The notes under the pieces are model-generated. The model did no database searches. It saw only the letters and a list, made by a program, of their open reading frames with translations, and was not told where the DNA came from. From positions 31,248,001 through 31,312,000 of the forward strand of contig OX597815.1 of the NCBI GenBank assembly GCA_951406725.2: a stretch of DNA of 64,000 nucleotides. Direction: 5' to 3'. The stretch comes from Octopus vulgaris. Taxonomy: Eukaryota. Every line of letters starts with the position of its first letter. Position 1 is the first letter of the stretch. The position numbers and the translations under genes were made by a program. Below, piece after piece: positions 1 through 64,000 of this stretch.

Positions 1-769
1 ACCATCTCCGTCGATCATTGGTTTCTGAAATAGACTAGGAAATGTTTCGTACATCATTGTATTGATCAAATCTTCTATTGGTCTGATGATTGAGAGTTTG
101 AAGCTGCTCATAAGTATAGAAACTTTTCTCTATGTCGCTTATTTCACCTACATTTAAATCACTGCAATAGGAAATACAGTTTAATATTTTTACTGAAGTT
201 ATTGTTGCATTTGTTGTTATTTTAGTCGTTGTAATTCTTGTTGCCGTGCAATCAAAGGCGATTCAACCATGTCCATTCCGTATTTTTATTTGAATTTTCC
301 GGGCACAATATATAAAATTTCAATATTCAAAATGCTCTTACTTTTATAAGACTTTAGATTGTAGCTTGAGCAAGACTTGGCTGCTATATCTGGTAGTAGA
401 GCGACCGCATTGTGGTTTCCTCGTTGGCTCAGCTTGTTTAATGTGTAAATTAATGTCGTCGAGGCATTTTTTCTCGGAATATCTTGTATAAGTATTGGTT
501 TACGTATAACATAAGCAATCATTTGATTAACTTCTAATGCTAGACTGGTTCAAATATCCACTAAGAAGAAGCTGCCCTTAATTAACGCAGTAGCTAAGAT
601 ACGAAATAACTATTAATTGCTGAACACTAAAAATTCAGCTAAGACATTTATTTACTGTAGAATCGTCACTTTCGAATGATGTCCATGGGCGGATTTACGA
701 CGGAATGCTTGGTTCTATGTATCGAACTTACGTTCCAATAACGTTCAAACTTGCTTATTTTCATGAAAG

Positions 770-940
770 TGGCGGGCTGATTGAATCATTAGCGTGCCGG
801 ACAAATGCTCAGCAGTATTTCTTTCGGCTCTTTACGTTCTGATTACCAATTCCGACGAAATCGACTTTCATTTCATCTTTCGGAATCGATAAATTAATTA
901 TCAGTCGAGCACTGGGGTGGACATAATCGACCAGCTCCCT
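770..940 (+). mobile_element. Old, diverged copy of tRNA-derived SINE family A
   Basis: Degenerate match along its length to the young copies at 4791/5265 (ggcgggctgattgaatcattagcgtgccgg...tcgataaattaattatcagtcgagcactggggt). Confidence 0.7.
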
Positions 941-3224
941 CCATAATATCTTCAGTCTTTCCTTGTACCTACTGTTTTATCCGGTATCCTCATCCATTTT
1001 AAAGACGGTTCTGTCAAATTCGAAAGAGATTTGGCTACTAATAATTCCAACAAATGGAACTACAGATTATAGGCTCCTTTCTTAGTACATGGTGATAGAG
1101 CATAGTAATAGCATTGTGCCAATAATCCATATTCTGTAAACATGTATACGAAACAGAAACAAAAGCCTACAAACACAGGAAGTTGTGTTTATACAATGCG
1201 TTTGGCGGGTGGAATTGAAGAATAGAACTAAAGAATGAGTGATAATATTTTATTAATACTCAATCATCAAACATATCAAAGAGTTTTCTTATTTATTATT
1301 TTTTTTGCTTTTTTATTTTTTATTTTTTAATATTTATTTATTATTTTTTTACTTCTCTTTAACGGAAGCAGTTTTCGTTTCTAGCTGAAAATCTGCGGTA
1401 TGTGCATTAATAGACAAAAGAATATTACACGCTTGAAGATTTTGACAAGCAGGCATTTGTTTTCGTTCCTTTGTTCAATTTGTTTTGATTTCTCATTTTT
1501 ATTTACAACAACAGTAAAGAATTTTTGTCCTTAATTAAACTTAACGTCGCTCATTCATCCAGAATAGGTGTAAACACAGGAAAATACAACATACAAATTA
1601 ATGTTCTTATTTAATCTCAATTAAACTGATCATTAACGGAAAACAAATTTAGTTTATTTTGGGTAGGAATATTTAAAAATTTTTCTCTCTTTCTCTCCCT
1701 CCCTTCCTTCCTTCCTCCCCCTCTCTCTCTTCTTTACTGCCACAAGTCACAACAACGAATAGAAATGAGAGTAACGGGAAAGAGGGAAAAAAGAGAAAAC
1801 TGTAATATTGTCGTACATCATACCTACTACACAAAATGGCGTAACCTATAGTTTAATACCGATCGCAGCTACTATCATAAGGTGAAGTGATCTATTATTG
1901 CAAAATAAGACAATAAAAAAAGATCTGTATTCGCTTATGCTATTATGTAGCTGGAAAAAAAATAAATTTTTTATAAACAACTGATTAACAAAACAAGAAA
2001 ACAAAAAAAAAAGGACAACAAAAATTTATCGAGCATAATTAATTGTTTGTTGAGTAGATCGGAGAATACAGCAGCTTAAATATAAAGTGATTCAAATAAC
2101 ATTTTGTAACCAGGGGGACATTCATATACCGTAAAACATTTGAGTAACAAAAATGAACAACTCAAAAAATAAAAATTAATTCAATTTTAAAAAAGCTTTT
2201 TTCCAGCTTTCCCAAGTCCCATACCCATTACCTGAGATAACATTATTCTTTCTTTTATAGACTAAAATTATTTTTGTTTTCAGTTTTTCTGCCATAATGA
2301 AAAATACAAATAAAATCGTGAAATCTATATTGTTCTTTAATGATGTTTTTTTTTTTAATGTTCTATATAACTGACGACTGCTACAGTTATCACCACAAAC
2401 AAACGCATACATATCTAATATCGATATAGATGCTCTTTCACCACACATGCACGCACACACACAAACACATTTATCTAACACTTCTCTCTATATATATAAT
2501 GTGTGTGTGTGTGGTATTTAACTCATATATTATCGGTGGTCCTTTCACGTAAACATTTATTATGCTAGAACTCCTTAATGCCGTTTTTTTTTTTGGCTTT
2601 CAGATAGAATTTTCTTCCGCGAAAACGCATGAAACAGTTAGCCTAGGAAAGACAGTCATCTACTACACTGAGCAGCTAAATTTCCTTTAAGCTTCATTTT
2701 ATCACTAAAAAAAGAAGACAATAAAAATTATTGGATTAATGTAAATTTGGATGTACTTTCATTCCCACCATCTTAAGTCCCTCAGACACTAAAGATCAAT
2801 TCTTTTAATTCAGCCATTGTAGAAAAAATTGCCAACTGAAAATTGCAAATGTCTATGTCTTCGGAGTGCATCCGAATTTCTCTAATCTGACAGTAAGGTG
2901 CAAAATCTTAACAGAACATGTGAATTCATTCACTCTAAAGCATTCTTACTTGTACAACGGGTGTGTCAAAAACGGGACAAAATGAAAGAGTTTCGAAATT
3001 CGGTGTTATTTTTTCTTTTTTTCTTTTTCAATTTTTGAACCAGAATAACTTCTTATCACTAATTTGAAACTATGTAAAATCATATATATTCTGAAATGAA
3101 CCTGATGGTGAGTATAGAAAGGTAAAAATACAGCATTTAAAATATTCTAAATATCAATGTTCATCCCTTGAAAATGACTCAAAATGGAAATTCCCATTTA
3201 GAGCGGTGTGGGGGGGGGGGGTGA

Positions 3225-4060
3225 GTTCGGAATCGCGGATATCAATGTGCGATAATTGGAAAACCTTTCAAACCTAAATATCATTGGATATTAACATCTT
3301 GACTATATAACAACAGCAACAATGTGATTGGCAAATGGAACATCATACTTTTATAAAACCTCTATAGATTCAGGGGTTCGAAAAGAAGAAAAATTCTACT
3401 AGTCCCATTAGGGACAATCATAAGAGTTTTCTAAGACTACATTTTCACCTCCAAAGCTGAAGAAATATTAACAACTCACTCTAAAACTTAATTACCACTG
3501 CACTCAAACCCATATACCCAAGGAATATTTTATCTCAAGAGAGACTATATAAAGCCAAGATTAACTTCAATGCATCACAGTCCGACAAGGCTGCGAGCAG
3601 GCAGAATCGTTAGCACGCCGGGTGAAATGCTTAGCGGTATTTCGTCTGCCGCTACGTTCTGAGTTCAAATTCCGCCGAGGTCGACTTTGCCTTTCATCCT
3701 TTCGGGGTCGATTAAATAAGTACCAGTTACGCACTGGGGTCGATGTAATCGATTTAATCCGTTTGTCTGTCCTTGTTTGTCCTCTATGTGTTTAGCCCCT
3801 TGTGGGTAGTAAAGAAATAGGTATTTTGTCTGCCGTTACGTTCTGAGTTCAAATTCCGCCGAGGTCAACTTTGTCTTTCATCGTTTCAGGGTCGATTAAA
3901 TAAAGTACCAGTTACGCACTGGGGTCGATGTAATCGACTTAATCCCTTTGTTTGTCCTCTCTATGTTTAGCCCCTTGTGGACAATAAAGAAATAAATACG
4001 GCTTAGGTGACCGAAACTTCAAACTCACAGTCAGTAATATTCTTGTTTAAGAATAACATA
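3225..4060 (+). mobile_element. Putative Penelope-like terminal-repeat remnant, interrupted by SINE-A at 3588-3997
   Basis: 3485-3587 plus 3998-4060 align with 8230-8400 (aaaacttaattacc...agagactatataaa...aatgcatc...gaccgaaactt). The shared segment carries a decayed hammerhead core. Confidence 0.45.
3588..3997 (+). mobile_element. SINE-A full copy (3588-3819) followed directly by a 5'-truncated second copy (3820-3997)
   Basis: A-box-like gagcaggcagaatcgttag, B-box gagttcaaattcc, central gcctttcatcctttcggggtcgat...aagtaccag, tail gccccttgtgg...aaagaaata. The unit repeats from ggtattt. Confidence 0.9.
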
Positions 4061-4130
4061 CATACATGTGTGTGCGGGAGTATGTATGTCCGTGTGTGTA
4101 TGTAAGTGCGTATATATATATGTATTCATG

Positions 4131-4181
<51 letters not shown>

Positions 4182-4790
4182 GTAGATATTTCTATCTGAT
4201 TGTATTAGATAAGTGAGTGAATGACTAGTGTATGTATATGTTCATATGAGCGAATGGGTCATCTTTTATTCAGCAATTCATTGACATGTAGTCGCGTGCT
4301 GCTTCGTTAACCAATTAATACTTCATTAAAGGCACAGAAGAATCAAATTGGGATTCTAAACCAGCTCATGCATTATGTCTAACACTGAACAATGGAAAGA
4401 AGCCCTTCGAATGGCTTCCACATACTTTTCGTCAACCAATTTCTAGTCACAAATCTATATTGAGTTTGTATTAAATCAGATCCTTTGTACTAATCTAAGA
4501 GCAGTTTATATTGATACTTTTAGTCTAGTTTTAAATAGCTAATAACAGCAAAATTATTAGTTGCTTATTTGTCACGCGTGGAACATTAGATTAATCTAGG
4601 TTTAGGGTAGCGTTTATATTACGTTTATATTAAATCTGTTACTTTGTACCGATGCAAAAGCGGTTTATATTGAAGCGTTTTACTTAGTTTGGTTTTCAAG
4701 AGTCAATAATGGAAGAATTATTAGTTGCTAACTTATAAACATAGACAGAACACTAGTAAGTCTACTAGTAAATCTATTTCTGGAAGTTTA

Positions 4791-5022
4791 AGGCGGCGAG
4801 CTGGCAGAATCGGTAGCACACCGGGCGAAATTCGTAGCCGTATTTCGTCTGTCGTTACGTTCCGAGTTCAAATTCCGCCGAGGTCGACTTTGCCTTTCAT
4901 CCTTTCGGGGTCGATAAATAAAGTACCAGTTTCGCACTGGGGTCGATGTAATCGACTCAATCCCTTTGTCTGTCCTTGTTTGTCCCCTCTATGTTTAGCC
5001 CCTAGTGGGTAGTAAAGAAATA
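4791..5022 (+). mobile_element. SINE-A, young full-length copy
   Basis: ggcggcgagctggcagaatcggtagc (A box), gagttcaaattcc (B box), central domain resembling the Meta/MESC SINE domain (from memory), tail ...gggtagtaaagaaata. Confidence 0.92.
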
Positions 5023-5264
5023 TATATTGAAGCGTTTTACTTGGTTTGGTTTTCAAGAGTTAATAATGGCAGAATTATTAGTTGCTAACTTGTAAACATA
5101 GGCAGAACACTAGTAAGTCTACTAGTAAATCTATTTCTGGAAGTTTAGGTGGAGTAATAGAAATAGATACGTAACAAAATCATTTGAATATCTGGCGCTG
5201 TATAATCTTTCTTTGTTTTCTAGAATAACAAATGCCCTGCTAACATATTATATACGGCCAATGA

Positions 5265-5495
5265 AAGGCGGCGAGCTGGTAGAAACGTTAGCACGCCGGG
5301 CGAAATGCGTAGCCGTATTTCGTCTGTCGTTACGTTCCGAGTTCAAATTCCGCCGAGGTCGACTTTGCCTTTCATCCTTTCGGGGTCGATAAATTAAGTA
5401 CCAGTTACGCACTGGGGTCGATGTAGTCGACTTAATCCCTTTGTCTGTCCTTGTTTGTTCCCTCTTTGTTTAGCCCCTTGTGGGCAATAAAAAAA
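5265..5495 (+). mobile_element. SINE-A, young full-length copy
   Basis: Near-identical to 4791-5022. Confidence 0.92.
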
Positions 5496-6313
5496 TATAT
5501 ATATTAAATCTGTTGCTTTGTACCCATGCAAAAGTGGTTTGAAGCGTTTTACTTGGTTTGATTTTCAAGAGTTAATAATGGCAGAATTATTAGTTGCTAA
5601 CTTGTAAACATAGGCAGAACACTAGTAAGTCTACTAGTAAATCTATTTCTGGAAGTTTAGGTGGAGTAATAGAAATAGATACGTAACAAAATCATTTGCA
5701 TATCTGGCGCTGCATAATCTTTCTTTGTTTTCTCGAATAACAAATGCCCTGCTAACATATTATATACGGCCAATGATACTTCCAAGGCCATTTCTTTAAT
5801 GAAACGTGTTAATGGTTCTTACTTTATGACTAAAACCGCTCCTATTTTCAACACTTAGAGACATTTCTCTCACAATGACCCTTTTCATTTAAATTCCACC
5901 ATCCATGGTCTCACTTTCCATTACTTCGCGGAATTGTCTTCTTTTTTTTTTTGTTTTTACTTCTTTGGTTGTTGTAGAAATAATATGACAGCATATTTAT
6001 ATATTTGTCTATCAACACGCACGCATATACACACGCATATACACACAGACATCTCAGGAACAGAAACACACATATAGATGCATATATGTGTATACATGTA
6101 AATATATTTATATATGCATGCATGTGTGTGTATACATGTGTGTATGTATCTGTGTGTGTGCATATTGTGTGTATGTTTGTATGCAAGCATGCGTGTATAT
6201 CTGTATATGTATAGATTCCAGTCTATTTCAATCTAAGTAATTTATATTTCAGTCCGTATATACATTCCGTTATCTTTCAATCTAAATAATTTATGTATAG
6301 CTACTGTATATTC

Positions 6314-6314
<1 letters not shown>

Positions 6315-6373
<59 letters not shown>

Positions 6374-6445
6374 GTCTATCTGTCTGTCTATCTACCTATC
6401 TATATATCTATCTATCTATTTATCTATTACCTATCTATCTATCTA

Positions 6446-6519
<74 letters not shown>

Positions 6520-6685
6520 CAGCCAGCCAGCCATCTATCTATGTATCTATCAATATTGATCGTTTTTTTTTACGGTCCCTTTTGATCGAAAACCTACCAC
6601 CCCCTGTTTTTCTCCCCAAAAAGTAAAGCTCTACTTTGTAATTTGTCCCCTCTGTGTTCATCTCTGTGTGGCTAATAAGGAAACA

Positions 6686-6732
<47 letters not shown>

Positions 6733-7117
6733 GTGGTAACATATAACAATATTGACCAAGGTTACCGTGGTCTTTTTCGTAAGCTTTTCTTCCCACGGAT
6801 AAACCTTACTTGCTTTCTCCTTTACACCATACATCATGACACTGTGATACACGATCCCTATTGTTCGTTTTTTTTCCTCTTCCCCTTTTTTCTCTTTTTT
6901 CTTCTTTTTTCATTTTTCTTTTCTTTTGTTCCTTTTCTCTTTTTTCTTTTTTTCTTTTCCCTCTTCCTTTTTTTCCCCTTTTACGATCCCTTTTGATCGA
7001 AAACCTACGCCACCTTTTTTTTTTTCATCCCCCAAAAGAAAAGCTCTACCTTGTAACTCGTCCCATCTGTGTGCAGCCCTGTGTGGCCAATAAAGAAACT
7101 TATCTATTTATCTATCA

Positions 7118-7181
<64 letters not shown>
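6315..7181 (+). repeat. (TATC)n microsatellite tracts interrupted by two LINE-like 3' ends
   Basis: Long tatctatc runs at 6315-6540, 6686-6732 and 7100-7181. Confidence 0.9.
6555..7100 (+). mobile_element. Two 5'-truncated copies of a putative LINE 3' UTR (6555-6685 and 6733-7100)
   Basis: Both share ttttacg(g/a)tcccttttgatcgaaaaccta...aaagctctac...gtgtgg(c)...aataa(a/g)gaaac, and both end in (TATC)n. Confidence 0.6.
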
Positions 7182-7182
<1 letters not shown>

Positions 7183-7444
7183 GCATAAATGGTGAAAATA
7201 AAAAGGAAACAAAAATTATAGTGGGCTGTGAATTAAGAATTTGGTGTCGCTTCTATTATTCCCTCTTGAATCATAAGGAAAATTTCTTTTCCCTCGATTG
7301 AATAATAATTTTGAAGTATATAAAATACGCTTTACACGACGCATTTCCTGATGGAATATTCTTCAAAAATAACACTACTGTGGTCCGTATAATGGATTCT
7401 GCATTTAAGAGACATTTGTTTCTCCATTCTTTGGTGGTAAAAAG

Positions 7445-7677
7445 TTGACCTTTGTGGTAAGAAGTTTGCTTCCTAAACACATGGTTCCGTGTTCAGTCCC
7501 ACTGCGTGGTACCTTGCGCAAGTGTCTTCTACTATAGCCCCGGGTCGACCAATGCCTTGTGAGCGGATTTGGTAGACGGAAACTGAATGAAACCCGTCGT
7601 ATATATGTGTGTGTGCATGTGTGTTTGTGTTCGTGAATGTATGTGTGAATGCTTGTGTGTCTGTGTGTGTTTGTGTG

Positions 7678-7761
<84 letters not shown>

Positions 7762-7980
7762 TGAGTGTGTGACTTTGTGTCTGTGTTTCTTCCCCAGCAC
7801 CGCTTAACAACCGGTGTTGGTGTGTTTAGGTCTCCGTAACTTAGCGCCGAAAGAGATCGATAGAATAAGTACCAGACGTAAAAAAAAATGAAATAATGAC
7901 GTTGATTCATTCGATTGAAAATTCAATGCGGTGCCCCAAGATGGCCGCAATATGATGACCAAAACTAGTAAAAGATAAAA
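7445..7980 (+). mobile_element. SINE family B (tRNA head, CORE-like ccttgggcaagtg segment, internal (TG)n)
   Basis: gtggtaagaagtttgcttcc...gttcagtcccactgcgtgg...gtagacggaaactg...(TG)n...gcggtgccccaagatggccgca. Confidence 0.85.
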
Positions 7981-7999
7981 TATACATTCAATTCTTAAG

Positions 8000-8400
8000 G
8001 GCTTAAATACTGGACATTGTAACTTTGACCTTTACATTGTCAAAGCAAGTGGATTAAATCCAATAATACCAAAAGCAACAAAAATACTGTCACCCCTTGT
8101 GCCCAATTAACACCCAGAGGCCTGTTTGCAAAGTTCTACATACATGAATAAATTCTAAACAATAGCATAACCTCAAGTTTAACCAATTAAAATTTCTCCA
8201 AAACACCTTTGCATAACAGGCAACCACAAAAACCTAATTACTACCCCCACTGAAACACACATGCCCATGGAAGATTTTAACTCAACAGAGACTATATAAA
8301 AGCAAGACTAACTCTAATGCATCGTACTCTGACGATGGTTTAGCTGGCCAAAACTTTGAAGTCACTATCAACAACATTTTCCTTTAAAAATAATGAACAT
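8000..8400 (+). mobile_element. Putative Penelope-like terminal-repeat remnant with decayed hammerhead (8326-8362)
   Basis: Homologous to 3485-4060; actCTGACGAtggtttagctggccaaaac. Confidence 0.4.
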
Positions 8401-8471
8401 ACGTATTTATGAATGTCGCGTGGTCGAATTCTTCAGAAGTTCACTTCGCATCAACGAGATTTTGCTTTCTC

Positions 8472-8905
8472 AGGCGTGGCTGTGTGATAACAAGCTTACT
8501 TCCAAACCACATGGTTCTGAGTTCAGTCCCACTGCGTGGCAAGTATCTTCTATTGTACCATAGCCTCGGGCCGACCAACGTCTAATAAGTTCATTTGGTA
8601 GACGAAAACTGAAAGAAGCCCGTCGTATATGTATATATGCATATATATATATATATATTTACGTGTATGTCTTTGAGTCTGTGTTTGTTCTCCACCCACC
8701 ATCACTTGACACTCGGTGTTGGTGTGTTTACATTCCGTAACTTAGCGGTTCGGCAAAAGACCGATAGAATAAGTACCAGGCTTACAAACAATGAGTTCTG
8801 GAGTTAGTTTCTTCGACTAAAAGGAGGTGCTCCAGCATGGGCTAAAAGCCTTCAAGGTGGTACCCCAGCATGGCCGCAGTCAAAAGACATAAAAAAATAA
8901 AAGAA
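8472..8905 (+). mobile_element. SINE-B
   Basis: ggcgtggctgtgtgataac...gttcagtcccactgcgtgg...cccagcatggccgcagtcaaa. Confidence 0.88.
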
Positions 8906-9410
8906 TATGTATATATGGATGTAGCATACTTGAATCCTTAAGAAGTTCACTTCGCAACAGCGAGATCTCGCGTTCGATTCCACTTCATAGCACCTTTATT
9001 TCAGACTAGGGTCTAATCAAGCCTGATGAATAAAATTGCATAAACAGAATATATATGTAAGCCAGCTGATCTGATATAGATTGTACTTGAAATTAAATTG
9101 ACCAGCCTACACCACACTGATTCCATACTATTATTATGTTATGGGTAGATGTGTTGATGGTGTGTTTAGGCATTTAAGTGCTGACTCAAAGGGCAGGGAC
9201 TTCAGTTGGCTGAACACCTGAATTCCCTTCGTCGAAATCGACGGAGACCTATTTACTGATGATGCATATATGTATGCATGCATACTTGTAAGTGTGTGTG
9301 TGTGTGTGTGTGTTTACTGAACATCAAACTAATACATTACTATTGTACGTCCGCTTGCTCGTTGTTAATTTTAATAATTTTAATGTTCGTTTATTTGATT
9401 TGACTATATC

Positions 9411-9812
9411 GGAGTGGCTGTGTGGTAAGTAGCTTGCTTACCAACCACATGGTTCCGGGTTCAGTCCCACTGCGTGATACCTTGGGTATGTGTCTTCTAC
9501 TATAGCCTCGAGCCGACCAAAGCCTTGTGAGTGGCTTTGGTAGACGGAAACTGCAAGAAGCCCGTCGTATATATATATATATATATGTTTGTGTTTGTAT
9601 ATGTTTGTGTGTCTTTGTCCCCCCCAGCATCACTTGACAACCGATACTAATGTGTTCACGTCCCCGTAACTTAGCGGTTCGGTAAAAGGCACCGATAGAA
9701 AAGAAGTAGGCTTACAAAGAGTAAGTCCTGGGGTCGATTTGCTCGACTAAAGGCGGTGCTCCAGCATGGTCACTGTAAAATTACTGAAACAAGTAAAAGA
9801 GTAACGAGTAAG
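9411..9812 (+). mobile_element. SINE-B, full length
   Basis: ggagtggctgtgtggtaag (A box), gggttcagtccc (B box), tail ctgaaacaagtaaaagagt. Confidence 0.9.
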
Positions 9813-9839
<27 letters not shown>

Positions 9840-9843
<4 letters not shown>

Positions 9844-10150
9844 CCTCACCGTCACTGTGACCGACCAGTCTATCAGATGTTGCTACACATCGCTGGTCAC
9901 AATGAGCTTCGCATTGTTTTAGCCTTCCAATGATGCCACCCCGCTGGCTAAGCGAGCAGGCCAACAGAAGAAAGAGTGAGAGAAAGTTGTGGCGAAAGAG
10001 TACAGTAGGGATCGCCACCACTCCCTGCTGGAGGCTCGTGGAACTTTAGATATTTTCGCTCAATAAACACTCACAACGCCCGGTCTGGGAATCGAAACCG
10101 CGATCCTACAACCGCGAGTCCGCTGCCCTAACCACTGGGCCATTGCGCTC

Positions 10151-10153
<3 letters not shown>
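9840..10153 (-). mobile_element. SINE family D head with RTE-like tail
   Basis: Reverse strand gcgcaatggcccagtggttagggcagcggactcgcgg...gtttcgattccc (tRNA-Arg-like), tail ...catctgatagactggtcggtcacagtga. The 3' end abuts (TA)n. Confidence 0.88.
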
Positions 10154-10217
<64 letters not shown>

Positions 10218-10344
10218 ATATATGCATACATACTTGCATGCATACATACACATACATACATGCACAAATACATACATACATACATACATACATACATACA
10301 TTCGTACATACATGCGTACACATGCATGAATGTTTATACGTACA

Positions 10345-10680
10345 TGGGCAACAAGCTGTAACTCCTTAAACACGAATATAGATTATCAGGTCGTTTGCCG
10401 ATCCATTTCCTTTCAACAGTGGAAAATGTTCTTTCTTCCAGAAGTGATGAACTCTTCAATCGACCACTAAATAACTACAGTTTCGCTGTTAGACAATCAT
10501 CGATCTGTTCTTTCTGATAGAAAACATCAATAAGAAAAACTGAAGACTTGGAGGCAACAGGATCAAAAGTAGCTTGGCAGTGTATGCGCCAGGTTCGTTT
10601 AATTATTTCCTTTCGCTGTTCCGATCTGTACGTCTTAAGTAAATCGGTTTCTCCCGCATTAAGCAATAGAAAGGAGCACA
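10345..10680 (-). pseudogene. Possible decayed Tc1/mariner transposase C-terminal fragment
   Basis: Frameshifted translations resemble 'AHTAK' and 'E-D-T-DNLYS-LR-LQLV' segments of Tc1-family transposases; very degenerate. Confidence 0.3.
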
Positions 10681-10786
10681 ATATACATATATACATACAT
10701 ACATACATACATACATACATACATACATACATACATACATAAATACATACATACATATATATATACATACATATATATATATATAT

Positions 10787-10831
<45 letters not shown>

Positions 10832-10967
10832 TATATATATATATATATACATGCATATACAGACACACACAAACACACACAAGCACATGCGCGCATGCAC
10901 ACACACATATGTATGTATGTACATATACGCACATACACATACATACATACATACATACATACACAAA

Positions 10968-11000
<33 letters not shown>

Positions 11001-11724
11001 GTATATATATATATATATACGTATGTATGTACATACATGTGTATGTATGTACATACATTTACACACACAAACATGCGCTTATGTGCGTTTGTGTATCTCT
11101 GTATATGCATGTATATATATATATGCATATATATATATATACATATATGCATATATACATACACATATATATGTGTGAGTGTGTGTATATGTGTGGGAGT
11201 GCGTACATATGTATGCCTCTGTGTGTGTGCGTGTGTATGTGTGTGGTGCGTGTGGGTGTGGTGTGTGTGTGTGTGTGTGGTGTGTGTGTGTGTGTGTGTA
11301 TTGGCCCATACTTAAAAATCTCCATCTATGATTCATACAGCCTTCACGCTAAACAAAGAGCTGTCGTAAGCGCTTTTACCATACAACAGATATTTTGTTT
11401 TACTTCACAGAAAAGATTTGTTCTTTGCTCACGTTTTTGATCCTCGTATCACAAATATATTTTTCTATTTTTCTATTTTCATCATGAAGGAACGTTTCTC
11501 AGTTCTCATTCCAGTTCACCTATGACATCTCCAAGTCCAGCACCAGCTAGGCAAGGCATTGTAGATGTAGCAACAAACATACGAAATCTTAACTACTTAA
11601 AGCAGCGAACATCATGTACGTGCACATACATACATTCAAAATCATACACAAACGTCGAAAACACACAAACACTTACGTACACATATATGTAGGTTTTTTT
11701 TCTTTTTAATATGGAGTAAATAAT

Positions 11725-12381
11725 AGTTTCAAATTATGACACACGGCCAGTAATGTCGGATGTGGAGGTAAGTCGATTATATGAACCCCAGCAAACAATT
11801 AGTATTTAGTCCATCGACACTGAAATGATGAAAGACGAAGTCGACTTCGGCGGAATTTGAACCCAGACCATAAAGACGGACAATACCGCTGAACATTTTG
11901 CTCGGCGGGCTAATAATTCTACCACCTAACCGCCTTTTTTTTGGGTGGGGGGGGTTCAAACTTTGGCACAAAACCAACATTTTCGGAGAAGTGGGTAAAT
12001 CGATTACATCGACCCCAGCACTGAACTGGTACTTATTTTATCGGCCCCAAAATGATGTTGACAAAGTCGACGTCGGTGGAATTTGAACTCAGAACATAAA
12101 GACAGACGAAAAGTTGCTAAGCATTTTACCTAACATGTTAAAGATTCTTATTTCTTTACTGCCCACAAGGGGCTACACACAGATGGGACAAACAAGGACA
12201 GACAAACGGATTAAGTCGATTATATCGACCCCAGTGCGTAACTGGTACTTAATTTATCGACCCCGAAAGGATGAAAGGCAAAGTCGACCTCGGCGGAATT
12301 TGAACTCAGAACGTAGCGGCAGACGAAATACCGCTAAGCATTTCGACCGGCGTGCTAACGATTCTGCCAGCTCGCCGCCTT
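11725..12381 (-). mobile_element. Tandem of two old SINE-A copies plus one young copy (12149-12381)
   Basis: aaagtcgac(c/g/t)tcgg(c/t)ggaatttgaa occurs three times. The young copy has the full tail tatttctttactgcccacaagg. Confidence 0.88.
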
Positions 12382-12836
12382 ATTTGAAGTAAATAATAAT
12401 TTTAGTCACTCTTTGTTCTTGTCACATATACATCAATATTTTCATCAATATCTAGGTATTAATAGTACTTATGTAGAACTGTCAATTTAGAGAGAGCCCA
12501 TTGATGTGAAGTTTCCTTTTTCTGCTTGCTTCGAGAATGTAGTTTTCCCACGTTTAATTATCCACTATGATTATATTTTCTGGTCAAGTTAAATCCATGA
12601 AGTAAATCAATATGTTGTTATTCAACCCATCTGTTTCTCTGCATCGTAAATACTTCCATTGTGAACCGTCAGCAAAAACATCATATCTTAATTATATGTT
12701 ACATTCGTGTCTATTTCTAACATGTAAATATTGGAAGTTTTAGAAAACAAGCGACCACGGAGTTAATGAAAAAATATATGGAAGCACAGGCAAACTGTTT
12801 CCTAGCAGTATTACTTACGAAAAATTTACTACATTA

Positions 12837-13265
12837 GGATCTTTTCGGTTTGAACGGCAGTTTTCTCTGGCGGTGTCATATGAAATTGTCACCCATAATT
12901 ATGACCCTAGTATCGATCTATTGCATTTCAATCTATTTTAGGGTTAGTTAGGGTTGGGGTTAGGGTTAGGGGGGGAGGGTATCTTTTTTTCTTCAGAAAT
13001 GGAAATAAACCCAATCTGTTTCTTAAACGAGGGACATATTCATACGGCACAGAATGCTTTCACATCAATAGACGTCAGTGATTGGTTGAAATTGCAGAAA
13101 CTGAAGAAAAGAAAACAACCAATATCTTACAAACTATAGAATTTTCTCAATAAAGCCAAGAGAAAAAGATGTTTTATAAACACATCCTACCAGTATACGA
13201 AGTTTAAAAGTGTTTAGTTACGTGGAAATTATTTTAAAAAACTGCCGTTCAAACCGAAAAGATTC
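12837..13265. mobile_element. MITE with 28-bp TIRs, 8-bp TSD and internal TTAGGG-like repeats
   Basis: TIRs ggatcttttcggtttgaacggcagtttt / aaaactgccgttcaaaccgaaaagattc. TSD ctacatta at 12829-12836 and 13266-13273. Confidence 0.9.
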
Positions 13266-14689
13266 CTACATTATTATATAACCGTTGCGCTTTCCCTTTT
13301 TAATATAAGGAGTGGACTTTTCAGTGGCAAACACAACTGCAGATAGTTTTGTCAAATGTGATTCTGGAAACTCTATGCGGATTATAGGATCAAACTTTCT
13401 CTCATTAAGCCATACTGTCACAAGGTTTGCGGTTTTATTTTATTCAGGTAATAAAGCTATTAAAAGTGGTTCGGTACACTCTACACCCTGTTCTTTCCGG
13501 TTGCTTGCGCATCATTCACTTACTACCTTACTGGACTTGCAAAGGCTCTGGTGTAATTGACTGAGAAGCCTGGCAAACAATAAGCCAAGTATGTTTTTAT
13601 TTTTGTTTACAAGATGTTATGCTATGATAATGCAATCTGACAAGATACAGACCTAGAGTTTTCTGTTAAGATTATGTTTCCTTTCTTGTTTACAATATCT
13701 GTTATGCAATTTTGGTCTTCTATAGTTGTTTTGAATATTTATCTGAGTGACTTTCATATATTCATTTATGTGTGGCTGCGTTTGGGTGTATATTCAGTTG
13801 TTTGAGTTTTCGTGCAAAAAAGGCGAAACACTCATTACACACGTGATGGAAGTATAGAGTGTTGATTAAAACGGAAACCACTGTGTTACACTGCTACGAG
13901 AACAAAATAAGAAATGAAAATGATGTACGAAGTGAAAAGCAAAACACTGCATTAAACAAAGGGAAGGGTTAAATTTCCTTCTGATTCACAAACTAAATGC
14001 TATTGATCACCATAATTAACTATAGATGCTGGCAAATTTTCATGGAGTACCTCAGTAGAAACAACATACAATTAAATATAACCTCCGATACTCGAGATAG
14101 AGGGCCGAAAATAAATTTAGTTAATTGATATTATAAAATAAATACGCAGTTATGTGCGTTAATGAATATTTGTTCTCCGAAGAGATAAAGAGATATTTTT
14201 AGCACTTCTGGAGTTTAGAGGTTCCGCTCCCTATGAAACATATGTAGCCCGAATTTTATCTACTCCATTCCTTAAATCTTGAATTTTTATTCCTGGAAAT
14301 TCTAGCTGCCTACCGTTAAAAATATAGAATAAGATTTTTTTTCAGCTTATCATACTTCGATGCGGGAAATATTAACAACCTTCCACCCCAATAAACCGCT
14401 ATTGTTCCTGAAAGTTGTTTTTCTATATTTTCTACGGATTGCTTGAAGTTCACTTCCTACATCTCGATCCTATATATATAGATATAGATATAGACGCATA
14501 CACACACACACAGATATATTTCATATAATATTTGTAAACAAACGCGGAAGGTTTTGTAAGTTACGGAGAGAAAGTTACAATGAAAAGCGCATATTTGTCG
14601 GTTCGATTCAGGCTGGGGCTAGCTCATCACTTTTCAGTCATATGTTTGAATTTATAAATAGTCACTTCAAATCGGAGAATAAAATATTA

Positions 14690-14737
<48 letters not shown>

Positions 14738-14825
14738 TATTATTCGCCATGATGGATCGCTAGCCACTACACATTCGTTATTTTCTCCCCTTGTATCTTT
14801 CTTTGTATCTCCCCTTGTATCTTTC

Positions 14826-14907
14826 TATATACATACATACTCCACTTTGTTACATATATATATTTATATGTATAAATATATTTATATGTATAACAAAGTG
14901 GAGTATG

Positions 14908-14917
<10 letters not shown>
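14826..14917. repeat. Short inverted repeat (27-bp arms)
   Basis: tatatacatacatactccactttgtta ... taacaaagtggagtatgtatgtatata. Confidence 0.85.
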
Positions 14918-14967
<50 letters not shown>

Positions 14968-14970
<3 letters not shown>

Positions 14971-15629
14971 CAAGCTACCATTCTTGATGGGGTGAATCAA
15001 AAATAATTTTCAGATAATTTAAACTGCAATCCTGATGAGAGAAAATTAATTAGTATTCATGGAAATCTTGTTTTCCGCATGGCCTAGAGAGAAACACATG
15101 AAATTTCAATCAACCAAAAATTAAAAGGAGATATACGGGGGAGTCGTGGGGTCATTGATCATGTATGTTGACAACTTCGGTCGGATATCGGATATGTTTC
15201 GGTGTCTGGAGATCTTCTTAATGACGGAATATCCACATAATGGAACAGACAGGTGCACTTATATGTGTTGTTACGAAACTCACTTTGTAAGCTTATCGTT
15301 TCCTGTTTAGACTCAGAGCGTGGAATTTTGGGTATGCTTCTTATACTTGGCCAACCAGTGTCCTGTGAGCAATTTTGGTAAATGTGCGATGGCCGGCCAA
15401 AGCCTTGTGAGTTGATGTTGTCAACATGCATGTAAAAAATCAATGACCCCACAACTCCCCTGGGTATCTCCATTTAATTTTTGGTTGATTGAAATTTCAT
15501 GTGTTTCTCTGTAGGCCATGCGGAAAACATGATTCCATGAATGCTAATTACTTTTCTCTCATCAGGATTGCAATTTTAATTATCTGAAAATTATTTTTGA
15601 TTCACCCCATCAAGAATGGTAGCTTGCAC
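14968..15629. mobile_element. Fold-back/MITE-like element with ~200-bp inverted arms
   Basis: 14968-15176 is the reverse complement of ~15415-15629 (gtgcaagctaccattcttgatggggtgaatcaaaaataat...). The ~240-bp spacer includes a SINE-B remnant. Confidence 0.85.
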
Positions 15630-15842
15630 ATTGCTGTTTATAATTAGCATTTTGATTGCTCTTCGGTCAGATCATCAGGGTATTTAACCTCGTGTTGTTA
15701 GCTCCATTTTAACAATATAGAGAACATGACCGTTGTTTAAACAAATTTCTCTAGTGAAAACAATAAACGAAAACGAAACAAAAGATATAAATGAGAATGT
15801 TTGCATATATGCATAGATATATATATTAATGTACACACACGC

Positions 15843-15911
<69 letters not shown>

Positions 15912-15939
15912 ACTTTATGTATTTATATATATATATATA

Positions 15940-16149
15940 CCTTTTGTATTTTACTGGTTTCAGTTACCAGGCTGCGACCATGCCGGGGTACCTCGTTGAA
16001 GGGTTTTAATTGAAAGAAACGACCCGACCCCAATGCTCATTCATTTTTTCTTTTTCTTTTTTGTAAAGCCAGATAGTAATTCTATCCATCTCATTCGCAG
16101 AACACAGCAACATCGGTTGTCAAGTGCCGCTCGTGGGCAAACAACGACA

Positions 16150-16150
<1 letters not shown>
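15940..16150 (-). mobile_element. SINE-B 3' part, diverged
   Basis: ttttactggtttcagtt...gcgaccatgccggggtacc...catcggttgtcaagtg. Confidence 0.65.
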
Positions 16151-16190
<40 letters not shown>

Positions 16191-16322
16191 GTGTGTGTGT
16201 GTGTTTGTGTGAGTGTACACACACACACAACACACACAACACACACACACATATCATTCTCTCTTATTTTCTCCTTCTCCTTATATATACACATACATAC
16301 ATACATGCATACATACATATAC

Positions 16323-16398
<76 letters not shown>

Positions 16399-16477
16399 GA
16401 GAATTCACAAAACAAAAGACGAAGACAAGTGGTGTAGACGACAAACAGATGTATTAGTTTAACGGGAAGTGAAAAGG

Positions 16478-16515
16478 TCTTTAACGTTTCGAGCCCACGC
16501 TCTTCCACAGAAAGA
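16478..16515 (-). ncRNA. Minimal PLE-type hammerhead motif with one core substitution
   Basis: Minus strand tcttt-CTGtGGA-a-gagc-gtgg-gctc-GAAAC-GTT-aaaga: 5-bp stem I and 4-bp stem II. Confidence 0.5.
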
Positions 16516-16565
16516 AACACAGAAAGAAACAAGGAGAGAAAATAAAGAATGTCTAGTGTCTAGCG

Positions 16566-16615
<50 letters not shown>

Positions 16616-16619
16616 CTGG

Positions 16620-16810
16620 CTCTGGTACTCCGTCCGTTACGACGACGAGAGTTCCAGTTGATCCGATCAACGGAACAGCCTGCTCGTAAAATAAATGTGG
16701 AAGTGGTTGAACACTCCACAGATATGCACATCCTTAACGTAGTTCTGAGTGAGATTCTACGTCACACAATGTGACAAGGCAGGGCCTTTGAGTTACTGGT
16801 ACTACTCAGT
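16620..16810 (-). mobile_element. SINE fragment with the family-D 3' domain (Deu/Nin-like)
   Basis: actccgtccgttacgacgacgagagttccagttgatccgatcaacggaacagcctgctcgt is the reverse complement of the tail of 44813-45200. Confidence 0.8.
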
Positions 16811-18060
16811 TTTCCATCTCACTGCTATGAAATAAATTTTTCGAAAACGAAAAAAAATAATGTGTTAGTATGCATGTGTGCTAATTTCACCAGTTTCTAT
16901 TTCCATATTAAATTCTGATATAATCGTAATCTAAACGCTATGAAGTGTATTTTTCAAAATTTTCATTTCGAAATACTCATTCTTCCGAAAGTTATGAGGA
17001 AACAAAGCCGACCGTTTGAATTTTCTGACTCTCCTCTCCCCAGTTTCCCTGAAAAACAATTAAAATATAATCGAAATCTATACCATCTTCGTAGTCATGT
17101 TCGAAGAGAAATTCATTAAAAAAATATCTATATTCGTGAAGGTTATATGATCAAGTTGGTGAGGCATATTTGTGTATATATGCACTTTGCTTTTGCTTTA
17201 ACATAAGCAATTCTAACATTACATTGGCATAATACATCTCAGCTTGCATCACTTCATTTTCATCTTGTATGAAACAATTTCTAACCATATAACTGCATGT
17301 TATATATAACCAAGAAATGTACTTCTTTCGTTCAGTTTGCATCAAATGAGTGACAATCATGTGAATGGGATGGGCTCAGTTTTTGACGATACATACACAG
17401 AAATACAATAACTGTATTACGATGATATTGTGTTTAGTAACGAATACTAACTACATAAAAATGCATCGTAGTGCGTGTGTGTGTATGAGTATGTTTGTGT
17501 CTGTATGTGTGTGTGCTTATATGAAAATTTATTGGAAATATTTAGGTAGTACTTTTTCATTGTTTTACAAATGCACGTTGCATATCATCATAACTATTTT
17601 ACATTTTCCATTGTTGATCGACTTTCCTTCATATCGCAAGCCTTGCCAGCGTTCTTCCCACATACATGCCATATTTATACTAAAACATAACCACAATGGG
17701 AATATATGATACAATGATATCAAACCAATGTAAAACATTCTACCTTAAAGATAGCGTGTTCGCACTAGTATATAAATGTGTGTAAGCGCGTGTGTGTATG
17801 CGTGGATGCGTGCGTACGTGTGTATCTTTACACACACATCACAAGATATTTATATTCTTTCCACCATTCCTAATCATTGCAAATCTTCATTTCACAAACA
17901 CGCGCTGACCAAGATCTAGTTTACCGTCAACTTCCGGTAATAACTCCAACTTTTCATGACAAAAATAGAGGGATAATCAGAGAAAGAGAGAGAGAGAGAG
18001 AAAGAAAGAGAGAGAGAGAAAGAAAGAGAGAGAGAGAAAGAAAGAGAGAGAGAGAAAGAA

Positions 18061-18091
<31 letters not shown>

Positions 18092-18347
18092 AAGAGAGAG
18101 AGTATATGCGAGCGTATGCTTGTGTCCAAGTGTGCGCCCGCGCGTGTATCTCTCTCTGTATTTGTGTGGACGTGTTCTTTGTCGATCGAGAAATGCGATA
18201 AAAAAAAGGGAAGTTGTGACAGACAGACAATGGAACAAAAGCATAAATCATAAAGCAATTATGGAAGCGATGTGCGTAATTCATATATATATCTTTCACT
18301 GATTGTGTATGTGCGTGTGTATATTTATGCCTATGTTAGTGCTTGTC

Positions 18348-18384
<37 letters not shown>

Positions 18385-18642
18385 GCCAGTGCGAAAAGAA
18401 AACAGTCAATTGGGTTTTTCAAAAATGGGTAAAATAGGAGTGAGTATATGGAGTAAAGTATATATAACCTTTCGTTAAATGAATTTGTTACGGGAGTCAC
18501 TCAAGAGCTTATAGTTTCGTCCCAAAGCACTTGTCAAACTTCCAACATCTAGCGATGTTAGCTATTAAGATTTTATACATATACACACTTACACATACAC
18601 ATGTATGTATGTATGTATTTATGTATGGATGTAATGGTGTGT

Positions 18643-18905
18643 GTGGAGGCGCGTGAGTTAGTGGTTAGGGTGTCAGCATCATGATCGTAAGAGTGTAGTT
18701 TCGATTCCTGGACCGGGCGACGCGTTGTGTTCTTGAGCAAAACACTTCATTTTACGTTGCTCCAGTCCACTCAGCTGGCAAAACTGAGTAACGCTGTGAT
18801 GGACTGGCGTTCCGTCCAGCTGGGAAACACATACGCCACTGAAACCGGGAAACCGGGCCCATAAGCCTGGCTAGGCTTTAAAAATAAGGCCGCAGTTATT
18901 TATTT
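18643..18905 (+). mobile_element. SINE family C
   Basis: tRNA head (gagttagtggttaggg; gtttcgattcc), ttgagcaaaacactt, gatggactggcgt, tail ggctaggctttaaaa. Confidence 0.88.
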
Positions 18906-18954
18906 ATTTTTATGTATGCATGTATGTATGTATGTATATATGTATGTATGTATG

Positions 18955-19570
18955 TATGACCTTATTCAGTTTTATTTCAAAATATTTTGCCAATAGAGAA
19001 AGAGCTGGTTTCTAACCTAGATCCAAGGCGCCTTCCTTGGAATTTCAACATCAAAAACAGCCAGTCAGCAATTTGGACCTGGAGATCTCCATTTCCAGCG
19101 ACTTTGAGAGCCATCTCCTAGTGGTGTCGGGCGTCAACGAAGAGCCCTCGACTACAACAAGACGACCAAAGTTTTTTTTTCCATGGTTTGGGGTCTCCTG
19201 CCCCTAAGCACTAGACCATCACCTAATCACCCTTACCCGTCTTGCTGCTTGACAACAACATCAACAACAGGGTATGCATGTATAATGTGTGTGTTATGTA
19301 TGTATGTATGTATGTATGTATGTATGTATGCATGTATGTATGTATGTATACGTGCAGATTTGTATGTTTTGTTTTATGTATGTATTCTTGTGCATATAGT
19401 TGCATATCTTGACATGGTCATATATACTTAAATGATAAACTTCTGAAAAGTTTTACAGATCTTTGCAGTTCCAGTGATGGTTTAGATCTGTAGCCAATGA
19501 ATCAGCTTTCGCCTGTCTGGTTTTGAGAAACCTATTTTCTCAAGATTGGTATTTAGGCAATGTGTTATAT
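18955..19570 (-). mobile_element. R4/Dong-type LINE 3' end
   Basis: Aligns with 23858-24220 and, in reverse, with 34690-35300. Internal (TATG)n tract; flanked by (TATG)n. Confidence 0.75.
19061..19255 (+). mobile_element. Truncated retroelement inserted in the Dong-like 3' UTR
   Basis: 15-bp TSD caacatcaa(a/c)aacag at 19046-19060 and 19256-19270. Absent from the sister copy at ~23945. Confidence 0.7.
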
Positions 19571-20524
19571 ATACGTGTGTTAGCATGTATTTATGTATGT
19601 ATGAGTGTATATGAAATTTTAAAATGACAAAGGAATAGCTATTTAATAATTTCATTCTAAGTTCTACCGCTTAGGGTGCTAACATCAACTTCCATTTAAC
19701 TACTTAATTAGTATTATACAAGGAGATATACATATAATTAATTTAAATGTGATTGATGAACTGTTTCACGAAAAAATAAATTTGAAATATAAAAGCCAAA
19801 ACACTATTGTTGTTTTACAAATGGCATAAGCGGGACAGAAAAGGTCGAGAGAAAAAAAGATGTGTGTGTGTGTTTGTGTGTGTGTGTGCGTGAGTGCATG
19901 CGTGCGTGCGAGTGAGTGAGCGGGTGTGCGGGCGTGGAGAAAAAAGAGGCAGAAATAGATGAACCGACAGACAGACAGACACGAAAGTTGAAGACAAACA
20001 GACGATTCACTAAGAGGAAGGAGCATTGGCAATGAATGAATGATTATTGATTACATACACATTTGAGTCTCTCCCTATATATATGTGTGTGTGCGAGGGA
20101 GAAAGAGAGAGAGTTCCTATGCATGTCACTAGCCACTTTGACTTGTTTCCCTTAGCTCATTTTTGCATAAATTATGCAAATTACCTTGGTCATAAATATT
20201 TTCTATTCTTTTTGTATACTCTTGTGTCCATTTGCTACTAAAACACATGTGAGTACAAGTGTCTTGCTGATGACGCCTATTGAGGGATAAACGTAGCTAC
20301 CAGTCTATCCCCGTATCCCTAGTCCTTTTCCTTAATAGTGTGCGCATTTTAGAGAATTCTTGATTTGTAAGATTATCTCCCCTTCTGACATGTTCAGAAT
20401 GGTCATCTGGTGATTGCGATACAACCTCTTGACGCGAAGGCAATCTTAATAAATCGAAAATGTATGTAGAGTGGTATTTGAAATACCTGTATTTGTCTAC
20501 GTTGTTCAAATGCATGCCACTGGT

Positions 20525-20823
<299 letters not shown>

Positions 20824-21704
20824 GTTTATAAATTTAACCTTTAATGGTATTTTTTAATATGCTGGGCATTGATAAAATTTTTTTCGAAAATTCTTATCCT
20901 ATATTATATGTATATATATATATATATATACTCACACATACATATATACAAGCACTTGCACATACACGTGCACACTCATATAAGGCACTCCCTATGGCTC
21001 TGAGTGTGTGCGTATATATGTATGTGTATGAGTTTTGAGAATAATGGGTGCGAATAACACACACTCAAATAGTGGAGAGACAAACAGACAGACCGGCAGA
21101 CTGGCAGGCGAATGCGCGGACGGACAGGATAAAGGCGGGAACAGAACAGAATGCCGGAGTCCAAGCTAATAGTCTGAAGATAAAATAGAAGCAAGCAAAA
21201 GGCGCAAGAGAGAAATGATGTATGGGATGAGATTTATGAGCGGAACAGATTGTGTTAGCCTAAGAGTACAGTGAAGGGTGTATCATTAAGGGTGGGTTCC
21301 ATCACTATCGTATACAGTGAAGGGACGCAGCTGAGCAATTGGCTGTTGTTTGTCTATTGTCCTGCTTTATATGTAACCTCCAAGAAAGATTTATAAAACA
21401 AGAGAAAGGATACGCTGCATTTCCAGATGGTTGTTAAACAAAACCTCGCTAACCTCTTTGTATTTATGTCTGAACTGCTTGCGATTGATAGTGTCGTTAT
21501 TGTTGGTGATCTTCGTAGCGGTGGTGGCTGTGATGGCTGTGGTGGTGATGGTGATGGTGGTGGTGAGGTGAGGTAGTGTCCGTGGTGGTGGTGGTGGTAC
21601 ACTTGTCGGAAATTGTATTCGAGATCGTTTGTGCTGCGGTTAGGTTTTATATTTGTTACTGCTAACCTTGTTGTTTTCAGCGCTTGTGGTGTCACCGTTG
21701 ATTT

Positions 21705-21721
21705 TGTAGTAGTAGTAGTTT

Positions 21722-21768
<47 letters not shown>

Positions 21769-21790
21769 GGTGGTGGTGGTGGTGGTGGTG

Positions 21791-21839
<49 letters not shown>

Positions 21840-21985
21840 CAGCAGCAGCAGCAGCAGCAGCAATAGTAGTAGTAGTAGTAGTTGTTGTTGTTGTTATTGT
21901 TGTTATTGCTGCTGCTGCTGTTGGTAGTGGTTGTGGTAGCAGCGATGGTGACGGCGGTGGTTGCGGTAGTGGTGGCGGCTGAGGT
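21705..21985. repeat. Compound trinucleotide microsatellite (TAG)n(TGG)n(TAG)n(CAG)n(TTG)n
   Basis: Directly visible. Confidence 0.95.
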
Positions 21986-22246
21986 ACTCTTGTCGGGGAT
22001 AGTCTTTAGGTCGTTTCTTTATTGTTTTTACTCGTCCTTATAGGTTCTTCTGTTGATTTGTTGTTGTTGTTGCTGCTGCTGCTGCTACTGCCGCTGCTAT
22101 TACTGTTGTTGTAGCTGGTGGAGGTGGTGGTGTTGATGGTGGTGTTGCTACTGTTTCTACTGCTCCTGCTGGTACTTTCTGTCCTCTTTTCACTCTTGTG
22201 GTCTTTTGTACGGTTACCCTTATTGCTGTTGCTGTCCTTTGTTATT

Positions 22247-22498
22247 GTGGAGGCCCGTGGCTTAGTGGTTAGGGTGTCAGCATCATGATCGTAAGATTGT
22301 GGTTTCCATTCCTGGACCGGGCGACGCGTTGTGTTCTTGAGCAAAACACTTCATTTCACGTTGCTCCGGTCCACTCAACTGGCAAAATGAGTAACGCTGC
22401 GATGGACTGGCGTCCCGTCAAGCTGGGGAACACATACGCCATAGAACCGGGGAAACCGGGCCCATGAGCCTGGCTAGGCTTTAAAAGGGCGCATTTTT
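22247..22498 (+). mobile_element. SINE-C with 14-bp TSD
   Basis: TSD tgtcctttgttatt on both sides; same body as 18643 and 28620. Confidence 0.92.
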
Positions 22499-22655
22499 GT
22501 TGTCCTTTGTTATTACTCTTCTTCTCCTAGCATCTTGTATCACTACTTATTTTGATGTATTTGTTGTGATTGTTTAACACTCGATCAACTTCATCGAGTA
22601 GATCGTCTTACTTTCAGGCATAGAGTAATTAGGACCACATTATCTTTATTTAATA

Positions 22656-23037
22656 CTAACAGTATCGCCCGGCGTTGCTCGGGTTTGTAAGGGAAATAAC
22701 TATAAAGCATTTTTAGAGAGTTATAGCCAAAAAATAGCAAAAGAATGGGGAAAAAATGATGGCAAATTTTTTGAGAGTTAAAAAGGTCGAGTTGCGTCCC
22801 CTACACAGTCTGTGGTTTGTGTTTCTGATTCTCGACCCCATGTCGAATTTATCGATTTTTTTCAGAACTGGGGGAACTTTTCAAAATTTTCGCTTCGTTA
22901 GTTTTGAATTATGACATTGGGCTATGTGTGTGTCAAGTTTCATCAGAATCGGTTGAAAGCCGTGGTCAGGGTGAGGGTACAACCTAACAGACACACAGAC
23001 ACGCAGACAGACAAACTGCCGTTTATATAGAGAGAGA
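22656..23037 (-). mobile_element. Non-autonomous Helitron
   Basis: Minus strand starts A|TCtctctctatataaac and ends with hairpin cccgagcaacgccggg ~11 nt before a TTAG terminus (CTAG variant) followed by T. No TSD. Confidence 0.75.
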
Positions 23038-23857
23038 TGGTATGGTGTGATTTAAGAGAAATTTAACAGTTATTTCTAGCACGATGAGAATTCCCCTCGT
23101 TTAAAAGACAAATGCGATGCTTGTTTTCTTTTTTTTTTCTATTTTAGCTTTTTGAATTTCGTTGTTGTTCATTTTGTTCTTGACATTGTTCTTATTAGGT
23201 TACCCAAAGTCAAGCCGCCGTATGATCAATTGTACTCCAGCAGTGACCATTTCACTGGGTTGTGCTAGTAACCACACACTGTATTTCCTTACATGTCTTT
23301 TTCTACGAGAGTACGGTTTGAATTGAGGAACAATTGCCTATTCTTTCCAACAGGTCCAGTGATCATGCATGAAAAGACTGTACCATTTGCTGGTCATCGT
23401 CATCACCAATGTGGTTGTCTTCCTTTGTCTTGGTAGTTATGGGTGTGAAATTGTCATCGATATCGCTGCGACAATAGAAATTAAATTAATTTTATCTTCC
23501 ATCGTTTCCAAGTCAATAAAATAAAATACCAGCCAAGTGCCCGGGGTCTATTTCAATAAGTCTCTCTCGCTCCTCTCTCATCTTCCTCTTTCTGTGTGTG
23601 TATATATGAATGTGTGTGTGCGTGTGTATGTATATATGTATTGTATATGCATGTGTATGTGTGTATGTATGTATATATGTATGTGCATTTGTGTGTGTAT
23701 GTATATATATGTATATGTATCTAGGTATATATATATGTATATATGTTTATGTCTGAGTGTGTGTATGTATATATGTATATGTATGTATATATTATGTATG
23801 TATTATGTATTATGTATGTATGTATGTATGTATATATATATATATGTACTATGTATG

Positions 23858-24915
23858 TTATTATTCAGGGGTTTTTTTCAAGATTTCTTGCCAATAGAGA
23901 AAGAGATGGTTTCTAATCTAAATCCAAGATCCTTCAATAGAATTTCAACATCAACAACAGGGTATTTTTGTTTGTATGTATGTATGTATGTATTCATGCA
24001 GATTTATATGTTTTGTTTTATGTATGCATTTTCATACATATAGTTGCATATCTAGACATGCTCATATATATATTTAAATGATAAACTTCTGGAAAGTTTT
24101 ACAGATTTTTACAGTTCCAGTGTTGGATTGGGTATGTAGTCTTCGAACTTAGCTTTCTCCTTTCTGGCTTTGACTAGCCTAATTTCTTTCTCAAGATTGG
24201 TTTTTAGGCAGGGTGTTACATATCACAGGGTCCCAATAATTATAGGTACAAATCTGAAGTTGCAATCTGGATAGAGTAACTACTGATTTCTCAATAGTTC
24301 ATCGTAGGTATTCTCTTTTTCACTGATCTTCAGCTTTATGTTAACATCCGCTGGACAGCTAATTTCCACAGTTTCTCTTTTCTATTCCAAGTCCTTATAT
24401 CAGATATGTTGTGCTTACATTTTATTGAGGTTTTCACTAGGGCATTCCACTAGTACTCCTTATTATTATGAGTGGCTATGGCTTCTACCATAATATGGGT
24501 TCTTATTTCTTTACCCTCCAGGTTATCCTTCAGGCTAATTTCATTATAAAATGTCCTAGCTACAACATGATGTCTCATCGGTGGATAATACCGTGATAAA
24601 ATTTTCGGACAAACTGCTTATGACGTAGGTGATATCTTCGGTGTTAACTCCGCAAAATCTGCATCTGTTGTCATATTTTACTGTTTGTCCTGCATCTCTG
24701 TACCTTTTATGCGTCAGGTATTTGGTTGATATTTCATGTTCCTGGATTGCAAACTCATACCCTTCAAAGTGGGAGGTAGTAATCCGACTATTGGTCCATG
24801 ATAGACTACTTTGATGATTAATGTTACTATCATCTCGGAGCTTTCTACTAATATATCCATCTATAGTCTTCTGCTTATATATGCTCATCCTTTCATCTGA
24901 TGATACTTAGCAGTA
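23858..24915 (-). mobile_element. R4/Dong-clade non-LTR retrotransposon, 5'-truncated (zinc knuckle, RLE endonuclease region, 3' UTR)
   Basis: ORF 24556-24888 'SHFEGYEFAIQEHEISTKYL...DNRCRFCGVNTEDITYVISS' continues by frameshift into an 'RHDVVA' motif; CCHC/RHD pattern typical of RLE elements. Confidence 0.85.
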
Positions 24916-25429
24916 TCATGCATGCATACAACATGCATACACACATACATACATGCATACATGCATACATACATACATACATACATACACACATACATAC
25001 ATACATACATACATACATACATACATACATACATACATACATACATACAAAGGGGGTATCTGTGGACCATTAATAAGGAATTTGCAAATCTAGTATCCAA
25101 CATGCACTTTCTGTTTTATACCTCTTGTTATTGGTCAACAGGATACATACCAGCCCGTCTGGAGCAACGTATGGCTAAACTTGAGATCTTAGGAAGAGAA
25201 TGATGCAAATCCTTAATTCATACTCTGTAAAGGATCCCAATATTTAGGACTATAAAAATCTTTAAGACCTTATTTAAATGATGATAGCTAAGACAAGATG
25301 TTTTCCTTCACAACCTTGCTACCAAGTAGGTGACCGATAAAATTTACTCCAAATTAAAAAGCGATAGAAAGAAAAGAGCATGCATATGTATGAACGTACG
25401 CATGTATGTATAACCATATTATCATATAC

Positions 25430-25730
25430 TAATCTTATAAATTCACGTGTATGCCGATAATAATTGGTGCACTTGGTTTTGTTAATAAATGCTTAAGAGA
25501 CAATCTGGAAAAGCTAGGGTTTTAAGAAAAAGACAAAGAAATAATCAATCAGCGATCACGCACATTGCAAATAGAATTTGTAAGTGAAATAGCAAAAATA
25601 TGCAAACTGTTCTCAAGTTCAACACGTGACGTTGTTTTTGTTATCTACATTCCAATGATGGGGCCTTGTATCTTTGTTAGAAGTCGGCCCCTTCCTTACA
25701 GAAAGAATTCAATTAATTAAAAATAAAAGG
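25430..25730 (+). mobile_element. Diverged R4/Dong-like C-terminal fragment
   Basis: Translates as 'YKFTCMPIIIGALGFVNKCLRDNLEKLGF', similar to 34640-34740. Confidence 0.6.
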
Positions 25731-26589
25731 GAACAATATACATATATACGTACTCACACGCACACACACATACACGCACGCACACATACACACACACATA
25801 ATAGATATTAAGCATTTTGTTCAATGCCTAATTACATAGTTTTGTTCTCTGGTATGTAGAAATGTATGTGTTCCTATTTAATTACCTCCCTTGTTGATAA
25901 TTTGTTTACAGTAGAGAGCAATTTGTACACGGAGGCATTTATATATATAAAAAGATTTGCAACATTGATTATATTATAAGATCGAATTAAAATATTTATC
26001 AGCCCCTTTCTCCATGAAACTGGGCATTTATAAAACGTTAATCATTAACGGTTATTTACACAAAAGAATTCATATGTACACTCGTCATCTTCGATTTTTC
26101 GATTAAGCGTAAATTTCCTTTCTACGGTGTATGACAGAATTGTTATTTGTTTCAGCACTTCTTTGCCAGCTTTAGTGCTTAGACGACTGCTGTGCATAAC
26201 TGTTAAGTGCGGCGTTTTTCTCTTTTCGTGATGAGCTAAGTATCAAACAAAACGTTGACCGAATTTTTTGCGAGTTAGTCTATTCGATACTTTGTTTAAT
26301 GCCCAACCATGGAGCCTGCGTGTTGCTCCCTAGTATATATAAATGCGCAATTACACCTATTTAAATAGCGTGTGTCATTAATTATCCGCAATGCTGTCAT
26401 AATTGTTTTCCTGTTGGCTTAAATATTAATTGTATGCACATCACTAGACATGGTCTCACTATAATTACCATGGGGCAAGTTTCAGCTTGAAATTTCAATT
26501 AAGTTGTTGATATTTCGTTATCAGTGGCCTCTTTCCCTCTTGTTTTATGCATAGAAGAACAGTATTCAGTGTTACACATTTTTTGTCAT

Positions 26590-27240
26590 TACTTACTCTT
26601 TTACGCTTTTACTTGTTTCAGTCATTTGACAGCGATCATGCTGGAGCACCGCCTTAAGTCGAGCAAATCGACCAAAGGACTTATTCTTTGTAAGCCTAGT
26701 ACTTATTCTATCGGAATCTTTTGCCGAATCGCTAAGTTACGAGGACGTAAACACACCAACATCGGTTGTCAAGCGATGATGGGGGGGACAAACGCACACA
26801 CACATATATATTTCTTTACTGCCCACAAGGGGCCAAACATAGAGAGGACAAACAAAGACAGACAAACGGATTAAGTCGATTATATCGACCCCAGTGCGTA
26901 ACTGGTACTTAATTTATCGACCCCGAAAGGATGAAAGGCAAAGTCGACCTCGGCGGAATTTGAACTCAGAACGTAACCGCAGACGAAATACGGCTACGCA
27001 TTTCGCCCGGCGTGCTAACGTTTCTGCCAGCTCGTCGATAAATTAAGTACCAGCAACACATATATATACATATACATATATACGACGGGCTTCTTTCAGT
27101 TTCCGTCTACCAAGTCCACTCACAAAGCCTTGGTCGGGCGCGGCTATAGTAGGAGACACTTGCCCAAGGTGCCACGCAGTGGGGCTGAACCTGGAACTAT
27201 GTGGTTGGTAAGCTTACCACACAGCCACTCCTGTGCCTAT
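26590..27240 (-). mobile_element. SINE-B with a young SINE-A (26809-27037, minus strand) nested in its internal microsatellite
   Basis: B tail at 26590-26800 and B head at 27055-27240, with a complete SINE-A between them. Possible TSD acacatatata. Confidence 0.88.
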
Positions 27241-27284
27241 TATTATAACAACAGAGATCTTCAATGGCTGAGTAAATTTTCAGC

Positions 27285-27600
27285 ATAGACTACTTGCTTT
27301 TCAATACACTGAAACTATTTCTTCTCACACAAAATGTTTTTCCGTTGGCATGAACCGTTTCTTTCACTTCTTGGTCCATACAAACTCGACGGCCACTTAA
27401 CCTCTAAATGTGTCTGAGTGGAAAATGACAGGTATTTCATTCAATATTAAACCACAGGTCACTATGAAGACTTTTCAGATCCCACAATAAATTAACCTGT
27501 ATTGAGTTCTCTCTGCTTTAGAAATAAGTATACTTTAGTGACGAATTGGAAGAATAAAAACTCAGTAACACATTAGTTGATAAATACTTTCTTTTTATAC
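27285..27600 (-). pseudogene. Possible Penelope-like GIY-YIG C-terminal remnant
   Basis: Degenerate 'LLWDLKS...RRVC/RLCMD...NIL' resembles PLE endonuclease C-termini. Confidence 0.3.
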
Positions 27601-27964
27601 TGACCAGGAAACCGATCTCTTTAAGTAAGTAGGGCGAGTGGTGCCGACGCATAGTCTAGAATAGTAATTTTAATCGTGTGCTGCCGAGCTCCAGAAGGAT
27701 GCACACATAATATACATATATACGTTATTGGGCAATGATTCAATGAATGAGTACTCAAAACGAACATAGAGTGGAGTAGTTTATTTGAAACTGGTCCAGC
27801 AGCCTGTTGCTTTTAAATGGCTAAATAAACTATGTATCTTTGTATACGTTAGTATACTGCTATGTATGTGTGCGTGTGTGTGTGCATGTATGTAGACTTA
27901 CATACAAACATACATACATATACATACATGCATACATATATACGTGAATATATATATATGTGTT

Positions 27965-28019
<55 letters not shown>

Positions 28020-28444
28020 CGGGAGTATGGCTTCAAACTTACAGGGAAAAATTAGATTTAGTATTAAATCAAATTTCACAGTATAAATATATAAAATATG
28101 AATTAGAGATAAAACCACTATTAGGCAACTCAAACAGTGATAGACATAAACCAATACATAAATAACAAATAATATAAATATAAATATAATTAATATAATA
28201 TATAATGTATATATATAAGTTTTTTTCCAAAAAGTATAAAAAGAATGATAAATATAAAACAATAAGTATAAGTAATATTACTTTAAAATGTAGTATCCAA
28301 ACCTTGTTTTGTATATGACCCTAGCAGTGAGCCTTGAGAGCACACCTTCCGTATGTGTGCTACTATGAACACACGCATCATACTAACACCATCCTACCAC
28401 ACAAAGTAGCGAAATGTACACATTATAACACGGTAACGTATTAT

Positions 28445-28552
28445 GTAACCTGATGAGGTTTCATCTGCCCTGTAGAGTGCATTAGATTCCATTATATCGT
28501 TCCCCACCCACTACGGAGCAGAGCAGGTGTAGGCTGAAACGATTGTCGTGCT
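28445..28552 (+). ncRNA. Hammerhead-like motif with extended stem II
   Basis: CTGATGA (28450-28456), then ggtttcatctgccctgt...gcagagcaggtgtaggct stem, then GAAAC-gatt-GTC (28536-28547). Stem I pairs poorly. Confidence 0.5.
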
Positions 28553-28619
28553 AGATTCAGCTTCCAGTGCACTCTGTCTTCCCTATCAATTATTTAATAT
28601 ATGTATATATATATTACAT

Positions 28620-28875
28620 GTGGAGGCACGTGGCTTAGTGGTTAGGGTGTCAGCATCATGATCGTAAGATTGTGGTTTCGATTCCTGGACCGGGTGACGC
28701 GTTGTGTTCTTGAGCAAAACACTTCATTTCACGTTGCTCCAGTCCACTCAGCTGGCAAGAAATGAGTAACGCTGCGATGGACTTGTGTCCCGTCCAGCTG
28801 GGGAACACATACGCCATAGAAACGGGGAAACCGGGCCCATGAGCCTAGCTAGGCTTTAAAGGGTTGCATTTATTT
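28620..28875 (+). mobile_element. SINE-C
   Basis: Near-identical to 22247-22498. Confidence 0.92.
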
Positions 28876-30374
28876 ATTATTTATTATATATATTATATAA
28901 GCAGAGAATCATTTGTGATATGCAAATATAGATGTATAGATGTATAGATTTGGCAATCACTGTACTTTGAAAGTATGAAATATACACCCTGTAACACGTG
29001 GGACTACAGAAAGCAATAGCAAATCATTTCTGCCTTTAAATCCTCGCATAATGGCCAGTCTTCATTGGAGTAAGTAGACTTATTGACCAAATTAGCATAG
29101 CCATTACTTGAATTAACGTTAACATTAAATCATGTAGGGAGTATTAAGCATGTTAATTATGTCGATGTGTGCTTGTGTGAATACAATATTGTATATTGTA
29201 TATATATTTATATATATATATATATGCATATACATATATATATATATATGTGTATGTATATATATATAGTGTATATGTATATATGCATATACCTATATAT
29301 ATATGTACATATATTTATGGGTCTGTATGTGTTTACATACATAAGGAAATATAGCCAGGGGATTTACTTAAGGATTGCAAGTAGCAAGTATATATCAGGA
29401 GACGAAACAAGCCAACTAGAATGACTCTACGTGGTTTGCTCTACCGGCTAAAAATAGTATCCTACTCTCGATCAACTCACACTTTGTTTTGGTAAAAAAT
29501 AAAGTAATAATAGAAGAATTCATAAAACAATGTAGTCCGTTGCACACCACCTAAAAAAGAACAGAGATACTGGAATTTAAAAGGTGTAGTTGAAAAGTCT
29601 TTCATAATAAGTCTGTTCATTGAAGGCCAACTTGGAACTAAACAACAAATACCTAGAATGCGATATTCTTTACATGAGGTCCATATTCTTTCGATTCATA
29701 TAACTGTTTTACCAGGATTGGCCAGGGGTTAAATTAAACAATTTTTCCGACAGCAACAAAATCGCCAAGAGATCACTTAATCCAGATGTTATGACAAGAT
29801 CTGCAGTTTATATTGTTTAAAAGAAGATAACTTGAATCACGACTAAATTCACCACAGTATTCGACTATTATATAGGATATTGATTACTGGAAGAATGATA
29901 AGCTTAATCCGGGCTTACGTTACCTTCGGTTTTCAGCTTTTGCTGAATTTGAAGAGGCTCTGGCGTGACATTTTCCGAGTCTAAGGAGTCGATCTCACAC
30001 AAAATCTGACTAGAGCCAATTTTCTCCAGAAAGAGAGACACATAAATTGATACCCTAAAGGCGGTGCTCCAGCATGGCCACAGTCAAAATGACTGAAACA
30101 AGTAAAAGAGTAAAAGAGTAATGCAATAAACAAGGCCTGAAAGATTGCTTTGTGACGCATAGCATATTCTACAAATATAACCGTTCAGGTATCATAAAAA
30201 CATGAAACTGTTAGGTTCTTCGGTTGTTTATCAAATTGATATTTATCTCTCACTTGATGGAGTACATTTTTTGTTGATTCTACCTCTACTGGATATATGT
30301 GCGTATGTGCATGTGCGTGTGTATACATACATATGTGTATAAGGGAAATACAACGTAACACCACACTCCATCTC

Positions 30375-30650
30375 AAAACACTACCATATATATCAACTCA
30401 CAACCCTAGAAACAAGAATCTACCTATTTTTATTAGGGATCCGAAATTTAACAGCATTCTGAAATCACATAAATTTATCAAATGCAAAAAGCAACACAAA
30501 TCGCTGAAAAGAAGCTTACACAACAACCAGGAAACCAATGGTTAAAAAATGTGGACGCCCAAACTCTGGAACATGTCCCAACCTACTGGAAGGCTCGGAA
30601 TTCCTATTCAAACAAGGTGAGAAGTTCACAATTAAAACCAACTTCACGTG
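30375..30650 (+). pseudogene. Penelope-like element fragment (RT thumb/linker leading to GIY-YIG)
   Basis: 'TLPYISTHNPRN...FIKCKKQHKSLKR' and 'KKCGRPN(S)GTCPNL...FTIKTNFT' match the Cys-rich linker preceding the PLE GIY-YIG endonuclease. Confidence 0.7.
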
Positions 30651-30659
30651 GTTTAATAT

Positions 30660-30870
30660 ATTTGTCCCTCTGTCCCAAATAACAATATCTGGCGTGTTAT
30701 GCTTACATTTGACAGTAGTTTTGAGTTGGTATTTATGAATGTATTCCATAACAGTGGGATTTTCTAAGTTTATTTCAGGACAGTCTTTTTTGCGGATGGC
30801 ATTGTAAATTGTTTTAGCTACAACATCGTGCCGCATCGGGAGGTAGTACTGTGACGACATTTTAGGACAT
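30660..30870 (-). mobile_element. R4/Dong-like RLE endonuclease fragment
   Basis: 'CPKMSSQYYLPMRHDVVAKTIYNAI...KCKHNTPDIVIWD' contains the RHD and PD motifs. Confidence 0.8.
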
Positions 30871-30959
30871 TAATATATTTATTAATATATGCATTAATAT
30901 ATTTATTTTTGCTGCTGTTGTTTAGCAAGTGCTGCCTGAGTGATACCATACGGTGTGTA

Positions 30960-31048
<89 letters not shown>

Positions 31049-31089
31049 CTGTGTACAATCTATTCATTTCCCCCTACCTATATATCAGC

Positions 31090-31634
31090 ATAAGTACATT
31101 AGAAACTAGTTTCAACTAAAAAAATAATTAATTTTCAGTTCTAATTTTAATTCTTAATCCTTCATTTCGTACCATTTAATTGCTATCATGTTTAAAATGC
31201 AATTTTAAATATCTGCACTAAACTATTATCCTTATTAGCCTTACTTAGGTTGGCCTCCCACTCTCAATCTAGTGAAACTTCAATATTTAACCCCTGGCCC
31301 TCATACCATACAGACATATATATATATATATTCATTACATTTACTTTCATTTATTTTTAATTTATTTTTTACCCTCCCACGTTTATCTCATTTTATTTTT
31401 ATTCCACTTCTCCTCTCTCACTTTCTCCTCTCTCACTTTCTCCTCTCTCCCACACACACATACGCTCACAAAACCCATTCATAATATATCTATCATTACC
31501 TTATTTTTATTTTATCTTAATATTTTTTATTATTATTTTTATTTATATTTTATTCTTACCTCTTACTTCTATATTTAATTTCTACCGTTTACCACTAAAT
31601 TTATATTCCTTTCTCCTATCTTTCTCTCTCCCTT

Positions 31635-31674
<40 letters not shown>

Positions 31675-32045
31675 CGCAATCACAAAACCCATTTATGTCC
31701 ATCGTAATTTCTATATACACATATACAATATGAATACATCATTCAAAATACTTCCAAAATACTGCCTGGATTTATCTGGGAAGTACCGACCAACATCTAT
31801 ATCCCCGGGGAAAAGATGAGTAGTGAACACTATTCTCCTGTCTATAATTTTACTCTTTACTCTTCTATCTTATTCCTTTTAAACTGTAAATTCTTCCACG
31901 GCTAAAATATTCATACCTTGTCTCTGGTGACGGAATACCCAGTGCACAGACATGCTAACCTACCACTTGGGTTATCCCAGAAACGGCTTTAACTCTTCAA
32001 ATTAAATTATTCTAAATGACTTTAGATACTCGTTCTGCCTTGGTT
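31090..32045 (+). mobile_element. Putative Penelope-like terminal region with decayed hammerhead at 31921-31990
   Basis: ctCTGgTGAc-ggaatacccagtg...cacttgggttatcc-caGAAAC; internal direct repeat catacgc(t/aa)cacaaaacccatt. Confidence 0.35.
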
Positions 32046-32089
32046 TTGTTTTTTTTCTATTATATAACACACACACACACACACACACG

Positions 32090-32131
<42 letters not shown>

Positions 32132-32296
32132 GTGGAGGCGCAATGCTGTACTCTTTCGCCACAACTTTCTCTCACTCTTTCTTCTGTTGGCCTGCTCGCA
32201 TACCCAGCGGGGTGGCGTCATTTGAAGGGTAAAACAATGCGAAGCGCATTGTAACCAGAGATATGTAGCAACATCTGATCACGGTGATCAAGGTGA
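32132..32296 (+). mobile_element. Internally deleted SINE-D with RTE-like tail
   Basis: gtggaggcgcaatg joined directly to ctgtactctttcgccac; tail as in 9840-10153. Confidence 0.8.
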
Positions 32297-32305
32297 TATA
32301 TATAT

Positions 32306-32342
<37 letters not shown>

Positions 32343-32713
32343 AACTATCTCTGTTACGATACCGGTACTATATCCATCGACCCTGAAAAAATGAAAAAAA
32401 AAATTGATCTTGGCAGTATGTCGCAAAACAATCATCCAGTGATCTAACGACTCGGCCAATCCCCTGTCTGTAATCCAAGTTTATATCGAACTGAAAGTTG
32501 TGAGATGAACTCAAATATACATAGTAAATAACTAGTCTAAGCTTCAGCAGCTTACGTCAGCAAAGTCCCCCTTCGCACAAGACAATATGAGTAATATTTT
32601 AGGAAATTGTTGCTGACGGATGACAAACGACTGTTAGGTCAACCGGATACTAATGGAGCGTATATAACATACAACAAACGCGTTCGCACATACAAGTTAA
32701 CATGAAGAAAAAG

Positions 32714-32715
<2 letters not shown>

Positions 32716-32774
<59 letters not shown>

Positions 32775-32915
32775 GGTAGGTATGTAGGTATGTAGGTATG
32801 TATTTATGTATGTATGTATGCATTTATGTATGTATGTATGTATGTATGTATGTATGTATGTATGTATGCACGAACGTTTGTATGTATGGACGTACGTCCG
32901 TACATACATATATAC

Positions 32916-32964
<49 letters not shown>

Positions 32965-33890
32965 GCACGTGCATATATAGGTGTATGTATGTATGTATAT
33001 GAGTGTGTGTGTCTGTGTAAGTGTCTGTGTGTGTGTATTATATATGCACGTGCGCAGGCACACACAAACACACATACACACGTATATATGTATGTACGGA
33101 CGTACGTAGATACATACAAACATACGTGTATACTTACATACATACATACATACATACACACATACATTCTTACATACATAAATGCATACATACATATATA
33201 CATGCATACAAACATACATACATACATACATACATACATACAAACATGCATGCATACATACATACATACATACAAACATACATACATACATACATACATA
33301 AATGCATACATACATACATACATACATACATACATACATACATACATACATGCATACAAACATACATACATACATACATGCATACATACAAACATGCATG
33401 CATACATACATACATACATACAAACATACATACATACATACATACATACATACATACATACATACATACATACATACATACATACTTACATGCATATGTA
33501 CAAAGATATAGGCAGACACGCGAACACACATACAGGCGGATATGCACACATGTGCTGAAACGCATATTTATCCAAATACAAAATAGGTATCTCTCTAGTC
33601 GTATTATACTATTTATCTATCTATCAAGCTATCAATATTTATTTTTTCTCATTCTTTGTAGCTCTGTCGCTCATACATATGTACATACATACATACATAC
33701 ATGCATACATACATACATACATACATACATACATACATACATACATACATACAAACATACATACATACATACAAACATACATACATACATACATACATAG
33801 ATACATACATACATACATACATACATAGATACATACATACATACATACATACATACATACATACATACATACATACATACATACAAACCA
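32716..33890. repeat. Large (TA)n/(TATG)n/(TACA)n compound microsatellite containing an inverted duplication
   Basis: ~32760-32980 mirrors ~33040-33250 (acgtacgtccgtacatacatatatacgtgtg / cacacgtatatatgtatgtacggacgtacgt). Confidence 0.85.
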
Positions 33891-34275
33891 TCTTACAAAC
33901 AATAACTCTGAGCACCTTTTCAAATTCCACCCGTCTAACACCCGTTGGCATATTTACAAAGTCAGAAAACAGCACAGCTCCCATGACTTTAGGAAACATT
34001 TTTTCACGCTGAGAGTTGCTGAAGCATGGAACAAACTGCCGGCATCAGTCGTTAGTTGTCGGAGCACTGCATCCTTCAAAACTTCCATGCTTTCTGAGAT
34101 TCGCCAACACTACACCTGATTTCCTCCCCTCCATACACACACAAGCATGTATCTGACTCATACATTGTTTGCTTTCCAGACATTTTTACATTACTGCATA
34201 TACTCTATATGCACTTTCTGACAAGCTGTGGTGCACCTGAGCACTGTATACCATAATTTCATTATTTTATTTTAT
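33885..34275 (+). mobile_element. CR1-clade LINE 3' end
   Basis: 'NHLTNNNSEHLFKFHPSNTR-HIYKVRKQHSSHDFRKHFFTLRVAEAWNKLPASVVSCRSTASFK' is a typical CR1 ORF2 C-terminus, followed by a 3' UTR ending in an att-rich tail. Confidence 0.85.
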
Positions 34276-34356
34276 ACATACATACATACCTACATACATA
34301 CATACATACATGCAAACATACATACATACATACATACATACATACATACACACATA

Positions 34357-35300
34357 CAGACTGACAGGCAAACTTTGCAGAGTTAACACCGAAGATTATC
34401 ACTCACATAATATACAGTTGTCCGAAAATGTCTTGGTGTTATCTACCGATGTTGTTGTAGCTAGGACACTCTATAATGAAATCCATCGGAAGTATAACCT
34501 CGAAGACAAAGAAATAAGAACTCACAGTTTGGTAGAAGCCATAGCCTCTCATAATAAAAAGGTGTACTGGTAGAACATCCCAGTGAAAAAGAGATTACAT
34601 ATGCTGAACTATTGAGAAATCTGCAGTTACTCTATCCAGGTTACAAGTTCAGGTTTATACCTGTAACTCTTAGGCTATTGGGATATGTAACACACTGCCT
34701 AAATACCAGTCTTGAGGAATTAGGCTTCTCAAAACCAGAAAGGAGAAAGCTGATTCCAAAACTACAGATCCAATCCATTACTGGAACTGTCAAAATCTGT
34801 AAACTTTCCCCGAAGTTTATATATGAGCATGTCTATATATGCAACTATATGCATGACAATACACGCATAAAACAAAACATTCAAATCTGCACTTATAAGT
34901 ACATGCATAAAAACATACATATATACATACATAAATAGATACATACATACATAAATACATACATACATACATACATACATACATACATAAATACATACAT
35001 ACATATATACATAAATACATACATACATACATACATAAATAAATACATACATAAATACATTCATACATACATACATAATTACATACATACATAAATACAT
35101 ACATACATATATACATACATACATACATACATACATACATACATACATACATACATACATACATACATACATACATACATACATACATACATAGAAAATA
35201 CCCTATCGTTGATGTTGAAATTCCAATGAAGGTGCCTTGGACTAGGTTAGAAACCGAATCTTTCTCTACTGGCAAGAAATCTTGAAATAAGTGAATAATG
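34357..35300 (+). mobile_element. R4/Dong-type LINE 3' part
   Basis: 'KLCRVNTED...DVVVARTLYNEI' and 'LRNLQLLYPGYKFRFIPV...GTVKICK'. 3' UTR with expanded (TACA)n; 5' end abuts (TACA)n. Confidence 0.85.
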
Positions 35301-36317
35301 GCATACACACACATACACACACAGACATGCGTTGATGGAAATCGGTTTTAGGAACTAAGTATACAGGCATCTAAGATTTATTCTAAAAGATAACCCAGAG
35401 AACCACCAGGAATGCTGACATTTTAAAATTTCCGTTTAGCTTTTGGTATGCTTACTCATCCCAACTAATGCTGTAATGTACTTCATTCGTAATCAACATC
35501 TTACAATAGTTCACGGGTCTCATGCCTTTTTATGAATCTAACATTCATAACTGCTCTTGTATTTGACGAAGCTCCAACACAAAAGCTTCCCCCATATTAC
35601 CTCTAAGCCAAAATACTATCTACTTGATTGTTCACAGCTTCGCAACTTATGATCAGATAGCTATATTCAGATATTCAGAGGTGAGTAGTAAAAAATCTCA
35701 ACAACTGGTTTGTTGAGATCTCGAAATCATAAGCACCAGCCCTATTTAGCAAAAATCCAAATTCAGCAAAAAAATATTTGGTAACCGCTTAAAAATTCAT
35801 ATGATATTGAACATTAGCGTACCAAATTAATTATGAACTATTTTGATTATGGAATATTTCTGTTCTTTTAATACTTTCTTGAATACACTTAAGTTCTTTA
35901 AATATAATCATAGATATTGAATTATCAATGGTTTGTGTCTGCTTGATAGCCATGAATATATATGAAATTAAATTTTAAAATAATCTATACAGAGAAGACT
36001 AAATCAATGAGCATTTAAAGAAGGTAGTATTGTATTATCAAAAGAAATAACGATTATATTCTTAATTTATGAACAGCAAATCAATGATACAGAAGAAATC
36101 AAAGAACGTTCTATTTACGTATAGAATTAAGATCGTGTTCAAAAGTTCGACTTAACTATTACATGTAAAGATAACATGGTATCGTCTCAAGTAAGATTGT
36201 TTAAAAATATTTGATGTACCATTCATCCGGTTCAATTTTTTGTTGACAAGAAACCAAAATGACTGAAAACAATGCTTGTATATATCATGGTTAGCGGTAC
36301 GGACAAAACTCCAACTT

Positions 36318-36599
36318 GTAATCGCGATACCCTCCTCCCACCTCCACTTCCTAACTGGCACAAACGCACGGGCGGGCAGCTGAAGACCTGGGCAACGACG
36401 ATAAAGGAGGACCTCTCCGAACTCTCAGGTCCGCAGGTGGTCGGTCTGCACAGATGGAACCGCGAATGGCTCGCTATCTCCAGTGACCTCGCACAGGACC
36501 GTCGAGCGTGGCCGTCATGGTTCGTGATGCCGTTAGGACTAGAGAAGAAGCCGGCTCAACCTGCCCTGGGTGAACGCCGTCACAAGTACAAGTAAGTAA

Positions 36600-36600
<1 letters not shown>
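36318..36600 (+). mobile_element. RTE-clade LINE 3' fragment
   Basis: 'PPPLPNWHKRTGGQLKTWATTIKEDL...DLAQDRRAW'; (AAGT)n tail. Confidence 0.85.
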
Positions 36601-36669
<69 letters not shown>

Positions 36670-36678
<9 letters not shown>

Positions 36679-37046
36679 GAGACTGGTAACGGCTCGAAGA
36701 GTCAAGGAAAGGTCAATGCTTGGTATCTCGTTGAGAGAGCACATCAGTAGCGAGATCATCAGAAAGAAGTCTGGCGTGAGGGATGTCATCGCAGAGTATA
36801 CACGCAGCAAGTTTAGATGGGCTGGACACGTCGCCCGGCTCACCGATAATCGGTGGACTCGCGCAGTTGTCGAGTGGTACCCGCGCGAGCGGAAACGACC
36901 ACTCGAAAGGCCTCCACGACGGTGGAGTTACGATTTCAGGAGGATGATTGGGATCACGTGGATGAGAAAGGCGCGATCCAGAGAGGAGTGGACAGCTGTG
37001 ACCGGCGGTGACAAATGGACGCCTGATGGATTGGTCGGTCAAGGTT
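36670..37046 (+). mobile_element. Second RTE-clade LINE 3' fragment
   Basis: 'ERSMLGISLREHI...KFRWAGHVARLTDNRWTRAVVEWYPRERKRPLERPPRRW'; ends in (TA)n. Confidence 0.9.
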
Positions 37047-37922
37047 ATATATATATATATAACATAGGTACAAGAGCTGCAAATTTCTCGTTAGTTCTCC
37101 ATGGATGTTCTTTTTATCCCCAATTTTGTCGAGGCATTCACATCCACTGGGCAGCTCGTCTTTCCAACAGTGCATGATTTTTGCTCGACTTCACATACAA
37201 CAATGGCATATTGTGTACATAGAAAGAGTTGCTGCTTTCATAGGATTTTCCAGCAGTATTCTTTATTTTCGAAGGTATGGATATATTCTGGTTCTAGTGA
37301 ACCCTTAGTATAAAATTAGGATAGTCCTTCCTGCGGATAGCATTCTAAATGGGTTTTAGCCCCAGTAACGTACTTTATGGGTAAGTAGTATCTTGTGAAC
37401 TATACTGATGATGAGAGATGGATGATATCTTCTGCACAATCGACATTTTCTGTCACAATGTGGAGATTTAGAGGCTTCATTATCTTTATTATTAATTACA
37501 CATTTAATAGCTATCTCCTATTCCTAGATAACAAGGCTGTAGCGTTATAAGTGAAATGTTATGTATGAATCACAAGTCGAGGAGATGCTACTATTCCAGT
37601 CATTGCTATTGGTGTCCTCCAGCTTGTACCGATGCATAACTTTCTACTGGTATTATGGCTGTTTCTTTACAAAGTTTCTGTTTCAGTAGGTTAGCTCAGC
37701 TATCTTTGTTTTCCATGGAACAGCTATACATACACTCATTGTAACTGCTCAGGACTTCTTCATCTAGTCGCATGGTGTTATTATTTTTGCCGTTAATTAC
37801 ACAAATATTGCTGTCATTTCCCTCTTTTCAGTTGATGTTGTTTAACTGATACGATGCAGCTCTCGAAGACCGCCTGAACTAAACTTTTCCTTTACCTCTG
37901 TCCCCCCGTTTAACATAAAGCA

Positions 37923-38308
37923 GGAGGCGCAATGGCCTAGTGGTTAGGGCAGCGGACTCGCGGTCATAAGATCGCGGTTTCGATTCCCAGACCGGGCGTT
38001 GTGAGTGTTTATTGAGCGAAATCACCTAAAGCTCCACGAGGCTCCGGCAGGGGATGGTGGTGATCCCTGCTGTACTCTTTCACCACAACTTTCTCTCACT
38101 CTTACTTCCTGTTTCTGTTGTACTTGTATTTCAATGGGCCGGCCTTGTCACTCTCTGTGTCACGCTGAATATCCCCGAGAACTACGTTAAGGGTACACGT
38201 GTCTGTGCAGTGCTCAGCCACTTGCACGTTAATTTCACGAGAAAGCTGTTCCGTTGATTCGGATCAACCGGAACCCTCGTCGTCGTAACCGACGAAGTGC
38301 TTCCATCC
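37923..38308 (+). mobile_element. SINE-D full length with 11-bp TSD
   Basis: TSD aacataaagca; tRNA-Arg-like head; Deu/Nin-like 3' domain. Confidence 0.92.
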
Positions 38309-38779
38309 AACATAAAGCAATTTCACTGCTGATGTGGACGTAATCAGTAGTTGTTAATATCTTTCTAGCTTTGATGCCCAAACTGTAGATTTCTTTCTCT
38401 TCCGTCGGTATTCTAATTATTTGTACAAGTACTGGTACAGAGAAATCGTTATGGGGCATCTAATATCTACGCCAATTTCGAGCTACTTCCAACATTCCTA
38501 ATTGGAGATAGTGAGTGAAGGACATGCAATTAATATCCATATTCCTCACATGGACAATAATCTTTCCTCGTTTGATGACCAAATAAGCTCCAGTGAGAAG
38601 GTTAAGCCAGTTCAGTTTCTTTATGTCACGAATATTATTTGAATACATCTTAAGGTCATCAACACAAAAGATGTGTGAGGCATTAATTTACTCTCTTTTG
38701 CAGATCCTGTCAAGTATCCTTTGCATTTTGTTAACAAGACTGACAAAAGATTCACTGCTTGAACGAAAAGCATTTTAAA

Positions 38780-38985
38780 TCAAGCGGTCAGAATCGTTAG
38801 CACGCCGAGCAAAATGCTTAACGGTGTTTCGTAAGGTCTTTACGTTCTGAATTCAAATTCCACCAAGGTCGACATTCGGAGTCGATAAAATAAATACCAG
38901 TTGATCACTGGGGGTCGATGTAATCGACTTAGTTCTTCCCACTAAATAGCTGGCCCTGTGCCAATATTTGAAACCAACATAATTT
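38780..38985 (+). mobile_element. SINE-A, older subfamily
   Basis: cagaatcgttagcacgccg...ggggtcgatgtaatcgactt, followed by the alternative tail ggccctgtgccaatatttgaaac. Confidence 0.8.
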
Positions 38986-39464
38986 TGTTAATGACTATAA
39001 TTGTAGTTTCGATTCCTGTCGATAGCACTTTAGCTCATGTTGTAGTCAATCACTTAATGGATTGGACTATAGTAGTTGGAACCTTGGCAAGGCTTAGTAC
39101 CTCTATTGTCCATGAGCGAAGGATAGAGCCAAGCAACTTCTAACAGTCAAGTCATATAGTCTGTAGACTTCGGTGGGACTGCATCGAATCATTTAGAACA
39201 GTTTTGTTGATGAGAAGCTATCAGTACAGACTAGGTCTCTACTCTTTCCTCGTGCCTGCTCATCACATCAGTCACCAGGTTGTTTCGCCAAGGTCCTGGT
39301 GAAAGCATTCAAGCAACCTCTCCACAGTTTATACATATGATTGAAGCTCGGCATGGACCTGTAGTTTTTGACGCTATAAGTATGCTACACTCAGTTTGTC
39401 AGACACTTCGAGTTTACCGTCTATTGTCTGCTTTTTTTTAACAAGTTAGCAACGACTTTCTTAT

Positions 39465-39762
39465 GGAGACACATGGCCTAGTGGTTAGAGCAGCGGACTT
39501 GCGGTCGAGGAATCGCGGGTTCGAAACTCAGACCGGGCGATGTGTGTGTTTATGAGCGAAACACCTAAGCTCCACGCGGCTCCGGCAGAAAGTAATGACG
39601 AACTTCTGCTGACTCTTTCGCCAAAACTTTCTCTCACTCTTTCCTCCTGCATCTTGCAGCTCACCTGCGACGGACCGGCGTCCCGTCCAGGTGGGGAACC
39701 TATACGCCAAGGAAACCGGGAAACCGGCCCTTATGAGTCAGGCATGGCTCGAGAAGGAACAA
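39465..39762 (+). mobile_element. Chimeric SINE: family-D head with family-C tail
   Basis: Head ggcctagtggttagagcagcggacttgcgg; tail gcgacggaccggcgtcccgtccaggtggggaacctatacgcc...ggaaaccgggaaaccggccc. TSD gcaa(c/g)gactttctt. Confidence 0.85.
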
Positions 39763-40789
39763 GCAAGGACTTTCTTGTAGGGTGTGAGCTTTCTCTACTA
39801 AGAAACAACTATCAGTTCACTTGCAGGTAGTTTTGCAGAACCTATATAATCCTAATTTCACTGGTGATATTATATTTGGGAAAGACATTTGCCCTCACTC
39901 TGTATCTCATTTAATCCCTTTACATCACATTCGTGCTGTTTTTCTACAATTCAAGGTCTTCCTCACAATAATTTTAGATTAATCTGGGGAGGTACGCAAT
40001 AACATTTCATACTTTGCAATACCACTTGTATAGTTTTATGCAAATTTGCAATTTATTATCATACATTCTCGTAATTACTTGCAATAATGAAGCCTTTGAC
40101 TTACGGATCGCTTCAGGGTTATTAGCTTACTGAAGAGTGCCACGTATTTGGATGTATGTATTTAAGTTGATATATACAAATGTATGTACATGATTACGTA
40201 TGCGCATGTATGAATGTTAATGTGTGTGTATGTATGAATGTATGTATGTATTTATGTATGCATATATGAATATATGTGTGCGTGCGGCCATGTATGCATG
40301 TGTGTATGTATTAATATATGTATGCAAGTATAGCGAGATGTTTGTTTTCATTTATCTATTTTGATGTTCCTTGCAGTGTCTAATCAAAAGAGATGGATGA
40401 GTGAAATAAATATCAGAGTCTTACAGTATTTAAACAAAACCTTTGAAGTCCTTATTTCAAGTATTGTTTAGGCGACGTTTGGCTTTGATTTCCAAGGGTC
40501 ACTAAAATTGTGCCAGTGATATGCGAGATGGCTATATTTGCTCAATTTTAATTCTCTATTATGACTAGGCCTCCTTTTATCCATTCCAGAAATCAATAAA
40601 AATCTTAGTAATAAAAGAAGGATGAGTGGTATAAGAACGAAAAGATGAAAGACAAGAAAGAAGGACGAATGGGTGTTAAGACTTAAATTCACAGTATTTC
40701 ATCCACTCTATAAGATTGATTCAGTGTGCCTTAACAGACTATATCAATATTAACTACATCAGCAACAACATCAACATCAGCAGTAACAA

Positions 40790-42570
40790 TAATTTCCAAA
40801 GCAAGTATAAGGCCACAAATTTGGTGAGACTGGGTTTGTCATTTAAATAGAGCCCTGTACTTGACCAATGCTAAATTTTATTGAACCTGGAAGAATGTAC
40901 GGTGAATATCAGTCTCCAGGGGAATCTGAATTCAGAACCTTAAAGAGGCATAAATAAATATCACAAAACATTTTGAACGACGCTCAACAGATTTTACCAC
41001 TCCATCGCCCTTATAATAATTGTTTCTAACATAGGCACAGGGCATGAAGTTCGGGGACGCGGGTGTCAACAGACAATCATATTGACTCCAGCATTTGATT
41101 AGTATTTTATTTTATCGACCCAGAAAAGGTGAAAGGCAAAGCCATCCTCGTGGCAATTTGAACCCGAAATGTAAAAAGTATGAAAAGATACTGCGAAGTC
41201 GACGCTCTGACGGGTTCGCCAATCCACTGTCACCAATGATTATACTAATAAGGCACAAAGACAAAGATTTGAGGTGAGAGGCTGGTTGATTACATGGACC
41301 ACAATGCTTTACTCTTTTACTCTTTTATTTGTTCCTGTCTTTTGACTGCAGCCATGCTGGAGCACCACCTTTACTGTTACTTCATTTTTACGATGCTGAA
41401 TGGATGAAACGAAGTTGACGGGTAGGATTTGAACTCAGAAAAACTACAGGTAGCATTTTTGCTGACGCTTTAATGATTCTGGTAGCTCAAACCTTTCTAC
41501 AATAGGCACAAGGCCTGCAATATGGGGGAGACGATAGTCGATTTCATCGACCCCAGTCGGTAACTGGTACTTATTTCATCGACCCTGAAAAGATGAGAGG
41601 CAAGGTCGACCTCGGCGGAATTTGAACTCAGAAGGTAATAACGAGCTAAATACTGCTAAGCATTTCGTCCAGTGCGCTAATGATTCTGCCAGCTCGCCGC
41701 CTCATTGTCTTTATTAATAATTGTTTTGAAATTTTGGCTCAAACCCAGTAGTTTCCGGGAAATGAAATTAGTCTTCTACATCGATGCTAGTACTTGTCTG
41801 GTACCATATTTTATGAACCACCCCGAAGGGCTGAAGGGCAAAGCTGACCTTCGCGGAATTTGAAATTAGGACCTGAAGAAATACCACATGGTATATTGTT
41901 CAATGCTTTAACGATATTCCAAGCTAGTCAACTTAATATAAATAATAAGAATTTCGGATTTATCTAGTGAGGATAATTTTGAGGGGAGGGAATCGATACG
42001 ACCAACTCCAGCGCTTTAGCCCATGCTGTAGTCAATCATATTGCAGGCCTTGTGCCTATCGTAGAAAGGATTATTAAAGACAGTGAGCTGCCAGAATCAT
42101 TAAAGCGTCAGCAAAATGGATTCGACTATAGTAGTTGGAACCTTGGCAAGGCTTAGTGCCTCTATTGTCCATGAGCGAAGGATAGAGCCAAGCTACTTCT
42201 AACAGTCAAGCCATATAGTCTGTAGACTTTGGTGGGACTGCATCGAATCTATTAGGACAGCTTTGTTGATGAGGAGCTATCAGCACAGACTGAGTCTCTA
42301 TTTTTTCCTCATACCTGCTCATCACATCAGTCACTACGTTGTTTCGCTATGGTCCTGGTGAAATGCATTCGAGCAACCTCTCCACAGTTTATACATATGA
42401 TTGAAGATCGGTATGGACCGCTAGTTTTTGACGCTATAAGTATTGTATCAACCCTTGAAATGATGAAAGGCAAAGTCGACATTGGAAGGATTTGAAACAT
42501 AGTCTTAAACAGCCGACTCAAATATTGCCATACATATTTTTTCCGAAGCTCTGCTGATTCTGCCAGCTCA
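40790..42570 (-). mobile_element. Head-to-tail array of ~6 old SINE-A copies
   Basis: Repeated units aggcac(a)agg...tcgaccc...gaaaggcaaag...atttgaa...cattt...gattctg, all on the minus strand. Confidence 0.75.
42010..42445 (+). repeat. Local copy of the RT segment at 39025-39385
   Basis: gactatagtagttggaaccttggcaaggcttagt...gtttttgacgctataagtat is present twice. Confidence 0.9.
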
Positions 42571-42900
42571 AAATAATGATAACAATGATTTCGTATATAG
42601 ATATAATGATAGATTGATGATAATAATACTAGACACGTTCTTGGTGTTGTTGTTCTCAACGTTGTACTTTGTTTTGTTAAAACTCAAACGTTACAGCAGA
42701 AGAATTTTGAACAATGAATAGACGAGAAACGGAAATAAGATGAATTATGATTCATTCACTTCCGATTCTCTCTCCACTTTCTTGGCAAATAATCAACATA
42801 TTTTCGTATGCATTGGAAAATGTCCACCCGTAAACCGGCTTGGCGTGTGTGCACTTATATACATATATACATACACGCATTCACAAATGTGTGAATGTAA

Positions 42901-42945
<45 letters not shown>

Positions 42946-43039
42946 AGCACATATATATACATACATACACATACACACACATATATACATATATACATGT
43001 ATACATACATACTTACACACACACATTTATATATGTATG

Positions 43040-43088
<49 letters not shown>

Positions 43089-43269
43089 GGAAGCAAATTT
43101 CTATAGCAGTATATTTATGTAACGTGTTATATTTTTTAGTCAGTGTTTCAGAAGTCATTTTGTCTAGCACAATCCATCAAAACTGTCATTGCATATTTAA
43201 TCGGCCTACAACCAACTTAACACTCTACCTACCGGTTTCCTCTCCTGTCTATCAAACTATCTACAAATC

Positions 43270-43367
<98 letters not shown>

Positions 43368-43658
43368 GATCTATCTATCTATCGTTTTATATCGACATTT
43401 TTTCCCTGTCTGCACACATCCTCGTGCAGAAACAAGTCTTTATGTTTCTATTTCGTTTTTCGTGCACCATATTTCTCTTTGCGTTTCAAACATTCTGTTG
43501 CTAACATTACCTGCAACTCTTCAGTTCTAGGCTCGTTACCTTATTATTGATGCTTTTATTGTTACTGTCATCGTCGTTTAGCCTCATATTAACTCTCATT
43601 AAATGGCAGGCCCTTGATTAAAGGAGTTCCAGCTGTCACCCTCACATCACATTTTTCA

Positions 43659-43694
<36 letters not shown>

Positions 43695-43859
43695 TATTTT
43701 GTAATTTCTTTTCTTAAGCCCTTCAAATAACCGTTTACCCGGTTTCAATGCCGAGTAAATTACCTAGATCACTGCATTCCTCTAAATGGGACTTCGGTCC
43801 GTTGCAGTTTTTGAGATGAGGGAACAAGTCAATTACATCAACCACACTGCTTGATTGGC

Positions 43860-44570
43860 ACATTTTTTTATCGGTCCTGAACAGGATTTGAACTTAGAAC
43901 TTATAGAGTCAGAAGAAATGTCGCTAAGCATTTTGTCCGATATGCTTACGATTCTGCCACTTCTCATCATACTTTGTTCGTATTTTAGGGAGAACATTTT
44001 CAAGATGCTCACAAATATTGGTTTCAAATTTTGACATGAGGCCAGTAGCAATTACATCGACCCCCAGTGTTCAACTGGTATTATTTTATTCACCCTGAAA
44101 GGATGGAAGGCAAAGTAGGTCTCAGCAGAATTTGAAATCAGAATCTAGAGCCAGAAGAAATGCCGCTAAGCATTTTGCCCAGAGTGCTAACAATTCTTGC
44201 AGCTCGCCGCCTTAAATATTGGTTTCTAATTTGGCACAGAGCTAGTAATTTCGGGGCAGAAGTTAAGTCGATTACATCGACCCCAAAGCTCAACTGGTAC
44301 CGAAAAGATGGAAGACACAGTCGACCTCGACGGAATTTAAACTCAGAACGTGAATGCCTATTTCTTTACTACTCACAAGGGGCTAAACACAGAGAGGACA
44401 AACAAGGACAAACAAAGGGATTAAGTCGATCACATCGACCCCAGTGCGTAACTGGTACTTAATTTATCGACCCCCGAAACGATGAAAGGCAAAGTCTACC
44501 TCAGAAAGTGAATGCTGCTAAGCATTTTGCCCGGTGTGCTAACAATTTTGCCATCACGCCACCTTAAGAC
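43860..44570 (-). mobile_element. Tandem old SINE-A copies with a young 5'-truncated copy (44358-44500) nested inside
   Basis: TSD ctcagaa(c/a)gtgaatgc flanks the young fragment. Confidence 0.8.
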
Positions 44571-44812
44571 GCTCAGGAATATTAATATGGATATTTTAAA
44601 CCAAATATTCCAAATATTCATCGGCGCAACGAGATAACATTTGCAGTTGTGATACACCATTGTACAGCGATGTTAGGTCTTGGGATCACTATGTTAATCC
44701 TATGTTAGACAGGACTAACAAAAATTCAACATGCTTTACGAGAAAGTAACACTGGATTTATACTACAAAACCAAATATGCTTTTTATTCAATCCAGTCCT
44801 ATATTAGATTCA

Positions 44813-45200
44813 GTGGAGGCGCAATGGCCCAGTGGTTAGGGCAGCGGACTCGCGGTCATAGGATCGCGGTTTCGATTCCCAGACCGGGCGTTGTTAGTGT
44901 TTATTGAGCGAAAACACCTAAAGCTCCACGAGGCTCCGGCAGGGGATGGTGGTGATCCCTGCTGTACTCTTTCACCACAACTTTCTCTCACTCTTACTTC
45001 CTGTTTCTGTTGTACCTGTATTTCAAAGGGCCGGCCTTGTCACTCTCTGTGTCACGCTGAATATCCCCGAGAACTACGTTAAGGGTACACGTGTCTGTGG
45101 AGTGCTCAGCCACTTACACGTTAATTTCACGAGCAGGCTGTTCCGTTGATTCGGATCAACCGGAACCCTCGTCGTCGTAACCGACGGAGTGCTTCCATCC
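44813..45200 (+). mobile_element. SINE-D full length with 12-bp TSD
   Basis: TSD atattagattca at 44801-44812 and 45201-45212; near-identical to 37923-38308. Confidence 0.93.
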
Positions 45201-45611
45201 ATATTAGATTCAATTCATAAATTTAAACCCTTCACCCACAACGGGACGAACTTGTGCCAATTGGTGGAATCAATAAGACTACGCTGTGTAATAGATGTTA
45301 GACTATTGTCAAGGCGGTAGTAGGCAATAATTCAACTACTTTCTGTGATAAGGTAAAGCAATGAATGTTATACTAGTCGATATCAAACTATGTTGTGAGA
45401 GAAGCAGTGTTATGCTCTCTATGCAATAATAAAATCCCTTTTTCTAAAGATAAGGGTTCTGATATTTAACCGCTAATCAATAATTCTTTACGCTGATATT
45501 AGGGGGGGGAATGAATGAAATATTATCAGCATCATCATCGTCATCGTTGCTATCGTTGTTGTTGTTGTTATTGTTGTTATTCAGCAGGTTCAGTTGCAAG
45601 GCTGCAGAGTT

Positions 45612-45765
45612 AGAAGAAGCAGAAGAAGAAGAAGAAGAAGAAGAAGAAGAAGAAGAAGAAGAAGAAGAAGAAGAAGAAGAAGGAGAAGAAGAAGAAGGAG
45701 AAGAAGAAAGAAGAAAAGAAGAAGAAGAAGAAGAAGAAGAAGAAGAAGAAGAAGAAGAAGAAAAA
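45612..45765. repeat. (GAA)n microsatellite
   Basis: Directly visible. Confidence 0.95.
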
Positions 45766-45978
45766 TGAAGGGAAGACATGCATAGATACGCATCCATGCA
45801 CAGGCATATACATACAAATGCACATATGCAACGCGCACAGATATATATATATATATATTTCAAAGAGGACATGTTATGCATGTATAAGTATATGCGCGTG
45901 TGTGTATGTATGCATATAATGTATATATGCTTGTAGGTATAAGTACTTTTACATATTATATATGCGTGTGTGTGTATG

Positions 45979-46047
<69 letters not shown>

Positions 46048-46156
46048 TCATATATGTATATATATATATATATATATGCATGTAATGTGTATGTATATTT
46101 ACATATCATACACACAAACATATATATATATATATATGTATGTATCATGTATGTAC

Positions 46157-46190
<34 letters not shown>

Positions 46191-46296
46191 GCGTGTGTGT
46201 ATGCGTGCCTGTATGTATGTTAGAAAATTTTATAGGTGGTTGTATGTGTGTTTATGCACATATGCATGTATGCATGTATCTATATCTATATCTATA

Positions 46297-46350
<54 letters not shown>

Positions 46351-46489
46351 TGTGTGTCAGAAAGGGAGAGGGGGGAAAAGAGAGAAAATTGTTCGGGATA
46401 TAATTTATTCTTCTCAACTTGTATAGAGTCAATTACATTTGTATCTAGATTGATAACGGTGATGTACCTTTTGGCCTTGTGCTTTCTTG

Positions 46490-46982
46490 CTCCTGTTGTT
46501 GTTATTGTTGTTTGTGCAGCTATTACAGCAGATGCTGCTGCTATGGCAACTCGTGTCGTCCTTCTGAGTATTGTTGCTTGTTTCTTGCTGCCTTTTGTTG
46601 TTGTTTTTGTAATCGTTTTTGTTGCTGTTGTTGTTGCTGCCGTTCTTAATTTTACCCTAGCTTTTGTTAAAACTGTTGTCCTTGTTGTTGTTGTTATTGT
46701 CGTTGATTTTTGCTATTGTTGTTGTTATTGTCGTTGATTTTTGCTATTGTTGTTGTTGTTGTTGGCGTTTAGGATATTATAGTTGTCGTCCTCGTCGTTT
46801 ACTGACGTTGTTGTTATTCTTGTTGTTGTAGTAATAGATGTTGGTGTTGTTAACTCTGTACGACGTCGTGGTTGATTGTGTTACACCGGAAGCTGCAGCC
46901 ATTGCTGTTTGTTGCTGTAGTTCTTGTTGAGAATTCTTGTTGTTGTTGTATTTCTTATTGTAGCTCTTGCTGCTGTTGTTGT

Positions 46983-47016
<34 letters not shown>

Positions 47017-48910
47017 GTTGTTGCTGTTGCTGTTGTATTAAAACGTCGCTGTTGTTACTCTATAAGACCTCATTGTTGATGGTCTTGTGTCGGATGCTGC
47101 TGTGACTGTTTTGTTTATTCGTTTGTTGTTGTTCCATGAGATATTGCTGTTTTCATCGTTGCTATAGAACTGTTCTGGTTCTTGTTTTTGCTACACTCAT
47201 TGCTGCTGCTGCTGCTACTGCTGCTGCTGCTCCGAAGTAGAGATCCTTTCTCGAGAGAAAAGGAAGAACCAAAGATAGCGATCTTTTCTCCACAAGATAC
47301 CCTTCATTTCTCATTTACATATCAGTAACAAGGGAAACAGTGATAGTCTGGGTGGTCGCGTTGTCGGTGGATGTGGTTAGCTGTTTGGGATGGTGGTAGC
47401 AATGGGGGAAGGGGTAGCTGAGATGGTAATATTAGTGGCGGTAGTAGTAAAAGTTGTTAATAGTGCGTTAGTGGGGGGGGGGCTGTTACTCTTACTACTT
47501 GCGGTTGTATTTGTACTAGTGTCAGTTTGAGTGGTAGTAGTGTTGGTGGTATTGGTGGTGGTTGGTGGTGGTGGTGGTGGTGGTGGTGGTGGTGGTGGTG
47601 GTAGTGGTATTGGCGGCGCTGGTGCTCGTAGTTAGTGTCGGTGTTTGTGTAGTGGTAGTACGATGGTTTACACTGTTAGAAATGTTGATGTTGCGGATCG
47701 TATGGTGATGGTGATAGTGGTGATGATGTTGATGTCCTTAGTGGTGTGAATGGTGGGGGTTGAGGTGTGGTGGTTGTAGGATTGATGGTAAAATGGTGGT
47801 TGTAGTGGCTATGATGGTGATGGTTGTGGTAGTGGTGGTTTGGTGGTGGTGGTTTTGGGGCGGTAGTTTTGGTGGTGGTGGTGGTGGTGGTTGTGGTGTG
47901 GTAGATGTTTTAGTGGTGATAGTAGTTGTGGTGGTGGTCGTCGTCGTGGTCATGGAAGATGTGGTTGCTGTGTTTGTGATGGTGGTGGTTTTCTTCATTG
48001 TCGTCATCGTCGTTGTGAGTGGTGGTAGTTGTGGTAGTGATAGCGGTGGTAGTGGTAGGGGTGATGGTCGTCGTCGTCGTCGAGAGTAGTGGTAGTTGTG
48101 GTGATGGTGGAAATGGTGGTAGTGTGGTGCTGGTCGTCGTCGTCGGGGTCATGAGTGGTGGTGCGGTGGTGGCGGTGGGGGGTAGTAGCAGTAGTGGTGG
48201 TGGTAGTAGTAAAAGGTGGTAACGATAATGGCAACGTTGGTAACGGTATGGTTATTTACATGGTAATGATAACGTTATTTATATCGATTGAGCGAAATTA
48301 AGTGATTGGGATGTCATTTCTGTCAGAGTGGTTAAACTGATTTCTGTTTGAGTGTGGTGGGGGAGGGAGAGTAGGCATAGGCGGTGGTGGCGGTAGCGGT
48401 GATGGTAGTGTTAGTGGTGATGGTAGAGGTGGTGGTGGAGGTGATGGTTGTGGTGGTGGTGGTGGTGGTAAGTGTGGCGGCGGTAGTAGTGGTCGTTGTG
48501 CCACAGCGTAGTGGTGCAGACGATATGGTGGAGGTGGTGGTGGTCTTGGTGGTGGTGGTGGTGGTTGCGATGGTGGTAGTGGTGGCGGTGGTGGCGTTGG
48601 TGGCTGTGGTGGCCGTATTGGTGGAGGTGGTGGTGGTTCGGCTGCTGTTGTTGATGTTGATGATGATAATGGTACTGGTGGTGGGGGGGTTGCTGTTGGT
48701 GGTGGTGATGGTGGTGATGATGGTGGTCGTGTCTGCGGCGTTGAACGTGGCGGTGGTAGTTTTACTTCTGCAGCTGATGATGATAATGGCGGTAGTGGCC
48801 GTCGTTGTGGAGGCTTATTGGAGGTGGTGTTAGTAGTGACAGCGATGGTGATGATGGTGATGGTATTGCTTCTATTGCTGCTGTCGTTGGTGGTGGTGGT
48901 GGTGGTGGGG
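46490..48910. repeat. Extended (TTG)n/(TGG)n low-complexity domain
   Basis: About 2.4 kb of degenerate GT-rich triplets with strong strand skew. Confidence 0.9.
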
Positions 48911-49243
48911 AGGGATTGCTAAAGTCCGTGTTTCTCTACTGGCAACAGTTCTTCACCAGTCAAAGCAGTATCTCCTGCAAGTCAGCGAGCAGAGATAGCT
49001 GCAGGAACTGGGATATTTATGATAGCTTGGAGGGAAGATAAAGAGAAACGGGGTGGATGAGGGAAAGAGTGAGAGAGAATATGTAGCGGGAGATTAAGAG
49101 AGAGAGAGAAGGAGAGAGGCCCAACTGAGCGTGACAGTCCACTGTTACATGAATTTCCGGTATTATATGTGTCGTTTGTCACTTTACTGCAACTTTCTGA
49201 TTATATACACACATACACACACACAAGCATTTCTCTCCTTCCT

Positions 49244-49277
<34 letters not shown>

Positions 49278-49374
49278 GCTCTCATAACTCGCTTGGAGAT
49301 TGCAGTGAAATGAAAAGATTTAGTGCATATACAAAGGTATGTTTGTGTGTGTGTGTCACGTTTATTACACACAC

Positions 49375-49407
<33 letters not shown>

Positions 49408-49745
49408 AGGCGCATGGCTCAGTGGTTAGAGCGTCGAGCTTACGATCGTGAGGTTGTGAGCTCGAATCCCAGACCGGGCTGTGTGTTGTGTTCTTGAGCA
49501 AGACACTTTATTTCACGTTGCTCCAGTTCACTCAGCTGTAGAAATGAGTTGCGACGTCACAGGTGCCAAGCTGTATCGGCCCCTTTGCCTTTCCCTTGGA
49601 CAACATCGGTGACGTGGAGAGGGGAGGCCGGTATGCATGGGCGACTGCTGGTATTCCATAAACAACCTTGCCCGGACTTGTGTCTAGGAGGGTAACTTTC
49701 TAGGTGCAATCCCATGGTCATTCATGACCGAAGGGGGTCTTTACC

Positions 49746-49749
<4 letters not shown>
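49408..49749 (+). mobile_element. SINE with family-C-like head and a different tail
   Basis: ggctcagtggttagagcg...ttgagcaagacactttatttcacgttgctccag, then an unrelated tail ending ccatggtcattcatgaccgaagggggtctttaccctt. Inserted in (TA)n. Confidence 0.85.
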
Positions 49750-49797
<48 letters not shown>

Positions 49798-50009
49798 TAC
49801 ATATATGTATATGTATGTATACATGCAGACGTATATATACGTATTTATTTATATGTGTGTGTGTACATATATATATGTTCATATATTTCTATATACACAT
49901 GTATAGATAGATTGATAGATATTAGTGCTAGCAAATTATAAGTCTCTTATAATGAGTGTGTGCATTAGAGCGTGTTTTGTCCCCTATTTTTGTGCATTCG
50001 AAGTCTCAG

Positions 50010-51600
50010 TGTAAGGAAGGATCTAGTTTCTAACTAAATTACAAAGCTCCATCATTGGAATGAAAATACTGTCACATATGGGTGTTCAGAAAAGCCTTGT
50101 ATACTTTTACTGCTCCACTCACATATTGTACCGTAAATCCTCGAGTATAATCCGCATTTTTTTCCCGAAATTTAACGGTCAAAATCCCTCGTGCGTACTA
50201 TATACGAGGTTAAAAATGAAAAATACTTTCTAAGCAATGTCCGAGTCTCTATTTGCTGTCCGGCAATGTTTATTCAGACGCATTTTGTGATGTCGGGTGC
50301 GAAAATACCTTAAGCTAAGCCTGAAAGCAATGAAGTCATAAAATAATCATCTATAACTTGCAGTAAGCAACATTTATTAAAATGAAAGTATTCAGAACAC
50401 AGAATAACATGCGACAAAAACAATTTGCAAACATATTTACATTCCCATATAACAGTTGAGAACATCACCATTATTGTATCACGCATGCGCGGAAGTGTTT
50501 GCTCGACTAGGTGCTGCTGGCTTAATTACGCACGACTCTAATTATTATACACAAGGTTTAGGTTTTTCAGAGGTATAGCCCCCTAAAAATCTTCTGCGTA
50601 TTATACTCAAGGGCGGACTATACTCGAGGATTTACGGTATTTGTAATGTGTGTCTCAGCTGGTTGCTTTCTTTTTCTGAAAATCCTAACTTTTCGAAATT
50701 GTCCCTTAGGCATTCACTAGCAAGACCAAGTGCACCAATTAGTGGCATGCGAGTAAATGTGAGTTTATAATCTGGATATGGAAGGTGAAGGTTTCGTAGA
50801 AGTTGTTAGTAGTTATCTTATGGAACTGCTCCACAAATATTCCATGTGTATTGCTTTACTACAACATCATATTGATTGGTATTGATTTTGGGTCAGTTGC
50901 TCATAACTCCTTCCACAAAAATGTGACATAATCGACATTTTTTGTTGCATGTTGGGCCCTCAGTGCCTTCACTGTCTTTTTGTTTTTCTTGTTTGTTAGC
51001 TATTTTGTTGCAATCTCTTACTCTTGGATTGCAAACACATAGTCTTCATATTCAAGCCTTCGAGAAATATAGTCATGCCTATGGTAAGGCTGGGGTTTCT
51101 CGTTCGGATCTTCCTTGGGGTTTGTTAGCACAGCTGTTTTACGATTGTATGGGATATTGTCAAGAAGAGAGTACTTGTTTAGAAGCTTAGTGTCGACACA
51201 CGCGGTGTTGCTCAAGTCGCTTTTCAGCGGTTGGTTTATGTATTTATTTTGCTGCTGTTTTGCATATGCTATGGCATTCGAAGGCTGTATGTATTAATCC
51301 CAAGCTTCGCTTTCCTTTATCTCTTCTTGGGTATAACCTGTTGATATCACAGTTTCTGTGGAAATTTCCAGCCGGTCAGGCTCTTGTGGGTTTTACTGTC
51401 TATGGAGTAAATTTATTCAACAGATAATTCAAGGATCCCGAATATTGGCATCGTTACTGGTGCTGCAAATGCATTGTGGAATATTGTTTTGCAAAAGTAG
51501 AACTCCGATAGCTATATTTTCTGAGACCAGTGTAATATTCGCCAGTCACTATTTTCGTTCACGGTACCTTCGCATGTTATACATTCATCAATGTCAAGAA
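50010..51600 (-). mobile_element. Decayed R4/Dong-type LINE 3' part, interrupted by a MITE
   Basis: 'RRLEYEDYVFAIQE', a 'RNLHLPYPDYKL...IGALG'-like segment and a 3' UTR motif shared with the other copies. 5' end abuts (TATG)n. Confidence 0.7.
50131..50637. mobile_element. Tc1/mariner/pogo-type MITE with TA TSD
   Basis: TA|ccgtaaatcctcgagtataatccgc ... gcggactatactcgaggatttacgg|TA. Confidence 0.92.
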
Positions 51601-52108
51601 TTATTTGTATGTATGTATGTATGTATGTATGTATGTATGTGTGTATGTATGTACATTTGTATGTATGTATGCATGCATGCATGTATGTATGTATGTATGC
51701 GTGTATGTATGTACGTATGTATGTATGCATGTCTGTATGCATGTATGTATGTATGTATGTAGGTATGCATGCATGCATGCATGTATGTATGTATGTGTGT
51801 GTGTGTATGTATGTATGTATGTACGAATGTATGTATGTATGTATGTATGTATGTATGTATGTATGCATGTATGAGGACTCGATAAATATGAAAATATATT
51901 CATTTTTAAACCTATAATATTTTGAAATATAAAGATGACTAAGACGACAAGACTCTAAAATAGTTACACTGGCTATGAATATTGAAATAAATACATATAT
52001 TTATAAAAAGTTTTTCTAAAATGAATTCGTGTTCTGAGCAGACTCATGTTTAAAATTAAATGCGTGATATCATCGGCAGGAGAGATAGAGAAGGGGAGGG
52101 AGGGAAAT

Positions 52109-52207
<99 letters not shown>

Positions 52208-52524
52208 TAACAGAAAAATGCAGGTTATACACAGACCGGCAAACTGAATTTGAAAACCAGAAATGTTTAGTCGAAATGTCGATATGACATTTATGGTTTT
52301 TATTTCAGAAGAATATTCTATGAGAGTGTTTGACTCTCTGAAATTCGTTGTAAATGTGGCAAGAATACTTGGTGTTTACTGTCTTCTTACAACATGTCCA
52401 GGTGTTGCGTGCTCCGTATTTTTCAGAGAAAATGATTCATAACATCTAGTACTCTGTGTGCGCATGTGTATAGTATATTTAAAATAATGCAGTGGCCTAT
52501 TACTCTAGAGAAGGGGTTCTCAAC

Positions 52525-52965
52525 CATTATTTAATTATACTCTTTTACTCTCTTTACTCCTTTTCACTTGTTTCAGTCATTTGACTGTGGCCATGCTGGA
52601 GCACCGCCTTTAGTTGAGCAAATCGACCCCAGGACTTATTCTTTGTAAGCCTAGTACTTATTCTATCGGTTTCTTTTGCTGAACCGCTAAGTTACAGGGA
52701 CGTAACTCTTAGCATTTTGCCCGGCATGCTAACGATTCTCCCAACACACCGCCTTTGTTATTGTTATAAAAATCCTTTCAACTATAGGCACAAGACCTGA
52801 AATTTAGGAGAAGGGGTGGTCGATTGGTACTTTATCTCATCGAAACCGAAAGAATGAAAGGCAAAGTCGAAGTCGGCGGAATTTGAATTCAGAACGTAAA
52901 GAACGCACGAAATACCGCTAAGCATTTCGTCCAGCGTACTAACGATTCTCCCAGCTTGTCACCTT
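52525..52965 (-). mobile_element. SINE-B 3' fragment adjoining old SINE-A copies
   Basis: ggccatgctggagcaccgcc...gaaccgctaagttac, followed by agcattttgcccggcatgctaacgattct and a further A unit. Confidence 0.75.
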
Positions 52966-52973
52966 TATAATAC

Positions 52974-53050
<77 letters not shown>

Positions 53051-53587
53051 GGCAGTGACTCTCATGGCTTCTGATCTTAACTGATTGGAAGTGTTATCAT
53101 GTACATTGTTTTGTCTTGGTATAAAAGATGGGCTACAGCAAATATTCTGCTCAATACCACAGATTTGCTTGTCACTTGTTTGACCTTAACCAGTTGAGCA
53201 TGTCCCTTAGTGGCTGACGATATGTGCATCTCTGATCACGAGCAGAAGGAGTGGGGGAGCATCATAGCCATGTGTTGAGAGGGATTCTTTGGGGTTTGAA
53301 TAATTCACCTCTGGAAACATGGGTGGTTCTTTCAACATCCTTAAACAACCCTTATTCAGGGACCTTTTGAGCGGGATGGGCTACTCAACCTGAAGAAAAT
53401 TCTAACTGGGCCCCACCTGCAAGGTCATGTGCTGTTTATCTTGATATGAGATCACCATGTCGCGCACATATGGTTGTGATGCATGTGCCTGGTGTACCTT
53501 TATCAGACGGGTAGTCATGATGGGTATATTGGGCTTCGTATATTTTACCCCAGTGTCACTTTGATGGCATGAACTGCTCTCTCACTC
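53051..53587 (+). mobile_element. ~540-bp non-coding interspersed element embedded in (TAA)n
   Basis: Flanked on both sides by (TAA)n; second copy in reverse orientation at 63279-63830. Confidence 0.85.
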
Positions 53588-53599
53588 AATAATAATAAT

Positions 53600-53601
53600 A
53601 A

Positions 53602-53632
<31 letters not shown>

Positions 53633-54072
53633 AAGAAGAAGAAGAAGAAGAAGAAGAAGAAGAAGAAGAAGAAGAAGAAGGAGGAGGAAGAGGAAGAGGA
53701 AGAGGAAGAAGAAGAAGAAGAAGAAGAAGAAGAAGAAGAAGGAGGAGGAGAAAGAGGAAGAGGAAGAAGAAGAAGAAGAAGAAGAAGAAGAAGAAGAAGA
53801 AGAAGAAGAAGAAGAAGAAGAAGAAGAAGACGAAGAAGAACATTTCTTTGTAAGTTACATATATACTAGCACACATAATTTTATGGAAGCGAACAGTCTT
53901 TCGAATCGTTCCCACAGTGCTTGACTGGTACTTTATGTTATTTACCCATAAGAATGAAGGGTTAAGTCGACCACGAAGCGATTCCAACCAGAATTTAAAG
54001 AGACGTAACTAAGTAAAAGAAGGAAGCATATTTTTTTTTAAGTGCATTATTAATTCCATCACCCCACAGCTA

Positions 54073-54121
<49 letters not shown>

Positions 54122-54390
54122 GGAGGAGGAGGAGGAGGAGGAGGAGGAGGAGGAGGAGGAGGAGGAGGAGGATAATAATGACGACGACGACGACGATTAT
54201 GATCTTGACGAAGAGGATGACGACAAACACGATTACGACTATGTTGCTGCTGCTGCTGATGATGATGATGGTGATGATGAGGATAATGATCATGTTCATG
54301 ATGAGGAGATGGTGGACGTTGTTGTTGATGATTATGATGATGATGATGATGCAGCTAAGGATGAGGATGATGATGAAGATGATGATGATT
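53600..54390. repeat. (GAA/GGA)n and (GAT)n(GAG)n microsatellites
   Basis: Directly visible; an old SINE-A remnant lies between them (53895-54070). Confidence 0.9.
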
Positions 54391-54854
54391 GCTTTGTTCC
54401 TGTTTTCTTTTTTCCTTTATTAGCCATCAAAGAATAGAAGTTCAAGAGAATAAATATATCAATTTGAACATGAAATTAAATATTAATTAAATATAAATGG
54501 AAATAACAAATACTTAATCATAATAAATTATAAAAATGGAAATTTCAAATAATTCATCGGATTAAAAACATTAACGCAGTACTGAAATAAATGCTTAGAA
54601 AAATAATTCTTTTAAAAAAAGTAATTAATTTGACGTATAATAAATTACAGATGAAATGCAAAACAAACCGGTGTAAAATATTTGTATGGGTATAGAATAA
54701 CTATAATAATAAATGTACCTATTTTCAAGGCAGTATATTGTAATATATATTAGATGTATTGAATTAGTTTTAAGACTGAATCACTATTTTTTCTATATAG
54801 ATTACTTATCACCCCTTTCAGAACAAGACCCTCAAAAATGCATCCATATTATAT

Positions 54855-54892
<38 letters not shown>

Positions 54893-55155
54893 AGTAAAAT
54901 ATATGCATACATACATACATATATGTACGTACCTACATCTACATGTATATATACATGCATATATAAATATATATACGTGAGTACAGGACACCACAAATAG
55001 ACGTAGAACTCAACGAGAAACGAAAACGTAAAAACAAACATGGAAACGGACCTTTTTTTAACGACGAAAAAACAGAGTACAAGACAAACAACACAAAGAA
55101 AATTCCCCTTCATCAGCTGTCCCATCGTTTCGTTTCCTTTCTGTTCTCCAAGTAA

Positions 55156-55203
<48 letters not shown>

Positions 55204-55297
55204 ATTTAACTATGAACAAGGAGAAAAAACAACAACCCGAGGAAGTGGAACATGTATAGTGTTATTGGACGCTCAGGAAAGGAAAGAAAGAAGGAGG

Positions 55298-55332
55298 ATT
55301 TAATGTTTCGAGCGGAGCTCTTCGTCAGAAAC
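55298..55332 (-). ncRNA. Minimal PLE-type hammerhead motif
   Basis: Minus strand gttt-CTGACGA-a-gagc-tcc-gctc-GAAAC-aTT-aaat. Same repeat family as 16478-16515. Confidence 0.55.
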
Positions 55333-55398
55333 ATAGGAAAAGGAAAGGTCCAAGGAAGGGAAGACGGAGAAAGAAAATCGCCAACGATACACACGCGG

Positions 55399-55448
<50 letters not shown>

Positions 55449-55454
55449 TCACAC

Positions 55455-55610
55455 AGACTTATTCTTTGTAAGCCTATACCTATTCTATCGGTCTCTTTTA
55501 CCCGAACCGTTAAGTTACGTTGACATAAATACACCAGCATCGGCTGTCAAATGATGCTGGGGTAACAAATACAGACACACAAACATACTCACACACACGC
55601 ACATATATAT

Positions 55611-55667
<57 letters not shown>

Positions 55668-56117
55668 CATATAAATATATGTGTGCGTGTATATCCACAT
55701 ATATTTGTGTCTGTACCTGTGTCTGTATACACATACATGCACACATACACTCACGTACACACATAGGTAGATAGATGGACACACAGATCGATAGACAGAT
55801 AGATAGATAGATAGATAGATATAGATAGATAGATAGATAGATTGATACATACATACATACATACATACATACATACATACATACATACATACATACATAC
55901 ATACATGTAGGTGAACCGACACACACGCGCGCGTACACACACACACACACACACACACAGATATATATGTGTGTGTGTGTATACGACGAGATTCTTTCGC
56001 TCACGAGGACTTGGTCTCCCCTAGGCTATACTTGTTCAAGATGCCACGCATGGAGACTGAACCCGGAACCATGTAGTTGGTATGCAAGCTTTTTACCACA
56101 CAGTCACGCCTCCGCCT
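55455..56117 (-). mobile_element. SINE-B with greatly expanded internal microsatellite
   Basis: gacttattctttgtaagcc...gaaccgttaagttacg on one side and actgaacccggaaccatg...ttaccacacag on the other. Confidence 0.8.
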
Positions 56118-56130
56118 ACATCTTTATGTA

Positions 56131-56349
56131 GCCGCGAGCTGGCAGAAACGTTAGCGCGCCGGGTGAAATGCTTAGCGGTATTTCGTCTGTCGTTACGTTG
56201 TGAGTTCAAATTCCGCCGAGGTTGACTTTGCCTTTCATCCTTTCGGGGTCGATAAATAAAGTACCAGTTTCGCACTGGGGTCGGTGTAATCGACTTAGTC
56301 CCTTGTTTGTCCCCTCTATGTTTAGCCCCTTGTGGGCAGTAAAGAAATA
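56131..56349 (+). mobile_element. SINE-A young copy
   Basis: Full head-to-tail match with a short internal deletion. Confidence 0.9.
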
Positions 56350-56367
56350 TATATATATCCCTATATA

Positions 56368-56400
<33 letters not shown>

Positions 56401-57495
56401 ATACAGACGCACGCACACACGTAGATAGATGCGCCTAGGTGTTTATATCCATGTGCACGTGCCTTTCTATTTAATGTTTGTCCCCACCGCCACTGCTTGA
56501 CAACCAGTGTTGATTTGCGCATGTCCTGATAGCAATAGTTTTTCCACGAAATGTTTTTCCCAGTTATGAACTCATTTGCATACAGTCAATCAGTGCTCAA
56601 CTATCGAACTAGTGTCCACCTAGTCACGAAAATTCTCACGAAAAATTGGGCTAAGTGCAAAATGTGCGTTGTAGCAAAATCTAACTGCTCTAAACAGGTT
56701 AATAGGGATGACAAATGTGGAATTTAGTGTATAAAGTGAATGGAGAGCTGCTCACCGATGATGCCATAAGTGTTGCCAATTTGTGTAATTTACTAGAAAA
56801 TGTAAATGAGTGTAGTTTCCTAATTTTTTGGCTGATTTTGTACATTCCTAATTTAAAATGTTGGTGTTGATCTGGAAACATCATAATTAATATGGCATTG
56901 TGTCGTATTGCACCCTCCTTGCATATACCAATGGGTGCATGCAGTATCACTAATCTCAGTCTGAGCATAGGTACCTAATGTTAGCTCCATATAGATGGTG
57001 GTGGCGGTGGTGGTGGTGGTGGTGGTGGTGGTGGTGGTTTTGGTGGTGGTGGTGGTAGGGAATGTGGTGCTTACGTGAGACCTATTATGCTGTACTCACA
57101 GAGTGGCATACACAGTTCTATGCCTGACGGGTTGTATTGTAGTAGTACACAGTATGTGGATTTTCAAGGTGAACTGTGATTGGCTGTATGCAAATCAGTT
57201 CGTTACTGGGGTCCGGAACTCTCGTGGGAAAAAAATTTCGCGTCCCCGTAACTTCGGTTCGGGATAAAGAGCGCAACAGAATAACTAGCAGACTTGTTTA
57301 AAAAATAAGAACTGAGGTATATTTCTTCTACTATATGCTCCAAGGCGGTACTCCAGCATGACCGAAGTTTAATGACTGAAATAAGTAAAATACAAAGGAT
57401 ATTCACTTATATAAGGTTCCAAACACTACATTTTGCGACGTTATGCTCTAACCATAGCAAGTGGTTTGATTTTGGTCTATGAAATCAATTACTTA

Positions 57496-57974
57496 CCGTA
57501 AATCCTCGAGTATAATCCGCATTTTTTTGTTCCCAAAATTGAAAGGTCAAAATCCCTAATGCGTACTATATACGAGGTTAAAAATGAAATATATTTTCTA
57601 AGCAATGTCCGATGACAATGTGATGTCGGGCGCGAAAATACCTAAAGCTAAGCCTGAAAGCAATGAAGTCATAAAAGAATCATCCATAACTTGCAGTAAG
57701 CAACATTTATTAAAATAAAAGTATTCAGAACACAGAATAACATGTAAGAAAAACAATTTGCAAACATATTTGTATTCCCATATAACAGTTGAGAACATCA
57801 CCATTATTGTATTACGCATGCGCGGAAGTGTTTGTTCGACTAGGTGTTGCAGACTTAATTACGCACGACTCAATTTAGAGAAAGAGTGCGTATTATACAC
57901 TAGGTTTAGGTTTTTCAGAGGTACAGCCCCCTGCGTATTATACTCAAGGGCGGACTATACTCTAGGATTTACGA
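57496..57974. mobile_element. Second copy of the TA-TSD MITE
   Basis: Aligns with 50131-50637 end to end. Confidence 0.9.
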
Positions 57975-58358
57975 TAATTCTAACGAGATCTATTCACTTT
58001 ATTAATCTGCCCTTAGTATTGAAATCAGAGTTAACTGTCTCATACCTTTACCAGATAGGAGCGTGACACACTTAACACTAAAGACAAAATCTGGTCGTGT
58101 TGTACGAATGCACATTGGTGCAGGAGCGTATATATATGTGAATATGCGTAGCTGTGCCTCTGTCTATGTTAGTTATAGTTTATTGCATATAGTTACTTAC
58201 TTGGTATGAAATTAAGTACGCTACATGCTTTCCGTATATCATTTTACCATATATTATAGGTATCATAACAAATGCACTGTTTAATATGAAAAAGCTATGC
58301 TGTACGCAATGTTTTCGCACATACATATAGGTGTACATGCTCGCGCACGCACACGCGC

Positions 58359-58434
<76 letters not shown>

Positions 58435-58707
58435 ACACAAGCAAATACATATAAAGTTGATCATAAAATAATAGCTGTTATCTACATATACAGCAAAAAC
58501 AAGATGAAACAATGGATTTTAGAAAAAGTTGAAAAATCAATATTTTTTAGAACGATTAGTTTTTCTATAGCCATTGTAATTAACCTACACTCATGAGTGT
58601 TTGTATTTGACCGTGGGAGCACTAGCAGTAACAAAACAGCCATATACATACATATACACACAACATTGTCTACAATATTTATAGTATACATACGTATGCA
58701 TATACAC

Positions 58708-58740
<33 letters not shown>

Positions 58741-58912
58741 CACGCACACACACATACATAGATACACACACACATATATATATATATATATACAGATTCA
58801 GGCGAATATGGTACTTAAGATGAGGCACCATAATTTAGTATGGTATTATGCATACAATTTCAAAATAAGGTGATTAAAACCAAAATAAACAACAAGGATA
58901 TATAGAGGTAAT

Positions 58913-59002
58913 GCAGTACGATCGTTTCATGCGACTCCATTCAATTGAAAAATGAAATCATTTCATTACATCGATTTAAAATGTAGAACAATCTTCAGCT
59001 GC
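58913..59002 (-). ncRNA. Type I hammerhead ribozyme candidate with long stem II
   Basis: Minus strand gcag-CTGAAGA-(63 nt)-GAAAC-gatc-GTA-ctgc: intact core, 4-bp stem I, palindromic stem III ACGATCGT. Confidence 0.65.
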
Positions 59003-59133
59003 CCAAAGACATAGAATTTAATTAAATTAGGACACATTAGTGTAATTTTCCCCCAAATCTCCAAGAGGATAAGGAGGGCGACAAAGAACATGTTTTACCA
59101 AAAATATCACAGTTGTAACTCTATATACATACA

Positions 59134-59205
<72 letters not shown>

Positions 59206-59639
59206 TATATATATTCCTTCCCAATATTTCCATCGTTTATGTCCCTGCCGTAAAGCTTCACTTCCACACACGCCAGCTTAATTTAATTCGTCCTTAGTCG
59301 AAAGACACCTGTTGCTATGCCCTGTTATTTGCATTTGTACTTGTGTAACATTTCTCCCTTTCTTTTTTTGTCCTTGTTTTCTTCAACATTCGCTTGCTTT
59401 CTTCAAAGGAATCTAGTGCTCTTAGCTTAGATTTTTTGGGGCCGGCCTGACTGGACCAGTCTCGAGTGTAACCGGCCGAAACTGCTAAGATAATCTGGTA
59501 CTCGACTGAAGATAGGAAGCTCCGAATAACCCGTCCTTGTTTTTTCTTGTCCTGTTTTGTATCGTCTAACTGCCCGGGTGTTTTTTGGTGTCACCTGTTA
59601 CGTTCTTGTTCCACTTTTTGTTTATTATATATATATAGT

Positions 59640-60235
59640 AGTAACAGAAAGGAAGAATTTCGATTATCCCACGTTGTGAGTTGTAATGTATATAAGAAAT
59701 TTAAAAAAGGAAAATATGCACACTTACATAGTTTTAATATAATTTTTTATATATCGACCGGTTTCGCTATCGCTATTCATGATTTTATGTTTTACTTATA
59801 TGAATATGTATTCTTTCTTAAGAAGAAATTTTGTCCATGTTGTGTGTGATGATATTTACGAGTGAATGACTTCACAAGAAGATAAATAAGGGGAGGTAAT
59901 TGATTATCGTTATTATTGTTATTGTTGTGGGTAAGGGAGATAACTGTTCATCTTTCGGTAATGGGAGGGGAATATATATGTACAGACAAAAGCAAGTTTC
60001 GAAAACCCTGTTTAGTGAGGGGGTTTATGTACAGTGATGTAATCGTGAATTGAAATATGTAAAAAGATAAAAGTTGGTTATGCGTGCATATTATGATGTG
60101 TTCTGTATTTTTCAATGAAAAAAGTTTCTTTATTTAATCGTTCTTATGGAGATATTGTTTCGTTCTATGTTTCGAGTTGCTTTAAGAGAAAAGCGAATTT
60201 TTTCTCTTATGCAATTGCATAAGCTTTCTACAATG
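59640..60235 (-). mobile_element. Penelope-like element 3' end (GIY-YIG C-terminus and terminal repeat)
   Basis: 'ERLNKETFFIEKYRT' precedes a stop. A decayed hammerhead atc-aTGAAtA-gc-gata-gc-GAAAC-cg-GTC-gat lies downstream at 59753-59783. Confidence 0.6.
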
Positions 60236-60239
60236 CATA

Positions 60240-60467
60240 CAACGTTGACTGATTTGTGCTGGTAGATCACCCGATCGAGGAAAGAGAAATATAAGAGATA
60301 TATTTTCTACGCGGTATCTGCAGTGAATTTGTCTTTCAGTAGTTGAAATATGTCACAAACATATTTTAACTAACCTAAATTTTGCTAACGCCTAAAAGCT
60401 GCTTGGCGCTAACATTTCGTCATTTTCCTCGATCGGGTGATCTAACAGCGCAAATCAATCAACGTTG
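60240..60467. repeat. Inverted repeat (~44-bp arms) whose spacer recurs at 60630-60720
   Basis: caacgttgactgatttgtgctggtagatcacccgatcgaggaaa / tttcctcgatcgggtgatctaacagcgcaaatcaatcaacgttg. Confidence 0.8.
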
Positions 60468-60940
60468 TTGACTGAATTTTAAATAAAGCTAATGCACTAT
60501 AAGTTTGTTTAGATTTGCCTCTCTTAAGTACGTTCCATTGACAAGAGACAGAAAACTCGAATTATCGATGTCTGGGTTTCCTCATTGATGGCGACACTGA
60601 ACAAACCGGGAGTTTTCACACCTTTACAAAATGAGATATTTTCTCTACGGTAAGTGCAGTGAATTTACCTTTTAGCGGTTAAAATATGTCAGTAAGATAT
60701 TTTAACTAATCTAAATTTTGTATGCGCAAACACACACACACACATATATATTATATATATCTTATATATATTATATATATAAGTCCATAAGTCAGGAGAA
60801 AGATGCACTCATATATCAGTCAATAGAGTGGGTATATCATACGAAGTGTACAGCATTAAATATCCATCACGACGGAAACCGATTGGTAAGCTCGACCGTG
60901 ATGGATATATAGTACTGTACGCCTCGGATAATACATATAA

Positions 60941-60986
<46 letters not shown>

Positions 60987-61744
60987 ATACATACATACAT
61001 ACATACATACATACATACATACATACATACATACATACATACATACATACATACATACATACATACCGTGTGTACATATATGCCATTATTTATCATTATT
61101 GTATGTGCACTATAAGTATGTGTAGGAGGTTTTTGCGTGGGTTTGTGTGTGCGCGTGAATTTTTAGTGTCATATGTGGTATTATCACTATGGAATGTATT
61201 GCCTTACTGAAATACTGTGATGGAAGATCAAAAGACTTTCAACAAAACAAACGTACCCAGCTAATGTTTTACAAAGGCAATGCTTTCGTTACTTAGTCAG
61301 TAACAACGTAAATCAATTGGCTAGGATGGCACAATATAGGAGATACGCCATGTTATGTCTCATGCAAGATAAACAGCGGTCAATTAATCGCAATGAAAAT
61401 GATATCGGAGCAGAAAATACATCGAATGTATGCGAATGGAAATGGAATGATGTACGATCAATATGAAGTTATTAAAATAATAGGCATTATCTATTTATAT
61501 GCTACGATAAAGCGTATCATTCGCATATCAGAAATAACTGAAGAAAGGAAGTTTCTTTTAAAATAAAGTAAATGAAAATAGTCTCCGTGATCTTCGCACG
61601 CACTTCAGAATTGATGATGTCATTGCGGTTGTTACTTCAGTTTTACAAATACACTTATTATTTATATTTCGTTTTTGGATTTGGTTTGCAAGATTCTTTA
61701 TATGAGTTCGTGTGTTGAAGCATATTCTGTTGTGTCTGGGGAGA

Positions 61745-61879
61745 TGGGGAGAGTCATTCTCTTTTCGTGCCTTATTATTTAACACACTCACCGATAGAAA
61801 ATAAAAATAAGAAAGAAGTGGAAATTTTACCGGTGAGTGTGTTAAATAATAAGGCACGAAAAGAGAATGACTCTCCCCA
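61745..61879. repeat. Perfect ~49-bp inverted repeat
   Basis: tggggagagtcattctcttttcgtgccttattatttaacacactcaccg / cggtgagtgtgttaaataataaggcacgaaaagagaatgactctcccca. Confidence 0.92.
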
Positions 61880-62049
61880 GACACTTATTATTTATATACA
61901 GTGTTTAATGAAGTGTAAACCACGAAGAACAATAGTATTTTAACAGTGCTGTTGTAAGCAAAATGTTATTTTACTTTCGACTAACGAGTTACGAAATTAA
62001 GCAGTGAGAAACAAAATATTAAATGAAAAAGCGAGATAGAGAAAAATTT

Positions 62050-62290
62050 TTTTGCACTGAAGGACTTATTTCAATCTAGCTTGATATAAACGACAGCTAA
62101 AAATGTTTCCATCTATGTCTTAACTATTTAAATATTAATATTTACTAATGTTAAACTTTCAAATTGTGCAACTGCAAAAAGATTTTTATTGCAATCTTCT
62201 ATATGAAACAGAGAAAATAAAATGAAAAGGAAACTTCCAAACTTGAAGGCATTAATATTTTAAATATCTAAATATTAAGAGAACTGAAGG
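62050..62290 (+). pseudogene. Possible hAT transposase C-terminal dimerisation-domain remnant
   Basis: Frameshifted 'MFPSMS..ILIF..LSNCATAKRF' resembles the hAT 'FP....L...S.A.AERSFS' motif. Confidence 0.25.
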
Positions 62291-62576
62291 CTTGAACAAA
62301 CAAATATAAAATGCTTCGCAGTTGACGGATAAAGTCTGAAATGTGTCAGGTTATAAGAAAATTTTCGAATAAAGTTTGAAACATATAATTTTAATATTTA
62401 AAATATTTTTTATCACTACCACTAGGAAAAGAAGCAGTACTTGATTTGTGTAATGAATCTCGTACAACCAACCCATTTAAAGATAGATTGGGACATTAAA
62501 AGAGATAGCAACTACTAATTTGGTGACCAACTAGTTTGAATGAAAGAGTAGTATCTCCACCTGATTAAAATTCATA

Positions 62577-62763
62577 TATTTCTTTATTGCCCACAAGGGG
62601 CTAAACATAGAGGAGACAAACAAGGACATACAAAGGGATTCAGTCGATTACATCGACCGCAGTGCGTAACTGGTACTTAATTTATCGACCCCGAAAGGAT
62701 GAAAGGCGGATTTTTGAACTCACAACGTAACGACAGACGAAATACGGCTACGCATTTCGCCCG
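62577..62763 (-). mobile_element. SINE-A young copy, 5'-truncated and internally deleted
   Basis: tatttctttattgcccacaagggg...gaaaggatgaaaggc|ggatttttgaactc. Confidence 0.88.
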
Positions 62764-63278
62764 AGTGAACGGATCTACTCTAAACATGGGCTTGTAAATT
62801 GAAGGACAATGTGAAAAAGGCTCTTGCAGTAGTAGTCAGGGTGATTGTCTTTTTTGTGGGGTCCCCACGAAGGCTCCCTCTTTGTGAAATTATTCAATGT
62901 TATAATTTTATACTGTCACTGTTTTACTTTAACACACTTTTAATGTAACCCCATATTGTACTGTCCTACACCGTCATCTATGTTTTTTGAACACTTAGAA
63001 GTTAATAAAAAATCACTAATATTATTATTATTGTTGTTGTTGTTGTTGTTGTTGTTATTAACATTATTTTTATTATTAATAATAATATTTTAAGGATGCG
63101 AGTTGGGGGTCGATGTAATTGATTTAGCCTCTCCCTCGAAATTTCAAGTCTTATGCCTACAACAGAAAGTATTATTATGATTATTATTATTATTATTATT
63201 GTTGTTGTTGTTGTTGTTGTTGTTGTTTTTGTTGTTGTTGTTGTTGTTGTTATCATCATTATTATTGTTGTTGTTGTT

Positions 63279-63830
63279 GGGTGAGAGAGCTGTGCATACA
63301 TGAAAGTGACACTAGGGTAAAATATACGAAATCCAACGTACCATCATGACTACCCGTCTGATAAGGGTACACTAGTTACATTCATCACAACCATATGTGC
63401 GCGTCATGGTAATCTCATATCAAGATTAACAGCGCATGACCTTGCGTGTGGGGCCCAGTTAGAATTTTCTTCAGGTCGAGTAGCCCATCCCGCTCAAAAG
63501 GTCTTTGGATAAGGGTTTTTTAAGGATGTTGAACAAAACACCCATGTTTTCAAAGGAGAATTATCCAAACCCCAAAGAATTCCTCTCAACACATGGCTAT
63601 GATGCTCCCCCACTACTTCTGCTCGTAATCAGAGATACATATATCGTCAGCCACTAAGTGACATGCTCAACTGGTTAAGGTCAATCAACCGACAAGCAAA
63701 TCAGTGGTATTGGGAAGAATATTTGCAGTAGCCCATCTTTTATACCAAGGCAAAACAATGTACATGATGACACTTCCAATCAGTTAAGATGAGAAGCCAT
63801 GCAGCCACTGCCTGGTACTGCATCAATGCT
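63279..63830 (-). mobile_element. Second copy of the (TAA)n-embedded element
   Basis: Reverse complement of 53051-53587, about 20 nt longer at the 5' end. Flanked by (TTA/TTG)n. Confidence 0.85.
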
Positions 63831-64000
63831 TTTTATTATTATTATTATTATTATTATTCAGTAGTTTTATTTTTATAGCGTGCTTTCACTTCACTATATG
63901 TGTTTGTAAGTCCTGGTGTTTTTGTTATGTATTTGTCTGAATATTTTTTTATCATGCCTAATGCACCTACTATGATAGGAATTGTTTCTGTTTTCAGGTT

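Follow-up and report, generated by a model that had tools for sequence, protein, structure and literature searches.

The window, by which we mean the whole 64-kb stretch of DNA analyzed here, is microsatellite-rich animal DNA with several SINE families. Within it a host segment, X-Y-Z, is triplicated and holds two full-length SINE-A copies, S1 and S2, in the order X1, Y1, S1, Y2, Z1, S2, X2'-Y3, Z2, all on the plus strand. The features are as follows (a slash marks the junction within the target motif):

4456-4614 (+): older, degenerate tandem X-Y copy, starting at TATATT; 76% alike over 156 aligned columns, right end approximate
4626-4665 (+): X1, opening segment of the left repeat around S2; begins GTT/TATATT
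4666-4790 (+): Y1, left 125-bp copy of the S1 duplication, lying within the left copy of the S2 duplication; begins GTT/TATATT
4790-5022 (+): S1, full-length SINE-A with 5' end AAGGCGG and tail AAAGAAATA; the A at 4790 is common to the target
5023-5147 (+): Y2, right 125-bp copy of the S1 duplication
5148-5264 (+): Z1, last segment of the left repeat around S2; 114/117 to Z2
5265-5499 (+): S2, full-length SINE-A (5265-5497) of the S1 subfamily; tail AAAAAAATA, then TA
5500-5659 (+): X2'-Y3, opening segment of the right repeat around S2; a 5-bp deletion takes out the second TATATT
5660-5776 (+): Z2, last segment of the right repeat around S2

Alignment of the flanks bears out the original observation that direct repeats of 125 bp and ~280 bp surround the two elements. 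Y1 and Y2 are identical at 120/125 positions (96%) with no gap, and their local alignment score of 230 compares with a maximum of 53 in 300 dinucleotide shuffles. S2 is bracketed by a 282/277-bp repeat, the left copy of which is split by S1; X1Y1 (4626-4790) and X2'-Y3 agree at 151/160 positions apart from the 5-bp deletion in the right copy, and Z1 and Z2 differ at three of 117. Host DNA in direct repeat abuts both element ends, exactly in the case of S1, and in the case of S2 once the nested S1 and Y2 are removed. The two SINEs are identical at 215/230 positions, a divergence of 6.5%, and the flank copies diverge by ~2-6%. Since S1 and S2 are only 93.5% alike, neither was copied locally from the other, and a segmental duplication of S1 together with its flank as the origin of S2 was ruled out on the junctions, both of which differ. 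A high-copy repeat in the flank was likewise ruled out by flank comparison and by depth, which is single-copy-like in sequencing runs X2 and X16. The older copy lies directly upstream of the next copy with no SINE between them and aligns with a score of 90 against a shuffle maximum of 49; its right end possibly lies close to the 5' junction of S1, though two alignments disagree.

The locus contains four distinct junctions, each at a SINE terminus. At both 3' junctions the SINE tail ...AAATA abuts TATATT in the same register and the target reads GTT/TATATT, with an additional TA behind the tail of S2, so that the expected placement of both 3' junctions at a TATATT motif directly after the tail is confirmed for S1 and S2 alike. 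ATATAT also occurs at the 3' end of three other SINE-A copies, and 4/5 occurrences of the GTTTATATT motif in the window fall at 4504-4671. The 5' side is less clear-cut than had been claimed. At S1 the filled site reads ...ggaagttta/AGGCGG and the target ...ggaagttta/GGTGG; the likeness of aggcgg to aggtgg proposed as microhomology is real, but it is imperfect and lies beyond the join, and strict microhomology amounts to one A. The S2 5' join has 0-1 nt.

SINE-A is a dispersed, non-coding element of ~233 bp with defined ends, found at eight loci in the window. ARAGORN reported 0 tRNAs, and Rfam gave no tRNA match in 3500-6000; two stretches of the element, GAGCTGG... and GTTCAAATTCC, are what we take to be A and B box-like sequences. 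Membership in the MetaSINE superfamily is defined by a 66-bp Meta-domain directly after the tRNA-derived head, and from its central domain SINE-A may be a member. Like those elements, it has a central domain common across phyla and a tail shared with another repeat, behind a putative tRNA-type head (PMC4824008); the main text of that paper mentions neither TSD nor target site. The SINE-A tail is common to short repeats at 6568 and 6979 (74-82% over ~50 bp). These repeats (6568-6732 and 6979-7182) end in (TATC)n and are candidate 5'-truncated ends of the partner LINE; a scan of seven frames found no reverse transcriptase domain. Elsewhere there were 0 matches to SINE-A in viral contigs, 0 in genome contigs and 0 in metagenomes (tail pattern). 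A central-domain pattern matched at least 121 metagenome loci that, among the 25 listed, have only ~40 bp in common with SINE-A and were left out of the duplication counts. The contigs concerned carry a different, unrelated animal SINE family, variable in its tails and identical in the central 23-mer, of which ~8100 stretches are estimated in the metagenome collection.

Contig support for the locus was sought in four public runs (X1, X2, X4 and X16) of 24, representing four different samples, among which X16 carries another organism label and X1 may be the source sample; 172,863-451,723 contigs were placed per run, and the element is high-copy. In X1 a 170-bp contig (5475-5644) crosses the S2 3' junction and the 5-bp deletion with 0 mismatches. 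X2 gives contigs 4200-4790 and 5118-5264, the Z1 part being matched without mismatch, and X16 gives a single 711-bp contig equal to 4200-4665 joined to 5023-5264, with one Y and no S1. This S1-free path could represent graph collapse or recombinational excision. Among the contigs listed, X4 provides no informative piece, no contig in the four runs spans the whole region and none is empty of S2; the S1 3' junction is not among the listed pieces of the four runs, which like the depth holes proves nothing. For the window haplotype, a graph model with k=31 predicts unitig ends that include 4790, 5118, 5264 and 5644, where a fully empty allele predicts none. The observed contig ends match these predictions, which suggests that both 5' junctions are branch points in other samples. 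A second copy joined to a SINE tail should interrupt contigs where X and Y begin, yet those of X2 and X16 continue unbroken there; the missing breaks may be assembler simplification, but SINEs lying at 4790 or 5264 with no long duplication would account for them as well. With the S2 3' junction bridged by a contig, both 5' junctions marked by exact contig ends and the S1-free path present in one run, assembly error is unlikely, and the triplicated structure is real.

We consider two independent target-primed SINE-A insertions with long TSDs, sporadic and favored by the locus, to be the best explanation of this structure, with a probability of about 0.6. Independence is suggested by the 6.5% difference between the SINEs relative to ~2-6% between the flanks, by the position of the junctions at element termini, by the common priming motif and by the S1-free path. 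The same termini, motif and path make the most likely account the one originally proposed, in which each insertion duplicated host DNA by joining its 5' end far from the priming nick. The divergence between flank copies (2.6-5.6%) also fits the 3.3% divergence of these SINEs from their consensus. In this mechanism a LINE enzyme would nick the bottom strand at GTT/TATATT, and the freed ...AATATA-3' end would pair with the RNA tail ...AAAUA and prime cDNA synthesis. The cDNA end would then be joined 125 bp (S1) or 282 bp (S2) downstream instead of ~12 bp, either through a second nick far away or through strand displacement, and fill-in synthesis would duplicate the interval between nick and join.

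Whether long duplication belongs to the SINE-A family or to this position can be judged from the other copies in the window. Comparison of 1-kb flanks yields a long repeat at S1 and S2 only, and the other 6/8 loci have no long flank repeat within 1 kb. Measured against a majority consensus of nine copies, S1 and S2 diverge by 3.3% and the copies at 56131, 12381 and 27037 by 3.5-3.9%, so three of the loci lacking a long repeat are about as young. The 27037 copy has the S1/S2 subfamily letters and sits in another repeat, a paralog of which (9400-9820) shows no long duplication; the copy itself has a low-complexity duplication of at most 12 bp, counting a 20-bp inverted piece as insert. This SINE-A (26809-27057, minus strand) lies inside the (TA)n tract of another SINE family, and the 20-bp inverted piece at its 5' junction comes from its own central domain. 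The idea that long TSDs are a property of young SINE-A is thus not sustained. Two events at one spot together with an older SINE-less duplication point to the locus rather than the family, and long duplication looks to be a property of this spot; the clustered GTTTATATT and the older tandem X-Y copy give it the appearance of a hot spot. Nor does SINE-A follow a rule of the R9 type, in which most copies have a duplication of fixed length at a fixed target: here it is found at 2/8 loci, with lengths of 125 and ~280 bp, at dispersed sites.

For the other families we scanned the whole window for local direct repeats and compared the flanks of 34 hand-delimited elements or clusters, some of them nested. 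That SINE-C and SINE-D have short TSDs was confirmed: one C copy has 18 bp and three D copies have 11, 12 and 15 bp, rather than the 11-14 bp given originally. One further element has a long flank repeat:

8471 to ~8890 (+): SINE of another family, bracketed by an old direct repeat of unique flank, 8386-8469 and 8893-8975

Over 84 bp the two flank copies show 77% identity (E 3.6e-13; score 83 versus a shuffle maximum of 40), and the element and a paralog of it show 75%. Some of the right copy may be element tail, hence a duplication of 70-85 bp, and this is a probable third long duplication in the window. An automatic flag for abutting repeats with a score of at least 50 marked 2/34 rows (8471 and 43886) and 0/994 mismatched flank pairs. 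Masking and nesting hid S1 and S2 (scores 152 and 360) from it, and the count of three cases therefore combines the flank comparisons with the local-repeat scan. The row at 43886 (43801/44021, score 60) was judged SINE-derived, its right part lying within the SINE cluster at 44051. Other pairs were rejected as flank duplications: 6568/6979 are two copies of one element, 60295/60633 have no interspersed element between them and have inverted repeats nearby, and 39056/42115 are 2.7 kb apart and do not abut one element.

Several of these repeats are of separate interest. The last pair (39056-39383 and 42115-42443) is a 329-bp direct repeat, 92% alike, among SINE remnants, and a minus-strand frame (42330-42683) overlapping its second copy has a weak Pfam trehalose-receptor match (E 0.018, below cut-off). 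The region 60240-60720 is MITE-like, with inverted repeats near 60240-60290 and 60420-60470 and a 90-bp direct repeat (82%). An inverted pair of ~690 bp (52991-53679 and 63187-63876, 86%) has triplet-repeat ends and possibly consists of LINE 3' fragments. Head-to-tail SINE dimers or trimers occur at 3587-3996, 11717-12381 and 44051-44567, and the 11717-12381 cluster as a whole may lie between the copies of a 14-bp repeat. In all four runs the main 3' loose end is the tail followed by GGTATTTCGTCT, which may be a dimeric subfamily.

With three elements of two families having flank duplications of 70-280 bp in 64 kb, it could be argued that such products are frequent and built into the retrotransposition machinery of this genome, for SINE-A or for several families, and that most have been lost by recombination that removes the SINE. 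Loss of this kind has been proposed for L1 (PMC5223499), and the S1-free path in X16 could be an instance. However, the 6/8 SINE-A loci without a long repeat within 1 kb, three of them of similar age, argue against frequent production, as do the short duplication of the 27037 copy and the plain paralog of its host repeat; moreover, two of the three cases are at one locus and are the ones that prompted the finding. We therefore regard it as doubtful that long duplications are a regular product. The broader proposition that duplications of 70-300 bp accompany 5-10% or more of SINE insertions across families, whether from the machinery or from germline repair, would be a surprise on the same scale. 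If it were true, small tandem duplications of host DNA would come in large part from SINEs, and many copies would remove themselves again through flank recombination or seed repeat hot spots such as this one.

The pattern of differences among the three copies complicates the simple nested history. Y2 and Z1 (5027-5264) are 98.3% identical to 5539-5776, so that the second copy matches the third and not the first: Y2 differs from Y3 at one position outside the deletion and from Y1 at five. All five differences lie on Y1 and are absent from Y2, from Y3 and from run X2, which has the Y2/Y3 letter at each. The X2 contig contains all nine third-copy letters and does not have the deletion. X1Y1 has 7 substitutions private to the window in 165 bp; the 426 bp upstream have 2 (Fisher p=0.0025) and the 242 bp of Y2Z1 no more than 1 (p=0.009). 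The segment 4626-4790 has about nine times the private substitutions of the upstream flank; 4/7 are G>A, three of these in a TTG context. Y1 and Y2 do not show the even divergence of two initially identical copies. A plain nested order, with S1 entering the left copy of the S2 duplication, would leave Y1 and Y2 as the closest pair; as Y2 is instead closest to Y3, later gene conversion or crossover is needed. An allele with S1 and an allele with S2 may have been joined by a crossover in Y2, or Y2 may have been converted from Y3. Such exchange between copies would explain the likeness of Y2 to Y3 rather than to Y1.

The odd divergence of Y1 keeps alive another explanation, in which the repeats are pseudo-duplications and each SINE is a hybrid produced by unequal crossover between ordinary insertions at offset sites on different alleles. 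This would account for the diverged first copy, and a recombination model of pseudo-TSDs has been discussed for HERV-K (PMC5488345). In addition, an ordinary insertion at 5264 could plausibly have been primed at TATTATAT, 12-20 bp to the left, and the X16 contig (4200-5264) is expected from a SINE heterozygous at 5264 and lacking a long duplication just as well as from our preferred reading. On the other hand, two insertions account for the four junctions, whereas hybrids require four insertions in 282 bp plus two ectopic crossovers; the TATAT motif is absent just left of 4790; and depth in X2 is 23.5 for the Z contig and 16 for the one upstream, which hints weakly at a duplicated Z in that run. 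On balance we think hybrid origin improbable.

A poorer fit is provided by tandem copies that formed beforehand, or during break repair by slippage or template switching, with the SINEs inserted or captured at the repeat junctions. The older SINE-less tandem copy, which starts at TATATT, speaks in its favor. Nevertheless the SINEs are positioned exactly at the repeat junctions, at full length and without an extra short duplication, template switches do not normally copy both exact termini twice, and the target DNA has ordinary secondary structure with no unusual folding (z -0.35), all of which make this sequence of events very unlikely. An assembly or haplotype artefact is scarcely credible, since despite the lack of any listed contig across the whole region and the possible origin of X1 from the source sample, the X1 contig carries the S2 3' junction and the deletion, contigs from two further samples end exactly on the 5' junctions, and the three copies and two SINEs all differ.

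The locus also cautions that presence or absence markers based on SINEs with long flank repeats can revert. The locus is striking for the nesting of its insertions and for the earlier duplication of the same segment, and it is a natural example of such events. If the genome-wide rate proved to be high, it would offer a natural system in which to ask how the second-strand join of non-LTR retrotransposons is determined, and would provide a route, open to measurement, for the duplication of host sequence by SINEs.

Long duplications are known as the rule for R9 and as a minority outcome for L1 and ZfL2-2. R9 is site-specific in rDNA and its duplication length is fixed. In Adineta vaga R9 makes a 126-bp stagger (as cited in PMC6895275); its closeness to the 125 bp of S1 is taken as coincidence, since the lengths here are 125, ~280 and 70-85 bp and most copies have none. 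At HERV-K (HML-2) sites duplications of 250 and 111 bp have been described together with a pseudo-TSD model (PMC5488345). These resemble the present case as natural polymorphic insertions with long flank repeats and with doubt over the empty allele, which may be ancestral or may have arisen by recombination; HERV-K differs in being an integrase-driven LTR element that is not target-primed. Literature on cephalopod SINE TSDs and long duplications, largely open-access, yielded no comparable cephalopod report, and the accessible parts of three further papers (PMC4758252, PMC10249811 and PMC3636483) hold nothing directly pertinent to long SINE duplications; a heterozygosity of 1.22% reported for an octopus genome (bioRxiv) is given as context only. 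Zebrafish ZfL2-2, of the L2 clade, produced one insertion in 25 with a 1228-bp duplication in chicken DT40 cells (PMC2666801), where as here the long duplication is sporadic and the remaining insertions are short, although that LINE was engineered and acted in culture. For human L1, Servant et al. (PMC5223499) report duplications longer than 100 bp in up to 10% of insertions in HeLa cells and in 57-91% in NER-deficient cells, and propose a distant second nick followed by later loss through recombination between the copies. The likeness extends to target priming, to a variable and distant second join and to the minority status of long duplications; the difference is that the element here is a putative tRNA-type SINE without a poly(A) tail, in a natural animal genome, and that the outcome occurred twice at one locus. 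In sum, the locus is a new instance of an already known, rare outcome of target-primed insertion.
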